In this document: positions 1 through 64,000 of the stretch, one piece after another
Position numbering within the stretch: position 1 is the stretch's first letter
How the letters are laid out: every line of letters begins with the position of its first letter
Source: Candidatus Dojkabacteria bacterium
GTDB lineage: Bacteria > Patescibacteriota > Dojkabacteria > SC72 > JAHDCA01
Assembly (NCBI GenBank): GCA_030583845.1
Contig: CP129478.1
Span: forward strand, 843,686 to 907,685
Direction: 5' to 3'
Length of the DNA: 64,000 bases
Made by a program: the position numbers and the translations under genes
Notes under the pieces: model-generated
Database searches by the model: none
Told to the model about the DNA's origin: nothing
The model's input: only the letters and a program-made list of their open reading frames with translations

Positions 1-798
1 GGCATTTTTGCTTGAATCGGTCTGTCGAATGCTTTTGCGGTTTTTATCTGCTCGAGCACGCTCTCATCTTTCTCAAAATGGGAGAGACACTCGTCGATGA
101 ACTGTAGCTCTCTTTCAAAATCCATGTTTCCGTATAGGACGATCTTGGCGTTTGTAGGATGATAATACTTTTTGTGGAATTTAATGAAATTTTCATATGT
201 GAGGTCGGGAATATTTTCTGGCTCACCGCCTGAGTTGTTGGCATATGTTGTACCAGGGAAGAGGGTTTTGTTCACCGCTTTGTCGACTACACTGTCCACA
301 TTTGACATGCCTCCCTTCATTTCATTAAATACAACACCTTTGTAGATCAGCTCGTTTTTATCATTAAATTCATAATGCCAGCCCTCCTGTTTTAATGTCT
401 CTTCGGTGATAAGTGGGTGGAATACCGCGTCCATATAAACCGAGATAAGATTGTGCAAGTCCTCATCATTTTCGCTTGAAACTGGGTAAAGCGTTTTGTC
501 CGGAAAAGTCCAAGCATTAATGTAGGTATTTAATGAAGTCCTAGCCATCTGGATAAATGGATCTTTTACGGGGTATTTCTCCGAGCCACCTAAAACTGAG
601 TGCTCAAGAATATGCGCAACTCCAGTGGAATCTTGCGGTATCGTTCTGAAATTGATCGAGAATAGTTTATTGGTGTCATCGTTTTTCAGCAGCAGGATCT
701 GTGCGCCTGTCTTCTTATGCTCGAGTAGTGTACTCTTAAGCCCAACTTCTTTTACCTCTTCAGTCTTTAGGATAGTGTAATGTTCATTATCTTTCATT
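1..798 (-). CDS. M16-family (insulinase-like) zinc peptidase, N-terminal part (gene continues beyond window start)
   Basis: Translation from ATG (complement of 796-798) reads MKDNEHYTILK... and contains the inverted zinc motif HILEH (HxxEH) typical of M16 peptidases. ORF runs off the window edge so it is absent from the ORF track. Confidence 0.65.
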
Positions 799-1105
799 AA
801 AAAGGTATTTTTAGTTTAGCTGTCTTAATTGGGCACTCCCTATTTTATCAGATAATAAAGGCAGATTTTGCTGCATGATGTCCTGTAGTAGTAATTTGTA
901 AGCTTTGTGTAAGTAGTTGCACCCACCGCCGATATATTTATTAGATAGCACCCAACCTGATCCCTTTGGGTGCTTTTCTTTTATAGAGGTTGTTGGTTAT
1001 AAGATGCTCATGTATTGGAGTTTTCGCTTCGTTTAATGTTGCCTCAGAATTCTTAATGTCAAAATTTCCTGAAAAGTACGCTTTGAAAGCGCACTTTTGT
1101 TATCC

Positions 1106-1129
1106 GCTCAGACCCGAACGGGTCTGAGC
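1106..1129. promoter_or_regulatory. perfect 24-bp palindrome GCTCAGACCCGAACGGGTCTGAGC in divergent intergenic region (copy 1 of 2)
   Basis: Seen directly. A near-identical palindrome recurs at 19041-19068. Both lie between divergently transcribed genes, so a candidate operator or hairpin element. Confidence 0.5.
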
Positions 1130-1185
1130 ACTTCAAGGCTGACCTGCGGTATAATAGAGATGGATAAATTTTCATTATTCGGGGG

Positions 1186-1470
1186 ATGACAAGATCAACA
1201 GCACAAAGATATGCGAATATTTTTCAGTCCTTAACAGAGGCTGAGTCTCTTGTAATGTTGGATTATCTGAGGCAAAAGGGTGGAGAAGTTACGCTGAAAG
1301 AGCTTGCAGATGAGGCAAACACTTCTGAATCACGGGCTCGTGGACTCCTTGAAGAGCTAGAGCAGGTGTACCTGGTTAATGAAAATCGTGAGAATGGCGA
1401 AACAACCTACTACTATGAGTCAACGACAGTGGCAGATAGGTTGAGATATATCTTGGATCGCATGGAGTAA
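1186..1470 (+). CDS. small winged-helix DNA-binding protein (MarR/ArsR/TrmB-like), putative transcriptional regulator
   Basis: 94 aa with a helix-turn-helix-like segment VTLKELADEANTSESRARGLLEELEQ. A TATAAT-like -10 (ggtataat) sits ~35 nt upstream. Family assignment is weak. Confidence 0.4.
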   Translation: MTRSTAQRYANIFQSLTEAESLVMLDYLRQKGGEVTLKELADEANTSESRARGLLEELEQVYLVNENRENGETTYYYESTTVADRLRYILDRME

Positions 1471-1509
1471 GCCTAGTTTTGAGCTCAAATCAATTTTTAC
1501 ACTGACGCC

Positions 1510-2316
1510 ATGGACAGCCTTGTACTAGATAAAGTGGTATCTTCAGTTCTCTCATCAAAAAAATATCGTTACCTCTATGAGCCCACAATCAGGCGCACTG
1601 TTGAGGAGCTCGCAACACGCTATCCTGAGAAAAAGCTTGATAATGAAACTCGCAAGAGGCTCCACCAGCTGTGGGGCGCCTACATTAAGCGACCGAATTT
1701 CATGAAAGTTTTAGAGCAGGTAGAGGCCGACATAACCTCCGGAGCTGAGGCGAAGGATGTTTTGCTACCACTTCTGAGGCTGCAAACATCTACCGAAGAG
1801 CGAATCCCAGTAGTTAATGAAATCTATCTTAAAATAGCCGAGAGCATTGACGCCAAGATAGAGAGTATCGTTGAGTATGGGGCAGGAATGAACGCACTTA
1901 CATATCCTTGGATGCAGGAGGCATTCGGGCAAAGTGTTAAATACACAGGAGTTGACGTTGATAGTGAGCTGGCAGATTTTCAGAACAGAATTTTCATGAA
2001 ATTAGGCCTAGAGGAGCGTGCGAAGGCGATTCAAGGTGATATTTTGTGCGACGAGCTGCTTGAGGCTGATGTTGTTTTCCTGTTTAAGTTGTTGCCGCTT
2101 TTGGAGCATCAGGTAAAAGGTAGCGGTGGAGAGATTTTAAAACAGCTAAAGGCGAAGTATATAGTGGTGACCTTTCCAACTAAGTCGATTGGCGGAAAAG
2201 AGAAGGGGATGGTCGATAATTATCGGACGCTTATCTCAGCTGTCACATCGGGGGAAGAGTGGGCTGTAGAAGAGGTATTAATGGAGAGTGAAGTCTTGTT
2301 CGTCATTTCCAAATAA
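1510..2316 (+). CDS. 16S rRNA (guanine1405-N7)-methyltransferase, ArmA/RmtB (FmrO) family homologue
   Basis: Shares the family's characteristic blocks, for example SSKKYRYL...RKRLHQLWGAYI...STEER...VVFLFKLLPLLEHQ...TFPTKSIGGKEKGMVDNY...VLFVISK, and is of similar length. Confidence 0.7.
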   Translation: MDSLVLDKVVSSVLSSKKYRYLYEPTIRRTVEELATRYPEKKLDNETRKRLHQLWGAYIKRPNFMKVLEQVEADITSGAEAKDVLLPLLRLQTSTEERIPVVNEIYLKIAESIDAKIESIVEYGAGMNALTYPWMQEAFGQSVKYTGVDVDSELADFQNRIFMKLGLEERAKAIQGDILCDELLEADVVFLFKLLPLLEHQVKGSGGEILKQLKAKYIVVTFPTKSIGGKEKGMVDNYRTLISAVTSGEEWAVEEVLMESEVLFVISK

Positions 2317-2346
2317 CGACGGTGGTGGTCACCTACTGACAGTATT

Positions 2347-3279
2347 TTGGCAGATCTGCGATATACTCGCATGAAACCTGGGAAACAACAAACGCCGCTA
2401 TGGAGAGGTGACACTGGATATCTTACGAGACAGGAGACTGAAGACCCTAATGGGTGCCTTGGCTCGCCGTTTGAATTTATAACAAAAGCTGACTCACGAG
2501 AGGCTGGAGCAGCGAGAAGGGTGCTCATTGCTGAGCTTCTGAATATTACTGATGAAATTGCACATCCTTTGACAGGCAAGCTTTCTCCTGGTACTCATGC
2601 AGCTGTGGCACGGAGGGAATTCATACTACAGGCAGCAATTGGCTTAGGGCTTCTCACAGAAAGGGAAGGGCAAGCATTAGTCAACCCGTATATATTGGAT
2701 GACGAGGTGATTGATATTTATGAACCACATCGAGAGAAGTGGGATATGGAACGTTTTGTTAGGCGTAGCATGTACGAGCGTTCACAGTCACGGAAGGTTG
2801 GCCTGCTACTTTTCTATAAGCAACAATATATATCGACGCTGGAGGCATTTTTATGCCGTCAAGCAGCAATGTCTTGTGGGTACTTAATATGTGCAACTGT
2901 GAGCGATAGCTCACTTGGGAAGGTGTTGAGGATGCATCCAAAAACAACTGAGGAATACAGACTCGCAACGCTGAGCCAGATACCGTACACAGAAAATACG
3001 GTAATATCATTTGAAGGCAATATATTTGACGGGTCACTTCAAAGACAGATAATGGAGCTTGGAGTAGATCACCTTTTCTTGCCGACAGCAAATATAATGC
3101 AGGTAAGGGATTATTTTGCAGGATTCAGAGTGTCTGTTCGGCCAGGTGCTCCAACAGAAAATCCTGGTTATTTGGATCCTACAAATATTTTTGCTAGCTA
3201 TTCTGGTGGATTACTCAAGAATTGGAGATTTAGACAGCTTCCTGAATCTACGACAAAACCGTTCAAAAAGGTTGGATAA
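2347..3279 (+). CDS. hypothetical protein, 310 aa, possibly translationally coupled to the upstream methyltransferase
   Basis: Long ORF 31 nt downstream of the Rmt-like gene. No motif recognised. Confidence 0.4.
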   Translation: MADLRYTRMKPGKQQTPLWRGDTGYLTRQETEDPNGCLGSPFEFITKADSREAGAARRVLIAELLNITDEIAHPLTGKLSPGTHAAVARREFILQAAIGLGLLTEREGQALVNPYILDDEVIDIYEPHREKWDMERFVRRSMYERSQSRKVGLLLFYKQQYISTLEAFLCRQAAMSCGYLICATVSDSSLGKVLRMHPKTTEEYRLATLSQIPYTENTVISFEGNIFDGSLQRQIMELGVDHLFLPTANIMQVRDYFAGFRVSVRPGAPTENPGYLDPTNIFASYSGGLLKNWRFRQLPESTTKPFKKVG

Positions 3280-3281
3280 GC

Positions 3282-4016
3282 TTACTCAATTTCATAACTC
3301 ACCTTCGTACTCCCACCCTTACACTTCACCTTCGTCACCCTCAAACCCACAAGCTCACTAATATTCTTCACATGTGGCGCTCCACAAGGCATGAATAGAT
3401 CATCCCAAACAGCCACAATCCTGATCGGCTTACCTTCTGGCAGAGCAGACGGAGTCACATAGCATAAATTTGGCAGCTCATTCGCATTCGCCATCCTGGT
3501 TTTAACCTCATAACCGCTTGCAATCATTTTATCAAGCTCCTCCTGTAGCTTCACCTTCACAGCCTCACGCTCTTCAGGCTCTATCGTCCCTTCGTACTCA
3601 ACACTCGCACCCTCAGGAAAGTGAAACCCTTTGGTTGGCCTAAAGTGGGCATAACCCACGTTTCGCATTGCAATATCGATGAGATGTCCTGCGCTTTGCA
3701 GCTTGTTAATAATCAATCTGCGCTGCTCATCTACCAGCAGATTAACCTGCTCGCCCACAGTGAAGCTTCCGGAGCTGTATTTCCCGATATGGTGTACCAA
3801 CCCATCTTTGAATCTCACCTCCTCTACATCGAATTTGCCATTGTCAGAGCTGATCCATCCCTGGTCATATGGTGAGCCGCCACCCTGAGGGTAGAATACT
3901 GTATGATCGAGGAAAAGTAGGTCTCTACCATCCTCACTCTTATCCATGCCAATAATCTTGGCCTTTTGCTGCAACAGATATGAATCTTCCATGTAGAGTA
4001 GGGTGGTTGGGGACAT
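3282..4016 (-). CDS. AlaX-like alanyl-tRNA editing (tRNA_SAD) domain protein
   Basis: N-terminal LDHTVFYPQGGGSPYDQG block and a CxxxH motif (CGAPHV) typical of AlaRS/ThrRS editing domains. The HxxxH motif appears as QSAGH, partly degenerate. Confidence 0.5.
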   Translation of the reverse strand: MSPTTLLYMEDSYLLQQKAKIIGMDKSEDGRDLLFLDHTVFYPQGGGSPYDQGWISSDNGKFDVEEVRFKDGLVHHIGKYSSGSFTVGEQVNLLVDEQRRLIINKLQSAGHLIDIAMRNVGYAHFRPTKGFHFPEGASVEYEGTIEPEEREAVKVKLQEELDKMIASGYEVKTRMANANELPNLCYVTPSALPEGKPIRIVAVWDDLFMPCGAPHVKNISELVGLRVTKVKCKGGSTKVSYEIE

Positions 4017-4033
4017 TATGGTAATTCTCTAGG

Positions 4034-5320
4034 TTATCTTGTGATTATATCACGGTCAGCTTCTTCCTTTGCTTTCAGCCGACTTAGTAATAATGTCGTC
4101 AGTGGCACCAGTAACAGCACTGCTGCTATACCAAGTGCACTCCACACAAAACGATTGCTATATTCATCCTGGAATGGCCCACTAATAAACAACACTGCCA
4201 TATATACACCGCTCACAAGCAGATTCAGTCCAGACATCGCAGTTGCCCTATATTTAGACTCAAGCTCCTCGTTTACGTAGTTATCAAGTAGCGCCCTTTG
4301 CATCGCACTCGTGAGATTTAGACCAAAAATTAAGAAATACACCACCAATTTGCTCGCATAGTAGCCGGGAACGAGCGACACAATAAGTATTGCCGCCATC
4401 GATACATAGAGAAGTTTTTTGTTCATAATCTTGCTCTCATTTCGTGTCAAAAAGAGCACGACAAGTGTGCTAATCAAGTATAGCGAAGCAAAAACCCAGC
4501 TCTGCTCCTTTTCAGTGTATCCCGAATCTTTTGCAAATGTATTTACGAAATAGTCCTGGCAGACCCAGATTATTCCAACCACGACTGTGTAGTATGCTGT
4601 AAGGCTTTTCAAGTATGGAGTTCTCAGCAGATGTATGAATCCCTTTTTGGCTTGGCGGGTATAATTCTTTAATGTGAATTTGTAGCTCTCGACATCTGGC
4701 TCAATCAAGAAGACCGACACAATGGCCATAACCATGTAAGCCAAGCCCCGCAAGATGAATGGTAGTCCCTCAAAATATTGATACAAATAGCCTCCGCTAA
4801 GTACGGCAGCGACCATGAGGGCCCGCCTCACCAAAGAGCTTTTGGCCACAATGCCTGGGAACTTCTTCTCGTCTCCGCACTCTTTTAATGAATCATACAG
4901 CAGTGCCTTATCCGCACCAGATACGAATGCATTCCCGGCTGCCTCCCCAAGCCAGGCGACATAGAACATCCAAGGTGCAAAAGAGAACCCTAGAAAGATT
5001 CGGAAGACTCCTATTAGTACCTGTCCAATGATGATAGTTCTCTTCCTGCCGATGAGGTCGGCTAACGCACCAGTTGGCAGCTCAAGAATAAGCGTAACGA
5101 AGTATGAAAGTCCGGCAATAAAGGCAAGCTGAGAGTAATCGAGATACTGCTGGTGGAATGCAACCCATACTGGGATGGTGAAGAGGAGTCCGCTTAACGC
5201 GTTGCTGATGTAGTAGACGGTGACGTTTCGTTTTAATCCGGTTGTGTGGTCCATTTGTTGTATGGTCGGGATAGCGGAGTATAGCAATAAATGTGTCTTT
5301 GAAATAGTCGTTTCGAACAA
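4034..5320 (-). CDS. MFS (major facilitator superfamily) transporter
   Basis: About 12 predicted hydrophobic helices and an MFS-like GRKRTIIIG loop motif. The true start is probably the internal Met (MDHTTGLKR, ~5254). Confidence 0.7.
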   Translation of the reverse strand: MFETTISKTHLLLYSAIPTIQQMDHTTGLKRNVTVYYISNALSGLLFTIPVWVAFHQQYLDYSQLAFIAGLSYFVTLILELPTGALADLIGRKRTIIIGQVLIGVFRIFLGFSFAPWMFYVAWLGEAAGNAFVSGADKALLYDSLKECGDEKKFPGIVAKSSLVRRALMVAAVLSGGYLYQYFEGLPFILRGLAYMVMAIVSVFLIEPDVESYKFTLKNYTRQAKKGFIHLLRTPYLKSLTAYYTVVVGIIWVCQDYFVNTFAKDSGYTEKEQSWVFASLYLISTLVVLFLTRNESKIMNKKLLYVSMAAILIVSLVPGYYASKLVVYFLIFGLNLTSAMQRALLDNYVNEELESKYRATAMSGLNLLVSGVYMAVLFISGPFQDEYSNRFVWSALGIAAVLLLVPLTTLLLSRLKAKEEADRDIITR

Positions 5321-5353
5321 TTCGGGAAATTTGTTTTCTATTTTGAAGCGAAA

Positions 5354-5629
5354 CTAGTAGGTGATATCTAGTTTCTTCTTCAACTCTCTAACCTTTCTCT
5401 GTTTTCTAACATTCTTTTGAACTACATATAGCGAAAAAACTATACCAAAAAGCCCTCCTAACAGTATCAAGATATCTTTAAGCTGGTTTGAAGTAACATA
5501 GGAGTTAACCAGGTAGATACCAATCATTACCGCTGTGTTTACCTGGATTGCTTCTGTAGCCAGGATGTTTTTGCTTCTTTGGAGAGTAGCTATCTGAATA
5601 TTTATTTTTTCAAGCTCTTCTTGGCTCAT
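5354..5629 (-). CDS. small membrane protein, hypothetical
   Basis: 91 aa with one or two hydrophobic helices and a basic C-terminus. Confidence 0.35.
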   Translation of the reverse strand: MSQEELEKINIQIATLQRSKNILATEAIQVNTAVMIGIYLVNSYVTSNQLKDILILLGGLFGIVFSLYVVQKNVRKQRKVRELKKKLDITY

Positions 5630-5663
5630 AACAGATTGTACTATACTGGTGGCAATGTTAGAA

Positions 5664-6134
5664 CTAATAGGTTTCAGACCCTACGGCTAAAGCAAGCTTC
5701 TCTTTCATATCGCCAAGATGCTCCGCTTCTAAGTGCCAGATGTCGTCTGTGAGAAATTTTAAGGGTGTAAGATCTCGTCCTTCCCAGATCGGTTTATCCC
5801 ACAACTCCACGGGGAATGTGCGATAGGTTTGCAGTAGCTGTTTACTGAGCTGTACAAACTCATTGTAGACCTTATCCCAAGTCCAATCCTTGCGAGCGCT
5901 AATGCCTTCCAGGTTAAATTGGTCTATATCCGGATGCCAGAAAGGCTCGGTTCCGTCTTTTAGTGAGTCCAAGCATTCCAGATCATGCTCCATCCAGTGG
6001 TTGAGGTGCGAGACAATGTCTTTAAGACTCCATTTATCGAATATAAGGGTCTCTCGTTGTTCGCGGGGGAATTGGTCAATTACATCCAAAATTTGATCTC
6101 TTACGGCCTCAAATTTTTCGATGTTGTCTTGCAT
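5664..6134 (-). CDS. ClbS/DfsB (DUF1706) family four-helix-bundle protein
   Basis: Pattern KWSLKDIVSHLNHWME resembles the DUF1706/ClbS signature (WSVKDxLAHLxxWE). 156 aa. Confidence 0.4.
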   Translation of the reverse strand: MQDNIEKFEAVRDQILDVIDQFPREQRETLIFDKWSLKDIVSHLNHWMEHDLECLDSLKDGTEPFWHPDIDQFNLEGISARKDWTWDKVYNEFVQLSKQLLQTYRTFPVELWDKPIWEGRDLTPLKFLTDDIWHLEAEHLGDMKEKLALAVGSETY

Positions 6135-6162
6135 TCCGGTTCAATATTTATGAGGGTGTCAT

Positions 6163-6549
6163 TGGCTCTGCGGGAAGGATTCGAACCTTCAACCCACTGG
6201 TTACACGTACTCCTCATATTTCTATGAGGCGTGGACTATCTCATCGCCATTGCTATTAGCATTAGGCGCAAGGCACTTCCCACACGTAGTAAAACTACGA
6301 GCAGTACGAGCATCGCTCTAGTCTCTGAACCTTCCCTTTCAGTTGCCTGAAGTTGGGCTAGGCTGCGGATTTCCATTACCTCTTATCATGTCTACCGTCG
6401 AGTAGACGAGGGTTAGGGTTCCCGCAATTCACCTTGTTATACATCTAGCGCTTTCGCGCTAAAGCTGCCGTAAACCTGCGTGGATTTCTCTCAAAACCCA
6501 CACACGTGTTAATGAACAGCCAGTTGCTCTACCATTGAGCTACCGCAGA
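6163..6549 (-). tRNA. tRNA (most likely Asn-GUU; Thr-UGU alternative) interrupted by a group I intron in the anticodon loop
   Basis: 5' exon TCTGCGGTAGCTCAATGGTAGAGCAACTGGCTGTT and 3' exon AACCAGTGGGTTGAAGGTTCGAATCCTTCCCGCAGAGCCA fold into a full cloverleaf with a 7-bp acceptor, D-arm, anticodon stem ACTGG/CCAGT, T-arm GAAGG-TTCGAAT-CCTTC and encoded CCA. U1-A72 and discriminator G73 favour Asn. Confidence 0.7.
6203..6514 (-). ncRNA. group I self-splicing intron (IC3-like), ~312 nt, no ORF
   Basis: Group I core elements in RNA sense: P-like AAUUGCGGGAA, Q-like AAUCCGCAGCC, R/P7 GGUUCAGAGACUAGA and S/P7' GAGAUAGUCC. Exact splice junctions are ambiguous by a few nt (after U33 or after U35/U36). 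Confidence 0.65.
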
Positions 6550-6719
6550 ATAATGAACAGGACATTATACTTTCACAGGTTAAAATGTGCAACAAGCCCG
6601 CTAAAACAGCACTACCTTGGCACTCCATCTAAAATTTGGCGACCTTAATATGGGCTTTAAAGATCACCCTGTATAAAGTAAAATAGTTAAACCAATCTAA
6701 TATATTTCTTACATCAGTA

Positions 6720-7301
6720 ATGTTCAGAAAATACCTAGCCGCCCTTTTTGTGACAGCGTTTGTAGCACTATTTAGCGTTACTACTGTTTTCGCACAAGAT
6801 ACAGAAGAAACACTTGACGTTGAGACGACCGATGAAAGTGCTGCAACTGAAGTCGAGAACGGTGGATTGCCAGAGCAGACCTTCCTTATCTACGTACATG
6901 AAGATTGCCCTCACTGCCAGAGAGTTGAAGCATTTGTTGAAGAGCAGGGGATACAGGACCAGGTAGAATATGTGGAGCTAAAGAATAACCAGGAGAATAT
7001 GGATGCGCTTCAAGCTGAATGGGAGAAATTTAATGTGCCTACAAGTGATCAAGGATGGCCGTTTATGGTTTATGAAGATGAGAACGGTGATGAGACCTAC
7101 GCGACCGGTGACGAGCCAATTATCCAGATCTTGAGCCAGTACAACGGTATCCCATACACAGCTCCTGATAATGGAGAGGATACTACTACATCTGATTCGC
7201 CTAGTGGTGGGTTGGGTGACAGCGTATTCCTAGTGTTAGGAGGAGTTGTACTGATGTTCATCGTCGGCTACGGAGTGTATTCAGCTGCTAGCAAGAAATA
7301 G
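6720..7301 (+). CDS. secreted or membrane-anchored thioredoxin-fold protein (CPHC active site)
   Basis: N-terminal signal peptide, an acidic linker, a CPHC redox motif and a C-terminal hydrophobic anchor. Confidence 0.5.
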   Translation: MFRKYLAALFVTAFVALFSVTTVFAQDTEETLDVETTDESAATEVENGGLPEQTFLIYVHEDCPHCQRVEAFVEEQGIQDQVEYVELKNNQENMDALQAEWEKFNVPTSDQGWPFMVYEDENGDETYATGDEPIIQILSQYNGIPYTAPDNGEDTTTSDSPSGGLGDSVFLVLGGVVLMFIVGYGVYSAASKK

Positions 7302-7374
7302 TAAGTCTTAGCAGGCTTCGATACGTTGTGGGCTTCTACTTGCTCGACCCGATTCGTGAAATTTCCATAAATAT

Positions 7375-8199
7375 GTGTTAAACATGTATATGGAAAGAAC
7401 ACGTTTTGCGGCCGTTGCAGGACAATTTTACCCTTTGGATCCGGCCGAACTTGAGGGCTCAATAGCAGATATGCTCGACCCTTCAGCTGAAGATATCATT
7501 GATAGCCGGAGATTCAAGGCATTTATACTTCCACACTCCAGCTATAAGCAGTGTGGCGTGGTGATGGGTGCAGGATATGCCAAGCTGCTTGAAAGAGAGA
7601 TAGATGAGGTATTTGTGATGTCAGGCACACATTTCCATCAAGCAGAAGGCGTCATAATGTCTGACTTTAGCAGGTGGGAGACGCCTTTGGGCTATGTTGA
7701 GGAATCACATAGGCGGAATCAGATCGCCGGCTCGGATGATTCAGCGGCTCAAAACCTTATACAGCAAGACAATGATCCATTCGACGGCGAGCATGCAATC
7801 GAGGTGCATCTTCCTGTGCTGCAGTATCTGTGGGGTGAAGAGTTTAGATTCTTACCACTGATTATTGGCAAGGGTAGCCCGAGGCTTGCAGCAAATAGCT
7901 TGGTCAAATTTATTGACCCTGATGATTTGATCATATGCAGCAGCGAGCTTTCGCACGGATATCCAGCAGACTACGCTAAGGATATAGACAAGCGAGCGAT
8001 TGATTCGATACTGAAGCTCGATGTCGATGCTATCTTGCACGACTCATTTAAGGCGTTCTCTATAAATTCAATAGCCACTCTCGTCGAGATTGCTAGGCTG
8101 AAAGTATGGAAAGCGGAGCTATTGATGTATAAAAACTCATCTGAGTTTGTCAAAAATGACAGCAAAACCTCCGGCTATGTTGCGATTGGCTTCTACTGA
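7375..8199 (+). CDS. Memo-like protein (AmmeMemoRadiSam system protein B, MEMO1 family)
   Basis: AVAGQFYP near the N-terminus and the EHAIEVHLPVLQY metal-binding motif of the Memo family. Likely start at the MERTRF Met (~7390). Confidence 0.7.
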   Translation: MLNMYMERTRFAAVAGQFYPLDPAELEGSIADMLDPSAEDIIDSRRFKAFILPHSSYKQCGVVMGAGYAKLLEREIDEVFVMSGTHFHQAEGVIMSDFSRWETPLGYVEESHRRNQIAGSDDSAAQNLIQQDNDPFDGEHAIEVHLPVLQYLWGEEFRFLPLIIGKGSPRLAANSLVKFIDPDDLIICSSELSHGYPADYAKDIDKRAIDSILKLDVDAILHDSFKAFSINSIATLVEIARLKVWKAELLMYKNSSEFVKNDSKTSGYVAIGFY

Positions 8200-8233
8200 T
8201 AGAGCCAAGCCGGCTCTCTGTGTATAATCCGGT

Positions 8234-9127
8234 ATGGTTAAGAAATCTCGATATTACAAGAATGCTGAAGGTGGCGAAATAATTTCGCTGGTTGACCCAT
8301 TTAATGAAATTGTTAAAGATGGCGAGGTCGATTCATCGGGTGTGAGACTTAATCAGGGCGGAAAGTTAATGCAGCTCAACTATGGGCAGATTGTGCTGAT
8401 AAAGAAATTAAAGCTTCGTGAATTTCTCATTAACCACCATGATGAAGAGTGTATAGCCGTAACCATGATAGGAAACAATCTTCGCATTACCTATGACCAG
8501 CAGTGGGGCACGTCGCAATATGCCACTGTAGCGCAACAGGAATGGGGTAGGGCAGCTGCAAATAAGAAAGTCGCATCAATTGGCAGCTACTACTCACCAG
8601 AAGCGCTAGTCGAGTACGCTCATGCATCCAACGTTCGCAATATCTTCTTTATGGGGTTTGAACCCACAAGCTGTTGGGACTATGTCTCGGATGTCTCAGA
8701 AGTAGCTAAAGATAAGGAATTAAAAGTTGGAGTGATCACGCATGGCTATTTCTCGGAAATGGTCTGCAGGGAAATGACCACACAGCTCAGTTATATTGTG
8801 TATCAGCTCGACTCGCTCCAATCCTTTTTCATGAAAAAGCATCTTAAAGCCAACCTAGAAATCATAACATCGAACATAGAGCGTAGCTTCAAGTCAATCG
8901 CTCATCTAGAGCTCTCAACCTATTTTATTCCTGGAGAAAATGACACCATGCATGATATAAAGCTCTTCATAAAAGTCATTAAATCACTGGACAAGAAGGT
9001 GTCGTGGCAGCTTAGGCGATTCTTGCCAGAGTACCGCGTGCTGGATAAGCCTGTCACGTCGGATGAAAAACTTCGTCAGATATGTGAAGCAGCTCGTGCC
9101 GAGGGAATTGATGTTAAGGTAGTGTAA
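8234..9127 (+). CDS. AmmeMemoRadiSam-type (PflA-like) radical-SAM homologue lacking the CxxxCxxC cysteines (putative pseudoenzyme)
   Basis: Family-like blocks SRYYKNAEGG (ARYYEKLEDG), FMGFEPT (FTYNEPT) and a PFL-AE-like C-terminus RRFLPEYRVLDKPVTS...EGIDVKVV. The cluster motif GCNLRCxYCQNW reads GNNLRITYDQQW, so all three Cys are absent. Confidence 0.55.
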   Translation: MVKKSRYYKNAEGGEIISLVDPFNEIVKDGEVDSSGVRLNQGGKLMQLNYGQIVLIKKLKLREFLINHHDEECIAVTMIGNNLRITYDQQWGTSQYATVAQQEWGRAAANKKVASIGSYYSPEALVEYAHASNVRNIFFMGFEPTSCWDYVSDVSEVAKDKELKVGVITHGYFSEMVCREMTTQLSYIVYQLDSLQSFFMKKHLKANLEIITSNIERSFKSIAHLELSTYFIPGENDTMHDIKLFIKVIKSLDKKVSWQLRRFLPEYRVLDKPVTSDEKLRQICEAARAEGIDVKVV

Positions 9128-9202
9128 AGAGCAATTTTGATTCACACTCTACCATGGTGTACCCTATAAGGTAAGGAAGCTAAATTTTAATATTTTCACA
9201 CC

Positions 9203-9616
9203 ATGGACGATCGCATCAAGATTACATTTAACAATATGGAGCCGTCGGACGCCCTCAAAGAGTACCTAAATGAGAAGATATTAAAGCATAAGAGTGAGCA
9301 TCTCTTAGAGAAAATGACCATGGCAGAAGTGCATCTGACCGAGAATGTGCATGCAAAGGGTGTTGATAAGGACTTTCAGCTAGATATCAATGTTGATGTC
9401 CCTGGAAATAGAGTCCATGTAGAAGCAGCTGGAAGCGACATGTATGCGTTAGTTGATGAGGCAACGGATAAGCTTTTCAGAGTGTTGCAGAAAAATAACG
9501 ATAAACAGAAGAAGAGTGAAGGCTCGACACCTTGGAGGGTGTTAGAAGCAGAAGCAGCTGCAGAAGCGATGAAGGCTGATGTTGACGACGATGATGAATA
9601 TGCTGGTGTCGAATAG
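9203..9616 (+). CDS. hpf: ribosome hibernation promoting factor (HPF/RaiA, S30EA family)
   Basis: IKITFNNMEPSDALKEYLNEKI...HVEAAGSDMYALVDEATDKLFRVLQK matches the HPF/YfiA fold. Acidic C-terminal tail. Confidence 0.75.
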   Translation: MDDRIKITFNNMEPSDALKEYLNEKILKHKSEHLLEKMTMAEVHLTENVHAKGVDKDFQLDINVDVPGNRVHVEAAGSDMYALVDEATDKLFRVLQKNNDKQKKSEGSTPWRVLEAEAAAEAMKADVDDDDEYAGVE

Positions 9617-9630
9617 CTTATAAAACAGAA

Positions 9631-9667
9631 CCCCGCTATCCGTAGCTTTAGCGAAGGATAGCGGGGT
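9631..9667. terminator. hairpin terminator between convergent genes (11-bp stem CCCCGCTATCC/GGATAGCGGGG)
   Basis: Perfect 11-bp inverted repeat with a 15-nt loop. A T-rich tract follows on the minus-strand sense, so it likely terminates the 9688-10572 gene and perhaps hpf. Confidence 0.55.
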
Positions 9668-9687
9668 GATTACCTAGATAAGCTATT

Positions 9688-10572
9688 TTAGCTTCTGTTC
9701 TGGAACTCTTCCCAGATCGAGCCCAAAATATCTCTTGTAGTCTTTAGAACCCCATAGCTGACATCTGTATCCTCAGCATAGTTATTCTTTACAGTTACCT
9801 TGGCTAGCTCTGCCTCATACCAGTCGTTAAAGCTGTCGCTAAGCTTCTGGTTTCGGTACAGCTCATTAAGCTGCTCCTTGTCGACATCTTCATATGAAGT
9901 TTCTTCCGTGAAGTATACCTGCTTATATTGCTCAAAGTATGCCATTAGTTCTTCATCTGAAGGATCTTCAACAAGAAGCTTCTTCTTCAATAGATCATAA
10001 TGAGTCTGCTGTCTGAAAACTGCGTCAGTCCAGCTATATGCCTCGAGTGCGCTGAGGTAAGCCTCCTCACCACCCAATTCCTCTTTAGCCTTCTCTACGA
10101 CTTCGTCTACTTCATCGTCAGAGACTGATACACCTTTCTCTTTGGCTGCTCGATTGACGATCTCCTCCTCTAGGAGTTTCTCTGTCATTTTTACGCCAAA
10201 CTGCTCTTCAAGTCTTGTATACATCTCCTCTTTGGAAACTCTAGCTGTATAGCCTTCTCCATAGATCACTCCTGCGCTATATCCCTTGTTGAGGTACTGC
10301 ACAAAGTAATCAATCATCACAAATGAGAGAACAAGTAGAAGTGTCCATCCCGCGATTGATATGACCATTCTCTTGTTCACCTTTGAGAATCGATTGCTCA
10401 CAGATGATGTAACTGATGACATGCCTGCTTTTGCAGCTGTATCTGGCTTAGTAGTTGCCTTTTTCGGCTTTGAAGCGGCTACTTCCACTTTCTCTTTTGA
10501 AGCTGCGGCACTGCTGCTTGATCTAGATCGCGCTCTTCGTGCTGGGCTCTTTCGACTGCTTTTCTCTGCCAT
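9688..10572 (-). CDS. membrane-anchored SurA-N/PpiD-like periplasmic chaperone-domain protein
   Basis: Basic Ser/Ala-rich N-terminus, one TM helix, then an acidic helical domain resembling SurA N-terminal/PpiD chaperone modules. No PPIase motif seen. Confidence 0.35.
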   Translation of the reverse strand: MAEKSSRKSPARRARSRSSSSAAASKEKVEVAASKPKKATTKPDTAAKAGMSSVTSSVSNRFSKVNKRMVISIAGWTLLLVLSFVMIDYFVQYLNKGYSAGVIYGEGYTARVSKEEMYTRLEEQFGVKMTEKLLEEEIVNRAAKEKGVSVSDDEVDEVVEKAKEELGGEEAYLSALEAYSWTDAVFRQQTHYDLLKKKLLVEDPSDEELMAYFEQYKQVYFTEETSYEDVDKEQLNELYRNQKLSDSFNDWYEAELAKVTVKNNYAEDTDVSYGVLKTTRDILGSIWEEFQNRS

Positions 10573-10721
10573 TTTAAACGGATTGATAAAAATAATTTAA
10601 AACTCTCGGGACAGTGTAACAGAAAGCTGCACTGTCTTAAAGCATGTCAATACTTTCCCTTAATAAAGCGTTAGCCTCGAGTAGAACTGACTCTACTAGG
10701 GTAATACAATATCAGGAAAAA

Positions 10722-12095
10722 CTATCTCAAGTGCAGGTAAAGTGAGAGGTCGCCTCCACCATGGTCGACGATAGCATATTTCCCACCACACATATCTACC
10801 CTTACCCCTGTGAACATTCCCGCCTTGACTGCTCGTACAGGGGCTCCCTCACCCCTCATATTGTAATGTATAGGATTACCGCTTGAATTGGTCGCAGGAA
10901 CACATGTGCCGAAACAGCATACTTGGCCCGGCTGGACAGTATAAGTGGCCCCGCTTTGGTCGCCATATGTGCGACTTTGTAAATCAATTGAGTACCAGTT
11001 CTGAAGTGAGAGATGGAAGCCTTGAGTCAAGACTCCTCCATCTAGCGGTGCCCTCAATGTCCCACTCGTGACTGGCTGGTATAAGACCCCACCGTTAAGT
11101 CTGCCCTGTTGGAAAGGGTGTCGTGAGTATTCAAAGTGTAGGTGCGAGCCGTAGGCGAACCCTGTGTGCCCTTGAAAGCCAACTATGTCTCCCTGCTCGA
11201 CAGGTGTATTGGCTGGAAGCTGTCCCGACTGGTAAGCCTCTAAAATCAATTGGGTTACCCTCCTTGTAATACCATCTGCAAGACCTTGGAGTTCAGACAA
11301 GCTTGCGAGATACTGCTCCTCCCGCAATCGAGATTCAGCAAGTAGTCCTTGTTGTGTAGTCTTTTCAGCGTTCAGGTTGTTGCGTTCTTCGCTCAGGGAG
11401 ATTTTCTTAAGCTCAATCTCATCTCGCTTCTCCTCTAGCTCGACCTCTTTATTAGCCAGCACTTCTTTTTTCTCCGTCAATATAGCAATCTGCTCACTCA
11501 TTCCCTCTAGCATCTCTTTATCTTTCTCCTTTGTGTATTGGAGATACTTAAGCTTTCGCGATATGTCGTCTAAATTGGGGGTAGAGAAAATAATTTCAAC
11601 AGGGGAGTAAGAGGAGTATTTGTATGAGAATCTGACACGCTTCTTTATGCTATTTTGGAGCTTGTTTACCTCTTGTGACGCTGTATTAATGCTCTCTCCT
11701 AGCTCTCTTATATCCCGATCCAAGATCTGAAGCTCCAGGTTGTTCTTCTGAATATCAGCCTCCATCGCCTCTATGCTTTTCTCTGTAGCAGCTACTTTAT
11801 TATTGTAGTAGGCGATCTTGCCGCTCAAGCTGAGCTGATCGTAGTTTTCTTTTGAAAGCTTGGAATTAAGCGCGCTTCTTTCTTGTCCGATCATCGCAAT
11901 CTGCTGCTGTAGGAAATCAATACATTCAAACTCATCCATCTCTGGGGGACATGTTGTCTCGTATGCGGAGGCTTTATTAATGAATGTGTGCCCACCCGAG
12001 ATTGCGGCTGCATATCCGACAATCAGTATGAGCACAAATATCGCTTTGAAAATAGTGGAGATAGTAGATGATCCGATGGTTAGCCTGAGACTCAT
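10722..12095 (-). CDS. M23/LytM-domain protein with N-terminal TM and long coiled coil (EnvC-like FtsEX partner); motif order atypical
   Basis: Coiled-coil heptads followed by GFQGHTGFAYGSHLHFE (LytM HxH block). The extreme C-terminus ends in VRAVKAGMFTGVRVDMCGGKYAIVDHGGGDLSLYLHL, which is normally the first half of the domain. Directly downstream of ftsX. Confidence 0.6.
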   Translation of the reverse strand: MSLRLTIGSSTISTIFKAIFVLILIVGYAAAISGGHTFINKASAYETTCPPEMDEFECIDFLQQQIAMIGQERSALNSKLSKENYDQLSLSGKIAYYNNKVAATEKSIEAMEADIQKNNLELQILDRDIRELGESINTASQEVNKLQNSIKKRVRFSYKYSSYSPVEIIFSTPNLDDISRKLKYLQYTKEKDKEMLEGMSEQIAILTEKKEVLANKEVELEEKRDEIELKKISLSEERNNLNAEKTTQQGLLAESRLREEQYLASLSELQGLADGITRRVTQLILEAYQSGQLPANTPVEQGDIVGFQGHTGFAYGSHLHFEYSRHPFQQGRLNGGVLYQPVTSGTLRAPLDGGVLTQGFHLSLQNWYSIDLQSRTYGDQSGATYTVQPGQVCCFGTCVPATNSSGNPIHYNMRGEGAPVRAVKAGMFTGVRVDMCGGKYAIVDHGGGDLSLYLHLR

Positions 12096-12101
12096 GATTA
12101 T

Positions 12102-13043
12102 TTATTTCTCTTTTAGCTTAAGATACTTGGCCGTAGCAATGTAGCTGCTTATGAAACCAATGATCCCACCTATCAAAATCAGTATACCATAGAAAATTAA
12201 GACGAATATAAGGTTAAACTGCCCTAGCCCTTGGAGAGAGAGGTAACTCAACGTATCTGTGATGACGAAATAAAAGTTGCTTCCCTCAGCCGTGTACATA
12301 AAGAGATACCACGGAATGATGATAAGGGAGGCTGCTATAAATGCGCCTACAACAGTCGCAAATACACCCTCTAAAATAAATGGAGTCTTCACATATGAGT
12401 CTGAGCTTCCCACAAGGTGCATGATCTGAATCTCGCTCTTATGAGCAGTGATATTGAATGAGACTGTGATAATCACCAGCGCAAGTGTGATAAATGTAAA
12501 CAACCCAATTACGGCGAGTCCACCCACTGTGATTGCCTTAGAGATCATTTTGAGCTGGTTTACGACATCTTCATGATAAAGAACATCGTCAATATAAGGG
12601 TTTGTTTTGCTTTCTTCTTTGATTACCGCTGTAATATTGTCCAAGTCGGTTAATGTCTCTGCCCGCACAGTGAGGCTGGCTGGAAGCCACTCTGAGTCAA
12701 CACCCTCTGTCAGATCCTCTTCCTCTGAATAGTAGCTGATATAGTACTTGAGAGCCTTCTGCTGATCGATATACTCAATCTTTTCGATCTGTCCTGCGCT
12801 TTTGACAAGCTCCTCGACGGCAAAGATTTCTGATTCGGGAGCGTCTAATACAAAATAGATCTGCATCTGAGCCTCTTTCTCGGTCACATCCACTGCTCTT
12901 CGTGCAAGTAGCGCAGCAATGGTGAAGATTGCTGCACTGGCAAAGACAATTGTAGTAACAAGAATTGTGGCCATCGAGAGCCATTTATTTCTTAGGATAT
13001 TGTTCTTTGTATTCTTAAATGTAGTAGAGAGTTTGTTCGACAT
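12102..13043 (-). CDS. ftsX: cell division permease-like protein FtsX
   Basis: N-terminal TM, a periplasmic loop domain and three C-terminal TM helices. Sits directly after ftsE. Confidence 0.8.
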   Translation of the reverse strand: MSNKLSTTFKNTKNNILRNKWLSMATILVTTIVFASAAIFTIAALLARRAVDVTEKEAQMQIYFVLDAPESEIFAVEELVKSAGQIEKIEYIDQQKALKYYISYYSEEEDLTEGVDSEWLPASLTVRAETLTDLDNITAVIKEESKTNPYIDDVLYHEDVVNQLKMISKAITVGGLAVIGLFTFITLALVIITVSFNITAHKSEIQIMHLVGSSDSYVKTPFILEGVFATVVGAFIAASLIIIPWYLFMYTAEGSNFYFVITDTLSYLSLQGLGQFNLIFVLIFYGILILIGGIIGFISSYIATAKYLKLKEK

Positions 13044-13060
13044 GATCGAGCAGTTTGAAT

Positions 13061-13753
13061 TTATTCGCGATACCCACCAACATAATCACCAGCGATTTTA
13101 CCTTTGTCCATATGGATAACGCGGGTTTTCATCGCATCTACAATGTCTCTGTCGTGGGTTACAATCATTACTGTAGTTCCCCATGAGTTTACCGTTTTTA
13201 AAATCTCAAGGATCTCAAATGAAGTGTCTGGATCAAGGTTGCCAGTCGGCTCGTCAGCGATCAGTAGCTTCGGATCATTAGCCAACGCCCTTGCGATCGC
13301 AGTTCTTTGCCTCTCTCCGCCTGACAGATCTTCAGGGAATAGATTTGCCCTGTCTTGCAGCTTAACAACTTCAAGCAAGTAATCGGTAGTGTCGGTCACC
13401 TCCTTACGATCTTTGCCAAGAATCTCGAGTGCGAAGCTTACATTTTCACGAATTGTCTTAGATGGAATAAGCTTCAGGTCCTGGAAGACAATTCCGAGCT
13501 GCTGCCTATAGATCGAAAGCATCTTGCGCGGGATCTTCGTAACTGCAATGTCTTCAAATGCTATGTCACCAGTTGTTGGCAATTCTTGCCTGATAAGCAG
13601 GCGGATAATGGTTGACTTGCCTGCACCTGAGGTACCTACAACAAAGAAAAACTCACCTTCGTCAACATTAAAGGTAACGTCATCGAGTGCGTTTATACTT
13701 CCTTTGTATACCTTGCTGACTTTGTCAAACTTAATAATTTGAGGCTTGCTCAC
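13061..13753 (-). CDS. ftsE: cell division ATP-binding protein FtsE (ABC ATPase)
   Basis: Walker A GTSGAGKST, ABC signature LSGGERQR and Walker B LLIADEPTGNLD. Confidence 0.9.
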   Translation of the reverse strand: MSKPQIIKFDKVSKVYKGSINALDDVTFNVDEGEFFFVVGTSGAGKSTIIRLLIRQELPTTGDIAFEDIAVTKIPRKMLSIYRQQLGIVFQDLKLIPSKTIRENVSFALEILGKDRKEVTDTTDYLLEVVKLQDRANLFPEDLSGGERQRTAIARALANDPKLLIADEPTGNLDPDTSFEILEILKTVNSWGTTVMIVTHDRDIVDAMKTRVIHMDKGKIAGDYVGGYRE

Positions 13754-13784
13754 ATCTACTATCTAAGAATTGAATCAGTCTATA

Positions 13785-14864
13785 TTACATGATTCTGATT
13801 TCTGCTTCAACGAATTGATCAAGATCGCCATCAAGTACGTTCTCTGGGTCGTTCCTCTCGACTCCAGTGCGCAGGTCTTTGACCAATTTATATGGATGCA
13901 GCACATAATTTCGGATCTGGTTGCCCCATCCGGCAATCTTATGGTCGCCTTTAATCTGTCTTAACTCTTTCTCTTTTTTCTCTTCTTCTAGCTGCCAAAG
14001 CTTGGCGCGCAAGATCCTCATCGCTGCTTCGCGATTCTGTGCTTGGCTACGCTGCTCGGAATTATGCACTGTGATCCCAGTAGGTATGTGACGAAGCTGG
14101 ATTGCAGAAGATGTTTTATTTACATGCTGTCCACCAGGTCCACCTGATTTCACTGCTTTGATCTCGAGATCATTTTCATTAATTTTTATCTCATCGTTAT
14201 CTTCTATAACTGGAGTTACCTCGACTCCAGCAAATGATGTCTGCCTCAAATTTTGTGAGTTGAAAGGTGATAGACGAACCAATCGATGGGTACCTGTCTC
14301 TCGTTTTAATTTCCCGAAAGCAAACTGCCCAGAAATTAGCATTGTCACTGTCGAAATTCCTGTCTCGGTCCCGCGGACGACGTGCTCAATCTGGCAGCTC
14401 CAGCCGGATCGCTCGGCATATCTCTGGTACATCCTCATCAGCATGTCTGCCCAATCGTTCGCCTCGGTGCCGCCTTGTCCGGAGTGGATCGAGAGGATAG
14501 CATCGCTGTTATCATATTTTCCTGAGAGAAACTTAAATGTCTGGAATCTTCTAAACTTTTCTTCAATTTCATTAAATTCTAATGAAATCGCCTCTAATTC
14601 AGCGTCACTCGAAATATTAAAAAGCTCAAGCAGCGAAGATGCAGATTTCTGAATCTCATCGGCAGTTGTTAATTCGCTCTTTATCGAGTCAATTTCAGAG
14701 AGGACTTTCTTCGCCGTTTCAGGAGTTGACCAGAAGTCAGGAGCCATAGCTTTTGTCTCAAGCTCGCCAAGCTTCCCCTTCTTCTCTTCGATTTTTAGAT
14801 CGTCGACTGTTTCAGCTACCTCGCTGATCAGCCTTTCTATGTCGACTTTGCTAATCATTTCCAT
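13785..14864 (-). CDS. prfB: peptide chain release factor 2
   Basis: GGQ motif (SGGPGGQHVNKT) and the RF2-specific SPF motif. 359 aa in a single frame, so no programmed +1 frameshift. Confidence 0.9.
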   Translation of the reverse strand: MEMISKVDIERLISEVAETVDDLKIEEKKGKLGELETKAMAPDFWSTPETAKKVLSEIDSIKSELTTADEIQKSASSLLELFNISSDAELEAISLEFNEIEEKFRRFQTFKFLSGKYDNSDAILSIHSGQGGTEANDWADMLMRMYQRYAERSGWSCQIEHVVRGTETGISTVTMLISGQFAFGKLKRETGTHRLVRLSPFNSQNLRQTSFAGVEVTPVIEDNDEIKINENDLEIKAVKSGGPGGQHVNKTSSAIQLRHIPTGITVHNSEQRSQAQNREAAMRILRAKLWQLEEEKKEKELRQIKGDHKIAGWGNQIRNYVLHPYKLVKDLRTGVERNDPENVLDGDLDQFVEAEIRIM

Positions 14865-14881
14865 TAGGCTATTATATTACC

Positions 14882-16540
14882 ATGTTCGACCTATTTTCCA
14901 GGAAGAAAGAAGAAAATCTGCCTACTTCCGCGCTCAATATCCGGAAAGAACTTGTCACTTTAATCATTCTTGATGGTCTAGGAATTCATCCTGACCCGCT
15001 CGGCAACTCTGTGCTTCAAGCCAAAACGCCATTTCTCGACACAATCTGGACGAAAGGGCATTCGACACTTCTACACGCTTCTGGTGTGCATGTAGGGCTG
15101 CCAGAACTTGAGCCTGGCAACTCAGAAGTGGGTCACCTAAATATTGGCTCGGGGCAGATTGTTTACCAAAGTCTTCCGAGAATTAATGACGCGATTAGCA
15201 ATGGTAAATTTCAAGAAAATCCGGAATTAAAGGCAGCTCTAGACTATGCCAAAGAGAACGGTGTTGATTTTCACATGATGGGCATTCTCAGCACAGGTGG
15301 TGTACACGGCCATATCGACCACCTCTTTGCGCTTCTAGATATATGCAAGAGAGAAGGGATCAATCCGTATATCCATGCCTTCCTCGACGGGCGTGATACA
15401 GGCCTGACAGACGGCTACTATTTCCTTAGCAAGCTTATAAATAGGATTAATGAAGTTGGAGTAGGGCGGCTGGCATCATTGTCAGGGAGGTTTTATGCAA
15501 TGGATCGTGATAAGAGGTGGGATAGGACAGAGATGGCATATGATGCGATGCTTGGTCACGGTAGGCGAATAGCTACCGATCCATTCCAGATAGTGCAGGA
15601 GGCATACAAGAATGATGAGAACGACCAGATTTTTGTGCCTACAACCTTGGTAGATAAAGAGGGTGAGCCGATCGGTGCAATCAAGGACCGCGATGTGTTG
15701 CTTTTCTACAATTTCCGTGAAGATAGGGCCAGGCAGATAACCAAAGCATTTGTGATTGATGAGGCCAATTTCGATGGCTTTAAGAGGAAGGTGTTCCATA
15801 AAGATCTTTATTACCTCGCAATGACCGGTTATGGCGATGGACTGGACAATCATGTGATCTTCCCGCCGAAAAAGATCGAGGCCTCACTTGCCCGAGTGAT
15901 AGCCAATCAGGGATGGAATCAGTTCCATATATCCGAGACAGAGAAATTCATGCACGTTACATATTTCTTAAATGGCGGTATCGAAGAGCCTCATCCAGGT
16001 GAGGAGTTCTTCAGTGTCCCATCTCCGAAGGTATTCGATTATTCGCAAACTCCCGAAATGAGCGCTGCTATTACCCGCGATGAGTTGGTAAAACGGATAA
16101 ATAACAATGCCGAAAACAGGTACGCATTCACAGTCATAAATATTGTAAATCCAGATATGCTTGGACACACAGGTAATCTACAGGCAGCGGTCACCGGAAA
16201 TCAATTTGTCGATGATTGCGTTCGGGATATTGTTACCGCGACAGTTAAGCACAATGGCGCTGCGATTATAATTGCCGACCACGGAAATTGTGAGACGATG
16301 ATCGATCGTGAGACTGGGAAGATAGATACATATCACAATATCAACCCTGTACCATTTATCCTTGTGGACAATGAGGAGCAACTTCTAGCTGGTGTAAATG
16401 AGACACCGATCAGGCTTGGTGAGGGGCGCGACGTGCCAACCTCAGGATTGCTAGCCGATGTCGCTCCGACAATCTTGGCAATTTTGGGAGTTGAGCCACC
16501 AGAAGAGATGACAGGCCTCAATCTGATGAATGTCTTGTAA
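14882..16540 (+). CDS. gpmI: 2,3-bisphosphoglycerate-independent phosphoglycerate mutase
   Basis: Matches iPGM signature blocks LIILDGLGI, GNSEVGHLNIGSG and ADHGN throughout. Confidence 0.9.
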   Translation: MFDLFSRKKEENLPTSALNIRKELVTLIILDGLGIHPDPLGNSVLQAKTPFLDTIWTKGHSTLLHASGVHVGLPELEPGNSEVGHLNIGSGQIVYQSLPRINDAISNGKFQENPELKAALDYAKENGVDFHMMGILSTGGVHGHIDHLFALLDICKREGINPYIHAFLDGRDTGLTDGYYFLSKLINRINEVGVGRLASLSGRFYAMDRDKRWDRTEMAYDAMLGHGRRIATDPFQIVQEAYKNDENDQIFVPTTLVDKEGEPIGAIKDRDVLLFYNFREDRARQITKAFVIDEANFDGFKRKVFHKDLYYLAMTGYGDGLDNHVIFPPKKIEASLARVIANQGWNQFHISETEKFMHVTYFLNGGIEEPHPGEEFFSVPSPKVFDYSQTPEMSAAITRDELVKRINNNAENRYAFTVINIVNPDMLGHTGNLQAAVTGNQFVDDCVRDIVTATVKHNGAAIIIADHGNCETMIDRETGKIDTYHNINPVPFILVDNEEQLLAGVNETPIRLGEGRDVPTSGLLADVAPTILAILGVEPPEEMTGLNLMNVL

Positions 16541-16662
16541 GAATTTCACTCTGTGCAATTTGCGAGTGCAGCAAAGCCTGATGTATAATGGTTTGATTAA
16601 ATTTTGCTCTAGAAAGTGTGTCTCAATACGCATTTAGGACAAGGAAAACAGTCTTATTGCGA

Positions 16663-16688
16663 CTAGCAGGCTACAACTGCTAGGTTTT
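16663..16688 (+). terminator. terminator-like hairpin (CTAGCAG-N7-CTGCTAG) plus GTTTT in the 5' leader of the ABC-F gene; candidate attenuator
   Basis: Seen directly, ~55 nt upstream of the ABC-F start codon in a ~200-nt leader. Confidence 0.35.
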
Positions 16689-16738
16689 AACGCGCCCGCA
16701 TACTGGGTAATAGGGCTACCCACCTAACTTGTTAAGAT

Positions 16739-18301
16739 TTGAGACATATGAGTAAAAAATTAATAGACTTTTCACAGATTAAGCAAAGATATAATGACCG
16801 CGAGCTTTATTTCGACGTAGCCGGCAAGGTTTTTAACGCGGAAAAGATAGGGCTAATCGGAATAAACGGATCAGGAAAAAGCACTTTGATGCGCATACTG
16901 ATGAGGGAAACTAAGCCTGATTCAGGCAATTTGCTTACAGATTACAGTAATTACGGCTATGTGCCACAAGAGATTGAAGGAGAGATCTTGAATCAGGGTC
17001 TATTTCAATTTTGCATGAGCCTCACCAATGTCGCCTCTCAGTATATGTTCTTACTTGATCACGAGGTTCAGAAAAAGTTCGACGAGAACTATGTCGAGGC
17101 ATTGCACCTATTCGATAGTGTTGGCGGCTACGAGGTTATGAAAAAGGTTACCCTGCTGCTTGATATTGTTGGCTTTAACGAAGGTTGGTACGAGCATTCT
17201 GTAAGCGCCTTGTCTGAAGGGCAGAAAAGGCTGCTCTATATGGTGGGAATAATGGCACAGGAGCCCGAGCTTCTTTTCTTAGACGAGCCAACAAACCATG
17301 TCGACTCGGAGCTGAAGCAGAAATACATTTCATTAATTAGTAAGTTTCCTAACTGTGTGCTGGTGATCTCTCACGACCGTGAGCTACTTAGTGCCGCATG
17401 TAGCAAAATCTGGGAATTGGAAGATAAGGTGTTGCAGGTATACAACGGCAATTGGGAATTTTATGAAGAGGAGCATACACGCCGTTTGATTAATCAGGTG
17501 ACACGATATCGCAAAGACCAGAAAGAGGTTGATCGTCTGCAGGAATTGGTCGATACCTACAAGAGGAAAGCTTCTCTGTATGATAGCCCGAAATGGAAGA
17601 AGAAAATTCGCAGCGTGCAGATCCGCATGGAAAGAATAGAGACAGAAATGCCAGGTATCAAGCCGACTCTAGAAAAGGCTCGCATCGGTGGGGAGCTAAA
17701 ATATGAAGGCAAGTACTCGCAGTTCCCATTAAAAATTAATGATCTCACCTTGATGACGAAAGAGCGGATCTTGTTCGAGCATCTGAATCTGGATGTGAGG
17801 TATGGCGAGACTGTCGCAATTACTGGAAAAAACGGAGCAGGGAAGTCTACTCTGATGAAATATGTTGTCGGCGAGTGTGACTATGTTGAAGCAGAAGGCT
17901 CTGTCACCGTAACACCAGCGTCGGTTGTTGGCTACTTTAATCAGACACTGCAGTTCGAAAATGAGAATGTATATCTCGGTGACTATATTGAGCGTGAATT
18001 TGAAGCTGGCATAAGCCGCATATATGGTCTACTTGAAAAATACCTATTCGAGCGCGAGCAGGCCAAGACTTTAATCGCAAATCTTTCTGGCGGTGAGAAA
18101 AATAGGCTGCATTTAATGAAATTTATAGAGGGGAACTATAACCTCTTGCTTTTGGATGAGCCAACAAACCACCTAGATCTGTACGCGATCGAGGCCTTGG
18201 AAAGGCTGTTGCTGCAATTTAATGGGTCGATTGTGTTGATTTCGCACGATGCTTATTTTGTGGATAATGTGGCTGATAGGAGTGTGAGGATAGGGGAATA
18301 G
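16739..18301 (+). CDS. ABC-F family ATPase (tandem ABC domains, no TMD; EttA/ARE-like)
   Basis: Two Walker A motifs (GINGSGKST, GKNGAGKST) and two ABC signatures (LSEGQKRL, LSGGEKNR) joined by a linker, with no membrane domain. Start may be the second Met (MSKKL). Confidence 0.8.
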   Translation: MRHMSKKLIDFSQIKQRYNDRELYFDVAGKVFNAEKIGLIGINGSGKSTLMRILMRETKPDSGNLLTDYSNYGYVPQEIEGEILNQGLFQFCMSLTNVASQYMFLLDHEVQKKFDENYVEALHLFDSVGGYEVMKKVTLLLDIVGFNEGWYEHSVSALSEGQKRLLYMVGIMAQEPELLFLDEPTNHVDSELKQKYISLISKFPNCVLVISHDRELLSAACSKIWELEDKVLQVYNGNWEFYEEEHTRRLINQVTRYRKDQKEVDRLQELVDTYKRKASLYDSPKWKKKIRSVQIRMERIETEMPGIKPTLEKARIGGELKYEGKYSQFPLKINDLTLMTKERILFEHLNLDVRYGETVAITGKNGAGKSTLMKYVVGECDYVEAEGSVTVTPASVVGYFNQTLQFENENVYLGDYIEREFEAGISRIYGLLEKYLFEREQAKTLIANLSGGEKNRLHLMKFIEGNYNLLLLDEPTNHLDLYAIEALERLLLQFNGSIVLISHDAYFVDNVADRSVRIGE

Positions 18302-18339
18302 TGTTGTGTATGTGCGCCGCGATTATACTCTCTATGGGG

Positions 18340-19002
18340 CTACCAATCTATAGGCTCAATATCATTAAGAATAAGGAATTTATTGGCCTGGCTGAAATGC
18401 TTGCAGCCAAAGAATCCGTTGTGAGCAGAGAATGGAGAAGGATGGGCTGCTTCAAGTACTAGATTCTCTTCTCGATCGATAAATTCACCTTTCTTCTGTG
18501 CATAGGCACCCCAGAGCATATACACAATGTTCTTGCGGCGCTCGTTAAGTGCTTTGATTGCAGCATCTGTAAATTGCTCCCAGCCCTGATTCTGGTGCGA
18601 GCCGGGCGATTTGGCGCGTACGGTAAGAGTAGCATTTAGCATTAACACGCCCTGTTTTGCCCATCTTTCGAGGTTCCCACTGGCGGGGATATCTTTGCCA
18701 AGATCCTCTTTGATCTCTTTATAGATATTTACCAATGATGGTGGTGGCTTAACTCCGTCCGGCACTGAGAAAGATAGGCCGTGCGCCTGTCCTTCGCCAT
18801 GGTATGGGTCTTGTCCAAGTACAACTACTTTTACCTGGTCAAATGGTGTGTATTCGAAGGCGTTGAAGATATTTGCGCCGGCAGGGTAAACGGTTTCGGT
18901 TTTATACTCACTCTTTACAAAGTTGGTTAGCGTTATGAAATACTCTTTGGTGAATTCTTCTTTGAGGACTTTTTCCCAGGAGGGGTGGATTTTGACTGCC
19001 AT
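18340..19002 (-). CDS. ung: uracil-DNA glycosylase, family 1
   Basis: Family-1 UNG motifs VVVLGQDPYH, GLSFS and HPSPFSA. Confidence 0.9.
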   Translation of the reverse strand: MAVKIHPSWEKVLKEEFTKEYFITLTNFVKSEYKTETVYPAGANIFNAFEYTPFDQVKVVVLGQDPYHGEGQAHGLSFSVPDGVKPPPSLVNIYKEIKEDLGKDIPASGNLERWAKQGVLMLNATLTVRAKSPGSHQNQGWEQFTDAAIKALNERRKNIVYMLWGAYAQKKGEFIDREENLVLEAAHPSPFSAHNGFFGCKHFSQANKFLILNDIEPIDW

Positions 19003-19040
19003 GGCCGATTATATCACGACCCGGCTGGGTCAGACCCTAA

Positions 19041-19068
19041 TTGCTCAGACCCGATCGGGTCTGAGCAA
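19041..19068. promoter_or_regulatory. perfect 28-bp palindrome TTGCTCAGACCCGATCGGGTCTGAGCAA (copy 2 of the GCTCAGACCCG element)
   Basis: Seen directly, in the divergent region between ung (-) and the FkbM methyltransferase (+). Shares the 11-bp arm GCTCAGACCCG with 1106-1129. Confidence 0.5.
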
Positions 19069-19096
19069 TTAACAAGAAATCGCGGTATAATCACAC

Positions 19097-19798
19097 ATGC
19101 CATCGACCAAGTTAGGAAAGTTAATAATCAGTTACATTAACTCGCGCGAGTTCCATTCGATCAAGAACGAGATTTTTAATACCCAGATATATGCGACCAA
19201 ACTTCAAAGTGAAACGCCTATCATACTAGACATTGGTGCACATATTGGGTTGGCGACTCTTTATTTTAAGCAGCAGTGGCCAGGGGGTACAGTTTTTGCT
19301 TTTGAGCCGAATCCTGTGGCATTCAAGCTGCTTGAGGAGAATATTTGGCAGAACGGTTTGCAAAATGTTGAGGCATACAATATTGCAATCGCTGGCAGCG
19401 ACGGGAAAAGAAAGCTGTATATCCCTGCAAATGATGTATCTTGGGACTCAAACTCAAGCTTTACAAATGGATCTTGGAGCAAGCAGGAGGCGCAGCAGCC
19501 AGTTGAGATTGAAGCAAGAAGACTTGCAAAGATTCTAGAGAAGCTGGATAAAGTTGATCTGCTCAAAATAGATGTGGAGGGGGCAGAGTTTGAAATTTTC
19601 AAAGATATTCAGAAAAATTTAATGAAAATTAATGAAATGATTATTGAGATACATCCCGAGTCGAGACAGAGATTTAAAGAGATGACTGCTCGACTGCTAG
19701 CAGACGATTTCACGATTGAGATTTGGCAAAACGGAAAAATTGTCCGACAGCCCGACTTTAGCAAGCTTTTCATAATGAAAGCTCGTCAAAGTGCTTAG
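19097..19798 (+). CDS. FkbM-family methyltransferase
   Basis: ILDIGAHIGLATLYF SAM-binding block and the LLKIDVEGAEFEIF motif typical of the FkbM domain. Confidence 0.7.
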   Translation: MPSTKLGKLIISYINSREFHSIKNEIFNTQIYATKLQSETPIILDIGAHIGLATLYFKQQWPGGTVFAFEPNPVAFKLLEENIWQNGLQNVEAYNIAIAGSDGKRKLYIPANDVSWDSNSSFTNGSWSKQEAQQPVEIEARRLAKILEKLDKVDLLKIDVEGAEFEIFKDIQKNLMKINEMIIEIHPESRQRFKEMTARLLADDFTIEIWQNGKIVRQPDFSKLFIMKARQSA

Positions 19799-20583
19799 AG
19801 CTGGGTAATAAGCAGGTAGCCAATTAGCAATGCTCCGAGTGCAATTCTGTACCAACCGAAAAATGTGAGGAACTTCTTCTTGCTGACATATTTTAGTAGC
19901 AGTACAGCAAGGAGACTGACTACAAAGGCTAAAGCCACAGTTACAAATCCATTCATATTCAAAAAAGGCTTGAAGTCCTCAAAATCAGTAGCTACTGTAA
20001 AAAAGAAAGACCCTGCGATTATCGGAATTCCGACAATAAAAGCATATTCGAGGGCAATATCCTTGCGCATACCTCGCCATACCCCTGCAAGCGTCATTAC
20101 CCCAGAACGAGAAGTTCCAGGCAACAAAGCCAAAGTCTGGAATAAGCCTATAACCAGCGCATCAATCGCTCGCAATTCTGAAATATCATTAAACTTCTGT
20201 ACTGGTCTTCGATCGTGCAGTCGCTCAGTTACAATCAGAGCTACGCCCCACAAGATAAGCATCGCTGCTACAAAAGGTAAATTGTAGAAATACTCATCCA
20301 AGATCTCACCGATTAGAATTCCTAGCATGACAGCAGGGATACAGCTGATCACTATATTTAGCAGCACCCTCCATCTGAAGCTATTTTTAATGATTTTCAT
20401 TAACTCAGGCCAGTAGCCAACGACAATTCCGCCAAGCGTAGCGATATGCAGCAGCGTTAATAAGGCGACAGTTGCCTCGACTTTCAAGATCTCGCTAAAA
20501 ATTATCAAATGTCCGGAGCTAGAGATTGGCAGCAATTCTGATACTCCTTGGACTACAGCCAAGATATACAGGTTAATATCCAT
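19795..20583 (-). CDS. uppP: undecaprenyl-diphosphatase (BacA/UppP)
   Basis: GVSELLPISSSGHL and other UppP motifs with ~8 TM helices. Confidence 0.85.
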   Translation of the reverse strand: MDINLYILAVVQGVSELLPISSSGHLIIFSEILKVEATVALLTLLHIATLGGIVVGYWPELMKIIKNSFRWRVLLNIVISCIPAVMLGILIGEILDEYFYNLPFVAAMLILWGVALIVTERLHDRRPVQKFNDISELRAIDALVIGLFQTLALLPGTSRSGVMTLAGVWRGMRKDIALEYAFIVGIPIIAGSFFFTVATDFEDFKPFLNMNGFVTVALAFVVSLLAVLLLKYVSKKKFLTFFGWYRIALGALLIGYLLITQL

Positions 20584-20584
20584 T

Positions 20585-21517
20585 TCACATTGACTTAATC
20601 TTATCTATAACAGTTCTAGACCAATCTGCATCCTTGTTCAATAGGATGCGAGCTCGCAGTATGCCTAAGATCATTAAGCGTGTAAGCCAGAGGTCCATTT
20701 TCTGCCCTGTGGCGCTAAAATATGTAATTAATGAAATATAAGTTTGCTCTGCTCGCCATCTTCTTACATCCTCTTTCTCTTCAGAAGACTTGCCACGACT
20801 GTGGTGGGCAATTGCATTTGGATCATAATAGATCTCCCAACCCTTTTTTCTCAGCCTCCAGCAAAATTCTACATCCTCAAAATACATAAAGAATCTTTCA
20901 TTAAAGAAGCCTGCATCGTCAATCGCAACCCTCCGTATAAGCATACAGGCACCAGATATAGCTTGGGCTCGGCTCCAACTGGTAGGATCATAATTTAATG
21001 AAATTCGCTCGCTTCCAGTTAACCCATGAATCATGAATTTCATGAATAAAAGGTGAAATTTCGGCGGAGTAATTACTGAGTCCTCAATATTATTCTCGTC
21101 GTCAAGCAGCTTTGGGCCAACTGCGGCGATCTTCTCGCCATTATCCAGGCTCTTTTTCATTAACTCGATTGACTGGCTATCGATCCGCATGTCGGGATTA
21201 ACTAGCAATATATAATCAGGCGCATACTCAGTGACTGCTTGAGCACATAGTCGGTTCATACCTTTGGCAAAACCGAGATTCACCTCATTCATCGAAAATG
21301 CAACCCATGGGTACTCGTTCGTAACCATTGCAGAAATTACATTTGAGCTAGAGTTATCACCAAGGAAAACCTTGTATTCCTCTCGCCCTTCAGTCCAACG
21401 CAGGCTCTCGAGACATGCCTTCAGATTCTCAGTCGCGTTGTAGGACACAATTAGTATCGCCGTCTTGCCTGGCATTTCGATATCTTGGATCAAAAATAAT
21501 ATCCTAATCTGTTTCAA
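20585..21517 (-). CDS. glycosyltransferase family 2
   Basis: AILIVSYN, DNSS (DxD region) and downstream GT2 blocks. Likely start at MPGKTAIL. Confidence 0.7.
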   Translation of the reverse strand: MKQIRILFLIQDIEMPGKTAILIVSYNATENLKACLESLRWTEGREEYKVFLGDNSSSNVISAMVTNEYPWVAFSMNEVNLGFAKGMNRLCAQAVTEYAPDYILLVNPDMRIDSQSIELMKKSLDNGEKIAAVGPKLLDDENNIEDSVITPPKFHLLFMKFMIHGLTGSERISLNYDPTSWSRAQAISGACMLIRRVAIDDAGFFNERFFMYFEDVEFCWRLRKKGWEIYYDPNAIAHHSRGKSSEEKEDVRRWRAEQTYISLITYFSATGQKMDLWLTRLMILGILRARILLNKDADWSRTVIDKIKSM

Positions 21518-21519
21518 AC

Positions 21520-22290
21520 ATGCTAGAATTGTTCACCATGACCCGAGAAAATCTGTCAATCAAAACATTCCGCATAGATTCCCTAATTCTTATATTATTC
21601 GCATCTGCTGTCAATCTGCTGGCTTTTCCAGCGCCGACCCAAGCTTCTGGCTCTGCCACATTTTCGATTACACCTAGCAACGGATATGTTGTAGAAGGGC
21701 AACAATTCAGCATTGATGTGCTAATTGATACAGCAGGTACCGAGGTGGTACAGGCGCGAGCGGTCATCACCTTTGATCCGACTCGCGTGAGGCTGACAAA
21801 TGCCGGCCGAAATAACTCACTTTTCGCTCAATATCCTACCGATGGACAGACAACTGACAATACAAATGGTGTTGTAATGGTGACAGGATTTTCACAAGCG
21901 GGAGTTGATGATTTATATGCAACGGACGGGGCACCCGATGTGTTTGTTCGGCTGACATTTGAGGCTTTGAGAGAGGGGAGCGTCACATTCGATTGGGAAT
22001 ATAATGGATCTGACCAGCCTTTTAAATCTGTAATTATGAGCCATGGCAGTCCACCGCAAAATATCTTGAACAGTAAGCCTGCCGCAGTGACGTTTACGAT
22101 TCAAGACTCTGGAGTTGTGCCTGAAGAGCCTGAAGTGCCTGATACAGCAGTGCGAGATTATCTCCCGCTCTATATTGGAGGCTTAACACTGGTTGGTGCT
22201 ATGCTGATTTTCTTTGGCGGTAGCATGGTAGTGAAGGCCTCCGAGAATGTAAGTTCAACCAAGAAGAGGACTGTAGTTGATTATGACTAA
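21520..22290 (+). CDS. secreted cohesin-like/beta-sandwich domain protein with C-terminal TM anchor
   Basis: Signal peptide, a beta-rich domain (GYVVEGQQFSIDVLIDTAG...FDPTRVRL) and a C-terminal hydrophobic helix. Confidence 0.35.
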   Translation: MLELFTMTRENLSIKTFRIDSLILILFASAVNLLAFPAPTQASGSATFSITPSNGYVVEGQQFSIDVLIDTAGTEVVQARAVITFDPTRVRLTNAGRNNSLFAQYPTDGQTTDNTNGVVMVTGFSQAGVDDLYATDGAPDVFVRLTFEALREGSVTFDWEYNGSDQPFKSVIMSHGSPPQNILNSKPAAVTFTIQDSGVVPEEPEVPDTAVRDYLPLYIGGLTLVGAMLIFFGGSMVVKASENVSSTKKRTVVDYD

Positions 22291-23383
22291 AAAGGGCAAG
22301 GATAAGCGGTCTGCCCTAAGAGTTGCAATCGTTCACAACTGGTTTTTCAAGATGCGTGGTGGGGAGCGGGTTGTAAAGTCGCTTTGTGAGATTTTCCCGG
22401 ATGCTGATCTGTATGCACTTTTTGGAGATAAGCGATTTCTTGCCGAAAATTTTCAAGGAAAGAGCGTGAAATTTACTTGGCTTCAGCGATTGCCCTTTAT
22501 TAAGAGGATCTACAAAGTGACACTTCCGTTTTGGCCGATGGCAATTGAGTCATTAAAATTTCATGAGTATGACTTGGTAATTTCTACGAGTGCATCTGTA
22601 GCTCATGGTGTGATTACTCCGTTGGGCACGACACATGTTTCGTATATTTTTACGCCGATGCGATATTTGTGGGATCAGAAGGATCTTTACATGTCTAAAT
22701 ATTCTAGAGTCAGAAAGTTTTTTGTCTCTCCGATTTTGCACTATTTGCGTGTGTGGGATGTTGGGGCTTTTAATAGGCCGGACTATCTTATAGCGGTTTC
22801 AGGATTTGTTAATAAAAGGCTGCTAAAATTTTATGGTAGGGGGGCTGATTTTGTATTAAATCCGCCCGTCGACATTTCCAACTGCAAATCGTCCAAGAAG
22901 CGCTCTAACTACTATTTGGCGCTATCACCATTTGAGGAAAATAAGGGAGCGGAAGCTGCAATCGAGCTTGCTATAGCCAATAAAGCAACATTAAAACTCA
23001 CAGGCGACGGCAGGACAAAGAAAAGACTCCAAAAGAAGTACTCAAAGCATAAAAACATACAGTTTCTCGGTTGGGTGAGCGAGAAAGAGAAATATAAGCT
23101 ACTCAGCAAGGCAAAGGGGCTCTTTTTCTTGGGCGAAGAAGATTTCGGGATCGCAGCCATCGAGGCCATAGCAAGCGGCTGCCCAGTTATTGCTTATAAC
23201 AATGGCGCAGTAGCTGAGATACGCAAAAAGCTTGGGGGAATATACATTATTAAACAAGGGAGCTCCAAGATACCGAAAACGGATCCGCTCAAAATTGAAA
23301 AGAAGAAACTAATGCACTTCTCGGACCAGGAATTCAAGAAGGAATTCAGAAAGATTGTAAAAACAGCAACGGCTTCTGTATAA
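22277..23383 (+). CDS. glycosyltransferase family 4 (GT-B, group 1)
   Basis: C-terminal GT4 motif FFLGEEDFGIAAIEAIASGCPVIA (E-x7-E). Confidence 0.7.
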   Translation: MIMTKKGKDKRSALRVAIVHNWFFKMRGGERVVKSLCEIFPDADLYALFGDKRFLAENFQGKSVKFTWLQRLPFIKRIYKVTLPFWPMAIESLKFHEYDLVISTSASVAHGVITPLGTTHVSYIFTPMRYLWDQKDLYMSKYSRVRKFFVSPILHYLRVWDVGAFNRPDYLIAVSGFVNKRLLKFYGRGADFVLNPPVDISNCKSSKKRSNYYLALSPFEENKGAEAAIELAIANKATLKLTGDGRTKKRLQKKYSKHKNIQFLGWVSEKEKYKLLSKAKGLFFLGEEDFGIAAIEAIASGCPVIAYNNGAVAEIRKKLGGIYIIKQGSSKIPKTDPLKIEKKKLMHFSDQEFKKEFRKIVKTATASV

Positions 23384-23412
23384 TTCAAACAGGATAATAT
23401 CGACTATTCATC

Positions 23413-24402
23413 ATGAACAACACCCCGCAAGAGATCTGGGATAGGATTTCTAAAGCGAATAAGATTCTCCAGGTTCACGATAAGCGGTTTGACTTTGATG
23501 CACTCTGTTCTGCACTGTTAATGAAAAGTGTGATCGAGAGGAAGCTCGGAAAGTCAGTAGACATCATCTATACAGGCGAGCTAGCTTATAATGCTAAAGA
23601 TATAGTTGATGTATCTCCAGTTAAGGAGAATACAGATATTAGTTCCGTTGATCTTGGCAAGTATGACCTTGTTATAGTTACCGATTGCGGTGAGGAAGGG
23701 CATATGTCTTCGGAAATTGGTTTTGAGTTAACCTCTGATATTGATCTGATAAATATTGACCACCATAGTGGCAATTCGTTTTATGGCATCCTGAACTATG
23801 TAAAACAGTATGGTTCGGCCTGCACCGTTTTGGTGGAGTTGTTTATGCATTTGGATATTGAGCTCACAGAGCCGGAAAAAACACTTGTTGCTACAGGGAT
23901 TGTAACAGACACATCATTCATGAGTTTTGACACGACTACAGCTGAGGATTTGCGATATCTGGCCGACTTGCTAGAGAATGGCCTTGATTACAAGGGAATC
24001 ATCCAGAAACTGAAGATTGGCAGAAGTTGGGATGATTTGATGCTTAACAAAATAGTTTTATCGCATCTCGTGCTCGATGAAGGTGGTGAATATGCTTACT
24101 CCTACTTTACGCTGGAAGAGTTGGCGAACGAGAAGATAGACCTTGGTAAGGTCATCGTCAGACATGTCGACAATTTTAAGTCACTAAGCGGTGTTAAGTT
24201 TGTATTTTGCGTCGCGGAAGAAGGTGAAGGCAAATTTGCTGTTAGCTTTAGAGCATCAGACCTAAAGTTTAGCGTATTGGAGCTTGGACAGGCTTTTGGT
24301 GGTGGTGGAAGAGAGGCAGCCGCGGCAGGCGTAATTCAAGCCAAGGATATTACTGAAGCTATAGAGCTTGTCAGGAGTAAGTTAAGAGAGTTGAATGTAT
24401 AA
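23413..24402 (+). CDS. DHH/DHHA1 phosphoesterase (NrnA-like nanoRNase / pAp phosphatase)
   Basis: DHH motif (NIDHHSGN), a DxD block and a glycine-rich DHHA1 motif (GGGGREAAAAG). Confidence 0.7.
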   Translation: MNNTPQEIWDRISKANKILQVHDKRFDFDALCSALLMKSVIERKLGKSVDIIYTGELAYNAKDIVDVSPVKENTDISSVDLGKYDLVIVTDCGEEGHMSSEIGFELTSDIDLINIDHHSGNSFYGILNYVKQYGSACTVLVELFMHLDIELTEPEKTLVATGIVTDTSFMSFDTTTAEDLRYLADLLENGLDYKGIIQKLKIGRSWDDLMLNKIVLSHLVLDEGGEYAYSYFTLEELANEKIDLGKVIVRHVDNFKSLSGVKFVFCVAEEGEGKFAVSFRASDLKFSVLELGQAFGGGGREAAAAGVIQAKDITEAIELVRSKLRELNV

Positions 24403-24404
24403 CA

Positions 24405-25055
24405 GTGGAAAAAATCCCAAACACAAAATTTATCCTCTTTGATTTCGACGGAACCATCAATGACTCGTTTAAATATGCCCATCTCACAGCCAACAAAATC
24501 CTGGAATCCCTCCACAAGCCCCCACTCACAGACGAACAGTTTGAACAGTTTCGCGACAAGGATCTGCAGCAATCAATCAGGGATCTGAAGATCCCATTTT
24601 ACAAAATCCCAGGCATATTGCGTCAGGTTCAGAAGGCTTTTCATGAGAACCTTGATAAGATCGATGTCGTTGAGGGGCTTGGCGAGTTGCTACAGAGGAT
24701 GAGTGCCGCTGGATATCGCATGGGTGTCCTTACCTCGAACTCAGAGGCAAATGTGAATAACCTGCTTGAGCGCGAGGGCATTCTTGACCTCTTTGAATAT
24801 ATCCGTAGTGAGAAAGCACTATTTGGTAAGGCGGTTTCGATGGCTCGATTCTACAAAATCTACAAGCTTCACCCTGAAGATGTGATCTATGTCGGTGACG
24901 AGACCCGTGATGCACGCGCAGCTAAAGAGGCTGGGCTTCGAATCATCTCGGTAGCGTGGGGGATAAACACGCTCCGGGCATTGCAAGCCGTTGATCCAGA
25001 CTACCTTGTTGAGAACATTCAGCAGTTCGAAGGGCTTTTTGACCTTGCTGATTAA
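24405..25055 (+). CDS. HAD-superfamily hydrolase (phosphatase)
   Basis: Motif I FDFDGTI, motif II LTSN and motif IV GDETRD. Confidence 0.7.
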   Translation: MEKIPNTKFILFDFDGTINDSFKYAHLTANKILESLHKPPLTDEQFEQFRDKDLQQSIRDLKIPFYKIPGILRQVQKAFHENLDKIDVVEGLGELLQRMSAAGYRMGVLTSNSEANVNNLLEREGILDLFEYIRSEKALFGKAVSMARFYKIYKLHPEDVIYVGDETRDARAAKEAGLRIISVAWGINTLRALQAVDPDYLVENIQQFEGLFDLAD

Positions 25056-25100
25056 GCACTCTTTTGATATCATTGCATTGTTACAAAGGTTCTTTGTATT

Positions 25101-25176
25101 GCCGAGATAGCTCAGTTGGTAGAGCACTTGCCTGAAGAGCAAGCTGTCCCCAGTTCAAGTCTGGGTCTCGGCACCA
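25101..25176 (+). tRNA. tRNA-Phe (GAA), CCA encoded
   Basis: Cloverleaf GCCGAGA/TCTCGGC acceptor, anticodon loop CTGAAGA and T-loop TTCAAGT. Confidence 0.9.
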
Positions 25177-25208
25177 TTCGTAGCTTTAGCGAAGAATGGT
25201 GCAAAATT

Positions 25209-25285
25209 GCGAGGGTAGTTCAGTTGGCTAGAACGGCACATTGCCAATGTGCAGGTCGCGGGTTCGAACCCCGTCCCTCGCTCCA
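25209..25285 (+). tRNA. tRNA-Gly (GCC), CCA encoded
   Basis: Acceptor GCGAGGG/CCCTCGC, anticodon loop TTGCCAA, T-loop TTCGAAC and discriminator U. Confidence 0.9.
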
Positions 25286-25286
25286 T

Positions 25287-25327
25287 GCCGCCAACTCATA
25301 GTGCGTATCGCACTATGAGTTGGCGGC
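25287..25327. terminator. perfect 19-bp stem hairpin (GCCGCCAACTCATAGTGCG-TAT-CGCACTATGAGTTGGCGGC) immediately after the tRNA-Gly gene
   Basis: Seen directly. No U-tract follows, so it may be a processing or termination structure for the tRNA pair. Confidence 0.45.
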
Positions 25328-25613
25328 ATGGAGTTGGTAGCGTGAGAACCCATGGCGCAGCCAGGGTGCGCCCTGTGGATTAAGCGAAGTCAAGTCACGA
25401 AGTGACGACGACTGAGTGCAATCACAGCTTCGCAGCAATTCTACAGAGCGCAGCGAAGTAGAATCAGCGAGTACACCCCGTCCCTCCAAGACGAGCATAG
25501 CGAGTCTTATGCACGCTCCCTCGTTCAGTAACTTTTCAAGCTTGCCGATAAGAAAATTGTCATAACTATATAAGAACAGAGTTTCTCAAAGATAAGATAC
25601 AATATTTTGCAAT

Positions 25614-26192
25614 TTGTTTATGAAAAAGAAGAGCTTCGCAGACTTTGTATATGAAATGGGGGCACTACGCCAGATACGTAGAACACCATTCCTAAATATA
25701 TTTGATAATACTGACTCGGTTGCTGACCATACATTCAGGACTATGCTTATAGCCTATTACCTCGCCGGAGAAGAGGGGTTGGATATCGAGAAGGTCTTAA
25801 CATACGCACTATTTCACGACACGACGGAGGTTCGCTGTGGTGACAACTTTAATATCCAGAAGAAATATATTAAGCGCGAGGAAAAATCCGCTGTTGAAGA
25901 CATTGCAGAAGGGTTGGGAGAATTTGGGGAGAGACTAAAAGCGATTCTTGAAAAGTATGAAGATCGCCAAGAGCCGGAGACGAAATTGGTAAAGGATGCA
26001 GATATAATCGAGCTGTATACCACGTTGCTTGAGAACTCGTACAACGGTAGCAAGTACAGTGCCAAGTATATCGAAAAAGTCGCCCCATTTGATGAGATGC
26101 TGCATTTTAAAAGCTCTGTCGCACTTCTAAAGAATCTCTTTGAGACGGACCCTGACAATTTTGTCGATCAGATAAAAGCACAAAGGGTTTAG
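25614..26192 (+). CDS. HD-domain phosphohydrolase (YfbR-like 5'-deoxynucleotidase family)
   Basis: H...HD metal-binding pattern (ADHTFRT...LFHDTTEVRCGD). Confidence 0.6.
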   Translation: MFMKKKSFADFVYEMGALRQIRRTPFLNIFDNTDSVADHTFRTMLIAYYLAGEEGLDIEKVLTYALFHDTTEVRCGDNFNIQKKYIKREEKSAVEDIAEGLGEFGERLKAILEKYEDRQEPETKLVKDADIIELYTTLLENSYNGSKYSAKYIEKVAPFDEMLHFKSSVALLKNLFETDPDNFVDQIKAQRV

Positions 26193-26286
26193 TTAAGGGA
26201 AGAATAAAATCTAGACATATTATTGCTTACAGTCTTGCACTTACCGTGGCAAGTGTAAAATTGTTTATTCTAGGCACAGACACATT

Positions 26287-27129
26287 ATGGAGATTGAATT
26301 GTTTAAAGCGTTCGCGGATAAACCTGATCAAGGAAACCCTGCAGGGGTTATTTTTAATGCTGATAATCTAACTCAAGATAGAATGATAGAAATAGCTGCC
26401 ACACTTAACTATTCTGAAAGCGTATTTATTGTTAAGCCAAGTACTTCTGAAGCAGATTATAGACTCAGGTTTATGACCTCCATAACAGAAGTTGATTCTT
26501 GTGGACACGCAACGCTTGCCGGTGCGCAGGCTATCTATGAGAAAAAACCATTTAATGAGATAAAGGTCGAAACAGGGGCAGGGATACTATCCGTATATAG
26601 AGAAGAGGATGGATCACTCATGATGAAGATGGCAAGATCTGAATTAGTAGATAAGGAATATGATAAGACCGAAATAGGGAAATTATTAGGAATACGCCCC
26701 TCTGACATGTTTGATTTGCCTATCATAACAGCCTCAGTAGGAAGCCCAAAGTTAATGATACCAGTTAAACATTTGAACATTGTAGAAACAGTTCAACCGG
26801 ACTTTGAAGCAATGATTGAGTTTTGTAAAAAATATCCGGTCAAAGGATTTTATGTTTTCACTAAAGAAGTTATTCTCCCAGGCTCTAATTTTCATGCTAG
26901 ACAGTTTAATCCCGCAGCAGGGATTCCTGAAGATCCTATCACAGGTGTGGCGGGTGGAGCGCTTGCTCTTTATGCGAGGGCATACAACCTTATCATTCAC
27001 GATCAAATTATTATTGAACAAGGGTTCGAATTAGGAAAGCCAGGTCGAATAGTAGTTCAAATCAATGATGGTGCTGTTTATGTTGGTGGAAATGCTGTTA
27101 GATTTGGATCTAAGCGATTAGAAATTTAG
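26287..27129 (+). CDS. PhzF-family isomerase-like protein
   Basis: NPAGVIF, SESVFI and SCGHATLA blocks of the PhzF/DapF-like fold. Confidence 0.75.
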   Translation: MEIELFKAFADKPDQGNPAGVIFNADNLTQDRMIEIAATLNYSESVFIVKPSTSEADYRLRFMTSITEVDSCGHATLAGAQAIYEKKPFNEIKVETGAGILSVYREEDGSLMMKMARSELVDKEYDKTEIGKLLGIRPSDMFDLPIITASVGSPKLMIPVKHLNIVETVQPDFEAMIEFCKKYPVKGFYVFTKEVILPGSNFHARQFNPAAGIPEDPITGVAGGALALYARAYNLIIHDQIIIEQGFELGKPGRIVVQINDGAVYVGGNAVRFGSKRLEI

Positions 27130-27135
27130 GTTTGT

Positions 27136-27561
27136 TTGGTAGGAATAAGTAACCGATTTTGTTACAATCCAATTATGAAAATAGACGCCGTCGGAGTTAC
27201 AACAACCAACATGACCAAAACAGTTGAATTCTATACACAACTAGGATTCGACTTCACAGGATTAGACCTAACAGAAGGACATATCGAGCCAGCTACCCCA
27301 GACAGGTCAGCAAGACTAATGATTGATAGTGTAGAGATCATCCGAGATATTCTTGGCGAGGAACCAAGGCCAGCAAACCACTCTCCGTTCGCAATAAGGT
27401 ATGATTCGCCAGAAGAGGTTGATGCCGTCGCCAGCAAGGTGAAGGATAACGGCTTTGTAGTAGTAAAAGAGCCTTGGGATGCTTTCTGGAATCAGCGATA
27501 CGCAGTGGTTGAGGATCCAGATGGTTATAGAGTGGATCTGTATGCGGATCTGTCTCGATAG
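27136..27561 (+). CDS. VOC-family protein (glyoxalase/bleomycin-resistance fold)
   Basis: ~125 aa paired betaalphabetabetabeta modules (MKIDAVGVTTTNMTKTVEFYTQLGF...). Likely start at MKIDAV (~27175). Confidence 0.65.
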   Translation: MVGISNRFCYNPIMKIDAVGVTTTNMTKTVEFYTQLGFDFTGLDLTEGHIEPATPDRSARLMIDSVEIIRDILGEEPRPANHSPFAIRYDSPEEVDAVASKVKDNGFVVVKEPWDAFWNQRYAVVEDPDGYRVDLYADLSR

Positions 27562-27569
27562 AAGCTAGA

Positions 27570-28073
27570 CTAATCGCGGTGACTTTGCACAATTCTGTCG
27601 ATTATCTCTGTAGTAGAAGTAAATGCTTTCTGTCTGCGCGTGAACCTCCTAAGCATTATATCTGCTCGGCTTGTCTGCTCTTCAATCGCGTCCGCGTACC
27701 CATACTCGCGACCGATTGCAACGAAACTTGGTTTAATCTCTCGGTAAAGAAGCGTATACAGGTCTTTGCCCATCGGCTCGTTATTAACAAAAGCGATATT
27801 CACACACTCGCAATTTCCCACTATTCCAACCCTATGCTCTTCGCTAATAATCGGGCGAGGATATTTCTTGTATGAGGTTACATTCTTATCACACTCAACC
27901 ATAACGATGAGAAAATCTGCTGCCTTTTTCGTATCTTCAAGGAGAGTCAGGTGACCTATATGGAACAAATCAAACGCGCCGTGTGTGAAAGCAACTGTCT
28001 TACCGTTTTTCCGCAAATCGTGAGAAATACTACAGATAGTGTCAAGGGAGAATTCGGTATGATTCTTGATCAT
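27570..28073 (-). CDS. cytidylyltransferase-like nucleotidyltransferase (TagD/RfaE-II-like, HxGH motif)
   Basis: TVAFTHGAFDLFHIGHLTLLEDTKKAADFLIVMV matches the (T/H)xGH nucleotidyltransferase signature. Confidence 0.55.
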   Translation of the reverse strand: MIKNHTEFSLDTICSISHDLRKNGKTVAFTHGAFDLFHIGHLTLLEDTKKAADFLIVMVECDKNVTSYKKYPRPIISEEHRVGIVGNCECVNIAFVNNEPMGKDLYTLLYREIKPSFVAIGREYGYADAIEEQTSRADIMLRRFTRRQKAFTSTTEIIDRIVQSHRD

Positions 28074-28142
28074 TTTTGATTATATCAGATGAGCTTGTTT
28101 AGGGTAATCCGATGGAGAGTATTCTAACAAAGTAGCAAGACA

Positions 28143-28535
28143 TTATTTCAGCCTCACAAGCTCACCCTTCCTCTTCACAATATTCTTATAATCCCACTGA
28201 ATATCTACAGACTTTTTCAACCAGCGCTTAAGATCGTCTTCATTAATCTGATCGGGAGACGTATATCTAGCTTCAGCTGCTTTAAAACTACCCTCTTTCT
28301 GCAAACCCTCCTCCTCAAATGATTGTCCGCTCCAGAATAGTAGCCGCACACTATCTTTAAGCTTGCTATATCCTACAATAGGATTGCCATCAATAAACCA
28401 TACAGGGTGGCCATGCCATATCTTATCTTCGGTGCTTGGAAGATTCTCAGAAATCGTTTTAGCAAGCCTCTCGCAGATTTCTCGATCAGCTTCAGAGTGT
28501 TGAGAGCTGTTATATTTTAGAATCTCTACGTTCAT
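28143..28535 (-). CDS. DUF1801 (YdhG-like) domain protein
   Basis: Pattern and length match DUF1801. A second member is at 63239-63616. Confidence 0.45.
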   Translation of the reverse strand: MNVEILKYNSSQHSEADREICERLAKTISENLPSTEDKIWHGHPVWFIDGNPIVGYSKLKDSVRLLFWSGQSFEEEGLQKEGSFKAAEARYTSPDQINEDDLKRWLKKSVDIQWDYKNIVKRKGELVRLK

Positions 28536-28552
28536 ATGCCTCTTCTAATAAC

Positions 28553-29149
28553 TTACTTCTTCACTGCTACAGTCATTTTCTCTCTTGCACTCTTCATTTC
28601 AGTAGACCAAAATACCAGCTCATCCAAGATCCTATTCGCAGCCTCCTCATGCTTCTCATTAAATTGATACTCACCCGACTCATTCTGATTCTCCCAATAA
28701 TTAGGCAAAATCAGCTGCTCGCGCAGGTCGTACATCTTTAATTCGCCACACACTGCCCGCAGATGCTCAACAGACCTCGCACCACCTGCCTCGGCGCCAT
28801 AGCTAATAAAGCTGGCTGGCTTGTGGTTCCACTCGTAATAAAGAAAATCTAATGCATTCTTCAGCGCAGGGGATACAGAGTGGTTATACTCTGGCGTGAC
28901 GAAGAGAAATCCGTCGGATGCTTCAACTTTCTCAGACCAGGCTTTTGTATTATCCTTCGTATACTCACGGGCCTTTGGTGACTTTGGCTCGTCAAGGAAC
29001 GGCAGATTCATCTCGGCAAGGTTTACAAGCTCATATTCTGCATCTTTTCTCTTGGTGGCGATATCATAGATCCAGTTGGATGGCTGGTCGTTGAAGCGGT
29101 TTGGGCGGACAGAGCCTGTAATAATTTTAATCTTTGGCATACTGTACAT
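28553..29149 (-). CDS. NAD(P)H-dependent FMN reductase (flavodoxin-like fold)
   Basis: KIKIITGSVRPNRFN N-terminus and FVTPEYNHSVSPALKNALD block characteristic of NADPH-FMN reductases. Confidence 0.75.
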   Translation of the reverse strand: MYSMPKIKIITGSVRPNRFNDQPSNWIYDIATKRKDAEYELVNLAEMNLPFLDEPKSPKAREYTKDNTKAWSEKVEASDGFLFVTPEYNHSVSPALKNALDFLYYEWNHKPASFISYGAEAGGARSVEHLRAVCGELKMYDLREQLILPNYWENQNESGEYQFNEKHEEAANRILDELVFWSTEMKSAREKMTVAVKK

Positions 29150-29179
29150 TCTATAAAGTTATATTCTTTGACCCCACTG

Positions 29180-30190
29180 CTATTCGTAAATCCGAATAGT
29201 GTGCAAATTACTATTCTTAAGCGTAGTGAGACTATCTACACGAACCTCTTCGAAGTCGCCCATCAGACTAAGCTGTTTCGGTGATAGCACATGTTCCTCG
29301 TATGAGCTGCTACGTCTTTTTAGTACCCCAAAGCCTGTCCAAAATTTTACGGCGGAGTATCTGGTTGTACCTAAGGTAATTGCATCTGGAATTGGGGTGG
29401 TAAACAGAACTATTACATCTGACCCTCGTACAAAGTCTTTCCTTTTACTTAGTAGCCCGTAGGCATCGTGTAGTTGTGTGTTGCTTCTGAGTAGATCTTC
29501 TAGTTCCTCCTGATTTAAGTCAGTTCTATCTTCTTCACCTGCAAAATTATAGTTCAGTATAAATGAGCTTTTCCGCTTTGCCTTCTTCACATCATCAAAG
29601 CCATCCCAGTTATCCTTTGTCTCATTCATGTTCTTTTGTAGCTCTTTTTCAAATTCCTCTTCTGACTCATACAAATCTCTTACCCTTTGCAGCACTATTT
29701 TTAGGTTAGGTGCTAAATGTTGATTAAAGAGATGTAGAATTTCTTTAAATGAGTCTGTGTAGCCGTCGAGTTCTCCTTGAGGAATATTATCCAACCTATT
29801 AATAATCACTTCGTCCGAAGAAAATGCTAACTCAACTCCTGGCTTGTAATGCTCAGCAATCTGGTTCAAAAAGTCAGCATAGTAGGCAATCATAAAAAAC
29901 TCTGCCCAGTCTGTCATTGGGGCTGAAGGTAATGAATGTAGCTTGTAGCCGCCAAACGGAAATGTAAACTTTATTGGCAAATTTGATGAGACAGCAGAAT
30001 CGATCTTCTTCCGACAGTTTTCAGCTGTTAATTCATCGGCTTTCGTTTTCTTAAACTTTCCCGAGGTGATTCTCTCAAAGATAAAGTCAGCGGGGTTTTG
30101 ATCAAGCTTTCTTTTATCCTTAGGCGTTAGGTTATAGGAGTATCTCTTTTCAAGCCTTTCCTTAAGAAATTGTAAGACATCATTCTGCAT
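29180..30190 (-). CDS. hypothetical protein (336 aa)
   Basis: Long ORF with no recognisable motif. Confidence 0.35.
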   Translation of the reverse strand: MQNDVLQFLKERLEKRYSYNLTPKDKRKLDQNPADFIFERITSGKFKKTKADELTAENCRKKIDSAVSSNLPIKFTFPFGGYKLHSLPSAPMTDWAEFFMIAYYADFLNQIAEHYKPGVELAFSSDEVIINRLDNIPQGELDGYTDSFKEILHLFNQHLAPNLKIVLQRVRDLYESEEEFEKELQKNMNETKDNWDGFDDVKKAKRKSSFILNYNFAGEEDRTDLNQEELEDLLRSNTQLHDAYGLLSKRKDFVRGSDVIVLFTTPIPDAITLGTTRYSAVKFWTGFGVLKRRSSSYEEHVLSPKQLSLMGDFEEVRVDSLTTLKNSNLHTIRIYE

Positions 30191-30333
30191 AATGAATCCG
30201 CTTGAATAGAATTGGTGATCCCGGCAGTTTTAAGGCTGCGACCTCTTCTATGTATTAGAAGCGCTCTTACCTGAGCTACAGGATCAACAAATTGTAGCAT
30301 TAAATCAGTAACGATCAAAGACAATCCGTGCTA

Positions 30334-30732
30334 CTAGCCCTTCGACTCTTCTGTTGTGCTCTCAGTAACAGTTGTCTCTACAGGCTTTGCAGGGACCTCA
30401 GTCGCGCTCTCTGTTGGTGCAGCTGTTGTTGTGGTTGTAGTCGTCGTCGTCTTGCTGTAGCCAGGAATCTTATCTCTATTCGAGTAGCCGCTGGTTGAGT
30501 ATGAAGCAATATCTGCAAGCAATGCTAAACCAAGCCATACCCAGTCAAATCCGACCACACCATTTGTTCCCACTGCTACATACATCAATGTAGTCCATGG
30601 TAGGAATACTAAACCTATAAATGGCCAGATCCATGTCTCGAAAACTATATTAAATCGAGCTGGTGATACCAACCACCACGAAAGTAGTCCAAGTCTAGGA
30701 CCAAAAAGTAAGATAATGAAGAATAAACACAT
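30334..30732 (-). CDS. small membrane protein with Thr-rich C-terminal tail
   Basis: Three or four hydrophobic helices, then TTTTTTTTTAAPTESATE. Confidence 0.4.
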   Translation of the reverse strand: MCLFFIILLFGPRLGLLSWWLVSPARFNIVFETWIWPFIGLVFLPWTTLMYVAVGTNGVVGFDWVWLGLALLADIASYSTSGYSNRDKIPGYSKTTTTTTTTTAAPTESATEVPAKPVETTVTESTTEESKG

Positions 30733-30930
30733 ATGAGCTAACCCCCCTCAAGTTAATTACTTTCATTATAAGTAAGAAGTCAAAGTATTGCAAAGTTTTA
30801 TTGGGGGATTACGCCTTAATGCCTTATGTGTGCCCTTTATTGCGAATTTGCGTATCCTGTAGTATAATTTATGTAATGGGCGGCGTAATATGCCGATATT
30901 ATTACAGATGCAGGGGTAATCAGCAAATTT

Positions 30931-32682
30931 ATGAACACTATAGAACTTGTACAATTCAAGGATTCTGTGTTGAAGCACTTCCATAATAACTCGCGCACTT
31001 TGGCTGCGCAAGAAATTGACGGCTTTATACAGCTGCTTGAGCAGATTGTCAGTATGGATAACAGCGCCACCAGCCGCAAAGGTAAGGTGAAGGCTGAATT
31101 TATCTCTCGCTGGCTTAACCAGAACGGATGCAAATCAAAAGTACTGAAGCTAGAGAATAGTGAGAATTATGCTGTCGCAAATGAGGATAACTCTTGGTAT
31201 GTGGTTGAGGCATATGTGGGTGCTGAAGATTTTGTAGATAATGGTAAAAATGCAATCTTCTCAGTTCACCACGACCATGTCGCTCGAAATGATTCTCAGA
31301 TTAAGCTTGAAGGTGGCAAAATGTCTGCACAGGGTATCGTCGACGATAGCATCAACCTAGTGTCTGCACTGTACGAGTTTGTAAACTTCAACCGCTGGTA
31401 CGAGGAGAACAAGGATTCTCTTGACCAAAATATCTGCGTAAAGCTAATAGTTAGCGATGGTGAAGAGGTAAATACGCAGGGTATGAAGTATTTGATGAAC
31501 CAGTGGTATGAGACAGGCAAGCTAAAGGAGTTGGCTTACATGATTGTGTGCGAAGCGACCAGCAAAGCTCAGCAGTTCGATGAGGTAGGTAATGCAGTTA
31601 TTAATGAAAATATCGTTCCAGGTATAGCTTATGCCAACCGTGGTAAGGTTACTGGTACTTTTAGATTCGGCTCAGGAGAGGCTTCATGTAGCGATATCGC
31701 TCAATCTGTGTTCAGCTTCTTAAGAGTGTGGCAGGAGTATTTCCATGTAAATTCTATGAGTAGCGAGACCTCAACCGATCGCGAGCAACTAATTGCCACG
31801 GAGCTAATTCCCACATATTTTAATTTGGATGGGCATGAAGGTGACTTCATCTGGGAGCTTCGAACCAACAAGAAGATCGGTGCCTGCGAGGGATTTAAGC
31901 TAATGGAGAAGGCGGTTCTTGATAGCAACCACATTGATAGGGTACAGAAAGTTGATAACTCGGCTCTCCAATGCAAATTCGCAGAGATGTACAAATATGA
32001 GATCACATCCGAGGGTGCAATTGTCGAGATTGATCTAAAGGACAGTATACATCCAGCCAACTTTGTCTTAGGGAAGACCTGTGATCCTCTAACCCTTTCA
32101 ATGCTGTTCCTGGCTGGAATGTTCGACGAGGATAGGATGAAGCTGACTTCAGTCCAGTGGGGTGATGTAAATAAGCCTAACAGCGTCCCACAATTTGCCA
32201 AGCTTTATTTCTCCTCAAATATTAATTTCGAGGCCGTGCTCAATAGGATGCTTAAGGCTGACTATCTCGAGTTGGTTGAGAAATATATTGAGCGAGGCAT
32301 CGAATTGGTGAAAAGCTCTAAGGTAAAGATGTCTATAGAGCGAAATCAGGCTGCATCATGTCGTGAAGGTCTTGAGGTACAAGAGAAAGATTGGGGATTG
32401 GTTGAAGCTGCACAGAACAACCTTAAAAAGAATATTAACGAAGCATTTGGCATTGAATGTACCCCAAGAATCAATGTATTCAACGCGATGCATGACGGTG
32501 GTCCTAGCACATATGAGCATATCCACCCAATTGTATGGGCAAATGGTGAGAAGTTAATAACAATTGGTGTCGGTGACTTTAACAAGCTTCACGGACATGA
32601 GACATTAAGCCCAGCAGAACTAGCTGCCGCAATGGTGCAATACAAAGATCTCTTGAGATCTTTAACTTTCCCAATTAAGTAA
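30931..32682 (+). CDS. hypothetical protein (583 aa), possibly a metallohydrolase
   Basis: Long ORF. HHDH and a C-terminal HGHE motif weakly recall M20-type hydrolases; not convincing. Confidence 0.35.
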   Translation: MNTIELVQFKDSVLKHFHNNSRTLAAQEIDGFIQLLEQIVSMDNSATSRKGKVKAEFISRWLNQNGCKSKVLKLENSENYAVANEDNSWYVVEAYVGAEDFVDNGKNAIFSVHHDHVARNDSQIKLEGGKMSAQGIVDDSINLVSALYEFVNFNRWYEENKDSLDQNICVKLIVSDGEEVNTQGMKYLMNQWYETGKLKELAYMIVCEATSKAQQFDEVGNAVINENIVPGIAYANRGKVTGTFRFGSGEASCSDIAQSVFSFLRVWQEYFHVNSMSSETSTDREQLIATELIPTYFNLDGHEGDFIWELRTNKKIGACEGFKLMEKAVLDSNHIDRVQKVDNSALQCKFAEMYKYEITSEGAIVEIDLKDSIHPANFVLGKTCDPLTLSMLFLAGMFDEDRMKLTSVQWGDVNKPNSVPQFAKLYFSSNINFEAVLNRMLKADYLELVEKYIERGIELVKSSKVKMSIERNQAASCREGLEVQEKDWGLVEAAQNNLKKNINEAFGIECTPRINVFNAMHDGGPSTYEHIHPIVWANGEKLITIGVGDFNKLHGHETLSPAELAAAMVQYKDLLRSLTFPIK

Positions 32683-32712
32683 GGTTAATCTTTCACGCTA
32701 TCTGATCGCCCG

Positions 32713-32741
32713 TTGACAGGGTGTAGTGGGTGTTGTATATT
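32713..32741 (+). promoter_or_regulatory. sigma70-type promoter of lexA (TTGACA-N17-TATATT)
   Basis: Consensus -35, 17-nt spacer and a near-consensus -10, ~60 nt upstream of the lexA ATG. Confidence 0.6.
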
Positions 32742-32744
32742 GGG

Positions 32745-32778
32745 GTGTAGTGGGTGTAGTGGGTGTAGTGGGTGTAGC
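32745..32778 (+). repeat. tandem 9-mer array (GTGTAGTGG x3.8, plus one copy inside the promoter spacer at 32721-32729) in the lexA operator/5'UTR region
   Basis: Seen directly. Confidence 0.8.
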
Positions 32779-32799
32779 TAATTTGTTAGGGGTAATCAG

Positions 32800-33495
32800 A
32801 TGGAAGTCGCATTAACCAAGAAGCAGGCAGAAGTTCTTGATCTCATTAAGCATAAATTTGATCAAGATGGTACCGCTCCCTCTCTTAACGAGATGATGGG
32901 TGAGCTTGGCTTATCCACTAAGAAGAGTGTAGCTTTCCACCTAGATGCCCTTGAGAGAAAAGGCTATATCGTCCGAAATGGACGGGCTCGTGGCATCAAG
33001 CTTCTGGGTGACCTAGCAGGCGATTTTATTACTGTCCCGCTAATGGGTTTTGCAAATGCTGGTGAGCCGCTCATGACTGCTGAGGATGAGTATCTTGGCG
33101 AGCTTACAGTGGATAGAAGTCTCTTGAAAAGTAGTAGAAAGGTTTTCGGTGTAGAGCTTCGAGGAGACTCTATGGATCGTAAAAAGATGAATGGCGTACA
33201 TATGAGAAACGGCAACTATGCAATCATTGCCAAAGATGCAGAGGTGCGAAATGGCGATGTGGTTTTAGCAGTGATTAATCATGGGGCTACGGTAAAGACC
33301 TTTAAGCGAGATGGCAAGGTTGTCACACTATTCCCAGAGTCCACAAACCCTATCCATAAGCCAATATATGTCGACAACGAAAACTCTACATATATAGCGG
33401 GCAAAGTGATCACTGTGCTTAATAATCCTGTTAACGAGAAATCAGAGAATATGGGTGACTCGAAAATTGGCTCATTGAGGAAACTGAACTCGTAA
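32800..33495 (+). CDS. lexA: LexA repressor (S24 peptidase), with C-terminal extension
   Basis: N-terminal wHTH (LTKKQAEVLDLIK...GYIVRNGRARGIKLL), Ala-Gly cleavage site, catalytic GDSM Ser and downstream Lys. Confidence 0.85.
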   Translation: MEVALTKKQAEVLDLIKHKFDQDGTAPSLNEMMGELGLSTKKSVAFHLDALERKGYIVRNGRARGIKLLGDLAGDFITVPLMGFANAGEPLMTAEDEYLGELTVDRSLLKSSRKVFGVELRGDSMDRKKMNGVHMRNGNYAIIAKDAEVRNGDVVLAVINHGATVKTFKRDGKVVTLFPESTNPIHKPIYVDNENSTYIAGKVITVLNNPVNEKSENMGDSKIGSLRKLNS

Positions 33496-33500
33496 ATAAG

Positions 33501-33884
33501 ATGACGCCGCTCTACTTCTCTCCTATATATGCCGGATTCCCCGGGATAGTAGAAGAGGTGGTGGAGAAGAAGCTCGATCTTAATGAGTTCCTCATTAAAA
33601 ACCCTGAGGCAACATATTTCCTGAGAGTTAGCGGGGATTCAATGGTTGGAGCTGGTATCTACAATGGAGATCTTCTTATCGTGGACCGGTCGCAAGCCGT
33701 AAAGAGCGGTGATATCATCATTGCCTCTATAAATGGTGAGTTCACAGTCAAGCGATTGGAAAAGAAAGGAGATCGCTTCTTGTTGTTACCAGAGAATTCC
33801 CGATACAAATCTATGATGATCCATGAAGAAGATGACTTCCTCTCATGGGGTAAGGTTATCTACGTGATCCATCAGGCCATATGA
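33501..33884 (+). CDS. umuD: UmuD-like S24 peptidase (translesion polymerase accessory subunit)
   Basis: VSGDSMVGAGIYNGDLLIVD catalytic block. 127 aa, immediately upstream of and overlapping the Y-family polymerase gene. Confidence 0.75.
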   Translation: MTPLYFSPIYAGFPGIVEEVVEKKLDLNEFLIKNPEATYFLRVSGDSMVGAGIYNGDLLIVDRSQAVKSGDIIIASINGEFTVKRLEKKGDRFLLLPENSRYKSMMIHEEDDFLSWGKVIYVIHQAI

Positions 33885-35167
33885 GGAGCATAGGCCTAGT
33901 TGATTGCAACAACTTTTTCGTATCGTGCGAACGGGCGTTTAACCCGAAATTTAAAGATAGACCCGTCTTAGTCCTCTCCAATAACGACGGGTGTGTTGTT
34001 GCACGCTCCAATGAGGTGCGGCAGCTCAATATCCCGATGGGCGTGCCGTACTATCAGGTGGAAGCATTGGTGAAGAAGCATAATGTGAAGGTATTTTCGT
34101 CGAACTACCCCCTCTATATAGATATGTCGCGCAGAGTTTTGCGGATATTGAAGAACCGCATCCCGAAGGTGGAGTTTTACTCTATAGATGAGGCGTTCCT
34201 CGACCTTGAGGGCTACAATCCGCAACAGATTGGTGCTCAGATGAGATCTCTGCGGGCAGATATACTTACTTGGACCGGTATACCAGTCTCTATTGGCGTG
34301 GCTGCTACGAAAACTCTCGCGAAGATAGGCTCGGAGGTGGCAAAGAAAAACCCGGAGCTAGGCGGCTGTGTAGATTTCGGCAATATGACACACGAAGAGC
34401 AGGATTGTGTGCTGGAGAGCTTGCCTGTCTCGGAGGTGTGGGGAGTCGGCAGGCAGCTCTCCAAGAAATATGAAAAGATTGGTGTAGATAGTGTGTTGGA
34501 TCTCAAAAGAATGGACGGAAAAACAGTGCGCAAAATGGCTACCGTGGCTGGGTATCGCACCTGGCTTGAGCTAAACGGCACGCGCTGCTTCGAGGTGCAT
34601 CAAGACCATTCATATAGGGAGAGCATTGCCTACACCAGGTCGTTCGGATATAAAGTAACTCGGAAAGAGGAGATCCTTGAGAGTGTTGCTTTCTATGCTG
34701 CAAGCGCTAGCGAGAAGCTGAGGAGGCAGGGATGCGCAGCCAGCTCGATGTATCTTTTCCTCATCATTAAGAATTCGCAAGAGTCGCAGCATAAATACTC
34801 GACGCTCTATAAGAAGGTGAATTTTCAGATGCCCTCTTTCGAGACTCAAGATATAGCCGCATATGCCACTCAGGCGGCCTCTGAGATCTTCCGACCAGGT
34901 TATAGATATAAAAAAGCAGGAGTGTGTTTATACAATATTGTGCCTTTAGACAGCCTACAGCTTCAGCTTTGGGGTAGGATCTCAAGTGAGGAGAGTGTTG
35001 CAAAGAGAATTAATCTAAATAAATATATAGATAGTATAAACTTGAAATGGGGGCGAGGTGCTGTAAGAATAGCATCGGAAGGAGTAGGTCATCGGTGGAA
35101 GATGAAATCAGAAAGCCGCTCGCCATCCTACACTACGGAGTGGAATGAGCTTCTTACAGTAAGCTAG
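33881..35167 (+). CDS. umuC: Y-family DNA polymerase (UmuC/DinB-like)
   Basis: N-terminal GLVDCNNFFVSCE and SIDEAFLD catalytic motifs. 428 aa. Confidence 0.85.
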   Translation: MRSIGLVDCNNFFVSCERAFNPKFKDRPVLVLSNNDGCVVARSNEVRQLNIPMGVPYYQVEALVKKHNVKVFSSNYPLYIDMSRRVLRILKNRIPKVEFYSIDEAFLDLEGYNPQQIGAQMRSLRADILTWTGIPVSIGVAATKTLAKIGSEVAKKNPELGGCVDFGNMTHEEQDCVLESLPVSEVWGVGRQLSKKYEKIGVDSVLDLKRMDGKTVRKMATVAGYRTWLELNGTRCFEVHQDHSYRESIAYTRSFGYKVTRKEEILESVAFYAASASEKLRRQGCAASSMYLFLIIKNSQESQHKYSTLYKKVNFQMPSFETQDIAAYATQAASEIFRPGYRYKKAGVCLYNIVPLDSLQLQLWGRISSEESVAKRINLNKYIDSINLKWGRGAVRIASEGVGHRWKMKSESRSPSYTTEWNELLTVS

Positions 35168-35191
35168 CCCAATAACTGAGAGAATTAAAGA

Positions 35192-36022
35192 ATGCCAAAA
35201 GATCCGCAAATATTAAAAGAGGTAAAGCAGAGAGAGAAGGCAAAGCGCAAAAAGTTGCTGGTCAAGATTGCGATCAGTAGTGTTCTGCTTGTCTTGGTTT
35301 TGCTGCTGGGGCTGGTGATCAGCCGGACAACCTGGGTTGATGTAAAGCATGTCGAGGTCCGAACGGCTGATAACTCCGATCTGGTAAATGCCGATAGGGA
35401 GCTGCTGACAGCGGTCGTCGAAGATAAAGTGATCGGCGCAAACCTATTCTCAGTTGATATTCGTGAGGTGCGAAAGATCTTGCTCGAGTCCAACCCATTT
35501 ATTAAAGATGTGTATGTAGAGAAGCATTTCCCAAACAGAGTTGTAGCCACCCTCACAGAGCGTGAGCCTTACCTTTTGGTCGACACAACAAATAACTGCT
35601 ACCTACTGGATACAGAGGGATATGTGTTGGCCAAAACCACGGGTGAAGAAGAGATCGAAGTCGAGCCGCAGCTGGATTGCATGACGATGAAGGAGAAATT
35701 CCCGGTGGTTATTGTGTACTCGACCGATGTGAAAGCGGATTTTCCGCTTGGTGAGCAGTCTACATTTTATGAGGCTGTGAAGATCTCTATCTTTAGTAAA
35801 GTGCTCAAGGACAATGGATATATATTGGAGAATGTCGAGCTAGTCGAGGGGATTTTCCTGCTACAAGTCGGAGTAGATAAGCTGATCGTCTTTTCTGATT
35901 CGCAAGATCTTGATATACAGCTCAAGAGATTTCTCTTGGTGACAGACAAGATAGAAGAGGAAGGGCTAACTTTCCGTACCTTGGATCTTCGATATAAGCG
36001 GCCGATCTTAAAAAAGATTTAA
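35192..36022 (+). CDS. ftsQ: cell division protein FtsQ/DivIB (POTRA domain)
   Basis: N-terminal TM then a POTRA-like domain. Sits upstream of ftsA-ftsZ. Confidence 0.6.
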   Translation: MPKDPQILKEVKQREKAKRKKLLVKIAISSVLLVLVLLLGLVISRTTWVDVKHVEVRTADNSDLVNADRELLTAVVEDKVIGANLFSVDIREVRKILLESNPFIKDVYVEKHFPNRVVATLTEREPYLLVDTTNNCYLLDTEGYVLAKTTGEEEIEVEPQLDCMTMKEKFPVVIVYSTDVKADFPLGEQSTFYEAVKISIFSKVLKDNGYILENVELVEGIFLLQVGVDKLIVFSDSQDLDIQLKRFLLVTDKIEEEGLTFRTLDLRYKRPILKKI

Positions 36023-36249
36023 TCAAGGCTGCGTTAAAATCCTACAAGACAGTTTTCTGATTGATTGCCTCTCAGGAATAGGGTTAAAATTGGCTACTCC
36101 CCAAAACGTTGTACTATAGAGACTAAACTCTTGCGCGCGGAAACCTTTTACTATATATTGAATTAAGCTCATGGATCCTGTAGATTAAGAACCGGAAAAG
36201 AGCTATGAATAAGCGAACAATTAATATTTGTAACTGCTCCTGTTAGAAA

Positions 36250-37563
36250 ATGGCGAAACGAATTATTACCGCAATAGACGTTGGATCTACCAAAGTTACA
36301 ACAGTAATTGCAGCTGTCGACGATAACGAATTACAGCCGACAGTTATAGGTGTTTACTCCCATCCAGCACAAGGCATTAAGAAGGGTGTCATCGTAAATA
36401 TAGACGAGGCTACCAATTCAATCTCAGAAAGCCTCACAGCAGCCGAGCGAATGGCAGGTGTCACTGTTTCCGATGTGTATGTTTCTATCAATGGTGAGCA
36501 GATTAACAGCATTAACAATCGCGGTGTCGTAGCGGTATCCGGCGGTGAGATCACCATGGAGGATACATATCGCGCAATCGAGAATGCTCGAACCCTTTCC
36601 CTCCCTCAAGACATGAATCCTATTCACATAATTCCAAGAGAATTTGTCGTAGATAATCAGAACGGTATCAAATACCCAATCGGCATGACCGGTCAAAGAC
36701 TTGAAGTTGAGACACATATCATTACAGCATCAATGTCATCGTGGAAGAATCTGCGAAAGTGCATTGAGCAGCTAGGCCTTATGGTATCAGACATTGTGTT
36801 TACAGGCTGGGCCTCAACATTGTCAGTTTTGACAGACACTGAGCGAGAGCTCGGAATCACAATGATGGATATCGGTGGTGGCACTGTAAGCGTATCAATC
36901 TTCCAAGAGGGAGCAATCGTTTACAGCGGCTCGGTACCTCTCGGTGGCTCGAGCATCACATCTGACCTTGCAATCGGCCTACAGCTTTCCCTAGATGAAG
37001 CAGAGAAGGTGAAGGTAAATATGGAGAAGATACTTGAAGATAAGCTTGAGAAGGCTAGAAAAGATATGGACAAGACTCCAGCACTTCTACGAAAAGAAGA
37101 GGAGCCAAAGAAGAAAGAAGAGAACAAAGATGATTTAGTAGATATCGCAGCACTTGGGATCAAGGGCCGAGATTCAGTATCTAAATCGATGCTCAAGCAG
37201 ATAGTAGAGGCTCGATTGGAAGAGATCTTTGATATGGTACGTGAGAGCGTATCAAAAGGCGGTTTCGATGTCGCGATGCCAGCAGGAATCGTGCTTACAG
37301 GTGGTAGCTCACAGCTTAAGGATATTACCAAAGTAGCTCAATCTTCATTTGGAGTGCCAGCAAGACTTGGCTATCCAAGCGGTCTGACAGGTATGATTGA
37401 AGAGATCTCTGATCCTTCATATTCGGCTGTTCAAGGCTTGGTAAAGCATGCAATGGAAGATGAGGCTGGTGGCGGAATGTCAGATGGTGAAGGCTCGCTT
37501 GTGGGTGGATTAAGTGGTATCCTTGGGAAGGTCGGAGGCTGGATTAAGTCGTTGATGCCCTAA
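36250..37563 (+). CDS. ftsA: cell division protein FtsA (actin-like ATPase)
   Basis: IITAIDVGSTKV N-terminus and actin-fold phosphate motifs (DIGGGT). Confidence 0.9.
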   Translation: MAKRIITAIDVGSTKVTTVIAAVDDNELQPTVIGVYSHPAQGIKKGVIVNIDEATNSISESLTAAERMAGVTVSDVYVSINGEQINSINNRGVVAVSGGEITMEDTYRAIENARTLSLPQDMNPIHIIPREFVVDNQNGIKYPIGMTGQRLEVETHIITASMSSWKNLRKCIEQLGLMVSDIVFTGWASTLSVLTDTERELGITMMDIGGGTVSVSIFQEGAIVYSGSVPLGGSSITSDLAIGLQLSLDEAEKVKVNMEKILEDKLEKARKDMDKTPALLRKEEEPKKKEENKDDLVDIAALGIKGRDSVSKSMLKQIVEARLEEIFDMVRESVSKGGFDVAMPAGIVLTGGSSQLKDITKVAQSSFGVPARLGYPSGLTGMIEEISDPSYSAVQGLVKHAMEDEAGGGMSDGEGSLVGGLSGILGKVGGWIKSLMP

Positions 37564-37603
37564 TAAAACTGCGAATTAATATATTTATTGTGCTGTAAAA
37601 ATT

Positions 37604-38809
37604 ATGTTGGTTACCCCTAGCAACGTCAACCCGGTGGCGAAGATAAAAGTAGTAGGCGTCGGTGGAGCCGGCGGAAACGCTGTTAACACAATGATTGCCG
37701 ATTACAGCACTGAGGGTGTGGAGTTTTATGCATTTAACACAGATGCCCAGGTATTAAAGAATTCATTAGCTCCTCAAACATTGCAGCTTGGACCAGAGCT
37801 TACACGTGGACTTGGCGTAGGTGGTGATCATAATGTAGGTGCACAGGCAGCAGAAGAGAGCCTCGACGAGATCCATGAGCATCTTGCAGGTGCCGATATG
37901 GTTTTCCTAACAGCTGGGATGGGTGGTGGTACGGGTACAGGAGCAATTCCAGTAATCGCTGGCGTGGCCAAGAACCTTGGAGCGCTCACAGTTGCCGTCG
38001 TTACCAAGCCATTCAAGTTTGAAGGAAAGCATAGAGAAAGAGTCGCAGAAGAGGGATTGGCCGAGTTAAAGGATAAGGTTGATACATTGATTATAGTTGA
38101 TAACCAGAGATTGCTCGAAATTGTCGATGAGAACATCTCATTCCTCGAGGCGATGAAAGAGGTCGACAAAGTGCTTGCGGAGGGTGTGAAGAGCATCTCA
38201 AGCCTTGTAACTATGACAGGATTTATCAATGTAGACTTCGCCGATGTTAAGGCAATCATGACAAATGCTGGTACATCACTGATGGGTATGGGTCGAGCAT
38301 CCGGAGACAAGCGTGCAGAGACTGCCGCTCGCCAGGCTGCTACGAGCCCACTTCTCGATATGTCTATCCAGGGTGCCAAGGGTGTTCTATTCAATATTGT
38401 TGGAGGAACTGACCTAAGCATGTCTGAGATAAATACAGCAGCCCAGATGATCGGTGAAGCGGTTGATCCAGACGCAAAGGTGATCTTCGGTGCAACAATT
38501 GACGAGACAATGAAGGACGAGATCGTGATTACAATTGTAGCGACAGGCTTTGACGAGGCTGCACAGCATGACATCGAGCTTGAGGCTTTGAACGTAGACT
38601 CGCCAGCACGGAAATTATTGATCCAGGAAGAGCCAAAGAGCAGCCTGATCGACAAGCCAGTACAGAAAGCGCCACAAGTGCAGACACCTGTGAATTTCAC
38701 AGAGGTTGACTCTGCTGCTAAGGAGCCAAGCAAGCCAGCAGACGACTTCAAATCTGGAAGTGATGATGACGACCTCGAGATCCCAGCATTTATGAGGCGC
38801 AAGAATTAA
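37604..38809 (+). CDS. ftsZ: cell division GTPase FtsZ
   Basis: Tubulin signature GGGTGTG, T7 loop and a C-terminal DDLEIPAFMRRK peptide. Confidence 0.95.
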   Translation: MLVTPSNVNPVAKIKVVGVGGAGGNAVNTMIADYSTEGVEFYAFNTDAQVLKNSLAPQTLQLGPELTRGLGVGGDHNVGAQAAEESLDEIHEHLAGADMVFLTAGMGGGTGTGAIPVIAGVAKNLGALTVAVVTKPFKFEGKHRERVAEEGLAELKDKVDTLIIVDNQRLLEIVDENISFLEAMKEVDKVLAEGVKSISSLVTMTGFINVDFADVKAIMTNAGTSLMGMGRASGDKRAETAARQAATSPLLDMSIQGAKGVLFNIVGGTDLSMSEINTAAQMIGEAVDPDAKVIFGATIDETMKDEIVITIVATGFDEAAQHDIELEALNVDSPARKLLIQEEPKSSLIDKPVQKAPQVQTPVNFTEVDSAAKEPSKPADDFKSGSDDDDLEIPAFMRRKN

Positions 38810-38858
38810 GCCCTCTGCTGTATCTCTTTGCACTAGCTAAAATTTTTCACTAGACCAA

Positions 38859-39116
38859 GTGGCGAAAAAGATTGAGGCTGTTGAAGTCCAGAAAAAATCC
38901 GAAAGTAGCAATCAAAAAGCAACTCCGCAAAAAGATAAGGGTCTCATGACATTCGTAAAAAACAACTTCTTACTGATTGCGGCTATAATATATCTGCTTA
39001 TTCCAATAGATTTTCTACCGGATGTCGTCCCTATTTTAGGGTATGGTGACGATGTTGTACTGTTGGCGGCTGGCTTGCTCAGGAGCTACGTCAAGTATAA
39101 GCAGGGTAAGGAGTAG
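38859..39116 (+). CDS. DUF1232 (YkvA-like) small membrane protein
   Basis: LIPIDFLPDVVPILGYGDDVVLLAAGL motif. Confidence 0.5.
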   Translation: MAKKIEAVEVQKKSESSNQKATPQKDKGLMTFVKNNFLLIAAIIYLLIPIDFLPDVVPILGYGDDVVLLAAGLLRSYVKYKQGKE

Positions 39117-39149
39117 GCTTCTTTGTAGATTTACTGTATAATTATCCCA

Positions 39150-39398
39150 TTAAACACGACGATCCTGCATCACAGGGGAGTGGCAGACAGAACAGCCTTC
39201 TTCGCAAAGCATCGAAGGCTAAGTAATAGCTGACGGTAGGGAGCCGTAAATAACCCAACCCATTCATGGTGAAACAGAGTGGGAAATAAGCGTAGATTGG
39301 CAACAATCTCCGGAACGAGGGTGGTACCATGTATGAAATTACATCCCTCCCGCTAACTTATAGTACGATACGTACTATAAGTTAGCGGGAGGGTTTTT
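39150..39398 (+). promoter_or_regulatory. T-box riboswitch leader (Ile specifier) with intrinsic terminator, upstream of ileS
   Basis: Conserved T-box sequence AACGAGGGTGGTACC (39314-39328), an F-box-like CCGTAAA and an AUC-containing specifier region. A 23-bp terminator hairpin (39345-39393) plus TTTTT follows. TGTATAAT at 39135-39142 is a candidate extended -10. Confidence 0.75.
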
Positions 39399-39422
39399 GT
39401 TTAATCTAACTAGTAATACAAA

Positions 39423-42413
39423 ATGTCGAAAATAGTAGAAGCACCACAAAGAGCAGAGTTCCCAAAGCTCGAGGACAAAATACTGGAATTTTGGAGGGAG
39501 AACGACACATTTAAAAAATCGGTAGACCAGAGACCGGAAGATAAGAAATACTCTTTCGTCGACGGTCCTCCGTTTGTATCGGGCATGCCACATCCAGCTC
39601 ATCTTTTTGTCTCAATAGCCAAAGATGTGATACCTCGCTACTGGGCAATGAAGGGGTACAGAGTCAGAAGAGTATTTGGCTGGGATTGTCACGGTCTCCC
39701 AATAGAGGCAAAGGTCAATAAAAAATATAACCTGACGGGTCGTAAGCAGATAGAGGAAGAGTTTGGAGTAGAGCGATATGTTAAAGAGTGTCGCAAATTT
39801 GTTGAAGAGTTCTCTGAGAACTGGAAGTGGTACATAGAGAAGATAGGTCGCTGGGCCGACATGGACAATGCATACTACACGATGCACCCTGAATTTAATG
39901 AATCTGTGATATGGGCTTTCAAGCAGGCGTGGGACAAAGGCTACATATATAAAGGTAAGCGTGTCTCGATGTATTCGACCGATACTGCGACACCTGTCTC
40001 AAGCTTCGAGGTGGCAATGGATACTGATAACTATCAGGATACAGAGGATCTAAGCGTATTTGTAAAATTTGAGCTAGAAGAGAATCCTTGGGCTAAAGAT
40101 ACCGACAAGAAGCCAGTATATATGGTTGCCTGGACGACAACCCCATGGACAATACCATCAAATTTCGCACTGGCAGTAAACCCTGAATTTAAATATGTGC
40201 TCGCAGAATTTAATGAACAGTATTTTGTAGTAGCGGAGGACCGAGTTCAGTACACATTTAATGTTAATGAAGATGAGGTAGGCGAGGATGCGGGCAAGAC
40301 AGTACGAGTCGTCAAAACCTTTATGGGTGATGAGATGGATGGGCTCCAGTATAAGCCTGTGTATGATTTCTTTGTCGATAAAGCAACCAAGAATGACTTC
40401 CACGTCTACGCATTTAGTGAGGTTACAGGTGAAGAGGGCTCCGGCGTGCTCCATATAGCTCCAGCCTTTGGTGAGGTGGACTTCAATTTTGGGCATGAGA
40501 AGAAGCTAAGCTTCGAAGCTGATATAGATGAAGAGGGTAAGATGACAGTGGGAGATTGGAAAGGTGTATATCTACGCGACGCAAGCCCGCTTGTTGCAGA
40601 GGATATGCAGCTCAAGGGCAATCTGCTCAGATCGGAGATGTATACTCACCGACTTCCATACTACCGCGGTGATAATCCACTTATATACATGGCTCAAGAC
40701 TCATACTTCATAGACGTACAAAAGCTAAAGAAGAGAATGCTCGAGCTTAACGAAAATGTAAACTGGGTGCCAGGCCACTTTAAGCATGGGCGTTTTGCAG
40801 ATACTGTTGAGACATCCCCAGATTGGGCAGTCTCGAGAAATAGATACTGGGCAACCGTACTCCCCCTTTGGAAATCTGAAGATGGGGAAGAGCTAGTAAT
40901 GGGAAGCATAGCCGAGATGGCCGAGCTCACCGATCAGCTAGAAGCCCGCGAGGAGAAAGGAAAAACAGTCTACTACCTTGATGGTGAGAAATTCTCACTC
41001 CACAGGGATTTCTGTGACAAGTTGGTGCTAAAGAAGGACGGGAAAGAGTATCGAAGAGTTCCTGAGGTGCTGGACTGCTGGCTGGACTCTGGCTCTGTGC
41101 CATTTGCTGAGTACCACTATCCATTTGAAAATCAGGAAGAATTTAAAAATAGCTCTCCCGCAGACTTTATAGTCGAGTACTCGGGTCAGGTGCGTGCATG
41201 GTTTAATGTGCTTTTCCGCATGTCGACCATGCTGTTCGACCAAGAGGCATTCAAGAATGTGATATGCCACGGCGTAATGGCAGGTAGCGACGGGCGCAAG
41301 ATGTCTAAAACATATGGCAACTACACCGACCCTGAGGATGTATTGAAGAATATAGGTGGTGAGGCGATGCGATTGTACGCAATGGGATCTCCACTCATGG
41401 CTGGTGGCGATATGAACTGGTCAGACGAGGATCTAAACGAGTATGTAAAGACAGTGATGATACCTCTCTGGAATACATACCGATATCTGACTATGTATGC
41501 CACGCAGCACAACTGGACTCCAAAGGATGCTGAGTACCCAGAAAATACAGTATTAGACAGATGGCTCAAGTCATATATGAACAGCGTCACAATGCAGTAT
41601 GCAGATGCTCTAGAATCGTACGATATACCTGGCTCAGTCCGTCTGATACAGCCAACCGTAGACGATATATCTACCTGGTGGATACGCCGATCGCGAGAAC
41701 GATTTGCCAATGGTGATATAGAAGCTCTGCAAGCCCTCTATGCAGCTCTGGTGCAATTTGCAAGGACATTTGCACCTCAGATGCCCTTCCTGACCGAGGA
41801 GATATATCAGAACCTAGTAGTTGGTGCAGGCCTTAAAGGTGCAAAGGAGTCGGTGCACCTAGAGGATTATCTAGAAGTAACCGAGAAAGATGTAGATCAG
41901 AAACTGCTAGATGGTATGGCACAGGTACGCACTTTGGCCTCATTAGGACAGAATCTACGCGAGGAGAATCGTATGAAGCTGCGACAACCGCTTAGCAGAG
42001 CAGTAGTGCCTGTTGAGAGTGAAGAGCTTCGTGATCTACTTCGCGAGGAGCTAAATGTGAAGAGTGTTGAGTATAAGAAAAGCCGTCCGAAAGATGACGA
42101 GCTGGTGTTCAACGATAGCAAAGGCCACTTTGTCGGATTGGATGTGACACTCACCGAGGAGTTGAAAGCTGAAGGCTGGATGAATGATGTGGCTCGCACG
42201 GTACAGGTATTGCGCAAAGAGAACGGATTTAAGGTTGAGGATAAGGTGGTGGTGAGCTACAGCACAGACTCAGATGAGGTTAAGAAGATGATGGAGGATT
42301 TCGATGGTGCGCTTCGAGAGAAAGTCGGCGCAAAGGCAGTAGTAAAAGAGGAAAAGGTTGAGGGTGAGAAGGTCAAGCTAGAAGGTGCGGAGCTGACGGT
42401 GAGTGTAAGCTAA
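39423..42413 (+). CDS. ileS: isoleucine--tRNA ligase
   Basis: 996 aa with the HIGH-region (PHPAHLF), the KMSKT motif and a CP1 editing domain. No C-terminal Zn finger. Confidence 0.95.
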   Translation: MSKIVEAPQRAEFPKLEDKILEFWRENDTFKKSVDQRPEDKKYSFVDGPPFVSGMPHPAHLFVSIAKDVIPRYWAMKGYRVRRVFGWDCHGLPIEAKVNKKYNLTGRKQIEEEFGVERYVKECRKFVEEFSENWKWYIEKIGRWADMDNAYYTMHPEFNESVIWAFKQAWDKGYIYKGKRVSMYSTDTATPVSSFEVAMDTDNYQDTEDLSVFVKFELEENPWAKDTDKKPVYMVAWTTTPWTIPSNFALAVNPEFKYVLAEFNEQYFVVAEDRVQYTFNVNEDEVGEDAGKTVRVVKTFMGDEMDGLQYKPVYDFFVDKATKNDFHVYAFSEVTGEEGSGVLHIAPAFGEVDFNFGHEKKLSFEADIDEEGKMTVGDWKGVYLRDASPLVAEDMQLKGNLLRSEMYTHRLPYYRGDNPLIYMAQDSYFIDVQKLKKRMLELNENVNWVPGHFKHGRFADTVETSPDWAVSRNRYWATVLPLWKSEDGEELVMGSIAEMAELTDQLEAREEKGKTVYYLDGEKFSLHRDFCDKLVLKKDGKEYRRVPEVLDCWLDSGSVPFAEYHYPFENQEEFKNSSPADFIVEYSGQVRAWFNVLFRMSTMLFDQEAFKNVICHGVMAGSDGRKMSKTYGNYTDPEDVLKNIGGEAMRLYAMGSPLMAGGDMNWSDEDLNEYVKTVMIPLWNTYRYLTMYATQHNWTPKDAEYPENTVLDRWLKSYMNSVTMQYADALESYDIPGSVRLIQPTVDDISTWWIRRSRERFANGDIEALQALYAALVQFARTFAPQMPFLTEEIYQNLVVGAGLKGAKESVHLEDYLEVTEKDVDQKLLDGMAQVRTLASLGQNLREENRMKLRQPLSRAVVPVESEELRDLLREELNVKSVEYKKSRPKDDELVFNDSKGHFVGLDVTLTEELKAEGWMNDVARTVQVLRKENGFKVEDKVVVSYSTDSDEVKKMMEDFDGALREKVGAKAVVKEEKVEGEKVKLEGAELTVSVS

Positions 42414-42468
42414 CAGCTTAATTAGATTACACTACTTATACACATTGTGGGGAATCTTACTCGAGGCC

Positions 42469-43206
42469 CTATTTAAGTGTAAATCCACCATCAACGGCTA
42501 CTACCTGACCTGTAACAAAGCTTGCTTGTTCACTCAGTAAATACACTACTGAATCAGCTACTTCCGCAGGAGTGCCCATCCTCTTAATTACTGATAGATC
42601 AGTAGTCATGGAAGGGTCTTCACCGGTCGTAGATGTCAAAGGAGTATCTATTAAACCAGGAGCTACAGCATTCACTCTTATTAAAGGTTCGTTATAGTAG
42701 CGGGCAAATGATTTTGTTAACGAAATGATTCCAGCTTTTGTTGCCGAATATATTACCCCGTATGGCTCTCCGATTAGACCATCAACAGATGTAATATTTA
42801 CAACAGCACCTGTTTTAGAGGTCTCTTTAATTAAGTCACCTAATATACGCAAAGTCCAGAACGTTCCTTTGAGGTTTACGTTAATAGTCTTATCAATTAC
42901 TTCATCAGTGATTGTATCTATACTACAAGGCAAAGGCATAATACCTGCATTACACACTAACAGATCCAACCTCTGACACTTTTCTTTAATATACTCTCGT
43001 GCAATATCAATATCTGCCCTACTTGAAATATCACACTTAATATAATGTGCTTTATCTGTCTGTGTAAATTCTTGCGATAACTCAAAACTACTGTGCTCCG
43101 AACTAATGATTACCTCACATTTCAGATCTAACAGTTTTTGTGCAATGGATTTACCGATTCCACTCGTCGAACCTGTCACAAATGCAACCTTGCCGTTGAA
43201 ATCCAT
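42469..43206 (-). CDS. SDR-family oxidoreductase (FabG-like)
   Basis: TGSTSGIGK Rossmann motif and the YSATKAG catalytic triad region. Confidence 0.8.
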   Translation of the reverse strand: MDFNGKVAFVTGSTSGIGKSIAQKLLDLKCEVIISSEHSSFELSQEFTQTDKAHYIKCDISSRADIDIAREYIKEKCQRLDLLVCNAGIMPLPCSIDTITDEVIDKTINVNLKGTFWTLRILGDLIKETSKTGAVVNITSVDGLIGEPYGVIYSATKAGIISLTKSFARYYNEPLIRVNAVAPGLIDTPLTSTTGEDPSMTTDLSVIKRMGTPAEVADSVVYLLSEQASFVTGQVVAVDGGFTLK

Positions 43207-43338
43207 TGGAAATAAGTCTTAACTTAGTTGCCCATTCTATTACAAATGTCGTGAGTTATAAATATTAAACTTCATAGCCAATTTAATTATCAGTTTGCGG
43301 CGTGGAATCCTTAATCTCTCAGTGGTAAACTCAATCTG

Positions 43339-44661
43339 ATGTTCAAATATCAGGACAAGCTCATCCTTGTTATTACAACCATATTGACTGTGCTAGGACT
43401 CTTCACACTAGTCTCGACGAGCATAGACTTCGATGGAAATATTGATTGGACCGGTATCGTCATGAAGCAGGCGGTGTTTGTCGCACTTGGCGTACTTCTT
43501 TACATTGCTGTCGCTAGGATAGACATTACCTATCTATGGCATATTCAGGTGATTGCTGTGATATATCTAGTCACCCTATCGCTGCTGATAGCTACTTTGG
43601 CTTTTGCGCCAGCCATTAATAATGCAAAGAGGTGGATATTGATCGGCGGAACACAGTTTCAACCGTCGGAGATCGCTAAGGTCACGGTGATATTGGTAAC
43701 AATAGGCGTGATATCGCTGCGTGATAAATATAACGAAGTGCTACTGGCGGTTATTTCGCTCATCTTGGTGTTGCCGCTAGTTGTGCTTATCTATCTGCAG
43801 CCTCACGGAAGCATGGCGCTGATCCTTCTGATTCTTTGGTTTATTACCGCATTTACATTTATGTCGAATCAGCTCCGGAATGGCTTGCTGGTGGGTATTG
43901 TGGTGTCGCTGCTGCTTGGCGGAGTGCTATTTGCCTGGGATAGGGAGATCACAGCACTGCTTCTGGTGGGAGTCGGCACAGTTGCAGGGATTTACGGCAT
44001 ATATTCAAAAGAAAGCTGGCGCAAGATGTTTCTGGTCGCACTGCTTATCGGGTTTGTCGGTGCGGCGGTTGTCGCGGCAGGGTGGGATAGCTTTTACGAG
44101 GCGTTGCCAGAGCACCAGAAGGATCGTATCGAGGTGTTTCAGAATCCAGAGGAAGCTGATGAAGATAAATCATTTAACGTCCGGCAGTCCAAAGTAGCGA
44201 TCGGGTCGGGACAGCTATTTGGGAAAGGCTTCGGCTTTGGGACACAGACTCGCCTTAAATTCTTACCGGAGCACCAGACCGACTTTATATTTGCCACTTT
44301 CTCTGAGCAGTTTGGTTGGATAGGGTCGATGATAGTGCTCGGGTTGTACTTTACATTGATTGCTAGGATCTTCTGGCATGCGGTGAATGATCGAAATAGC
44401 ACAGATGGATGGGATGCTTCTGCTGTGCTGCTTGCCGCGCTGGGCTTTAAGATAATGATTGAGGTGTTTATCAATATCGGCAGCAACACCGGAGTTATAC
44501 CTGCAACCGGAATCCCGCTGCCGCTGATGAGTGCCGGAGGTACAGTTACACTTATGACTTTTGTGACGCTGGGGCTAGTGCAAAGCGTGATCTCATATTC
44601 GGCAAAACATCCAAAAGAGGTAGATTTCATTGATCATGACGATCACTCGGGTGGGCTGTAA
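43339..44661 (+). CDS. SEDS-family peptidoglycan glycosyltransferase (FtsW/RodA)
   Basis: ~10 TM helices and conserved QFQPSEIAK and GSGQLFGKGFG...TDFIFA blocks. Confidence 0.8.
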   Translation: MFKYQDKLILVITTILTVLGLFTLVSTSIDFDGNIDWTGIVMKQAVFVALGVLLYIAVARIDITYLWHIQVIAVIYLVTLSLLIATLAFAPAINNAKRWILIGGTQFQPSEIAKVTVILVTIGVISLRDKYNEVLLAVISLILVLPLVVLIYLQPHGSMALILLILWFITAFTFMSNQLRNGLLVGIVVSLLLGGVLFAWDREITALLLVGVGTVAGIYGIYSKESWRKMFLVALLIGFVGAAVVAAGWDSFYEALPEHQKDRIEVFQNPEEADEDKSFNVRQSKVAIGSGQLFGKGFGFGTQTRLKFLPEHQTDFIFATFSEQFGWIGSMIVLGLYFTLIARIFWHAVNDRNSTDGWDASAVLLAALGFKIMIEVFINIGSNTGVIPATGIPLPLMSAGGTVTLMTFVTLGLVQSVISYSAKHPKEVDFIDHDDHSGGL

Positions 44662-44732
44662 CGTTTAAAGCAGCAGAAGTGGTCATTAACATTGACAAGA
44701 AGCCACTATTACTCTAAAATCTCAGCTGTTAT

Positions 44733-45212
44733 ATGGCAAACGAAAAGAGCGCAACAAAAAAGAAAACTACTGTTAAGAAAGCAGCTCCAAAGGCTGTGAA
44801 AGCAAACGCAAAGCCTGCTAAGACAAGCACAAAGGCTAAGCCAGCTGCAAAAGCAGAGGTAAAGGCTACAAAAGCTAAAGTTGTAAAGCAGAATGGTGGC
44901 TTCGCAGTGATCGAGATTGCCGGTACACAGCTCAAGGTTGAAGAGGGGAAGAAATATACAATTAACAAGATCGATGGTGCAAAGGGAGAGAAAGTAAGTG
45001 CAGAGCTGTACAAAGTATTGATGACCTCAGATGGAGATAGTATTAATGTAGGCAAGCCATATGTTGATGGTGCAAAGGTTGAGCTAAAGGTTGATACACA
45101 GAAGCGAGATAAGAAAGTTGATACTAGGACATTCAAGTCAAAGGCTCGATACAGACGAAAGAGGGCTATCCGCCCTATGATTACCCGTATTGAGGTAACC
45201 AAGATAGCTTAG
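44733..45212 (+). CDS. rplU: 50S ribosomal protein L21 with ~50-aa Lys/Ala-rich N-terminal extension
   Basis: C-terminal L21 core (FAVIEIAGTQLKVEEGKK...KARYRRKRAIRPMITRIEVTKI) preceded by a histone-H1-like KA-rich tail. Confidence 0.8.
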   Translation: MANEKSATKKKTTVKKAAPKAVKANAKPAKTSTKAKPAAKAEVKATKAKVVKQNGGFAVIEIAGTQLKVEEGKKYTINKIDGAKGEKVSAELYKVLMTSDGDSINVGKPYVDGAKVELKVDTQKRDKKVDTRTFKSKARYRRKRAIRPMITRIEVTKIA

Positions 45213-45290
45213 GAGCTTGCTTCCCCCAAGATTGATAATCACTTTTCGATACATTAGAATCATTAATGTGATAAATTTGTCACTTCTTTC

Positions 45291-46466
45291 ATGAAATATT
45301 TCTTCATACCGGGCAGACTACGCGACCTATCAGCAGTTGAGATCTCTCAGCAAGCCAAGGTTATCCTAGACAAATATAGCCTGGACAACAAAGGGCGCAA
45401 CTTTTTCGTATTAGAAAGCGATCAGCCTGAGCAGGTTGCAATGCTATTTAACCGCCTTGGCGGTTTCATTAAGTATGGTGAAGTCTATGAGCTTGACGCC
45501 GATCTGAGTAGCATTTTTCCTATAAATCTTGAGAAAGTTAACTATGGCGTAAGCGGTTATTCAAACAGCTCTGCCAAAGATCTTCATGATAAAGTCATGA
45601 AAATTTCGCGCTCAGTAGATAAGTATCTTAAGGATAGCGGCATCAAATCAAGATATATCCGTGGTGATCGCGGTGAGCTATCCTCCGCTCAGATTTTGGG
45701 CAACAACCTTATCGAGAAAGGTGCCGATCTCTCACTGCTTCAAGATTTCAAAGGTGAACTAAGCCTAGGAAAGACCTTGGCAGTACAAGATATCGCAGGA
45801 TTCTCGATGCGGGACTACGAAAGACCTGCATTTGATAAGAAAATGGGGATGTTGCCACCAAAACTAGCTCGCATTATGGTAAATCTGGCATCGGTTAAGC
45901 CTGGTGCAACTATCTGGGACCCGTTCTGTGGTGTCGGTACAATCCCACTTGAAGCCTTGCTCCTTGGATATAATGTGCTTGGCTCCGATCTAGACGAGGA
46001 GATGGTGAATTCAACTGAGGAAAATATTGCGTGGTTGAGCAAGAATTACGACCTCGGTGATCAGAAGTACGCGCTTTTCCAGTACGATGTCACAGATTAT
46101 CACAAGGGAATTCGCAAAAAGCTTAGAAATACAGAAATTCACGCAGTTGTTTTCGAGCCATACATGGGACCACCGCAGAGAAAGGTGATGGCTCCTGGCA
46201 AGGCAAACGAGCTTCTCAATGAGGTTCAGAAGCTGTACGAAGGGCTTTTCTTGATGCTTGAGCACATTGATAAGCATGAGCTAACTGTAGTTGCAGTCCT
46301 CCCATCATATAAGACCCATAAGGGTTGGATGACGCTGAGATACAGCTCGCTTTTCAGCAAAAAATGGGAGATTATAAACAACAAAGTAAGGGAAAAAGAC
46401 TTGCATTGGGAGCGAACTAATAGTATCATAAGGCGCAATCTTTTGATTTTGAAGATGAAGAGTTAA
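45291..46466 (+). CDS. THUMP-domain RNA methyltransferase (Trm11/RlmL-like N2-guanine/N6-adenine MTase family)
   Basis: PPKLARIMVNLASVKPGATIWDPFCGVGTI matches the DPFCGSGT catalytic signature. Lies between rplU and rpmA. Confidence 0.6.
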   Translation: MKYFFIPGRLRDLSAVEISQQAKVILDKYSLDNKGRNFFVLESDQPEQVAMLFNRLGGFIKYGEVYELDADLSSIFPINLEKVNYGVSGYSNSSAKDLHDKVMKISRSVDKYLKDSGIKSRYIRGDRGELSSAQILGNNLIEKGADLSLLQDFKGELSLGKTLAVQDIAGFSMRDYERPAFDKKMGMLPPKLARIMVNLASVKPGATIWDPFCGVGTIPLEALLLGYNVLGSDLDEEMVNSTEENIAWLSKNYDLGDQKYALFQYDVTDYHKGIRKKLRNTEIHAVVFEPYMGPPQRKVMAPGKANELLNEVQKLYEGLFLMLEHIDKHELTVVAVLPSYKTHKGWMTLRYSSLFSKKWEIINNKVREKDLHWERTNSIIRRNLLILKMKS

Positions 46467-46488
46467 ATTTGTTTGGGTCGGCTGAGCG

Positions 46489-46776
46489 ATGTCAAAGACA
46501 GCAGCAGCAGGAAGCGTAAAAATTTCACCAAATGTTCCAGGTAAGAGACTGGGTGTAAAGATCTATGCTGGTGAATCAGTAAGAAACGGAAATATCATCG
46601 TCCGACAGCGCGGTACAGTATTTCATGCAGGTAGGAACACAAAGCTTTCCCGCGACCACTCAATTTATGCCGTAACAGACGGATTTGTAAACTTCAGAAG
46701 GATGTCAGGCCACAAGAGGGGTAAATATTTTGTAGACGTGCTTGATGCTCCAACCCAGACTGAGTCTGCAGAGTAA
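46489..46776 (+). CDS. rpmA: 50S ribosomal protein L27
   Basis: [32 protein letters not shown] core motif. Confidence 0.9.
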
Positions 46777-46873
46777 AGCTCCGAGGACAGGAGTAAGATC
46801 TTCTAAGTAATCGCTTCCCATCCCTATAGATTTTGTGTCATATTAAATCAGTTAATTCAAGCAGCCTACAGAA

Positions 46874-47644
46874 ATGCCAAAGCGCAAATATGCCCAGATC
46901 GAAAATAAGAACGCTATCCTCGAAATCCTAGAGGAGGGAAAAGATTTTGAAAAAATCTATCTCGCCAACAACGCATTCAAAGACCCGAAGACCAAGAAAA
47001 TAATGCAGATCGCCAATGCTCGTGGCATTCCAGTTGAGAAAATTGCTCGCCGATCAATCACCCGTCGCTCCAAGACATCAAGCGCTGAGAGCGTCATTGC
47101 CCTTATGGAGATCGACAACCAGGTGACTATCGATGATATGCTCCAGGGTATCTATGCCAAAGACCAAGACCCATTTATCCTCGTCTTCAGCGATGTGAGA
47201 TATGGGCACAATATCGGTGCAATCTTCCGCACAGCATTTGCCGCGGGTGTAAATGGTGTGATCACGCCTGTTGAGAAAGCAAACCTGCTCTCAGACGAGA
47301 CAATCCGCATCTCAATGGGAACCTGCTTGCGCATCCCTATCGCAGAGATGAGCCTATTTGCAGCATTGAAAGAGCTTCAGCGCAACGCGATCGAGGTTGT
47401 TTCGCTTGATATGGAGGGTGAGTCTCTATTCGAAGCCAACCTTACTGGTCCAAAGGCACTGGTACTAGGCGCCGAGGATATTGGTGTGTCTCCAAAGCTG
47501 CTTGAGCGTTCTGATAGACGCGTAAAGGTGCCGATGCATCCTGGCTTAGGAGCATTGAATGTGGGTGTATCAGCTGCTGTTGTTATGTATGAGAAGTATA
47601 GGCAGGATACGACCTTGGCTCGGAAGCAGAAAATCACAGAGTAA
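46874..47644 (+). CDS. TrmH/SpoU-family RNA 2'-O-methyltransferase (RlmB-like)
   Basis: SPOUT motifs (YGHNIGAIFRTA, LVLGAEDIGVS, VKVPMHPGLGALNVGVSAAVVMYE) with an N-terminal L30e-like substrate-binding domain. Confidence 0.8.
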   Translation: MPKRKYAQIENKNAILEILEEGKDFEKIYLANNAFKDPKTKKIMQIANARGIPVEKIARRSITRRSKTSSAESVIALMEIDNQVTIDDMLQGIYAKDQDPFILVFSDVRYGHNIGAIFRTAFAAGVNGVITPVEKANLLSDETIRISMGTCLRIPIAEMSLFAALKELQRNAIEVVSLDMEGESLFEANLTGPKALVLGAEDIGVSPKLLERSDRRVKVPMHPGLGALNVGVSAAVVMYEKYRQDTTLARKQKITE

Positions 47645-47666
47645 CGGGAGCGACTCCTCTCAAAAG

Positions 47667-48611
47667 TTAGACAAGCTTCTTCATCAAATCTTCCAACTCC
47701 TCCTGGCTCATATAGCGGATAATAATCTTGCCGCCCTTGCTCATCCTTTGAATCCTCGTGGTGTGACCAAGTTTCTGTGAAAGCCTATCTACCCAATCTT
47801 TGGTACGCTTGTCGAGCTTCAGCTTTTCCTGTGATCGAGTACCCTTGCCGAAGTTAATCTTGCGAACCAGCTCCTCGGTCTCGCGAACGCTTAGGTTGCG
47901 CTTCAAGACAATATTTGCTGCTGCGATGAGAGAAGGCTCATCTGTGATGCCAAGCAGAGCCCTTGCATGTCCCTCGCTGAGCTTGTCATTCAGCACTGCT
48001 TCTCGCACTACCTCGGGAAGTCCAAGCAAGCGGATCTTGTTGGTAACAGAGACACGACTAAGGCTCATCTTTTTTGAGATGTCTGTCTGCGTCAGGCCGA
48101 ACTGATCTTGAAGCTGCTTAAATGCAAGCGCTTCTTCGATTGCGTTTAGGTCTTTGCGCTGGATATTCTCGATCAAGGCTAGCTCAAGCATCTCTTGTGG
48201 TGATGTATCTTGGATAACCACTGGTACAGTTTTCAATCCGGCAAGCTGTGCTGCTCGGAATCTTCGCTCACCAGCGATAAGATAGAAGCCGTTACCATCC
48301 TTTTTCTTGCTGATAAGAAGCGGCTGAATTACGCCATTTTGGCGAATTGAATCTGACAGCTCGACAAGGTCGCTTGGATCAATATGCATGCGTGGCTGGT
48401 ATGGGTTCGCCTCGATTTTGGTTATGTCGAACGCCTCGTTGTAGGGCGAGTCAGCACCTTGATACTCAGGGTTTGAGAGGAGGGCTGAGAGACCTTTTCC
48501 TAGCCTTGGTTCGCTATTCTTTACTTCTGCCATTTCATTAAATTCATTAAATAATTTATTAATTCTATCTTCAGGAGAATCTCTCAATAAACTCATCGGC
48601 GAGCTTACCAT
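47667..48611 (-). CDS. parB: chromosome partitioning protein ParB (Spo0J)
   Basis: ParB-box GERRFRAA, an HTH region and a KLV C-terminus. The first 41 nt of the ORF overlap the parA 3' end. Confidence 0.9.
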   Translation of the reverse strand: MVSSPMSLLRDSPEDRINKLFNEFNEMAEVKNSEPRLGKGLSALLSNPEYQGADSPYNEAFDITKIEANPYQPRMHIDPSDLVELSDSIRQNGVIQPLLISKKKDGNGFYLIAGERRFRAAQLAGLKTVPVVIQDTSPQEMLELALIENIQRKDLNAIEEALAFKQLQDQFGLTQTDISKKMSLSRVSVTNKIRLLGLPEVVREAVLNDKLSEGHARALLGITDEPSLIAAANIVLKRNLSVRETEELVRKINFGKGTRSQEKLKLDKRTKDWVDRLSQKLGHTTRIQRMSKGGKIIIRYMSQEELEDLMKKLV

Positions 48612-49359
48612 ATGCTACTGCGCCTGTAGATGAAGGGTCATAATCCACAATAGTTTTTCCATGCGAAGGTGCTTCTGAGAGCCGCACATTCCTCGGGATA
48701 ATCGATTTAAATACAACCGTGTCAAAGTACTCTTTAACTTCATTAACCACCTGGCTAGACAGCTTGGTGCGACTATCAAACATTGTTAGTACAACTCCGC
48801 CGATCGTGAGCTGTGGGTTGATGCTCTTAACCAGCTCAGTGGTTTTAAGTAGCTGGCCCAGCCCCTCAAGCGCGAAATATTCGCACTGCACAGGTATAAT
48901 CATCTTGTCAGCTGAAGTAAGCGCATTAATAGTCAGGAGTCCGAGTGATGGTGGACAGTCAATAATTGCATAGTCAATCTTGGCATTCAGGCTGCTGACA
49001 GCTTTCTTGAGCAAGGTCTCACGTGCCATCATGTTGACCATCTCAACCTCGGCACCGGCCAATGATAGGTGTGACGGCACTAAGAGGAGGTTCTCAATAT
49101 CGGTGGCGACATAGACAGAGGAGATCGGCTCTTGGGATACCAATACATCGTACACACTTTTATATGTTGCACGGCTATCTTTATCCCAAGTTTCTTCGTT
49201 ATAGGCTCGAAAACCGACTCCTGATGAGAGATTTGCCTGTGGATCTAGGTCTATAAGTAGGACCTTTTTCCCTTTCTTGGCAAGCATCGCTCCGAGGTTG
49301 ATGGCTGTTGTGGTTTTGCCTACACCACCTTTTTGATTTACGATGACGAAAGTTTTCAT
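48571..49359 (-). CDS. parA: chromosome partitioning ATPase ParA (Soj)
   Basis: Deviant Walker A KGGVGKTT and ParA blocks. Confidence 0.9.
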   Translation of the reverse strand: MKTFVIVNQKGGVGKTTTAINLGAMLAKKGKKVLLIDLDPQANLSSGVGFRAYNEETWDKDSRATYKSVYDVLVSQEPISSVYVATDIENLLLVPSHLSLAGAEVEMVNMMARETLLKKAVSSLNAKIDYAIIDCPPSLGLLTINALTSADKMIIPVQCEYFALEGLGQLLKTTELVKSINPQLTIGGVVLTMFDSRTKLSSQVVNEVKEYFDTVVFKSIIPRNVRLSEAPSHGKTIVDYDPSSTGAVAYGKLADEFIERFS

Positions 49360-49435
49360 AATGTTTCACAGAACTGCCTATGCATCATTTTACATGAAGC
49401 ACGAACTTTTACAAAGCAAATATGAAACTTCTCGA

Positions 49436-50038
49436 TTAATAGTTAGGATGCTGAATGATCCTAAAGTTGCTGAGTGGGAAGTAAACAAACCAGACACGTC
49501 CTTTAACGTCGTCCTGCTTAACTGGGCCAAAAGCTCTTGAGTCGGTGCTGTGAGGTCGGTTATCACCAGATGCGAAAATTTCACCCTCTTTAACGGTATA
49601 GGTCTCTCCTTCATGCAGGAAAGTCCCGCCCTCAGTATAGACCGTGTCCGCAAGATACTCAGACTCATCCAGCATCTCGCCGTTTATGTAGTAATTGCCA
49701 TCTAGCACGCTCACATCATCCCCAGGGACGGCAATAACGCGCTTAATATAATCTTGAGTAGGTGAGTGCTTGAAGATGACTACATCGCCTCTCTCCGGGT
49801 CTTTAAACTTGTAAACCAGCTTGTTTGCGATTAGGTACTCACCCTCTACGAAATTTGGCTGCATCGATCGGCCAATCACCTCGTGTGGAGTGACCAAAAA
49901 GAGATATAAAACAACACAGATAGCCAACGCTATGACTATGGCTTCAATACTTTCAAATACAAATGATCCTACTCCTCCCAGTACTCCGGAAAGTTTGGCG
50001 AATCCTTGCTTTGCTTCGGGTGTTGGTGTGTCGTACAT
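49436..50038 (-). CDS. lepB: signal peptidase I (S26)
   Basis: N-terminal TM, catalytic GRSMQP (Ser), KRVIAVPGD (Lys) and a GDNRxxSxDSR box. Confidence 0.85.
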   Translation of the reverse strand: MYDTPTPEAKQGFAKLSGVLGGVGSFVFESIEAIVIALAICVVLYLFLVTPHEVIGRSMQPNFVEGEYLIANKLVYKFKDPERGDVVIFKHSPTQDYIKRVIAVPGDDVSVLDGNYYINGEMLDESEYLADTVYTEGGTFLHEGETYTVKEGEIFASGDNRPHSTDSRAFGPVKQDDVKGRVWFVYFPLSNFRIIQHPNY

Positions 50039-50146
50039 CTATTCGGGCAGTAAATTAATCTCGCCGTTCTGATTACTACAGCTTATTTGATAATTGCTTA
50101 AGTGTAAAGAGTATATCGGTGTGGGATTTAAAAGGGGGTTAAGGAT

Positions 50147-50458
50147 TTATTCCTCAGTGCCTTCAAGATAGATTCTTTTTGAAAAATCTCCGTTCTTGGA
50201 TGCTTTTTCACTGCGAATCTTCTCTAGATCTTCGAAACTAACACCAAGCAGGTCACAATAAGCATAAATAATCTCAAGGACATCGCCTAACTCTACGATT
50301 TCATGCTCTTCTATAAATTCAGCCAGCTCTTCGCTGAATTTTTTATCTAGTTCCGCAAGGAATTCATCCTTTAGGAGTGTCCTTGTGATGGGCTTCCTGC
50401 CTTCACTCTCTATTGTTTCAGGGATCTTGTCTCTTACTAGCTTGCCAATTTTCTTCAT
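50147..50458 (-). CDS. MazG-like nucleotide pyrophosphohydrolase domain protein (small all-alpha NTP-PPase)
   Basis: KLVRDKIPE N-terminus and an EE/ELxDVLE helical pattern typical of MazG/HisE-like NTP pyrophosphatases. Confidence 0.6.
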   Translation of the reverse strand: MKKIGKLVRDKIPETIESEGRKPITRTLLKDEFLAELDKKFSEELAEFIEEHEIVELGDVLEIIYAYCDLLGVSFEDLEKIRSEKASKNGDFSKRIYLEGTEE

Positions 50459-50484
50459 AGTGTGTGTGTGGAAAAGTTATAAAC

Positions 50485-50556
50485 TACCGCCACGGGGAAT
50501 CGAACCCCGATTGCTGGGATGAAAACCCAGTGTCCTAGCCGTTAGACGATGGCGGC
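50485..50556 (-). tRNA. tRNA-Glu (UUC), CCA not encoded
   Basis: RNA sense GCCGCCATCGTCTAACGGCTAGGACACTGGGTTTTCATCCCAGCAATCGGGGTTCGATTCCCCGTGGCGGTA. D-arm resembles bacterial tRNA-Glu. Anticodon loop TTTTCAT. One G-U in the acceptor. Confidence 0.75.
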
Positions 50557-50608
50557 ATATATCACCTCACTGCGTGAAGTGGCGTCAATAATGAGCAAAC
50601 AGGACATT

Positions 50609-50884
50609 TTACTTCAAAACACCCCTTTTGTTAAGGAATTCTTTCTCTTCACTAGCTGAGGCACGTCTGTACTGGTTAGAATCTTGATCTAACACATATC
50701 TGCGGTTGCACTTGCAGGTAACCATTACTTTGTTGGTACGGAAAGCTTCGCGCTTGCCGATGTTATCGAGTGAGTGTGTGCACCCAGGACAAAGCCTGCG
50801 TTTCAAGAGGACTACTTGGAATGGAAGCAAAAATTTCTTTATCACAGTTGTTACAATAATTAATCTTAATAATTTGCAGTTCAA
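50609..50884 (-). CDS. hypothetical small Cys-containing (zinc-ribbon-like) protein; start uncertain
   Basis: CPGC...CKC pattern. Between two tRNA genes. Weak. Confidence 0.25.
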   Translation of the reverse strand: MNCKLLRLIIVTTVIKKFLLPFQVVLLKRRLCPGCTHSLDNIGKREAFRTNKVMVTCKCNRRYVLDQDSNQYRRASASEEKEFLNKRGVLK

Positions 50885-50916
50885 CTGCGCTAGCTATAGA
50901 TGCCCCAGATTTAATC

Positions 50917-51002
50917 TGCTGAGGAGAGGACTCGAACCTCCACAGGATTTTAATCCCACATGGTCCTAAGCCATGCGCGTCTGCCAGTTCCGCCACCCCA
51001 GC
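50917..51002 (-). tRNA. tRNA-Leu (UAG), type II with long variable arm, CCA not encoded
   Basis: RNA sense GCTGGGGTGGCGGAACTGGCAGACGCGCATGGCTTAGGACCATG...GGAGGTTCGAGTCCTCTCCTCAGCA. Anticodon loop CTTAGGA. Confidence 0.8.
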
Positions 51003-51080
51003 AATTCATATAAGCGGCCTATTTTAGCACAAAATTTTCAAAATGTGAGATCAAATTTAATCTGCATAATTGTGTAGTAT

Positions 51081-52175
51081 TTAGCTGTGGGAGCCAAATA
51101 CTTGCAGCTCGGGCTTAGAGTGGTCTGCCGAGTCTTTCTTCAGTAGCTTATAGTAGGTACCTCTTCCAACACCTTTAATCTCGATATATCCCTCTTCAAC
51201 AAGCTGCTGTAAATCTCTATAAGCCGTCATAAATGAAACGCCCATTAGCTTCCTTACCTCCGATCGGGTCACCTTTTCATTGTTTTCCATATAATCTAGC
51301 AGCTTCTTTTGCCTATTATTAAGCTTCTCTGACAGCTTACCGTGCAATTTTACCTTTCTTTCATACACATTTAGGTATCGTTGCTCAAGGCTAAGGTACT
51401 CATTCGACATAGTGTAAAGAAATGCTTCGATAAACACTGTGAGATCGCGGTTTGACCTCGAAATTTTAAAGGCCGACTTGAGATCTTCACCGATAAAGTT
51501 GAGCGCCTTCGCAATTGACAGCATGCTGTCAGGGTTGTACTTTAGATCCTTGGTTAATGTTGAAAGGAGAAGCGTTGAGCTTAGCTGGTTGCCCGAGAGC
51601 AGAGGTGCTTTGTCGATTAGCTCATAGAGCAGGATCGCTATCTGAATCAGCTTATGAAAATTATTTCCGCGAGCGTAGATCCAATTAATGATTTCATTAA
51701 AATGGTTGGCAAAGTCGAGGTTTGGGTAGAAGTCACGCAAAGCGTACCAGCTATCGTAAAGCTCGTTTGGCTGATCAGAAAAATCACGCAATTTCCCTGC
51801 TTCCCACTCCTCTACCAATTTATTCATCTGGATCTTGTTGATATGCAGCAGTAGGTCCACAGATGGCTGCATGAAGCTCTGAGGCGTGTATGAACGCACA
51901 AAATCCATACCGTTTCGATAATTGATGTATGGAAGTAGCTTTGACCTTGCAGAGGATAAGACCTTGCCTTCTTGCACACGTTTAGCCTCGTCGTAGCCCA
52001 GCTCTTCATTAATAAGCTCTGCGATAGCTATAATGTCCTCCGCATACATTTCATTAAGTAGCTCTTCTTTGTGTATATATGGGATAGGGGTTCTGTTAAT
52101 TGTCTGAATGGCCTTTTCTATCTTGATCAGATAGTTGATAACAAGGTTTGTGTTTGTATAAGTAGGTATATTCAT
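51081..52175 (-). CDS. Fic-family-like protein with C-terminal winged-helix domain; Fic motif apparently degenerate
   Basis: Fic-like region GKLRD...HFNEIINWIYARGNNFHKLIQIAILL aligns to HPFxDGNGRxGRLL but lacks the catalytic His. C-terminal wHTH TRSEVRKLMGVSFMTAYRDLQQLVEEGYI. Confidence 0.4.
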   Translation of the reverse strand: MNIPTYTNTNLVINYLIKIEKAIQTINRTPIPYIHKEELLNEMYAEDIIAIAELINEELGYDEAKRVQEGKVLSSARSKLLPYINYRNGMDFVRSYTPQSFMQPSVDLLLHINKIQMNKLVEEWEAGKLRDFSDQPNELYDSWYALRDFYPNLDFANHFNEIINWIYARGNNFHKLIQIAILLYELIDKAPLLSGNQLSSTLLLSTLTKDLKYNPDSMLSIAKALNFIGEDLKSAFKISRSNRDLTVFIEAFLYTMSNEYLSLEQRYLNVYERKVKLHGKLSEKLNNRQKKLLDYMENNEKVTRSEVRKLMGVSFMTAYRDLQQLVEEGYIEIKGVGRGTYYKLLKKDSADHSKPELQVFGSHS

Positions 52176-52244
52176 TAAATTTTCAGGAAGGGATAACGTA
52201 ACATTATTATAACAATGTCGTAACCTGTCAAGCGGAATGGGAAT

Positions 52245-52673
52245 CTACTTTACTACAAGCCTTTCTAGTGAGTCATTTAACTCCTGATCACCCCGAAACA
52301 GAATCGTCTTTATACCTATGCGTCTTGCTGGCTCAAGATTCTGCTCTTTGTCATCAATGAAAAGCGTCTCTTCCGGTTTGATCCCAACCATTTCAAGCTC
52401 CTCGACAAGCTGGGCATATACCTGTGGATCTGGCTTTGGGAAGCATGCCTCAACAGAGGAGATCCGTATCTTAAATTGAGGCAAAATTTTCTGCTCTACA
52501 AGCTGATCCAGCCGCTTGCCGGATGTGTTTGTGAGATATCCGATCATGAGGTCATGACTATCAAGTTGCCATAGCAGAGCCTTCATCTCGTCGGTAAGCT
52601 GATAGTTAAAGGCCTCACCAGGGATTGGCGTGAAGATGACATTTAAGACATCAAAGATTACAGCTTTTATCAT
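52245..52673 (-). CDS. small HAD-like hydrolase (142 aa; motif I reads FDVLN, second Asp absent)
   Basis: HAD motif III KPDP and motif IV FIDDKEQN are present. Overlaps the next gene by 4 nt (ATGA). Confidence 0.5.
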   Translation of the reverse strand: MIKAVIFDVLNVIFTPIPGEAFNYQLTDEMKALLWQLDSHDLMIGYLTNTSGKRLDQLVEQKILPQFKIRISSVEACFPKPDPQVYAQLVEELEMVGIKPEETLFIDDKEQNLEPARRIGIKTILFRGDQELNDSLERLVVK

Positions 52674-53332
52674 GAGTGCAAGACAGTTTTAATTCTTTCG
52701 GTCGCCTTCCCCATATTTCTCATCCCTTGCCCGACAGGATAATAGGTAGGGTAGATCTTTAAGGAGTTTCCATCGATCTCCAATGGCTCAAATTCGGAGC
52801 TAAGATAGCTCGAGACTGAGATACTCCTTCCTAAGATGACCGAGCTGACCTGATTGCCAAATGTGAAAGTGATTTCAGGATTAATTAATGAAATTTCACG
52901 GTTGAAGGAGGGTAGGTACTCCTTAAAAATTGAATCAGGAAGGGGGCGGGCGTCATCTTGTGTGCATTTAGCAATATTTGTGACATATATTGAAGCACTC
53001 GCGATCTCGGAGTATAGCTCCTCTGCAAAAGCCTCATCCCATTCCTTCGGCTTCCTGTTGCTGATCTCGTCAAGCATCTTGTCATTTGTGAATAGCCCAA
53101 GAGTATGAAGCATTTTCCATACATGCTTTGTTCCTAGCCATGGCGCCAGTATACCTGACCATTCTTTTGATGAGGCAATATTCCTGCTGGTGGGATTCAT
53201 AAAGACTAGGCACACTTTTGGGTTATCGATCTTGCCTGCGCCGAAGATAGGGTTTAATTTTGGGCTGCCATGTTTGGCGTGTAGTGTCTCGAATTCTGAA
53301 AATAGCTCAGTTAGCTGCATGCTCATACACAC
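52670..53332 (-). CDS. uracil-DNA glycosylase superfamily protein (family 4-like, atypical motif A)
   Basis: PIFGAGKIDNPKVCLVFMNPTS...IYVTNIAKC aligns to family-4 UDG blocks (vFGeG...imfVGEAPG...vYiTNvvKC), with NPTS replacing EAPG. Confidence 0.5.
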   Translation of the reverse strand: MCMSMQLTELFSEFETLHAKHGSPKLNPIFGAGKIDNPKVCLVFMNPTSRNIASSKEWSGILAPWLGTKHVWKMLHTLGLFTNDKMLDEISNRKPKEWDEAFAEELYSEIASASIYVTNIAKCTQDDARPLPDSIFKEYLPSFNREISLINPEITFTFGNQVSSVILGRSISVSSYLSSEFEPLEIDGNSLKIYPTYYPVGQGMRNMGKATERIKTVLHS

Positions 53333-53453
53333 ATTATACAGGAGAGTATGTTCTAACTTTTTGTGATCTTAAGGAGTGTTCTTCCGCATCCAACCACTTG
53401 CATAATACCTCAAGTGGTTAGGAGAGGACTGAACACGACGAAAGGTCACAAAA

Positions 53454-53526
53454 AGCTGGTGGCGAGATTCGAACTCACGACCTAATCTTTACGAAAGATT
53501 TGCTCTGCCAACTGAGCTACACCAGC
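53454..53526 (-). tRNA. tRNA-Thr (CGU), CCA not encoded
   Basis: RNA sense GCTGGTGTAGCTCAGTTGGCAGAGCAAATCTTTCGTAAAGATTAGGTCGTGAGTTCGAATCTCGCCACCAGCT. Anticodon loop TTCGTAA, discriminator U. Confidence 0.85.
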
Positions 53527-53583
53527 ATTTCTTCAAGGTTGCTTGAATTTTAGCAGAAAAACGAAATATTAGTATAATGAGGC

Positions 53584-55293
53584 ATGAAAGGCGCAGACCT
53601 ATTTGTAAAATGCCTGGAGAATGAAGGAGTCAAGTATATTTTCGGCATCCCTGGGGAAGAAAATCTTGACCTTCTCGATTCATTAAAAGATTCTGAAATA
53701 AAATTCATAACTACTCGACACGAGCAGGCCGCTGCATTTATGGCTGCAACCTATGGGCGCTTGACCGGCAAGGCCGGCGTTGTGCTCTCAACTCTTGGCC
53801 CTGGCGCTACCAATTTGATGACCGGGATTGCTCATGCACAGCTTGGAGCTATGCCGCTTGTCGCAATCACAGCCGAGAAGTCGGCCAAAGATCGTCAAGA
53901 AGGGAAATTTCAGAAGGTTGAGGTGATCAAGATGATGCAAAGCATTGTGAAGGAGAGTAGTCGTGTTGATAACGGTGCGAGTATCGCGGGAACAGTAAGA
54001 GCTGCATTTTATCAAGCGGAAAATGGGCGACCTGGCGTCGTGCATATTGAGCTACCAGAAGATGTAGCTGCAGGCACATCGGAAGTGGACACTCCACTGC
54101 CTGCCGAGCTCTCAAATAATTATCCAAACAGTGCGGACATCTCTAATGCGGCGGCAGTGATTAGCGCTGCAAACAAGCCTCTGGTGGTAGTCGGCTCGGG
54201 AGCAAATCACAAAAATATCTCTGCCTCACTTACAGATTTCATTAAAACTTTAGGGGTTCCATTTATTTCAACCCAGATGGGTAAAGGTGCGGTAGATGAG
54301 CGGTTGGATAACTGTCTTGGCTGCCCGATATTTACAGAGGGGCAAAAAATTCATGAAATAGTTAATGAAGCAGATCTGATAGTTAGCATTGGATATGGCG
54401 TATATGAAAAACCGCCCTTTATTTTCAGTAAAGCAAATTCAAAGCTGCTAAGTATAAATAGCTATCCGACAGAAGATGCCGGTTTCACTTTCGAGCATGA
54501 AGTAGTTGGCGATATTCCAGCGAGCCTCAAGGCAGTTATAGAGAAGGTCGAGCAAAAGAACTATTGGAAAGGGAATTCGCTTACTGAATTTAAAGTAGAG
54601 GAGGTTAAAGGTGGGCAGCACGAGCTTTTCACAGAAAGCAATCTGCTGTTTGGTGGAGAGCTCGCCGACCAGCCCGAGTATGAGCTCGATCCGTATGAAG
54701 CCGAGTCGGTCGAGGAGACCCCAAATCACCAACCGATCAGCATTGAGCACCTAGTCCACTCGCTACGTACAGTGATTTCAAAGAACGGCATTGTCTGTCT
54801 CGACAACGGCCTATATAAGCTGGCATTTGCAGAGAAATATAAGGCTTATAAGGCAAACTCATTAATTCTCGACAACGCTCTCGCGACTATGGGTGCAGGG
54901 CTCCCTACTGCAACAGTCGCCAAGATGCTCAACCCTAGCTCGCAAGTTGTAGCTGTAGTAGGGGATGGAGGCTTCATGATGAATTCTCAAGAAATTGAGA
55001 CTATGATGCGACTCGGAGTTGCGGTTAAGATCCTACTTCTTGAGGATAAAAGCTTTGGGATGATCGAGTGGAAGCAGGAGCATCTGGGATTGAAAGAGAA
55101 TGGGCTGAAGTTCGAAAATCCTGACTGGGAGCTTTTCGCGAAGAGTTATGGCATCGCTTATACCAGATTAGGCGACCCGGATACGTTGCAGGGAGACCTC
55201 AGGAAAGGATTAATGTCCAGAAAGGCAGCCTTTATGCATATGGTTGTTGACTACACCGAAGCGAAATCGCACTTAGCAAGTGCGACTTGGTGA
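53584..55293 (+). CDS. thiamine-diphosphate-dependent enzyme, acetolactate synthase large-subunit family
   Basis: N-terminal pyrimidine-binding block (GIPGEENLDLLDSL...ATNLMTG) and a C-terminal TPP-binding GDGGFMMN motif. Confidence 0.8.
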   Translation: MKGADLFVKCLENEGVKYIFGIPGEENLDLLDSLKDSEIKFITTRHEQAAAFMAATYGRLTGKAGVVLSTLGPGATNLMTGIAHAQLGAMPLVAITAEKSAKDRQEGKFQKVEVIKMMQSIVKESSRVDNGASIAGTVRAAFYQAENGRPGVVHIELPEDVAAGTSEVDTPLPAELSNNYPNSADISNAAAVISAANKPLVVVGSGANHKNISASLTDFIKTLGVPFISTQMGKGAVDERLDNCLGCPIFTEGQKIHEIVNEADLIVSIGYGVYEKPPFIFSKANSKLLSINSYPTEDAGFTFEHEVVGDIPASLKAVIEKVEQKNYWKGNSLTEFKVEEVKGGQHELFTESNLLFGGELADQPEYELDPYEAESVEETPNHQPISIEHLVHSLRTVISKNGIVCLDNGLYKLAFAEKYKAYKANSLILDNALATMGAGLPTATVAKMLNPSSQVVAVVGDGGFMMNSQEIETMMRLGVAVKILLLEDKSFGMIEWKQEHLGLKENGLKFENPDWELFAKSYGIAYTRLGDPDTLQGDLRKGLMSRKAAFMHMVVDYTEAKSHLASATW

Positions 55294-55330
55294 AGGCGGA
55301 GTTCGTTTGACATTTGCCTGTTTCACAGAG

Positions 55331-56683
55331 CTAGCCAACCGAAACGCTCTTCACATTCACGAATTCGAGGATCCCGTGCCTGCCCAATTCTCGACCGTAG
55401 CCAGAGCCCTTCACTCCTCCAAACGGAAAAGCTGGGTCTGACTGTACCATCTTATTGATAGCGATAACACCTACATCGAGCCTCCGAACTAGCCGCTTTG
55501 CTTCAACCTCGTTTCTGCTCCAAATTGATGCGCCAAGCCCATACTTTGTCTTATTAGCTAATGCGAGAGCATCCTCGAGACGCCCATACTTGATTACAGC
55601 AGCTACAGGCCCAAAAGCCTCTTCATTAAATACAGGCATATTTTCATTAACTCCAATTAGTATTGTCGGCTGGTATCCAAATCCGTTACCTGGATACCTT
55701 TTCCCACCAGTTACTACTTTCGCGCCGGCGTGAATGCTATCGACTACCTGCTCTTCAAGCCGCTCGAGTGCAGAGGCAGAAGCAAGTGGTGCTAGGCTTG
55801 TTTCTGAAGATAGAGGATCACCATATCTTAATTTCTCCATGGCACTTTTAAATTTCATTACAAATTGATCGTGTACTGATTCATGAACAATAAAACGCTT
55901 AGCTGCGATACAGCTCTGGCCGGCATTCCTCGCCCGTGACATTACCAGCTGCTCAACTGCAAGATCCAAGTCTGCATCCTCCATTACAATTGCCGGATCA
56001 CTTCCGCCTAATTCCAGCACACATTTTTTTAATGATTCCCCGGCAGCACGAGCCACTGTACTACCGGCTACCTCACTTCCAGTTAATGAAACAGCGCGAA
56101 CCGCAGGATCTCGCACAACTCGCTCAACCATGTCCGATCCTATAAGCAGGCTTTGAAAAACAGCAGGTGGAAATTTAACTTCATTAAATGCATCCTCTAA
56201 TGCGATAGCGCACTGCGGCACATTGGAGGCATGCTTTAGCAGGATCGTATTTCCAGCCATCAGGGCAGGGGCGGCGAAGCGCATAACCTGCCAAAAAGGA
56301 AAATTCCAAGGCATTACACCCAAGACAACCCCAAGCGGTTCATACATAACATAGCCATCTTCTAGCTGCTCGTCAGCCAGAAATGTAGCGCCATTGTCGG
56401 CGTAATAGTTGCAAACAAACACACACTTCTCGATTTCAGCGACCCCTTCGGTATAAAGCTTGCCCATCTCAACAGCCATCAACTTGGCAAGGTCACCTTT
56501 GCGACGCTCAAGGAATCCAGCTAGAAGCCGCAAGAACTGAGCTCGTTGAGGGTAATCAAACTCTTTCCAGATAAAGTGCTTTTTACGTGCAAATGCTATT
56601 TTCTGAGTCAGCTCTAGCTCTGTTAACGGTGTAAATTCACGAAGAAGCTCGCCACTGTATGGATTTAGCGACTGAATAGCCAT
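55331..56683 (-). CDS. NAD(P)-dependent aldehyde dehydrogenase
   Basis: ALDH glutamate (ELGGSDP) and cysteine (GQSCIAA) active-site signatures. Confidence 0.85.
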   Translation of the reverse strand: MAIQSLNPYSGELLREFTPLTELELTQKIAFARKKHFIWKEFDYPQRAQFLRLLAGFLERRKGDLAKLMAVEMGKLYTEGVAEIEKCVFVCNYYADNGATFLADEQLEDGYVMYEPLGVVLGVMPWNFPFWQVMRFAAPALMAGNTILLKHASNVPQCAIALEDAFNEVKFPPAVFQSLLIGSDMVERVVRDPAVRAVSLTGSEVAGSTVARAAGESLKKCVLELGGSDPAIVMEDADLDLAVEQLVMSRARNAGQSCIAAKRFIVHESVHDQFVMKFKSAMEKLRYGDPLSSETSLAPLASASALERLEEQVVDSIHAGAKVVTGGKRYPGNGFGYQPTILIGVNENMPVFNEEAFGPVAAVIKYGRLEDALALANKTKYGLGASIWSRNEVEAKRLVRRLDVGVIAINKMVQSDPAFPFGGVKGSGYGRELGRHGILEFVNVKSVSVG

Positions 56684-56696
56684 TGTGAGCAGTAAA

Positions 56697-57827
56697 CTAC
56701 TGAGAGATTATCTTATTATAGTTATCGACTATTTTGATGGTGAGGTCAATGCTGTCTTGGATACTCCTCAGCTCAATCCACTCATTCTTCGTATGGCTCT
56801 CGCCACCGACTGGTCCAAGCGCATCAATTACTAGTGCTGATTTGTTATGTTCACGAACTTTATTTGCATCCGAGACGCCACCTCTATTTCCATACTCTAT
56901 CTGTGTCCCTTCAGCATCAAGTGAAGACTTCAACTGCTCAAGGACTTTCAAATGATCGGCCTGCTTTTGAAGAGGCATAAAATTAAAGAGCTTCTTATAC
57001 TCAGTAGTAACACCAGGGCGATATATTTTCTTTAATATTTCTTCAACAAGTTCCAGTGCCTCATGCATCTCTTCTTCATTAAACGACCGTACTTCAAAAT
57101 TGGCCGTTGTCTCCTCTGAGACGATATTGAAAGCTTGGCCTCCATGGATCGTACCGATATTTACAGAGACGGTTTGAAACTTCTCCTCCAATCGTTGGAT
57201 CTCTGCCAGTTTATAGATCATTTCCAAGTTTGAGCTTAGCCGGTCAGATGGCTTGGTTAAGACACCTGAATGACCAGCCTTTCCTACGGTTTTCACGTCG
57301 TAGGCTACAATACCCTTCCGGTCTGTGATCAGTTTTCTCGATTCATCTTCCATCTCTCCTCCCTCAAAGACAAGAGTCAACTGCTGCTCTGCATATATTT
57401 TTGCTAGCTCGGTTTCGTAAGAGGTACTACCTATCTCCTCGTCAATATTCAGTACTACGGTAAGGTTATAGTTGCTCTGAGCAAGCTGTGCAAAAGCTGC
57501 CAGCATGACTACATTTCCACCCTTCATATCTTCTACACCGTCACCCTCCGCTTTCTCACCCTTTATTATAAAGTCTTTATGTCTCTCCTGTAGGTGAACC
57601 GTATCCATATGTCCGAGGAACATTACATTCATTTGCCCAGTCACGTGAGTATTCCGAATAATAAGCAGATTGGGCTTTCCATCTTTTTTCAAGAACTCAC
57701 AATGAGCAGCTGGAACCTGCTTAATAGCCTCAACAACAAGATTATTGCATGCGTTTATGCCTTCTTGGTTGTATGACCATGAGTTAATGTTTACAAGTTT
57801 TTCAAGTAGGGAAATAGGATCTTGCAT
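56697..57827 (-). CDS. M20-family metallopeptidase/deacylase (ArgE/DapE/PepT-like)
   Basis: HMDTV, the GDGVEDMKGG (DDKGG-like) block and a dimerisation-domain pattern. Confidence 0.7.
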   Translation of the reverse strand: MQDPISLLEKLVNINSWSYNQEGINACNNLVVEAIKQVPAAHCEFLKKDGKPNLLIIRNTHVTGQMNVMFLGHMDTVHLQERHKDFIIKGEKAEGDGVEDMKGGNVVMLAAFAQLAQSNYNLTVVLNIDEEIGSTSYETELAKIYAEQQLTLVFEGGEMEDESRKLITDRKGIVAYDVKTVGKAGHSGVLTKPSDRLSSNLEMIYKLAEIQRLEEKFQTVSVNIGTIHGGQAFNIVSEETTANFEVRSFNEEEMHEALELVEEILKKIYRPGVTTEYKKLFNFMPLQKQADHLKVLEQLKSSLDAEGTQIEYGNRGGVSDANKVREHNKSALVIDALGPVGGESHTKNEWIELRSIQDSIDLTIKIVDNYNKIISQ

Positions 57828-57901
57828 ACCTATGCATTATTGAAGCTTAATTGTGGTGATCATACCACAATTAAAAATTAAGGGTATCTATTATCGAAGC
57901 T

Positions 57902-59719
57902 TTACCAGCTTCCTCCGCCTCCACCACCACTTCCACCACCGCTAAAACCACCTCCACTGCTGAATCCGCTTCCTGATGACCTAGGAGTGGATGTGAAAGT
58001 GCTATTCATGCTAGTTGCGGCATTAGATAGCGAGTTCATAAGATAGATAGTGTTGAATGTAGACATATTGCTTCCTGAGTACCAGTCTGGCGGCTCCTTA
58101 TATATATCCTTAAACTTATCTGCCCACGCCTTCTCTACTTTCAACACCATCGCATATGGCAGCAATTTCTCGAACAGCTTCACATCACGTTTTGGAGCCT
58201 TTCGATCAGTTACATACTCGCTATCAGGTCCCTGCAAGGTCTTGATCCGATCCTCCTCTGCAATCTCAAGGTACATCTTGAGCCCTTTGATATGCTCTTC
58301 AATCTCAGTGCCTTTGGCAGTCCTTTGAGACATCCATGGGGCAATGGCTAGAAAAGCAACACCGGAAAGTAGCAATCCGCAGAAAGTGAGATAGCCGCCA
58401 ATTGGTGCGAGCACGCTCAGCAGGAAGATAGAGCCTAGCCCAATAAGTGTTCCCAATGTAATCATCACAGCCGTCAAGCTCTTCGGCTTCCTGGTGTAGT
58501 AGCCACCGCTGGTTAGTTGTGTGTAAAGTGCTTCATTTACCTCTTGCGCAGTTTGATAAAACTTCTCCTTAAGCGAGTTTAGCTTGACTACCTCGCCCTC
58601 GGCCACTGCAGTCCCAAAGATTCCGGTCAATATATTGATCTCATACTCCTTCAACTCGCTTAAGTCAGTTTTCAAAAGGTGGAAAGCATAGTCCTGTTTG
58701 CTGAGCGCTTTCTTAGGTAGCTCTTCGATTTGGATGTAGCCACGGATGGCCAAGTCTATCACTGTTGCCGAGATATCACGCATGTCCGAGCTGTTGTCAT
58801 AGATCACACCCACTTCTGCCGGTAACAATCCTTCTGGTGGCTCATATTGCGGCATAATTGTGCCTCGTCCTTTCGGATCTTTGCCATATTTTCGCCAAAG
58901 TAGAAAGGTGATAGGGAAGACAATAAATGGCAGGCAGGCACCAAGGTTTGCCACGAAGAGCAACCAGTATCGCTCGATAAATGTCGGCTCCTGGATAAAA
59001 CCTTTCGGATAGCCAACTACTACTGTAAGACCCTCGCGTATATCTAGCTCTCTGTTGCTTCTAAATGCTGTGTTGAGACCCTGTCGTGCATACTCGCACT
59101 CTTGCTCTGTGGATGCATACCCTCCCGTATAGCAGCGAGCCTGGATTTCGTCGAAGCTTTCCTCTGGAAGATTTTCTGGGCCTTTAACCACAGCCTCAGC
59201 CATAGCAATAGGGACTGGCCATTCATTGCCAGTGGCGTTCCAGTAAAGCTCGTCATGCTCTTCAAAATAGCCAATGACATTCCTGACATCGTACTCGATT
59301 ACATAGCGCTGCTCTGCAATTACGAATTCATCTGGGTCGCCAATCTTTATCTCTATATAGTCACCAATATTCGTGACAGTGTATGGAATTGGTACCCCCT
59401 CGCCATTCGTTACTTGCGCTACATCAATTTTAAGATCGCCTCGGTCATCATCATATTTGTAAGGAATTGTACGGAAAATGCCGTGGCGCTCGACGAAAAA
59501 GTATGCGTCAATGGTCTCTTTTACTTCTATTCGATCGCGATCAGTTACCTGAATATCAGCTCTAAAGTTTTGAATCTCCCAGAGCGACGACTCTGGCACT
59601 GTAAGTGGATCCTGCGCGGAAGCTACATTTGGAGAAATCGCTGAAAGCGCAAAGAGAGTGGCCACAAAGAGCAGCCTGATTGACCGACTCCAATTTCGAC
59701 GATTAATTATTTGGAACAT
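57902..59719 (-). CDS. DUF2207-family membrane protein with Gly/Ser-rich C-terminal tail
   Basis: Signal/TM, a large extracytoplasmic domain, internal TM helices and a C-terminal GGGFSGGGSGGGGGG tail. Immediately downstream of LemA, the usual partner. Confidence 0.65.
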   Translation of the reverse strand: MFQIINRRNWSRSIRLLFVATLFALSAISPNVASAQDPLTVPESSLWEIQNFRADIQVTDRDRIEVKETIDAYFFVERHGIFRTIPYKYDDDRGDLKIDVAQVTNGEGVPIPYTVTNIGDYIEIKIGDPDEFVIAEQRYVIEYDVRNVIGYFEEHDELYWNATGNEWPVPIAMAEAVVKGPENLPEESFDEIQARCYTGGYASTEQECEYARQGLNTAFRSNRELDIREGLTVVVGYPKGFIQEPTFIERYWLLFVANLGACLPFIVFPITFLLWRKYGKDPKGRGTIMPQYEPPEGLLPAEVGVIYDNSSDMRDISATVIDLAIRGYIQIEELPKKALSKQDYAFHLLKTDLSELKEYEINILTGIFGTAVAEGEVVKLNSLKEKFYQTAQEVNEALYTQLTSGGYYTRKPKSLTAVMITLGTLIGLGSIFLLSVLAPIGGYLTFCGLLLSGVAFLAIAPWMSQRTAKGTEIEEHIKGLKMYLEIAEEDRIKTLQGPDSEYVTDRKAPKRDVKLFEKLLPYAMVLKVEKAWADKFKDIYKEPPDWYSGSNMSTFNTIYLMNSLSNAATSMNSTFTSTPRSSGSGFSSGGGFSGGGSGGGGGGSW

Positions 59720-60427
59720 CTACTCTTCTGTCTTCTTATCTACAGAACCTGATTCATCACTCATATCTGCATCTGGTGCCTCGAGTGCCTCTGGCTTCTC
59801 AACCATAGCATCAGTCTCGGCAGCACTTTTTGCCTCAGCTGTTGGCTCGTCGAAACTGACCTTCACATTCTCACGCTCTGCACCTGCTGCCTCAAAGAAC
59901 TCCTTCTGCTCGAACTTGAACATCCCTGCGATTATGCTCCCTGGGAAAACCTGGATCTTGGTGTTGTAATCTCGAACTGTAGCATTGTAGAAACGCCTTG
60001 AATTTTGCAGCTTGTCCTCCAAGCCTGAAAGCTTTTCCTGTAGATCGAGGAAGTTTGTGTTGGCTTTAAGATCTGGATAGTTTTCAGCAACTGCGAAAAG
60101 CGATTTCAATGTGCTTGTAAGCATGTTGTCAGCCTCAGCACGCTCTTCCATTGTTGTAGCATTTGCTACCTGTGATCTAAGCTCAGTAACTTTGGTCAAT
60201 GTCTCCTGCTCATGCTTCATATATCCCTTAACTGTACTGACAAGATTTGGAATCATGTCATATCTCTGCTTAAGGAAGGTATCAATATCGGCCCAGGCTT
60301 CCTCAACTCGAATCTTCAGCTGAACAAGCGAGTTATAGTAAACAATCATTAAAAGAGAGACACCGATCAGAACTAGAAACACACAGAAGAAGAAGCCTAA
60401 AAAAGTACCCATTGGATTAGGACTCAA
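59720..60427 (-). CDS. lemA: LemA-family protein
   Basis: N-terminal TM then the LemA helical domain (YNSLVQLKIRVEEAWADIDTFLKQRYDMIPNLV). Confidence 0.85.
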   Translation of the reverse strand: MSPNPMGTFLGFFFCVFLVLIGVSLLMIVYYNSLVQLKIRVEEAWADIDTFLKQRYDMIPNLVSTVKGYMKHEQETLTKVTELRSQVANATTMEERAEADNMLTSTLKSLFAVAENYPDLKANTNFLDLQEKLSGLEDKLQNSRRFYNATVRDYNTKIQVFPGSIIAGMFKFEQKEFFEAAGAERENVKVSFDEPTAEAKSAAETDAMVEKPEALEAPDADMSDESGSVDKKTEE

Positions 60428-60474
60428 TTTATTTAATGCTATTTGATTCTACTCTGTGGGTAGTGAAATGGGAA

Positions 60475-60598
60475 GTCCGACCACCCCGCTAACTTATAGT
60501 ACAGCATATCGAAGCAAGTAGAATTCTCTGAATTCATTAAATCCTAATTGGAACTATAAGCGGGACAAAATATTATAAGTTAGCGGGGTGGTCGGACC
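60475..60598. repeat. 124-bp element bounded by perfect 23-bp inverted repeats (GTCCGACCACCCCGCTAACTTAT...ATAAGTTAGCGGGGTGGTCGGAC); shares the core CCCGCTAACTTATAGTAC with the ileS T-box terminator
   Basis: Seen directly. The right arm overlaps the last codons of the 60580-61245 gene. Confidence 0.7.
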
Positions 60599-61245
60599 AG
60601 ACGCTCGAGAGTTTTCATTAACTCTTCCGACTCCAAGACAGAGGTATGGCCTACTATCGGCAGCTCTATATTGTGTGCATTTGGCAAAATAGGCGAGTCA
60701 AAAGGAATCACATGGTTGTCGACCCTGACCCTAATGCTAGTAATCTTCTGATTCTGCTTATTTTCATTAAAACTAAGAATGAACTCTGATCCTGGGATAA
60801 GATCGGCGAGGCTCCATATTCGAAGATAACCCCACTTCGAGCCGTTGAAAGGTGTGGCTATCGTGATTGCCTGCTTGATATTGGCACCTGCAGGATATCG
60901 GTCAATTACCGCTTTGGCCACCATGCCACCTTTGCTGTGGCAGATTAAAATAAGATCATTAAGATTGTTACTGAGTATATAGTCGTTAACCTTTTGCGCT
61001 GCTACATATATATGGCTATGGTTTCGACCTATGCTGTCTATTGTGTGGACCGTGTATCCAAGCGAGTTCATTAAATTGCCTACTTCAAGTAGATAGCTCC
61101 ATGTTTCGTTCCAGCCGTGGATAAGTAGGATGTCGCCTCTGGTTCCTCTACGCCAGTGTGGGGGAGGGGAATTCAGCCTATATGAACGGATCTTAATCTT
61201 AATGATAGTGAGGTATTCATTTATTAGGCTTAGGATTGTACTCAA
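60580..61245 (-). CDS. alpha/beta-hydrolase (lipase/esterase-like)
   Basis: LLIHGW, the nucleophile elbow CHSKGG and a later His. Confidence 0.6.
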   Translation of the reverse strand: MSTILSLINEYLTIIKIKIRSYRLNSPPPHWRRGTRGDILLIHGWNETWSYLLEVGNLMNSLGYTVHTIDSIGRNHSHIYVAAQKVNDYILSNNLNDLILICHSKGGMVAKAVIDRYPAGANIKQAITIATPFNGSKWGYLRIWSLADLIPGSEFILSFNENKQNQKITSIRVRVDNHVIPFDSPILPNAHNIELPIVGHTSVLESEELMKTLERLVRPPR

Positions 61246-61353
61246 CCTTTGTTTAACAATATTTAGAGACCGACAGGCATTCTATTAATTTTACCATGGA
61301 AAATGGGTCAATTTTAACGCACGTCAGTACTATTGTGTGATTGAGGGCTCAGC

Positions 61354-63105
61354 TTAATCACCGGCCGAACTATTCAATAGAAAGTCCAGCTCATTTTTTA
61401 AGATCCCCACCTCTTTTAAAATTGCAGGTAGGGCGTCGATCATCTTCTCTCTGTAAAAAACTGCTGGTGTAAACGGTGGCTTTATCTCTTGGGTGAGTGG
61501 ATCATAATTCAGATACTCGCTAAGAGTTCCAGCTGTCTTCAGGATGCTTTGCTCAATGCGCAATGTGTTTGAAAGGTAGAAGAATAAAAGCGGATTTTGA
61601 CGACTTCGCAACCAGTCCGACAGTGATTGATGTGGCAACCTATTTTCAGCATAGAGCGACAGCAAGACTATCAAAAACCTTCTTCTTTGGGTCCGATGCG
61701 TTGCATCATCAACCCCTCCTGTCTTCAGCTCAAAAATTTCAATGCCGGCAGGCACTACACTTGCTCCGCTTTCTTCGACGTAGCGACTGTAAGCTTCTCT
61801 TACTTCTGGAATAACCCAATCACTCTCTGGGTCGAAGAAAAACTTGCCGCTTGCGCTCTTCGACACAGACTTCTCAAGCTCCATACAAAATTCTGGATCG
61901 TTAACTTCTAGCCACCCAAGAAAATCCTTGTAAGATTCAGAAAAGTCGCGATAGCATTTATCGAGCAAGCGGATTGTTCCATTTCTCAGTTGCCAATTAC
62001 CTGTTAGGAACAGGGCGTCGGGCCTAGTCTTAATTGCGGTTGCCAGCTTACCCAGCTTAATATGTCCGCTCAAATCCCTGGCCAAGAGCCATACATTTCT
62101 GTATGCTGCTATTTCTGCCTGGATGTGTGCGAAGTCTGGATTATTGCTTAGCTCGTTGAGTAATCCTCTATAATCTCTCTGTGGTAACGATATAAATCGC
62201 TTAAACATTGTCTGTGAATCACCATCCTTTAGCGAGTTGGCTAAAACCTGATATTTCCCTCGAGATTTATTCGCGCTATCGTCTAGAGCAGAAAGAAAGG
62301 CTTGCATCCCATTCGTGAGAAAGGATGCAGAGGGGTTAAAAAGTAGATCTACGTAATCTAGATCACCAAGTGTGCTGACAATATCTTGGTACATCTCGAC
62401 CCTGCCTTGTAGCCGTTTGCCAGTCATGCTTCGCGGCCTAGTGGAGAGTGTCTTCTCGGCCAATATCTCTCTACCTGATGCTATCGTTTGTAGAGTAGAA
62501 GTTGATCCAGGCTCGGGCCTCCCAGTGAAAAGCAAAATATTAAGAAGCACGAACTCATATGTTTTTTTCCATCGAGCTATTAATTGCTCAAATTGATCAG
62601 TGCGTCCGTCTTCCGTTAGGTAGGCTAGGCGCCCATGATTATCGATATAACCCGCGCTTGAGCTTGTGTAGAGTCCGCAATGTATAAACAAATCTGCAAG
62701 CCCAGCATCAGTACATTCTGAAAGGAGTGATACAACTTGGTCGTACAAATCTTTGTTTCTCAGTAATCCATTATTCAGCTGTTCTAGCTCGTGGTAACCA
62801 AGACCAATAAGATGGTTTTCTTTTAGCAATGTCCCGAGCTGGTTTATCTTCTCTACTACTGACTGGAATTCTTCCTGCTGTTCGACCTCAGGTGCAAAGG
62901 CGAAGGATCCTTCATAGGTAAAAGATGATGTACCGTTCATCATATCTTTGAAAATGGCGCCAATGATTCTTCCGGCATCAGTTGCGAGCATTGGGTCAAT
63001 CCTTTCGAAAACATTTTCTCCAGGCGCGAAAGGTGTGCCCTCGATCTGTCGCTGTAGATCGATCCCAGCTGCTCTTTTAGGAATGTTGACTCCATTGATG
63101 TCCAT
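61354..63105 (-). CDS. hypothetical protein (583 aa), no TM predicted
   Basis: Long ORF with no recognisable motif. Confidence 0.4.
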   Translation of the reverse strand: MDINGVNIPKRAAGIDLQRQIEGTPFAPGENVFERIDPMLATDAGRIIGAIFKDMMNGTSSFTYEGSFAFAPEVEQQEEFQSVVEKINQLGTLLKENHLIGLGYHELEQLNNGLLRNKDLYDQVVSLLSECTDAGLADLFIHCGLYTSSSAGYIDNHGRLAYLTEDGRTDQFEQLIARWKKTYEFVLLNILLFTGRPEPGSTSTLQTIASGREILAEKTLSTRPRSMTGKRLQGRVEMYQDIVSTLGDLDYVDLLFNPSASFLTNGMQAFLSALDDSANKSRGKYQVLANSLKDGDSQTMFKRFISLPQRDYRGLLNELSNNPDFAHIQAEIAAYRNVWLLARDLSGHIKLGKLATAIKTRPDALFLTGNWQLRNGTIRLLDKCYRDFSESYKDFLGWLEVNDPEFCMELEKSVSKSASGKFFFDPESDWVIPEVREAYSRYVEESGASVVPAGIEIFELKTGGVDDATHRTQRRRFLIVLLSLYAENRLPHQSLSDWLRSRQNPLLFFYLSNTLRIEQSILKTAGTLSEYLNYDPLTQEIKPPFTPAVFYREKMIDALPAILKEVGILKNELDFLLNSSAGD

Positions 63106-63238
63106 CTTGGCCTTCTGATAAAAGAAATCCCCACCTTGTTGAAGCCCATAGTATACAATATTTAAACGGAGATATCCACCGGTAGCGCCGCCAATCTAAA
63201 GGGTTGAAATCGTCGTGAAAACCACTCTCCTAGGCTAC

Positions 63239-63616
63239 CTAATAGCCTTTGCCTGTCTGAGAATTCTCCATCTTATACTCGACATATGCGTCGATAAGCT
63301 CATATGGAATCGGCTCATCAAACGAAAAGCTAAAAGTGCCTTTGGAAGCCTTATATTTCTTCAATTCATCCATGAAAGGCGCTTTGATATCCGAAGAAAT
63401 GCCGTAAACGCCTACGTGGTCACTCCAAGCGGCAAAATAGATCAAAATCCGGCCTTTATACTTGAATGCAGGCATTTGGTAGCTGATCACTTCGATGGCC
63501 TCTGGACAGCGTTTTGCAACAGTATCTCTTATTTTCTGGAGCTTTTCCTGAATACTCGGCGAGAATCGTTTGATATATTCATCAATATCTCTTGCTGGAG
63601 CGGTTTTCTTTTCCAT
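63239..63616 (-). CDS. DUF1801 (YdhG-like) domain protein
   Basis: Pattern ...EAIEVISYQMPAFKYKGRILIYFAAWSDHVGVY. Second DUF1801 member in the window. Confidence 0.5.
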   Translation of the reverse strand: MEKKTAPARDIDEYIKRFSPSIQEKLQKIRDTVAKRCPEAIEVISYQMPAFKYKGRILIYFAAWSDHVGVYGISSDIKAPFMDELKKYKASKGTFSFSFDEPIPYELIDAYVEYKMENSQTGKGY

Positions 63617-63633
63617 GCTTTATTAACGAAAGT

Positions 63634-63990
63634 TTAGGCTCGCAATATCTTCTCCATCTCCCTGCCCTTCGCAAGCTCATCAATAAGCTTATCAAGATAG
63701 CGAATCCCTTGCACAACCGGATCTTCTATCTCTTCGACGCGTACACCGCAGATAACACCCTTGATCAGGTCTCGTGAGGGATTCATCTTCGGTGCATCTT
63801 CGATGAATGTCTTGATATCAACCTGCTTGTCCAGCTGTGAATCTAACTGCTTCTGGCTGTATCCTGTCAGCCAGAGGATGATCTGGTCGACCTCGGCTTT
63901 GGTTCGGCCTTTTTTCTCTGCCTTGGCGATATAGAACGGGTAGACACCGGAGAAGATCATAGGGTAGATTTTATCTCTCTGTGCATCCAT
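63634..63990 (-). CDS. DUF2200-like small protein
   Basis: [44 protein letters not shown] resembles the DUF2200 signature (recalled from memory). Confidence 0.4.
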
Positions 63991-64000
63991 TTGTGCCTTA

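Follow-up and report, generated by a model that had tools for sequence, protein, structure and literature searches.

To our knowledge, no origin has been established for the 16S rRNA methyltransferases that are carried on plasmids and overcome almost every aminoglycoside in clinical use, and we know of no native m7G1405 outside aminoglycoside producers and resistant strains. An Rmt-like gene on the chromosome of Candidatus Dojkabacteria, within the 64-kb stretch of DNA analysed here (the window), raises the question of whether a bacterium with a tiny genome has imported a resistance gene or keeps an enzyme of this type as its own and, if the latter, what it is used for.

Identity of the Rmt-like gene

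The open reading frame (ORF) in question carries the NCBI label 'hypothetical protein' (QY318_03890). A sequence-only reading of the window had proposed that it encodes a chromosomal homologue of ArmA and the Rmt enzymes on the basis of a series of motifs; all of these are present (SSKKYRYLY, RLHQLWGAY, TSTEER, VVFLFKLLPLLEHQ, FPTKSIGGKEKGMVDNY and LFVISK), and the ArmA strings quoted beside them agree with ArmA as read from plasmid pD90-1. The Pfam FmrO profile (PF07091, gathering score 27 bits) matches at positions 2-253 of 255 with 118.6 bits (E 4e-34), and the generic NCBIfam Rmt model NF000466 matches over the full length with 202.8 bits (E 5.8e-60). The latter score does not reach the equivalog cut-off of 250 bits and, by the NCBI rule, no automatic Rmt name is therefore given. 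A search of PDB sequences returned RmtC (9e-42), Sgm (9e-31), RmtB (~1e-21), RmtF (4e-21) and ArmA (3e-17), while neither NpmA nor KamB was matched significantly with PDB or NCBIfam under the thresholds applied. By its sequence, its fold and its functional residues, the ORF is a true ArmA/Rmt/FmrO-family gene on a chromosome.

Table 1. Features at the left end of the window, by position
Feature	Position	Strand	Basis or remark
PreP-like M16 peptidase, N-terminal 265 codons, continues past window start	1..797	-	tblastn, Pfam
Terminator-like hairpin GCACCCAA...TTGGGTGC then T-run	948..983	+	PreP-wHTH spacer; sequence inspection
Perfect palindrome CTCAGACCCGAACGGGTCTGAG	1107..1128	.	~20 nt upstream of GCGGTATAAT, 58 nt upstream of wHTH start
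Small winged-helix regulator (wHTH), IclR/ArsR-like HTH, 94 aa	1186..1470	+	PF09339
FmrO/Rmt-family 16S rRNA (guanine1405-N7) methyltransferase homologue (rmt), 268 aa	1510..2316	+	Family searches, model, residue alignment
Orphan 310-aa protein, directly 3' of rmt	2347..3279	+	NCBI start gives 302 aa
AlaX-type alanyl-tRNA editing domain protein, 244 aa	3282..4016	-	NF040865 AlaXM E 7e-32; PF01411
MFS transporter, DHA3-like, generic	4034..5320	-	PF07690 (MFS_1) E 1.4e-24
Predicted membrane protein, 91 aa	5354..5629	-	Weak DUF4083 and LapA-like matches only
DinB/ClbS-superfamily-like protein, 156 aa	5664..6134	-	Sub-threshold matches only
tRNA-Asn(GUU), anticodon loop split by 312-nt group I intron	6163..6549	-	Rfam; spliced-exon fold

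The surroundings of the gene (Table 1) largely follow the earlier description, in which the wHTH, unknown, AlaX-like, MFS and ClbS/DfsB-like genes were recognised between a divergent promoter region and an intron-bearing tRNA. On the left, the PreP-like gene is indeed transcribed away from the unit: in a tblastn search, residues 1-265 of the 961-aa L001 PreP align at 797..3 with 100% identity. This flank is conserved at 52% identity in the close relative L003, as is the terminator-like hairpin, which has a homologous copy at ~7668-7705. The wHTH gene, the first of a wHTH-rmt-unknown unit, is separated from rmt by 39 nt and its product scores 28.9 bits with PF09339 (HTH_IclR, cut-off 22) and E 1.3e-5 with NF033788. 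The orphan protein that follows rmt has no Pfam or NCBIfam match, and a search among 5.8e9 proteins returned the protein itself alone; a homologue with 38% identity, likewise placed after rmt, is found in L003, and conservation is confined to this close relative. On the opposite strand, the MFS gene starts at 5254 in database gene calls, which gives 406 aa, and the 156-aa protein stays below the gathering scores of DinB (E 0.014), DUF1706 (ClbS; E 0.015) and DinB_2 (E 0.025). The 91-aa membrane protein ORF was missing from the earlier gene list.

The tRNA gene at the right flank consists of two exons (6549-6516 and 6203-6163) that, once spliced, fold as tRNA-Asn(GUU) with U1-A72, G73 and CCA, and Rfam RF00028 identifies the group I intron at 6212-6503 on the minus strand (70.8 bits). 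The intron and the 3' exon are conserved in L003; a default ARAGORN run missed this tRNA. Elsewhere in the window, uppP/BacA, ABC-F and HPF belong by family assignment to ordinary housekeeping families, and no 16S rRNA gene lies within the 64 kb.

Fold and functional residues

The AF2 model of the window Rmt (pLDDT 94.6, pTM 0.91) comprises N-terminal helical subdomains N1 and N2 and a C-terminal class I SAM-methyltransferase fold. Foldseek superposes it on RmtC with a TM score of 0.83-0.87 and on Sgm with 0.88-0.90, the full-length scores over RmtC, Sgm, RmtB and RmtF ranging between 0.78 and 0.90. The residues reported to be essential in RmtC are K20, Y21, R50, H54, Y60, K204, K236, R241 and M245 (PMC10288597), and their counterparts in the window protein are K18, Y19, R48, H52, Y58, K193, K225, K230 (a lysine for the arginine) and M234, respectively. 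As judged from this alignment, the window protein retains the residues with which RmtC docks on the 30S subunit, flips G1405 and methylates its N7. Other RmtC contact residues are altered, with H200 in place of R211 and only one of four basic residues of N2 retained, and the ~11-residue N2 insertion of RmtC is missing; the proven enzymes RmtB, ArmA and RmtF are likewise variable at the altered contact positions. Motif I reads VEYGAGMNA against a family consensus of xDxACGLNP, the departures being E122 for D, A125 for C and A129 for P. The Rmt of L003 has identical changes, and motif I still has an acidic residue and G-x-G.

Linkage to tgt and rsmI

The neighbourhoods of Rmt-like genes were surveyed in 76 loci or genomes from many phyla, a tgt gene being counted if it had the same orientation and was no more than 3 kb away. 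A bacterial tgt stands beside the Rmt-like gene in 60 of the 76 loci and directly upstream in 50, and the spacing is tight: in 37 of 43 evaluated pairs a possible rmt start falls between -20 and +30 nt from the tgt stop, and in 21 of these the stop and the start overlap. The overlap of the two ORFs is 8 nt in L003 and likewise in pKP13f. An rsmI gene (assigned by TIGR00096, 212.8 bits against a cut-off of 167.9) is near the Rmt-like gene in 40 of the 76 loci, one TGT-FmrO fusion protein was found with rsmI upstream, and a YhhQ/Vut_1-type transporter gene adjoins the Paceibacteria homologue. The 64-kb window holds no tgt, so that none adjoins its rmt, and the 1.036-Mb contig is not represented among the 120 best TGT relatives. 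For the FmrO/Rmt family, coupling to tgt and rsmI is the ancestral state, and in the window tgt has been lost.

Proposed function and competing explanations

The window gene is probably a native FmrO/Rmt-family gene that was passed on vertically, stems from a tgt-coupled operon, has since lost its tgt and serves to modify the cell's own ribosomes. By homology to RmtC, the enzyme would dock with its N-terminal helical subdomains on an assembled 30S subunit, open helix 44, flip out G1405 and move the methyl group of SAM to N7 to give m7G1405. The ancestral arrangement would be an ancient operon of uncultivated phyla in which rmt was translationally coupled to tgt, often after rsmI or rsmH. The product of tgt inserts queuosine at the wobble base of tRNA, and those of rsmI and rsmH methylate C1402; together with Rmt, all of these products would have the decoding centre or the tRNA that pairs there as their target. 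A deletion of tgt between the wHTH gene and rmt would then have left this Dojkabacteria lineage with the compact wHTH-rmt-orphan unit. Most probably, then, the enzyme modifies its own ribosomes within the normal rRNA-modification set, a housekeeping role that we infer from operon context alone. Ribosomes modified in this way would, as a built-in consequence, be insensitive to 4,6-disubstituted deoxystreptamine aminoglycosides, which is likely a by-product.

A native gene may also have a dedicated role in defence, with the wHTH protein inducing rmt against the aminoglycosides of neighbours or a host and the linkage to tgt and rsmI reflecting tolerance. Both lineages have kept the small wHTH gene just upstream (68% identity and matching position in L003), the putative wHTH promoter has the palindrome close to its -35 position, every characterised family member confers resistance and aminoglycoside tolerance in Vibrio cholerae is reported to need tgt and Q34 (PMC11703503). 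However, this role is unlikely for four reasons: first, the palindrome, a candidate for either an operator or a REP/IS200-end-like hairpin, has a second copy at 19044-19065 with equal spacing to GCGGTATAAT ahead of an unrelated FkbM-methyltransferase gene, and in L003 two copies flank a Y1_Tnp transposase gene, one of them 65 nt upstream of the wHTH gene, so that it may not be an operator at all. Second, the wHTH gene is found in this lineage only. Third, the tight coupling to the constitutive rsmI, rsmH and tgt over many phyla looks like housekeeping. Fourth, CPR bacteria have been argued to be without respiration-dependent aminoglycoside uptake (10.64898/2026.07.13.738296).

The same preprint reports that a CPR protein annotated as a G1405 methyltransferase left the aminoglycoside MIC of E. 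coli unchanged; the words 'SDS' and 'Western' are absent from its text. This negative result would suit an enzyme with the Rmt fold and another or a lost substrate (a tRNA, a different rRNA nucleotide or something queuosine-related) that makes no m7G1405 and gives no resistance, as would the genomic link to tgt, the TGT-FmrO fusion, the transporter gene beside the Paceibacteria homologue, the sub-cut-off equivalog score and the atypical motif I. Such a change of substrate is nevertheless improbable, given that the window protein conserves the residues with which RmtC, in its structure on the 30S subunit, touches h45, h44 and the N7 of G1405, that the proven m7G1405 enzymes RmtB2, RmtD2, RmtE2 and RmtG also neighbour tgt, and that RsmI, third in the operon, has its own target in helix 44 (C1402). 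The modification of the cell's own ribosomes at G1405 is preferred over both alternatives.

A probably resident gene

The composition and the surroundings of the gene support a native status. The rmt gene has a GC content of 0.454 and a GC3 of 0.489, against a median of 0.473; rmt and the MFS gene have a codon-usage distance of 0.115, ranking 53 of 61 for deviation; and GC across the block 1186-6134 is 0.43-0.46 in a window of 0.40-0.50. No copy of the tRNA 3' end or of a tRNA exon flanks the block and no att-like repeat was found, nor is there an integrase or recombinase gene in 1-6700. In L003, whose Rmt is 63% identical, a wHTH-tgt-rmt-unknown unit stands between PreP and the same intron-bearing tRNA-Asn and Grx-Memo-rSAM-HPF genes, tgt and Y1_Tnp being present there and not in the window. 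The Rmt-like gene of L021, a more distant (34%-identical) Dojkabacteria MAG, adjoins the same HPF, radical-SAM and glutaredoxin neighbours. In a neighbour-joining tree without support values, the window protein nests within a CPR clade, as defined by MAG taxonomic labels.

The earlier reading had treated the block 1186-6134 as island-like and, by implication, tied rmt to the MFS transporter. The block is compositionally native, the rmt core is at the matching site in one close relative, and the AlaX, MFS, 91-aa and DinB-like genes (3282-6134) are absent from L003, the single close relative compared. These four genes are probably an independent, lineage-specific indel beside tRNA-Asn, outside the rmt unit, and only this segment is called variable between the window and L003 lineages. 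That the whole block is a horizontally acquired resistance island, with Rmt and MFS efflux protecting against antibiotics, is very unlikely and for the rmt core largely refuted by the typical codon usage and flat GC, the missing repeat and integrase, the shared synteny, the CPR clade and an MFS protein that matches no specific drug-efflux model (best TIGR00900, 61.9 bits against a cut-off of 319.6), notwithstanding the adjoining tRNA, the segment absent from L003, the Y1_Tnp (IS200-like) gene at the left border in L003, whose palindrome persists in the window, and the low GC3 of the orphan gene (0.371, under the window's 5th percentile). The rmt gene appears to be an old resident of a tiny-genome member of Candidatus Dojkabacteria and not an imported resistance island. 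Given this status and the linkage described above, the most fitting reading is that of a native rRNA methyltransferase of the decoding centre that has lost its tgt partner, and annotation as an Rmt-like rRNA methyltransferase is advised in place of hypothetical protein, not as part of an acquired island.

Clinical rmt genes and related enzymes

In line with the environmental reservoir that had been suggested, the window gene belongs to a large environmental pool of ArmA/Rmt/FmrO genes. The clinical genes rmtB2, rmtD2, rmtE2 and rmtG still have, on their plasmids, an environmental-type tgt directly upstream, and one and the same MAG group is nearest to the tgt and to the rmt of the plasmids. 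The modules are rsmH-tgt-rmtG, tgt-rmtD2, tgt-(phosphoesterase)-rmtB2 and a truncated tgt-rmtE2, and rmtG has already been described as an operon member with rsmH and tgt (PMC9311965; PMC3904158). Their tgt-rmt pairing is common to the 60 of 76 environmental loci and L003, whereas the window unit is without tgt, starts with the wHTH gene and ends with the orphan. Together with its relatives, the locus suggests that the source pool lies in the chromosomal rsmI/rsmH-tgt-rmt operons of environmental phyla without cultivated members, with the plasmid tgt remnant as a traceable marker.

It is an even question whether Rmt-type enzymes at large are an ancient housekeeping modification of the decoding centre (m7G1405) and not primarily resistance genes, sharing an operon and translational coupling with tgt, at times fused to it and mostly placed after rsmI or rsmH, in many uncultivated bacterial phyla including CPR. 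If so, there would be whole phyla whose ribosomes natively bear m7G1405 and do not respond to aminoglycosides, the clinical rmtB, rmtD, rmtE and rmtG would be operon fragments captured by IS91/ISCR elements, and the window lineage would be evidence that rmt is kept even once tgt is gone. The m7G1405 modification may then be normal in many lineages, which would alter how such 'resistance genes' are counted in resistome surveys of CPR and other MAGs.

Among individual enzymes, the best sequence match is RmtC (~35% identity), known from Proteus mirabilis and from plasmids (PDB 6PQB, 6CN0, 8GHU), which shares the N1/N2 and Rossmann architecture and the residues essential for docking on the 30S subunit, distorting h44 and positioning G1405. 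On plasmids, elements of the IS91/ISCR type mobilise rmtC beside blaNDM, whereas the window gene is chromosomal and native. ArmA has the same motif series and is more distant (~28.5% identity); on the plasmid examined, armA adjoins ISCR1 and IS26 with no annotated tgt beside it. The producer self-resistance enzymes Sgm, GrmA, KgmB and FmrO are of the same family, and Sgm gives the best structural superposition (rmsd 2.0). Producer genes are located in the aminoglycoside biosynthetic clusters of actinomycetes; no aminoglycoside biosynthetic genes are near the window gene. The m1A1408 methyltransferases NpmA and KamB also act on helix 44 of 16S rRNA and confer aminoglycoside resistance, but belong to another family with another target.

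Family, fold and conserved residues of the Rmt-like protein

The host belongs to the CPR/Patescibacteria and has a genome of about 1 Mb (contig of 1,036,382 bp), and the protein encoded by its 268-aa ORF (rmt) is 100% identical to the NCBI entry 'MAG: hypothetical protein QY318_03890 [Candidatus Dojkabacteria bacterium]'. The sequence-only reading had placed this protein in the ArmA/Rmt/FmrO family of 16S rRNA m7G1405 methyltransferases; every motif quoted for it is present, and the ArmA counterparts agreed with plasmid-read ArmA. Profile and database searches uphold the assignment: Pfam FmrO (PF07091) matches over the full length (E 4e-34), the generic NCBIfam Rmt model matches with E 5.8e-60, at 202.8 bits under its cut-off of 250, and a PDB sequence search returned RmtC (9e-42), Sgm (9e-31), RmtB (about 1e-21), RmtF (4e-21) and ArmA (3e-17). 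By tblastn against plasmids, identity was 35% to RmtC, 31% to RmtF, 28.9% to RmtB and 28.5% to ArmA. An AlphaFold2 model built from a 37-sequence alignment (pLDDT 94.6, pTM 0.91) superposes on RmtC with a TM of 0.83-0.87 and on Sgm with a TM of 0.88-0.90 (rmsd 2.0), and also on RmtB, RmtF and ArmA; in the same comparison the TM to all other methyltransferases was below 0.52.

Cryo-EM of RmtC on the 30S subunit identified residues essential for docking to h45/h24/h27/h44, for distortion of h44 and for positioning of G1405 (PMC10288597). When these were carried over by a MAFFT alignment, the window protein was found to keep K18, Y19, R37, K41, R48, H52, Y58, K193, K225, K230, M234 and N237. It differs from RmtC in having N45 for K47 and H200 for R211, in three of the four N2 basic residues and in an unusual motif I (VEYGAGMNA). 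The proven enzymes RmtB, ArmA and RmtF also vary at these positions, with the exception of motif I, where they keep the consensus from which the window protein departs. With high confidence this is a structurally intact FmrO/Rmt-family enzyme, which by analogy with its relatives would act on G1405. It is a further member of a known family that is rare but diverse (1,243 clusters at 50% identity, E<=1e-3, among 1.84 billion), and given that earlier resistome surveys flagged 16S rRNA methyltransferase-like matches in CPR genomes (PMC8651080), an Rmt-like gene in CPR is not new by itself.

Features of the rmt region and of other loci in the window, with positions in the close relative L003 (a Logan contig)
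Feature	Window position	Strand	L003 position	Remark
Hairpin	948-983		~7668-7705	PreP-wHTH intergenic
Palindrome	1107-1128		7725-7746, 8469-8490	
wHTH	1186-1470	+		ORF
268-aa ORF (rmt)	1510-2316	+		ORF
310-aa ORF (orphan)	2347-3279	+		ORF
AlaX-MFS-91aa-DinB-like segment	3282-6134	-		
244-aa, 428-aa, 91-aa and 156-aa ORFs		-		ORFs of same region
tRNA-Asn(GUU) with group I intron	6163-6549	-	~12230-12640 (-)	
HPF homologue	9203-9598			65% identical to that of L003
ABC-F type protein	16739-18301			two ABC_tran domains and ABC_tran_Xtn
Palindrome, second copy	19044-19065			
BacA/UppP	19795-20583			PF02673, 205 bits

The rmt unit at a shared chromosomal site

The block from the wHTH to the DinB-like gene had been read as an island-like resistance block joining Rmt to MFS efflux. 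This is not borne out. The GC of the block is flat (0.43-0.46, against 0.40-0.50 over the window), and the codon usage of rmt and the MFS gene is among the most typical of 61 ORFs (distance 0.115, rank 53/61), only the orphan gene having a low GC3 (0.371, under the window's 5th percentile). No direct repeat of the tRNA end that could mark a border was found, and no integrase at the locus. Furthermore, in L003, whose Rmt is 63% identical to that of the window, the order is MFS fragment, PreP(-), Y1_Tnp(-), wHTH, TGT, Rmt, orphan homologue, group I intron/tRNA(-), Grx-like, Memo, radical-SAM and HPF, with flanking proteins 52-73% identical to their window counterparts. Given the shared gene order and flanks, wHTH-rmt-orphan occupies one chromosomal site in both lineages. 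Synteny holds for this core but not for the AlaX-MFS-91aa-DinB-like genes, which are absent from L003, and the window is without the tgt and Y1 transposase genes present there; only the 2.9-kb minus-strand segment beside the tRNA is variable. In a more distant Dojkabacteria MAG (L021, Rmt 34% identical), HPF lies directly upstream of the Rmt-like gene, and radical-SAM and Grx homologues lie 2-3 kb downstream. In a neighbour-joining tree without support values, the window Rmt groups with those of L003 and a further Dojkabacteria locus, and this group nests in a clade of Saccharibacteria, Paceibacteria and Staskawiczbacteria sequences. Composition, synteny and tree together argue that the rmt unit is old and native.

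The efflux part of the reading fares no better, since the MFS protein, a generic DHA3-like transporter, falls far under any specific model. The remark that the other resistance-flavoured genes are probably housekeeping fits the family assignments: HPF, ABC-F and BacA/UppP are ordinary families with no sign of acquisition.

A tgt/rsmI operon context across phyla

Each GTDB species was represented by one genome in a pattern scan, which found an Rmt-like gene at 76 loci; these belong to CPR, Chloroflexota, Latescibacterota, Ignavibacteria, Aminicenantes/Acidobacteriota, Nitrospiraceae, Spirochaetota, Bacteroidota, Actinomycetota and others. A bacterial tgt lies on the same strand within 3 kb at 60 of these, directly upstream of rmt at 50; for 37 of the 43 pairs evaluated a possible rmt start falls -20 to +30 nt from the tgt stop, the two overlapping in 21 of the 37. 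The TGT of L003 scores above the cut-off of the Tgt equivalog model (TIGR00430, 312.7 bits against 306.75). About 6 of the 16 loci without tgt are on truncated contigs and the rest are mostly CPR. RsmI, the C1402 2'-O-methyltransferase (TIGR00096, 212.8 bits vs 167.9), is encoded at 40 of the 76 loci, the usual order being rsmI-tgt-rmt; rsmH occurs at 4 and QueE-like genes at 10. At one locus (L091 4280-6887, GCA_048633415.1, JAIWCF010000160.1) a 628-aa protein, P0259, combines in one chain a TGT domain (PF01702, E 1.9e-87) and an FmrO domain (PF07091, E 4.2e-44), both complete, with an upstream rsmI-type TP_methylase gene overlapping its start; this may be either a genuine fusion or the result of a frameshift in sequencing.

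Two FmrO-family paralogues no more than 5 kb apart were seen at L028, L037, L043, L044, L047, L060, L067 and L071, in Cyclobacteriaceae, Spirochaetales, Aminicenantes and Ignavibacteria, one copy lying directly downstream of tgt and the other belonging to a deeply divergent clade. In a Paceibacteria MAG (JBFEPE010000017.1, L004/L005 1498-3031) the Rmt-like gene is without an adjacent tgt and is divergent from a Vut_1/VUPS (YhhQ-type) transporter gene, of a family tied to queuosine-precursor uptake. The DPANN Candidatus Woesearchaeota archaeon JW711_01510 also encodes a full-length protein of the FmrO family (P0038; 29% identity to the window Rmt, E 5e-13); this protein is hard to explain as aminoglycoside defence, and may represent transfer between episymbionts or a housekeeping role.

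Relation to plasmid-borne rmt genes

The best plasmid matches to the L003 TGT are tgt genes of Klebsiella, Enterobacter, Providencia and E. coli plasmids, at 41-50% identity, against about 33% for native enterobacterial tgt. Each lies upstream of an rmt gene, beside IS91/ISCR-type transposases, in the modules tgt-phosphoesterase-rmtB2, tgt-rmtD2, rsmH-tgt-rmtG (with an 8-nt overlap) and truncated tgt-rmtE2. Both the plasmid tgt and the plasmid rmt are nearest to one unclassified MAG group (L033/L040/L058/L062/L077), which is consistent with capture of the pair onto plasmids as a unit. The set does not contain the direct donors, as identity reaches only 33-41% in rmt and 50-58% in tgt. A 'tRNA ribosyltransferase' has been noted upstream of rmtG (PMC3904158), and rmtG has been described as 'part of an operon' with rsmH, tgt and rsmL (PMC9311965). 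For a cross-phylum tgt-rmt or rsmI link, a literature search that had many subscription journals outside its reach found only such remarks on rmtG/rmtD context, and the RmtE paper held nothing on origins. The conserved rsmI/rsmH-tgt-rmt operon ties environmental chromosomal rmt to the clinical plasmid genes.

A proposed role in the host's own modification set

The operon context suggests a native role for m7G1405. The enzyme would methylate N7 of G1405 in the host's own 30S subunits, and rmt would belong to its ordinary modification genes, aminoglycoside insensitivity being a side effect; this is proposed because the ancestral partners act on the decoding centre (C1402) and, in the tRNA, on the wobble base (G34 to Q). 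Two observations offer a functional rationale for the tgt-rmt pairing: tgt/Q34 affects aminoglycoside tolerance in Vibrio cholerae (PMC11703503), and ArmA reportedly interferes with the endogenous methylation of h44 (PMC3923132). In the window's lineage tgt was probably deleted, on evidence that is no more than suggestive: wHTH and rmt are 39 nt apart, the 64-kb window contains no tgt, and the best 120 TGT relatives (at least 51% identity) include no copy from the 1.036-Mb contig. That rmt persists without tgt argues for a function independent of queuosine.

A July 2026 preprint (10.64898/2026.07.13.738296) bears on resistance: CPR proteins that carry an annotation as 16S rRNA G1405 or A1408 methyltransferase left the MIC unchanged when expressed in E. 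coli BL21, and CPR are argued to be without respiration-dependent aminoglycoside uptake. Given that neither 'SDS' nor 'Western' occurs in its text, the negative MIC result is weak; it does show that resistance from CPR Rmt-like genes is not to be assumed.

Neighbouring genes, tRNA-Asn and repeated elements

The wHTH (IclR/ArsR-like) and the orphan accompany rmt only in the window's lineage, and no homologues of wHTH, orphan, AlaX or MFS were found near the other 75 Rmt-like genes, so that none of these is a conserved partner across phyla. The orphan has one homologue in L003 (38% identity); a word-indexed search of 5.8e9 proteins found no relative besides itself, and its single-sequence AlphaFold2 model (pLDDT 38) is unusable. 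As only 30 nt separate it from rmt, we lean towards a lineage-specific accessory protein of the rmt transcription unit. The 156-aa protein has DinB/ClbS-like similarity at sub-threshold level only.

The intron-bearing tRNA of the sequence-only reading is indeed one: tRNA-Asn(GUU), whose anticodon loop holds a group I intron of 312 nt, placed between U35 and U36 if the splice register is to leave an intron-terminal G. The intron and an identical 3' exon are conserved in L003. ARAGORN missed it by default and, with introns allowed, called tRNA-Thr(UGU) in another splice register; this was rejected since U1-A72 and G73 fit tRNA-Asn, as in the E. coli tRNA-Asn sequence. Although the G34 of tRNA-Asn(GUU) is a substrate of TGT, no tgt appears to be present in the window.

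Scans for promoter and terminator consensus gave sites no more frequent than in shuffled sequence. Two copies of a perfect palindrome, CTCAGAC-N8-GTCTGAG, are present in the window, both some 20 nt upstream of GCGGTATAAT; one precedes the wHTH-rmt unit, the other an FkbM-family methyltransferase gene that is divergent from a UDG gene. L003 has two copies as well, one on either side of the IS200-like Y1 transposase gene. The FkbM-gene and transposase-flanking copies weaken the case for a specific wHTH operator, and the palindrome may be either an operator for a transcription factor or an element of REP/RAYT type. The terminator-like hairpin GCACCCAA...TTGGGTGC with its T-run, found in both window and L003, has no annotated upstream gene on its strand and no Rfam match, and may represent either a small RNA or a terminator that acts in both directions.

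Follow-up and report, generated by a model that had tools for sequence, protein, structure and literature searches.

The window, by which we mean the whole 64,000-nt stretch of the Candidatus Dojkabacteria bacterium assembly GCA_030583845.1 analyzed here, carries on its minus strand a 387-nt tRNA gene at 6549..6163. An earlier note on this DNA had described an intron-split tRNA at 6163–6549; its coordinates proved exact at both ends, as did its intron length of 312 nt. The gene is very probably tRNA-Asn(GUU), by a published three-tool survey the sole tRNA-Asn of the genome, split at U35/U36 by a presumably self-splicing group I intron. The exons, the intron, and a putative promoter are laid out as follows:

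6564..6591, minus strand: putative sigma-70-like promoter, TGCACA-16 nt-TATAAT, 10/12 consensus matches (pattern match only)
6516..6549, minus strand: 5′ exon, 34 nt, tRNA positions 1–35 (sequence, in silico splicing, ARAGORN, Table S3 of the paper cited below)
6204..6515, minus strand: group I intron, 312 nt, at anticodon positions 35/36 (RF00028, published boundaries)
6163..6203, minus strand: 3′ exon, 41 nt, tRNA positions 36–76, with U36, discriminator G73, and encoded CCA

The 5′ exon reads UCUGCGG UA GCUC AAUGGUA GAGC A ACUGG CUGU, its last base being U35, followed by the 5′ splice site; the 3′ exon reads UAA CCAGU GGGUU GAAGG UUCGAAU CCUUC CCGCAGA G CCA. The claim that the exon halves fold into a canonical tRNA with an encoded CCA was borne out by in silico splicing, which gave a canonical 75-nt tRNA fold for either splice product (junction at 35/36 or at 33/34). 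The putative promoter, from a consensus scan, stops 14 nt short of the tRNA 5′ end.

Logan contig L001, assembled independently (run DRR779145; 99.62% identity over 8751 nt), has the identical 387-nt gene, so the locus is not an assembly artefact. In this second strain the flanks of the gene differ at 33 positions. The gene is also identical (387/387 nt) to the GCA_030583845.1 entry in Table S3 of Nakagawa et al. (2026, mSystems, PMC13011429), where it is listed as a Dojkabacteria tRNA-Asn(GUU) with an intron at 35/36, on the minus strand (tRNA 849848–850234, intron 849889–850200). The locus, the intron class, the insertion site, and the annotation pitfall described below are all already published in that paper, and the sole new detail here is an endonuclease-gene stump within the intron. 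The same paper reports 333 tRNA genes with introns across 18 phyla and group I introns in ∼40% of Patescibacteria genomes, which renders outdated the view of the earlier note that group I introns seldom occur in bacterial tRNA genes and are known mainly from cyanobacteria and a few proteobacteria. The class appears as "Asn.4Ug" in the tFind work (Williams 2020, bioRxiv 10.1101/2020.01.27.920355, as cited in PMC13011429). Two introns were tested in vitro, from GCA_016700035.1 (Asn) and GCA_001029755.1 (Asp), the window intron not being one of them; for the homologous Asn intron the sequenced junction was 35/36, and an ωG-to-C mutant was blocked in exon ligation (PMC13011429).

The group I assignment agreed with a covariance-model search: Rfam RF00028 (Intron_gpI) aligned over the full model (1–253) to 6503..6212 on the minus strand with 70.8 bits, above the gathering score of 50 (E 5.8e-16). 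An insertion in L1 keeps this alignment from reaching the actual 5′ splice site. Over 43 pairs in an alignment of 15 homologs (A1), 91.8% of cells were paired and 30 of the 43 pairs were compensatory. Controls with slid partners gave 31%–41% of cells paired, and none of 500 shuffles was as good as the real structure. The core of the window intron, P2 to P9, is supported by this covariation and comprises the following elements:

6443..6463, minus strand: P2 hairpin, UAGCGC-GAAA-GCGCUA; segment fold −11.3 kcal/mol; 5/5 pairs compensatory in A1
6430..6436, minus strand: P3 5′ strand, CAAGGUG, with partner 6275..6269; 90% of cells paired, three compensatory pairs
6364..6426, minus strand: P4, P5, and an extended P5 hairpin; segment fold −22.3 kcal/mol
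6329..6363, minus strand: P6 with a GCAA (GNRA) tetraloop (A1 covariation, segment fold)
6319..6323, minus strand: P7 5′ strand, GACUA, within the R element GGUUCAGAGACUA; invariant in 15/15
6276..6318, minus strand: two hairpins predicted in the stretch from the P7 5′ strand to the P3 3′ strand; segment fold −14.5 kcal/mol
6269..6275, minus strand: P3 3′ strand, UGCCUUG (covariation in A1)
6245..6268, minus strand: P8 hairpin (A1 covariation, segment fold)
6234..6238, minus strand: P7 3′ strand, UAGUC, within the S element GAGAUAGUCC; pairs 100% with 6319..6323
6212..6229, minus strand: P9 hairpin, CCUCAUA-GAAA-UAUGAGG; 7/7 pairs compensatory in A1 (also segment fold)
6204..6204, minus strand: ωG, the intron-terminal G (sequence); G in 10/11 Table S3 Asn introns and in 9/9 newly found ones

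The P/Q-like and R/S-like elements named in the earlier note are real: P/Q corresponds to P4 (UGCGGG/UCCGCA), which is 100% paired with five of six pairs compensatory in A1, and R/S to P7 (GACUA/UAGUC), the helix in which group I introns bind guanosine. Every core helix, including those of the P3/P7 pseudoknot, forms in the window intron itself. Five apparent mismatches in the window's P2 and distal P6 reflected a one-column MAFFT shift, and direct folding shows these helices intact. The extended P5 hairpin enclosed by P4 is peculiar to the window intron, and in the predicted fold the hairpins at 6276..6318 occupy the place of P7.1/P7.2 in subgroup IA introns.

We compared the intron with known systems. 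Patescibacteria tRNA introns have been assigned to subgroup IA and none to IC (PMC13011429), and the window intron is a listed member of the Patescibacteria tRNA-Asn(GUU) 35/36 introns, with which it shares site, core, GCAGC guide sequence, and Asn/Thr ambiguity. Its 312 nt make it longer than any other of the 11 compared introns that have no endonuclease gene, owing to its extensions in L1, P5, and the P7.1/P7.2 region. BLASTN against the retrieved loci returned no close relative, giving core-length matches only (25–68 nt), and the P4-P6-P7 core pattern behaved as a generic motif in viral sequences, with many matches among those listed. The classical IC3 introns (cyanobacterial tRNA-Leu(UAA) at 34/35 and tRNA-fMet at 33/34, Azoarcus tRNA-Ile, and Agrobacterium tRNA-Arg(CCU) at 36/37) are self-splicing, lie in the anticodon loop, and, like the window intron, have U at −1 and a terminal intron G; the window intron differs from them in host tRNA, in insertion position, and in the extra hairpins at the P7.1/P7.2 place. 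We infer self-splicing of the window intron by analogy, because a homolog from another class, validated in vitro, splices; the two are only ∼55% identical over aligned positions.

Where the intron is cut out decides which amino acid the tRNA serves. Excision of the same 312-nt intron two bases upstream, at 33/34, would yield a tRNA-Thr(UGU), a reading that we consider highly improbable. Annotation tools nevertheless favor it: ARAGORN misses the gene by default and, with introns allowed, reports Thr(tgt), i(33,312), placing the 312-nt intron at 33/34, and both tFind and ARAGORN call it Thr(UGU) in Table 1 of PMC13011429, which had already described the two-base Asn/Thr ambiguity of such introns. 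The choice of register turns on two further elements:

6463..6469, minus strand: internal guide sequence, P1 3′ strand, GGCAGCU; duplex −7.6 kcal/mol
6471..6473, minus strand: UUA, candidate P10 partner of the 3′-exon UAA (positions 36–38), from sequence comparison

The guide sequence pairs with the exon GGCUGU plus intron U+1, so that U35 (6516) and the G at 6468 form the G·U wobble, and its GCAGC is invariant in 15/15 homologs (A1). Folding P1, suggested earlier as a way to fix the junction, favored 35/36, with 7 bp (−7.6 kcal/mol) versus 5 bp at 33/34 (GCU-GU with ACGGC, −4.5 kcal/mol); when exon pairs alone were counted, P1 had 6 bp (−7.1 kcal/mol) versus 3 bp (−0.9 kcal/mol). Across 11 Asn homologs, P1 spans 5–8 bp in the 35/36 register and 2–5 bp in the 33/34 register. 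To the credit of the Thr reading, the window intron has the strongest 33/34-register P1 among these 11 and also a G usable as ωG there; but an ωG is present in 19/20 homologs in the 35/36 register and in 14/20 in the 33/34 register, the remaining six of 20 having no G for the latter, and sequencing showed that a homolog sharing this ambiguity splices at 35/36 (PMC13011429). The candidate P10 does not discriminate, since it fits both registers (UAA/UUA, 3 bp, for 35/36 and GUAA/UUAC for 33/34). Of the Asn-yielding junctions offered in the earlier note, the one after U35 stands and the one after U36 falls, because the intron would then end in U and not in the required ωG. Sequence comparison and predicted pairing support insertion between anticodon positions 35 and 36.

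The exon body also bears on identity. The window exons carry U1-A72 and G73, described earlier as Asn-like, and each of these indeed occurs in 101/109 tRNA-Asn genes sampled from the listed matches. As had been claimed, the tRNA-Thr(CGU) in the window has G1-C72 and U73; sampled Thr genes (n = 3) have G1-C72 with U or A at position 73, and the window exons lack this Thr-type body. Uninterrupted genes matching a 5′-half pattern were Asn(GTT) in 112/112 cases among the matches listed, although the pattern fixed CTGT and could not retrieve Thr(UGU), so that this count is not a direct Asn-versus-Thr contest. Two further matches to it (L100 and L102) are interrupted tRNA genes. The 5′-exon pattern is semi-degenerate and broad, with at least 120 matches, most of those listed being from Alphaproteobacteria and various Patescibacteria, and among the matches listed there was no Dojkabacteria locus or syntenic empty-site allele. 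A whole-body comparison with the loop masked is partly circular, since CTGT was fixed in the pattern, and a T-arm-only comparison fails to separate isotypes, a Lys gene equaling the best Asn score.

The tRNA inventory points the same way. The complete GCA_030583845.1 genome has zero tRNA-Asn by tRNAscan-SE, ARAGORN, and tFind, and its Thr count is three by tRNAscan-SE and four by ARAGORN (Table S2, PMC13011429); the fourth ARAGORN Thr matches the Table 1 ARAGORN mis-call of the window gene as Thr(UGU). Reading the gene as Thr would leave the genome with no tRNA-Asn and four tRNA-Thr. Together, P1 register, ωG, exon identity, and tRNA inventory uphold the preference for Asn(GUU) over Thr(UGU) expressed in the earlier note. 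At default settings, tRNA finders either overlook the gene or give tRNA-Thr, and the genome consequently seems to be without tRNA-Asn, an apparent absence that skews completeness estimates for small CPR genomes. As a side observation, the CGU gene within the window is the only one of the genome's Thr tRNAs whose anticodon was read directly.

In the mechanism that we propose for the tRNA-Asn gene, transcription would probably start from its own sigma-70-like promoter, and the G·U wobble at U35 would mark the 5′ splice site. A free guanosine held at P7 would attack after U35, and the terminal G (6204) would next occupy the guanosine site, leading to exon ligation and a product with the anticodon loop CU-GUU-AA and the encoded CCA end. 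The predicted sequence across the ligated junction is CUGUUAACC for 35/36 (Asn) and CUUGUAACC for 33/34 (Thr).

The statement that the intron has no ORF held up, its longest frame being 46 aa and none encoding a homing endonuclease. The loop of P1 contains what appears to be the remnant of one:

6469..6515, minus strand: 47-nt L1 insertion, from the 5′ splice site to the guide sequence (A1, segment fold)
6459..6491, minus strand: vestige of an HNH homing-endonuclease ORF, with R-E-I-H-A-G-L-R-Q-L encoded ahead of TAG

The vestige overlaps parts of the ribozyme, with the Q-L codons forming the guide sequence and the TAG opening P2. Against the C terminus of the HNH ORF in the tRNA-Asn intron of GCA_001029735.1, 7/8 aa and 19/24 nt are identical. 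Patescibacteria tRNA-Asn introns at 35/36 that bear an HNH gene (four listed in Table S3 of PMC13011429, together with L040, L091, and 11 metagenome contigs) share the same gene, site, and core; their ORF occupies the P1 loop, with its final codons running over the guide sequence and into P2. Of this ORF the window intron retains the last ten codons and, unlike the HNH-bearing introns, lacks ∼300 nt, the CxxC...CANCH zinc-finger/HNH motif among them.

We think it unlikely that the 47-nt insertion is an independently acquired peripheral RNA element (e.g., a stabilizing P1 extension) and not a gene remnant. Such an element would resemble the endonuclease because both overlap the constrained guide sequence, and indeed the UUACG-GCAGC stretch is common to relatives with and without the endonuclease gene, the last 12 nt of the insertion (UUACG-GCAGCUU) being probably ribozyme-constrained. 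The insertion, absent from most homologs, is also predicted to fold as a stable hairpin (14 predicted pairs in all, −18.6 kcal/mol). The match, however, runs six codons past the constrained part, where REIHAG is identical at 6/6 residues and its three nucleotide differences are all at synonymous third positions; 0/200,000 shuffles reached the observed identity. Moreover, every genuine metagenome match to the motif (11/11) is a full HNH ORF that ends CANCH-REIHAGLxQL and has the same position within a tRNA-Asn intron, and the remainder of the window intron is collinear in the alignment with the HNH-bearing introns.

The intron is very probably the non-mobile descendant of a mobile one of ∼550 nt whose P1 loop carried an HNH homing-endonuclease gene; deletion of ∼300 nt of the ORF would have left its last ten codons. 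The window intron is presumably immobile, because it cannot encode an endonuclease. The motif ACGTGT in the L1 insertion is common to L040 and L247 at differing offsets, so homology at the 5′ end of L1 is ambiguous, and with it the upstream endpoint of the deletion.

A decayed endonuclease ORF shows an element in degeneration, and the gene might accordingly be a disrupted pseudo-tRNA whose intron no longer splices, Asn decoding coming from another source; the consensus scan likewise found no terminator-like site 3′ of the gene. We regard this as very unlikely. Three tools found no other tRNA-Asn in the complete genome (PMC13011429), all core helices are intact when P2 and P6 are corrected for their one-column alignment shifts, and the intron keeps the invariant guide sequence as well as P7 and ωG. 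The promoter-like site lies immediately upstream, and the second strain has the gene unchanged despite the 33 differences in its flanks.

Homing introns pass through a classic cycle of gain, decay, and loss, with which the vestige in this tRNA-Asn intron agrees, being that of a presumably immobile intron derived from a mobile one. As a discovery the locus carries limited weight, the class, insertion site, annotation pitfall, and locus all being published, and the main text of PMC13011429 does not mention the vestige. The vestige is a modest addition, namely direct evidence, at sequence level, of a mobile, endonuclease-bearing ancestor for at least one "immobile" tRNA intron in Patescibacteria, and it bears on the question left open in PMC13011429 of how these introns spread and persist.

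Finally, we noted that the two-base repeat at both junctions (CU-GU-U ... G-UG-U-AA) could in principle let a minority of transcripts splice at 33/34, giving two anticodons from one gene. We hold this to be most improbable, and the GCA_016700035.1 homolog gave the 35/36 product only (PMC13011429). If it did occur, such dual-register splicing would let the same gene also supply a tRNA whose body is that of Asn but whose anticodon, UGU, reads Thr codons.

The gene occupies window 6549..6163 on the minus strand, and the features that we refer to are as follows.

Features of the split tRNA locus (window coordinates; slashes in sequences throughout mark splice junctions)
start of 6549..6163, minus strand: tRNA 5' half, 34 nt, UCUGCGG UA GCUC AAUGGUA GAGC A ACUGG CUGU
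between the tRNA halves in 6549..6163, minus strand: intervening sequence, 312 nt
end of 6549..6163, minus strand: tRNA 3' half, 41 nt, UAA CCAGU GGGUU GAAGG UUCGAAU CCUUC CCGCAGA G CCA
ending 14 nt upstream of the tRNA 5' end, minus strand: sigma-70-like site TGCACA-16-TATAAT, 10/12 pattern matches
6459-6491, minus strand: ten in-frame codons in the intron P1 loop, R-E-I-H-A-G-L-R-Q-L-stop, HNH frame
6318..6276, minus strand: two predicted hairpins between the P7 5' strand and the P3 3' strand

Reading the minus strand bore out the split tRNA at 6163-6549 that an earlier note had described, coordinates included, together with its claim that the intron lacks an ORF (none exceeds 46 aa). Its assignment to group I also held: the Rfam group I intron model matched window 6503..6212 (−) over its whole length at 70.8 bits (gathering score 50; E-value 5.8e-16), the sole non-tRNA Rfam match within the 64-kb window. 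ARAGORN in default mode did not detect the split gene at 6549..6163; when permitted to place introns, it named the gene tRNA-Thr(tgt) and put a 312-nt intron after position 33. No terminator-like site was found 3' of the tRNA gene.

The locus is already known, its class since 2020 and the locus itself, with its annotation pitfall, since 2026. A survey of Patescibacteria tRNA introns (Nakagawa et al. 2026, mSystems, PMC13011429) lists GCA_030583845.1 in its Table S3 under class Dojkabacteria, minus strand, as Asn(GTT) with the intron between tRNA positions 35 and 36 (35/36; tRNA 849848-850234, intron 849889-850200), and window 6549..6163 is identical to the tabulated sequence at 387/387 positions. 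The same row records Thr(TGT) 33/34 from both ARAGORN and tFind, a call that we reproduced with ARAGORN on the window sequence, and the survey explains the discrepancy by a splice boundary displaced by two bases. There the 35/36 Asn class goes by the name 'Asn.4Ug', taken from earlier tFind work (Williams 2020, bioRxiv 10.1101/2020.01.27.920355). In the same study, the tRNA-Asn intron of GCA_016700035.1 (Saccharimonadia) self-spliced in vitro with a sequenced product showing excision at 35/36, and a G-to-C change of its terminal guanosine blocked exon ligation (PMC13011429). We also recovered the gene from an independent Logan assembly (L001, run DRR779145) that matches the window at 99.62% identity over 8751 nt; the 387-nt gene (L001 2203-2589, window 6163-6549) shows no difference, and the surrounding 8.7 kb carries 33 mismatches (0.38%, or ∼1.5 expected per 387 nt), which is consistent with constraint on the gene although not significant alone.

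The requirement for a G at the intron 3' end leaves just two registers: 33/34 (CU/...ACG/UGUAA), yielding Thr(UGU), and 35/36 (CUGU/...GUG/UAA), yielding Asn(GUU). The earlier note had allowed junctions after U33 or after U35/U36; the U33 and U35 options stand, and a junction after U36 is ruled out since the intron would end in U. Five lines of evidence support a tRNA-Asn(GUU) interrupted at 35/36 over a tRNA-Thr(UGU) interrupted at 33/34. When P1 was folded, exon GGCUGU plus intron U paired with GGCAGCU at 35/36 (7 bp, −7.6 kcal/mol), versus GCU/GU with ACGGC at 33/34 (5 bp, −4.5 kcal/mol); the exon part alone gave 6 bp and −7.1 kcal/mol versus 3 bp and −0.9 kcal/mol. Across 11 Asn introns, P1 spans 5-8 bp at 35/36 and 2-5 bp at 33/34, and the 33/34 P1 of the window intron is the strongest of the 11, the sole point in favor of Thr. 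The intron-terminal G (ωG) is less conserved in the Thr register, being present in 9/11 Table S3 introns and 5/9 interrupted draft-genome genes, versus 10/11 and 9/9 at 35/36. The exon body has the Asn-type U1-A72 and G73, each found in 101/109 tRNA-Asn among the genome-scan matches listed; the three Thr genes among those matches have G1-C72 with U or A at 73, and the tRNA-Thr(CGU) of the window has G1-C72 and U73, supporting the contrast from which the earlier note had favored Asn. Among the matches listed, all 112 uninterrupted genes fitting the window 5'-half pattern carry GTT, a pattern that forced CTGT and was blind to Thr(UGU), and the other 13 are interrupted directly after CTGT, as in the window. 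Finally, Table S2 of the survey reports for this complete genome no tRNA-Asn by any of three tools and three (tRNAscan-SE) or four (ARAGORN) tRNA-Thr (PMC13011429); reading the gene as Thr would leave the organism without tRNA-Asn and give it four tRNA-Thr.

We aligned the window intron with 14 Patescibacteria 35/36 introns of Table S3 (10 Asn, three Asp, one Tyr). GCAGC of the internal guide sequence (the 3' strand of P1) is invariant, as are both strands of P7 (AGAGACUA and AUAGUCC) and a number of purines at junctions. RNAalifold recovered P2, P4, P5, P6, P7 and P9, and addition by hand of P8 and of P3, which is pseudoknotted with P7, gave a 43-pair model. The model was 91.8% paired versus 31%–41% with 3' partners slid by 1–3 columns, both sides changed in 30/43 pairs, and 0/500 shuffles equaled it on any measure. 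Direct folding of the window intron resolved its five non-standard pairs as one-column alignment shifts, with a perfect P2 hairpin (UAGCGC-GAAA-GCGCUA) and a distal P6 of UUCAG-GCAA-CUGAA. The core elements previously read as P/Q and R/S were confirmed, P/Q being P4 and R/S containing P7. The predicted hairpins at 6318..6276 lie where P7.1 and P7.2 of subgroup IA introns sit. Patescibacteria tRNA introns have been placed in subgroup IA, with none assigned to IC (PMC13011429).

From this anatomy and the validated homolog, we infer that the window intron self-splices. The tRNA-Asn gene would be transcribed from its own sigma-70-like promoter; the guide sequence (6469..6463) would open part of the anticodon stem and form P1; exogenous guanosine held at P7 would cut after U35 (6516); and ωG (6204) would then take its place, joining the exons as C32-U33-G34-U35-U36-A37-A38. 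UUA at 6473..6471 could be the P10 partner of the 3'-exon UAA. The stretch UUACG that precedes GCAGC is conserved among relatives whether or not they carry an endonuclease gene, and the candidate pairing does not discriminate between the two registers.

The P1 loop very probably holds the vestige of an HNH homing-endonuclease gene, a small addition to the published locus; the main text of the survey makes no mention of endonuclease remnants (PMC13011429). The distance from 5' splice site to guide sequence is 47 nt in the window versus 5-10 nt in most aligned homologs, and the insertion is predicted to form a stable hairpin (−18.6 kcal/mol). In endonuclease-bearing relatives (four Table S3 introns, L040 of 723 nt and L091 of 564 nt), an HNH ORF fills this loop, and its final codons extend across the guide sequence, where CAG CUU encodes Gln-Leu, and on into P2. 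The HNH ORF of GCA_001029735.1 ends C-A-N-C-H-R-E-I-H-A-G-L-V-Q-L, and over the eight codons before Q-L the window matches it at 7/8 residues and 19/24 nucleotides, a level reached by 0/200,000 shuffles. The last 12 nt may be under ribozyme constraint. In the six codons that precede them (REIHAG), every residue is identical and the nucleotides differ at just three sites, each a synonymous third position, a pattern that points to coding ancestry. A back-translated motif scan of metagenome contigs gave 13 matches, 11 of them full HNH ORFs ending CANCH-REIHAGL(V/L/T)-QL; in 10 of these, a tRNA-Asn 5' exon with CTGT at its end lies 299-322 nt upstream, and the contig of the eleventh (L246) stops short of the exon. 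The other two matches, in high-GC sequence, are unrelated, and chance would give about that many; the same scan of viral contigs gave no match. The window intron is collinear with two ∼550-nt HNH-bearing introns over the whole stretch between the REIHAG codons and ωG, and the ∼300-nt ORF body is absent. The match and this collinearity without the ORF body make descent by deletion from a mobile, HNH-bearing ancestor a well-supported reading of the sequences. Several endonuclease-bearing introns share a GGTATAC motif in their first ∼40 nt (L040, L097, L247/L252 and GCA_016699425.1), a short way before the start codon of the endonuclease (TGGTATACT in L040 and L247/L252); this motif, which may be a −10-like promoter element or else an RNA element that serves endonuclease expression, is absent from the window intron.

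The 13 interrupted tRNA-Asn genes come from draft genomes (L019, L022, L024, L031, L040, L062, L071, L089, L091, L097, L100, L102 and L121). Twelve have Patescibacteria-lineage titles (Saccharibacteria, Paceibacterota, Portnoybacteria, Nealsonbacteria or 'Patescibacteria group') and one is titled 'uncultured bacterium' (L097). Nine were recovered whole; their introns are 194-273 nt long where no ORF is present, and the two that carry an HNH ORF measure 564 and 723 nt. The exons of L024 (Portnoybacteria) are nearly identical to those of the window. The survey states that introns end in G (PMC13011429); the tRNA-Asn intron of GCA_016700375.1 (Saccharimonadia), listed at 35/36 in Table S3, ends ...gataagcA/TAAC without a terminal G, and the 33/34 register called by tFind would supply one and give the anticodon CAU. 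The intron may have decayed, or its 3' splice site may be unusual.

Table S2 lists four other complete Dojkabacteria genomes, each with one or two tRNA-Asn by tRNAscan-SE, a tool that the survey describes as optimised for genes lacking introns (PMC13011429). The intron is therefore sporadic within Dojkabacteria, reflecting either a recent gain in the GCA_030583845.1 lineage or repeated loss. None of the viral contigs listed holds a close relative of the window intron beyond its core. The core motif AATC[A/C]GCAGCC-N20-50-GGTTCAGAGACTA is present in at least 120 IMG/VR viral contigs (L122-L241), including several giant-virus MAGs, and introns with this core look common in viruses.

Follow-up and report, generated by a model that had tools for sequence, protein, structure and literature searches.

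A radical-SAM-fold protein without cluster cysteines, encoded beside Memo in a Dojkabacteria genome

What defines a radical SAM enzyme is its [4Fe-4S] cluster. The closest described relatives of the protein analysed here are the TIGR04337 enzymes of the AmmeMemoRadiSam system, in which Memo is protein B and AMMECR1 is protein A, and, in structure, PFL-AE (PflA; 3C8F, 3CB8 and 8FO0). D129 of PFL-AE helps to coordinate a K+ ion, which in turn contacts the carboxylate group of SAM (PMC10267522). In human MEMO1, the C244 residue is essential for Fe/Cu binding, and the C244S mutant binds no iron (PMC11081632). The HemW/HemN-like heme chaperones are a precedent for the radical-SAM fold in a non-radical, ligand-handling role, but HemW, unlike the protein described here, keeps the CxxxCxxC motif and the cluster, which is required for heme transfer (PMC10114718). 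HemW also falls in a different radical SAM subgroup (HemN-like), and a heme-related context is absent around the gene described here. In the literature we found no description of a cluster-less AmmeMemoRadiSam radical SAM variant, and such a variant of this known family appears to be undescribed.

We analysed a 64-kb stretch of Candidatus Dojkabacteria DNA (the window), in which an initial annotation had proposed a radical-SAM-like ORF next to a Memo gene. The ORF list bore out the coordinates of both ORFs (Table 1). The Memo assignment was upheld by matches to Pfam Memo (PF01875, 1e-34) and, over the full length, to TIGR04336 (152 bits, cutoff 26); the NCBI start of this gene lies at 7390, giving a protein of 269 aa. 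The TIGR04337 profile matched residues 6-293 of the 297-aa protein with E=1e-21 and 77.2 bits, below the cutoff of 220, and covered profile positions 2-279 of 349. It was the best-scoring family and the match was nearly full-length, so the proposed AmmeMemoRadiSam homology stands, though as a divergent one. Pfam Radical_SAM (PF04055, cutoff 29.5) matched with 30.1 bits, for residues 121-240 only, downstream of the Cys motif, and a PDB sequence search with the single protein gave chance-level matches only. The alignment also confirmed the family-specific blocks that the initial annotation had named: FMGFEPT aligned with the canonical YTYxEPT, and the C-terminal RRFLPEYRVLDKP aligned with RFxPxYKMxDxxxTP. 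The N-terminal Y-x-K-x-x-G is shared with the TIGR04337 enzymes as well, as are G-x-N in the cluster loop, SQ, ExP, NGY, FY, IPxxND and RFxPxY..D...T. These results show that the ancestor of the ORF was an AmmeMemoRadiSam radical SAM enzyme of the short type (~300 aa), which resembles PFL activase.

Table 1. Features of the locus, with positions in the window
Feature	Position	Strand	Basis
Glutaredoxin (Grx)-like protein; CPHC motif, N-terminal hydrophobic signal/anchor, C-terminal hydrophobic segment	6720..7301	+	Pfam Glutaredoxin, 26.4 bits
Memo (AmmeMemoRadiSam protein B), 274-aa ORF	7375..8199	+	Pfam, TIGR04336, NCBI name
Cys-less radical-SAM-fold protein, 297 aa	8234..9127	+	NCBI QY318_03930, 'hypothetical protein'; ORF call, TIGR04337, AF2, fold matches
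Former N-terminal Cys4 (CxxCxxxC...C), now S18, D21, E25, S35	8285..8338	+	Family alignment
Former cluster motif G80-N81-N82-L-R-I85-T-Y-D88-Q-Q-W91 (GNNLRITYDQQW)	8471..8506	+	Alignments, DNA read directly
E143-P144, equivalent of the GGE motif (PFL-AE G77-G78-E79), retained	8660..8665	+	Family conservation, PFL-AE mapping
Q191-L192-D193-S194, equivalent of the canonical D-L-K-S strand (PFL-AE D129/K131)	8804..8815	+	Alignment, PFL-AE mapping
HPF, ribosome hibernation factor, short form, 137 aa	9203..9616	+	Pfam and TIGR00741 matches, synteny

In the alignments, the former cluster motif fell exactly on the GCNxxCxxCQNW motif of canonical members, which the profile alignment places on C29/C33/C36 of PFL-AE. 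The results showed that all three Cys are gone, replaced by N81, I85 and D88. The initial annotation had recognized this loss and read the first two replacements correctly, but gave the third as Tyr, off by one position. The former Cys codons are AAC (8474-8476), ATT (8486-8488) and GAC (8495-8497), each of which requires two substitutions to reach TGY, and the Cys-less state recurs in independent assemblies. A sequencing error or frameshift whose correction would restore the motif is therefore ruled out.

The N-terminal Cys-rich zinc-ribbon had been described as lost too, and the family alignment agreed: its four columns are 95-96% Cys in canonical members (n=91), whereas all four are other residues in the window protein, and among the Cys-less members the first three positions keep Cys in 4 of 20 and the fourth in 3 of 20. 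The four Cys of the window protein (73, 147, 178 and 284) are not conserved, with at most 6 of 20 members having Cys in any column of the family alignment, and five Cys-less members contain only one Cys over their entire length; an alternative Cys triad, which the annotation had not seen either, is thereby ruled out. Within the 64-kb window, which represents ~6% of the genome, we found no second radical SAM paralogue of this family. A general shortage of Fe-S proteins in the genome would be a conceivable cause of the losses; the proteome of the window has a Cys content of 0.68%, and none of its proteins contains CxxxCxxC. The functional definition of a radical SAM enzyme includes three Cys, in a CxxxCxxC or equivalent motif, as ligands of the SAM-binding [4Fe-4S] cluster, and the 297-aa protein has none of the three. 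It follows from established radical SAM chemistry that without these Cys there is no site-differentiated [4Fe-4S] cluster, and hence that the protein is incapable of reductive SAM cleavage and radical chemistry.

An exhaustive search of representative proteins gave 2154 matches, 30 of them below 1e-30, and revealed a Cys-less family. Twenty of the top 35 matches were Cys-less representatives, and at least 20 protein clusters (50% identity) carry GNNxRxT[FY]DxxWD. A word-indexed protein search with the family profile returned only 7 proteins, and the family patterns found no relatives in scans of the GTDB species genomes and JGI metagenomes; with a basal-subgroup pattern, the GTDB scan found one Dojkabacteria MAG. 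All three Cys-less members with an organism name belong to Candidatus Dojkabacteria. With the Cys columns masked, the 20 Cys-less proteins and the canonical P0013, P0018 and P0020 formed one clade in 170 of 200 bootstraps, and the Cys-less set alone was monophyletic in 11 of 200. A single clean Cys-loss event is thus unsupported, and one to three losses inside this clade are possible.

The AF2 model of the 297-aa protein was obtained with a pLDDT of 97.3 and a pTM of 0.93. Its top PDB matches were all radical SAM enzymes, the best of them the PFL-AE entries 3C8F, 8FO0 and 3CB8 (target-normalised TM 0.78-0.81; for 3C8F, TM 0.81, E=6e-12 and rmsd 2.7 A). The predicted structure shows that the radical-SAM partial (beta/alpha)6 TIM barrel has been kept, and with it the fold that belongs to the definition of these enzymes. 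The motifs of PflA, the best structural match, align one-to-one with the family profile, but the sequence identity is 11-12% only, C29/C33/C36 correspond to N/I/D, and ~60 additional residues form a beta-rich N-terminal domain in the window protein.

We then compared the SAM-binding motifs at the sequence level, taking in the GGE-type, ribose, beta-5 and beta-6 motifs and, as in PFL-AE-like enzymes, the D...D cation site and the DLK strand. The cluster-independent parts of the SAM/nucleoside site are kept: E143-P144 (E143 invariant and P144 95% conserved in the Cys-less family), N/H170-G171-Y172, I232-P-x-E-N-D237 and F263-x-P265. The equivalents of PFL-AE D129 and K131, by contrast, are gone, with Q191 in place of the K+ ligand D129 and D193 in place of K131, the DLK-strand Lys found in 100% of canonical members. 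Residue 170 is H in the window protein and N in the family. Judged from these motifs, the SAM site itself is probably damaged, by the loss of the DLK Lys and the cation-site Asp and by the replacement of the family N with H170. The window protein differs from the TIGR04337 enzymes further in having lost the DPIEKKPLxHF loop conserved in canonical members and a His that is 95% conserved there (Q259 in the window protein), in lacking the C-terminal CxxC...CxxC extension present in 74% of canonical members, and in having an extra insertion of 8-10 residues.

In the Cys-less family alignment, 11 columns are invariant and a further 16 nearly so; many of these are clade-specific. The clade-invariant polar residues are D88, W91, R106, S194, K202-H203-x-K205, E235 and D271-K272, which form a defined set for testing. 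D88, at the position of the third Cys, is 90% conserved in the Cys-less family, while at the second cluster-ligand position the residue is hydrophobic and differs between members (I, L, V, T, P, W and others); R106 sits in the clade-specific insertion. The clade-invariant residues align with PFL-AE active-site motifs or directly follow barrel strands in the model, their placement in a pocket being derived from PFL-AE motif homology and from strand ends in the predicted secondary structure. On the active-site face, these newly invariant polar residues are no less compatible with a remodelled pocket than with an inert scaffold.

The window Memo keeps the equivalents of the MEMO1 residues H49, H81, H131, E134 and H192, has E in place of D189, and has Phe in place of C244. 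In its H49/H81/C244-type triad, both His are thus present and the Cys is replaced. All canonical prokaryotic Memo proteins used for comparison have the C244 equivalent (11 of 11 controls), whereas it is absent in 9 of 9 Dojkabacteria-type Memo proteins, which have F, T, V or S. In these nine, D189 is E throughout and the H81 equivalent is lost in three. The Dojkabacteria-type adjacent Memo proteins contain 0-4 Cys, none of which is conserved.

The Grx-like gene opens a conserved same-strand gene string, and most related loci, also those whose radical SAM gene is canonical, have a homologue of it (164-202 aa) upstream. In all Dojkabacteria-type loci on contigs that continue beyond the radical-SAM-like gene (X), the next gene downstream is HPF; the conserved context of X is Grx-like-(Memo)-X-HPF. 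The nearest Cys-containing relatives (P0013 and P0018), from sister lineages, occupy the same slot upstream of HPF (Grx-like - X - HPF - SurA - M23 - FtsX - FtsE - RF2), and they are therefore positional orthologues of the Cys-less proteins. In the window, Memo and X are on the same strand with a spacing of 34 nt (1 nt in locus L016). The Memo pairing proposed by the initial annotation holds for the window and 8 further sampled loci (one inferred from the P0010/P0160 pair), and in all sampled Memo-bearing loci the two genes are on the same strand, 1-48 nt apart. It does not extend to the basal Cys-less P0014 and P0021 or to the canonical P0013 and P0018, which are located between Grx-like/CofD and HPF with no adjacent Memo, so that the pairing is limited to a subclade and Memo is not obligatory. 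Like the annotation, we found no AMMECR1 nearby: in the 64-kb window, the sole tblastn match of four AMMECR1-Memo fusion proteins was the Memo gene, and the AMMECR1 Pfam family is not listed in any Dojkabacteria-type locus retrieved. Synteny across the group extends through RF2 and iPGM, and gene adjacency is thus weak evidence of a functional link here.

Between the compared genomes, the radical-SAM-like proteins are 54% identical and the Memo proteins 73%. The pN/pS of the radical-SAM-like gene was 0.28 (29.5 nonsynonymous and 29.5 synonymous differences; P=3.8e-6 versus neutrality), compared with 0.01-0.06 for the neighbour genes and 0.01 for Memo. These results show that the gene is under purifying selection, which is relaxed relative to its neighbours.

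The reading that we favour, with a probability of roughly 0.4-0.5, is that the 297-aa protein serves as a subunit for ligand binding or non-radical catalysis, using a pocket that has been remodelled and holds no cluster, together with an iron-free Memo in the window's subclade. The cluster-independent parts of the SAM/nucleoside site would have been kept, and the gain of clade-invariant polar residues would have produced a remodelled pocket on the old active-site face. In the window's subclade, the protein would work with the presumably co-transcribed Memo; because this Memo lacks the equivalent of C244, which is needed for Fe/Cu binding, a normally iron-dependent Memo/radical-SAM pair may have been converted to an iron-free form. 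In favour of this reading count the motif mapping, the predicted fold, the size of the Cys-less family, the positional orthology, the purifying selection, the clade-specific residues, the loss of the Memo ligand and the tight gene spacing. Against it stand the damage to the SAM site, the relaxed selection and faster divergence of the protein compared with Memo, the basal members and canonical orthologues that lack an adjacent Memo, and the region-wide synteny. The pair would then be a natural metal-free version of a still-uncharacterised Memo/radical-SAM system whose human homologue, MEMO1, is iron-binding. A selected clade that has the barrel but no cluster ligands suggests that the radical-SAM fold can be reused beyond radical chemistry.

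The initial annotation had called the protein a conserved, full-length, cluster-less pseudoenzyme with a possible scaffold role. Its conservation, length and lack of cluster were all found as described, and the term pseudoenzyme applies in the sense of the loss of radical chemistry. A pure non-catalytic scaffold or regulator, in which the barrel would partner Memo only structurally or allosterically, with no ligand-pocket function, is somewhat unlikely. It would account for the absence of any cluster ligand, DLK Lys or cation-site Asp, for the relaxed constraint and faster evolution than the neighbours, and for the tight coupling to Memo in 9 sampled loci (the P0010/P0160 pair inferred). However, the invariant residues are polar or charged and lie at PFL-AE active-site positions (D88 at Cys36, S194 beside K131, E235 in the beta-5 loop), and an outer-surface placement is not obvious; moreover, the cluster-independent SAM-site motifs are retained and basal members persist without an adjacent Memo. 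The remodelled pocket also has a more specific form, which we regard as unlikely: the pair would be a naturally iron-free, re-engineered metalloenzyme module, in which the barrel, with a new active site (D88, R106, K202, H203, K205, E235, D271 and K272), would take SAM or a related nucleoside as its ligand and, with the iron-free Memo, catalyse or gate a step of non-radical chemistry. If true, the PFL-activase branch would gain its first radical-SAM-derived non-radical enzyme, and Memo action without metal could be studied in a natural experiment.

It is improbable, if less so than the readings discussed below, that the protein has a function independent of Memo, either as a member of the Grx-like - X - HPF neighbourhood or as a merely syntenic gene, beside which Memo was inserted in one subclade. 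The canonical P0013 and P0018 and the basal Cys-less P0014 and P0021, which sit between Grx-like/CofD and HPF without Memo, are consistent with this, as is the presence of HPF wherever the contig reaches that far. But the closest relatives of the protein are the very enzymes that define the Memo-associated AmmeMemoRadiSam system, the two genes are tightly adjacent on one strand in all sampled Memo-bearing loci, and both proteins have lost Cys metal ligands in the same lineage. Since the synteny extends through RF2 and iPGM, the HPF adjacency is no stronger evidence than the Memo adjacency.

The many lost canonical motifs, the pN/pS above that of the neighbours and the long branches might also point to a decaying relic, i.e., a gene heading for loss once Fe-S and radical chemistry had become dispensable. 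This is very improbable, as in 20 clusters the ORFs have remained intact at full length even where identity falls to 26%, pN/pS is significantly below 1, the invariant and nearly invariant columns are numerous and often clade-specific, and the predicted fold is very confident. Asp is able to ligate Fe-S clusters in some proteins. A protein that is still a radical SAM enzyme, with its cluster on non-Cys ligands (Asn/Asp) or supplied in trans by a partner, might draw on this, on the conservation of D88 and on the N-terminal Cys4 motif kept in four basal members, but it is scarcely credible given the hydrophobic, variable second ligand position, the five members with one Cys in total, the lack of conserved Cys in the adjacent Memo, and the loss of the residues by which SAM is positioned on the cluster, at the cation site and in the DLK strand.

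Family members carry the JGI name 'pyruvate formate lyase activating enzyme'. The 297-aa protein scored 28.8 bits against TIGR02494 (glycyl-radical enzyme activases, PFL-AE family), below the cutoff of 174, and a glycyl-radical enzyme, the substrate of PflA, was not evident among the window ORFs examined. Together with the missing cluster ligands, these results indicate that the name is a misannotation. Automated 'radical SAM' and 'pyruvate formate-lyase activating enzyme' calls of this kind overstate the Fe-S and radical capacity of reduced CPR genomes.

The 1.04-Mb contig that carries the window belongs to a MAG of Candidatus Dojkabacteria (CPR); NCBI names the rSAM-like protein there 'hypothetical protein QY318_03930' and the Memo next to it 'AmmeMemoRadiSam system protein B'. 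ORF calls returned the Memo and rSAM-like frames at the coordinates proposed in the initial annotation. TIGR04337, the radical SAM model of the AmmeMemoRadiSam system, aligned over nearly the full length of the 297-aa protein as expected (residues 6-293, E=1e-21), though its 77 bits stayed below the cutoff of 220; Pfam Radical_SAM covered residues 121-240 alone, a stretch C-terminal to the Cys motif (30.1 bits, cutoff 29.5). The protein lacks what defines a radical SAM enzyme (the Cys triad, CxxxCxxC) and stays short of the TIGR04337 cutoff (220 bits). The most fitting class for it is a new variant of that family, descended from it but cluster-less. The absence of a nearby AMMECR1 gene was borne out for the 64-kb window, which likewise contained no second rSAM of the TIGR04337-like family. 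Promoter and terminator scans gave match numbers at or below chance expectation, and no terminator-like site interrupted the four-gene string Grx-like/Memo/rSAM-like/HPF.

Features of the window and the matches that define them
Feature	Position	Strand	Remarks
Group I intron, complete	6212-6503	-	Rfam RF00028, 70.8 bits, E=3e-17, model positions 1-253
Glutaredoxin (Grx)-like gene	6720-7301	+	5' of Memo; strand shared with Memo, rSAM-like and HPF
Memo ORF	7375-8199	+	Pfam Memo 1e-34; TIGR04336 152 bits, cutoff 26
rSAM-like ORF	8234-9127	+	297 aa; TIGR04337 match; gap to Memo ORF 34 nt
HPF gene	9203-9616	+	3' of rSAM-like ORF, strand shared
Y-family DNA polymerase	33881-35167	+	IMS, IMS_C, DUF4113; UmuC/DinB-like; 8 Cys

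Profile alignment placed the GCNxxCxxCQNW motif on C29/C33/C36 of E. coli pyruvate formate-lyase activating enzyme (PFL-AE), and alignment with canonical, triad-bearing relatives showed that G80-NNLRITYDQQ-W91 of the window protein falls exactly on this motif. The triad is replaced by N81, I85 and D88; the first two substitutions had been read correctly, but the Y named as the third is the preceding residue. The codons at these positions (AAC, ATT and GAC) need two changes each to reach a Cys codon. The N-terminal Cys-rich motif is gone as described, with S18, D21, E25 and S35 at four columns that are 95-96% Cys in 91 canonical sequences. An alternative triad is excluded, in line with the initial annotation, because five Cys-less members have one Cys in the whole protein; none of the window protein's own Cys (73, 147, 178 and 284) is conserved in the family. 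The Cys content of the window proteome is 0.68%, and ten ORFs scanned, mostly the Cys-richest of the window (~6% of the genome), gave no match to Fe-S protein families. The Y-family polymerase, also among the Cys-richest, is unrelated to the Cys-less rSAM finding.

The same loss was found in related proteins, making this a family rather than an isolated case. A profile search run exhaustively over 1.84 billion representatives gave 2154 matches; the triad was scored in the best 150, among which 20 representatives (50% identity) lacked it and had the consensus G-N-N-[LM]-R-x-T-[FY]-D-x-x-W-D in common. All three organism-named members are Candidatus Dojkabacteria, to which the family is so far confined. 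Core-clade pattern scans of the GTDB species representatives and of metagenome contigs from JGI found no relatives, which marks the family as rare in both. JGI/IMG automatically names four Cys-less proteins (P0006, P0008, P0011 and P0014) 'pyruvate formate lyase activating enzyme', which cannot be right because the cluster ligands are missing. Four basal triad-less members (P0014, P0021, P0023 and P0025; loci L006, L010 and L015) retain the N-terminal CxxCxxxC...C, a pattern that suggests stepwise loss.

The AlphaFold2 model of the rSAM-like protein (77-sequence alignment) reached pLDDT 97.3 and pTM 0.93, and its best PDB matches were all rSAM folds, as anticipated for a retained barrel: Foldseek ranked PFL-AE on top (3C8F, 8FO0 and 3CB8; E=6e-12, target-normalised TM 0.78-0.81, rmsd 2.7-3.1 A), followed by RlmN, NifB, viperin, MoaA and other rSAM enzymes. 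We then compared the residues of the 20 Cys-less and 91 canonical sequences. Besides the triad, the family has lost the DPIEKKPLxHFxPG loop, both charged residues of the D-L-K strand (the Lys, 100% in canonical sequences, is D193 here and the Asp is Q191) and a His conserved at 95% (Q259), and 16 of the 20 members have lost the N-terminal Cys4; there is no C-terminal CxxC...CxxC extension, a state shared with the short canonical forms. Kept residues are G80, N82, S94-Q95, E143-P144 (the GGE equivalent), N170-G171-Y172 (H170 in the window; aligned to PFL-AE T105-N106-G107), F199-Y200, I232-P233-x-x-N236-D237, F263, P265 and T275. Invariant or nearly so in the Cys-less clade only are N49, D88 (where the third Cys would stand), W91, R106 (within a clade-specific insertion), G117, F139, S194, K202, H203, K205, E235, D271 and K272. 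In rSAM barrels the active site is built on the face following strands beta-1 to beta-6; the modelled secondary structure puts these clade-specific invariants mostly in loops or helix starts after the same strands, and they would thus lie mostly on the former active-site face. D129 of the PFL-AE DLK strand is one ligand of a K+ that also touches the SAM carboxylate (PMC10267522); with the Asp and Lys of this strand lost, the SAM-positioning apparatus has therefore gone along with the cluster.

As proposed, the rSAM-like protein is conserved, full-length and cluster-less and descends from an rSAM enzyme of the AmmeMemoRadiSam type (20 representatives, confident rSAM fold); it is also under selection (pN/pS 0.28), and from the established mechanism radical SAM chemistry is impossible for it. 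We infer that it would act through a remodelled, cluster-free pocket, by ligand binding or non-radical catalysis, because new invariant polar residues stand in what were active-site motif positions, the SAM-site motifs that do not depend on the cluster are retained and selection is purifying.

The pairing with Memo stood for nine Cys-less members (the window protein, P0002, P0003, P0004, P0006, P0008, P0009, P0011, and P0010 with P0160, the last a putative pair), in which Memo lies directly upstream on the same strand at a spacing of 1-48 nt; it did not extend to the basal P0014 (Grx - rSAM-like - HPF) and P0021 (CofD / rSAM-like - HPF), which have no adjacent Memo. Taken with the N-terminal Cys4 kept by the basal members, these arrangements hint that the triad was lost first and the Cys4 next, adjacency to Memo being a trait of the derived clade. 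A new finding is that the Memo partner too has lost its Cys metal ligand. The comparison took in 8-9 Memo proteins of the Dojkabacteria type, over 100 canonical prokaryotic ones and human MEMO1, whose reference past residue 190 we take to be correct (residues 7-190 match the PDB alignment, and the numbering of H49, H81, D189, H192 and C244 fits). The Cys matching C244 is present in 100% of the canonical set, but the nine Dojkabacteria-type proteins all replace it with F, T, V or S, the window's with Phe. All nine also have Glu for D189; the H81 equivalent is lost in 3/9 and the H192 equivalent in 2/9, and one of these Memo proteins is entirely free of Cys. Human MEMO1 binds Fe/Cu at a site formed by H49, H81 and C244, and iron binding is abolished in its C244S and H49A mutants (PMC11081632). 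Judged by these residues, canonical metal binding by Dojkabacteria-type Memo is very improbable; in one subclade, a Cys-less rSAM is paired with a Memo without its Cys ligand. That the rSAM-like protein is a pure scaffold for this neighbour is possible but doubtful, the adjacency standing beside the polar invariants at former active-site motif positions. A role independent of Memo, to which the loci of P0014 and P0021 would correspond, appears unlikely, set beside the nine pairs.

Synonymous sites were saturated in most pairs, and the sole informative one was L001 versus L003 (92% identical). The rSAM-like gene had 29.5 nonsynonymous and 29.5 synonymous changes (pN/pS 0.28, P against neutrality 3.8e-6), Memo 1 and 35 (0.01, 6.8e-23) and HPF 4 and 22 (0.05, 3.5e-12); RF2 gave 0.06. 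The value of the rSAM-like gene, against 0.01-0.06 in its neighbours, indicates purifying selection with clearly relaxed constraint. No other gene of the block evolves as fast: window and L001 share 54% identity in the rSAM-like protein, 73% in Memo and 65% in HPF. A decaying relic, in keeping with this speed, is nonetheless highly improbable under such selection, and a cluster held by non-Cys ligands such as an acidic residue at the third Cys position is hardly credible at all. Memo is under the tightest constraint in the block, indicating that the Dojkabacteria-type protein is functional.

Wherever contigs reach, we found a conserved block, DUF218 or CofD / Grx-like - (Memo) - rSAM-like - HPF, with SurA-like, M23, FtsX, FtsE, RF2 and iPGM beyond HPF on the opposite strand. 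The nearest Cys-containing relatives, canonical P0013 and P0018, occupy the same slot (CofD / 164-167 aa ORF - rSAM - HPF - SurA-like - LTD, no Memo), so the Cys-less proteins are positional orthologues of the canonical short rSAM enzyme. At these canonical loci SurA-like has Pfam support in L012 only, where the block continues past LTD with M23, FtsX, FtsE, RF2 and iPGM; the small ORF 5' of rSAM in L013 is weakly Grx-like. In a neighbour-joining tree with Cys columns masked, 170/200 bootstraps grouped the 20 Cys-less proteins with canonical P0013, P0018 and P0020, and 11/200 recovered the Cys-less set alone, whose monophyly is unsupported because P0014 pairs with P0020. One to three triad-loss events are possible on this tree. 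The Grx-like protein of the window carries a CPHC motif and begins with a hydrophobic signal/anchor; an acidic linker of low complexity and a hydrophobic C-terminal segment complete it, and from this layout it is probably extracytoplasmic. Its homologues in L001, L003-L006, L011, L013 and L016 lie directly 5' of the Memo or rSAM(-like) gene, canonical-rSAM loci included. HPF is short in the window and L002 (137-139 aa, PF02482 only, acidic tail) and long in L001, L003, L006, L010-L013 and L016 (188-204 aa, C-terminal PF16321 domain). On the P0018 contigs, CofD (L013 6448-7442) and HPF (L014 6208-6779) are each split into two adjacent ORFs, probably by frameshifts or assembly errors of the Logan assemblies.

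A literature mention credits the Memo, AMMECR1 and radical SAM system to Burroughs et al. 2019. In the literature searched, 'AmmeMemoRadiSam' occurs as an annotation label only. The 2019 work of Burroughs and colleagues reportedly tied the contexts of Memo to the modification of nucleotide bases and isoprenoids, a link that was not proven by experiment. Searches on radical SAM pseudoenzymes, CxxxCxxC-less inactive homologues and Dojkabacteria radical SAM proteins returned no account of such a protein, consistent with the initial view that it was undescribed. The nearest functional precedent is HemW, a heme chaperone with the rSAM fold (PMC10114718), which retains its cluster, unlike the Dojkabacteria protein.

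The group I intron lies in an ORF-free gap 5' of the Grx-like gene, and its flanks (to about 6549 and 6163) are the halves of a tRNA broken in the anticodon loop. ARAGORN missed this split gene on unspliced DNA and accepted the cloverleaf obtained by splicing the RF00028 flanks in silico, for which the most plausible reading is tRNA-Asn(GUU) interrupted by an intron of ~312 nt, the exact junction being ambiguous.
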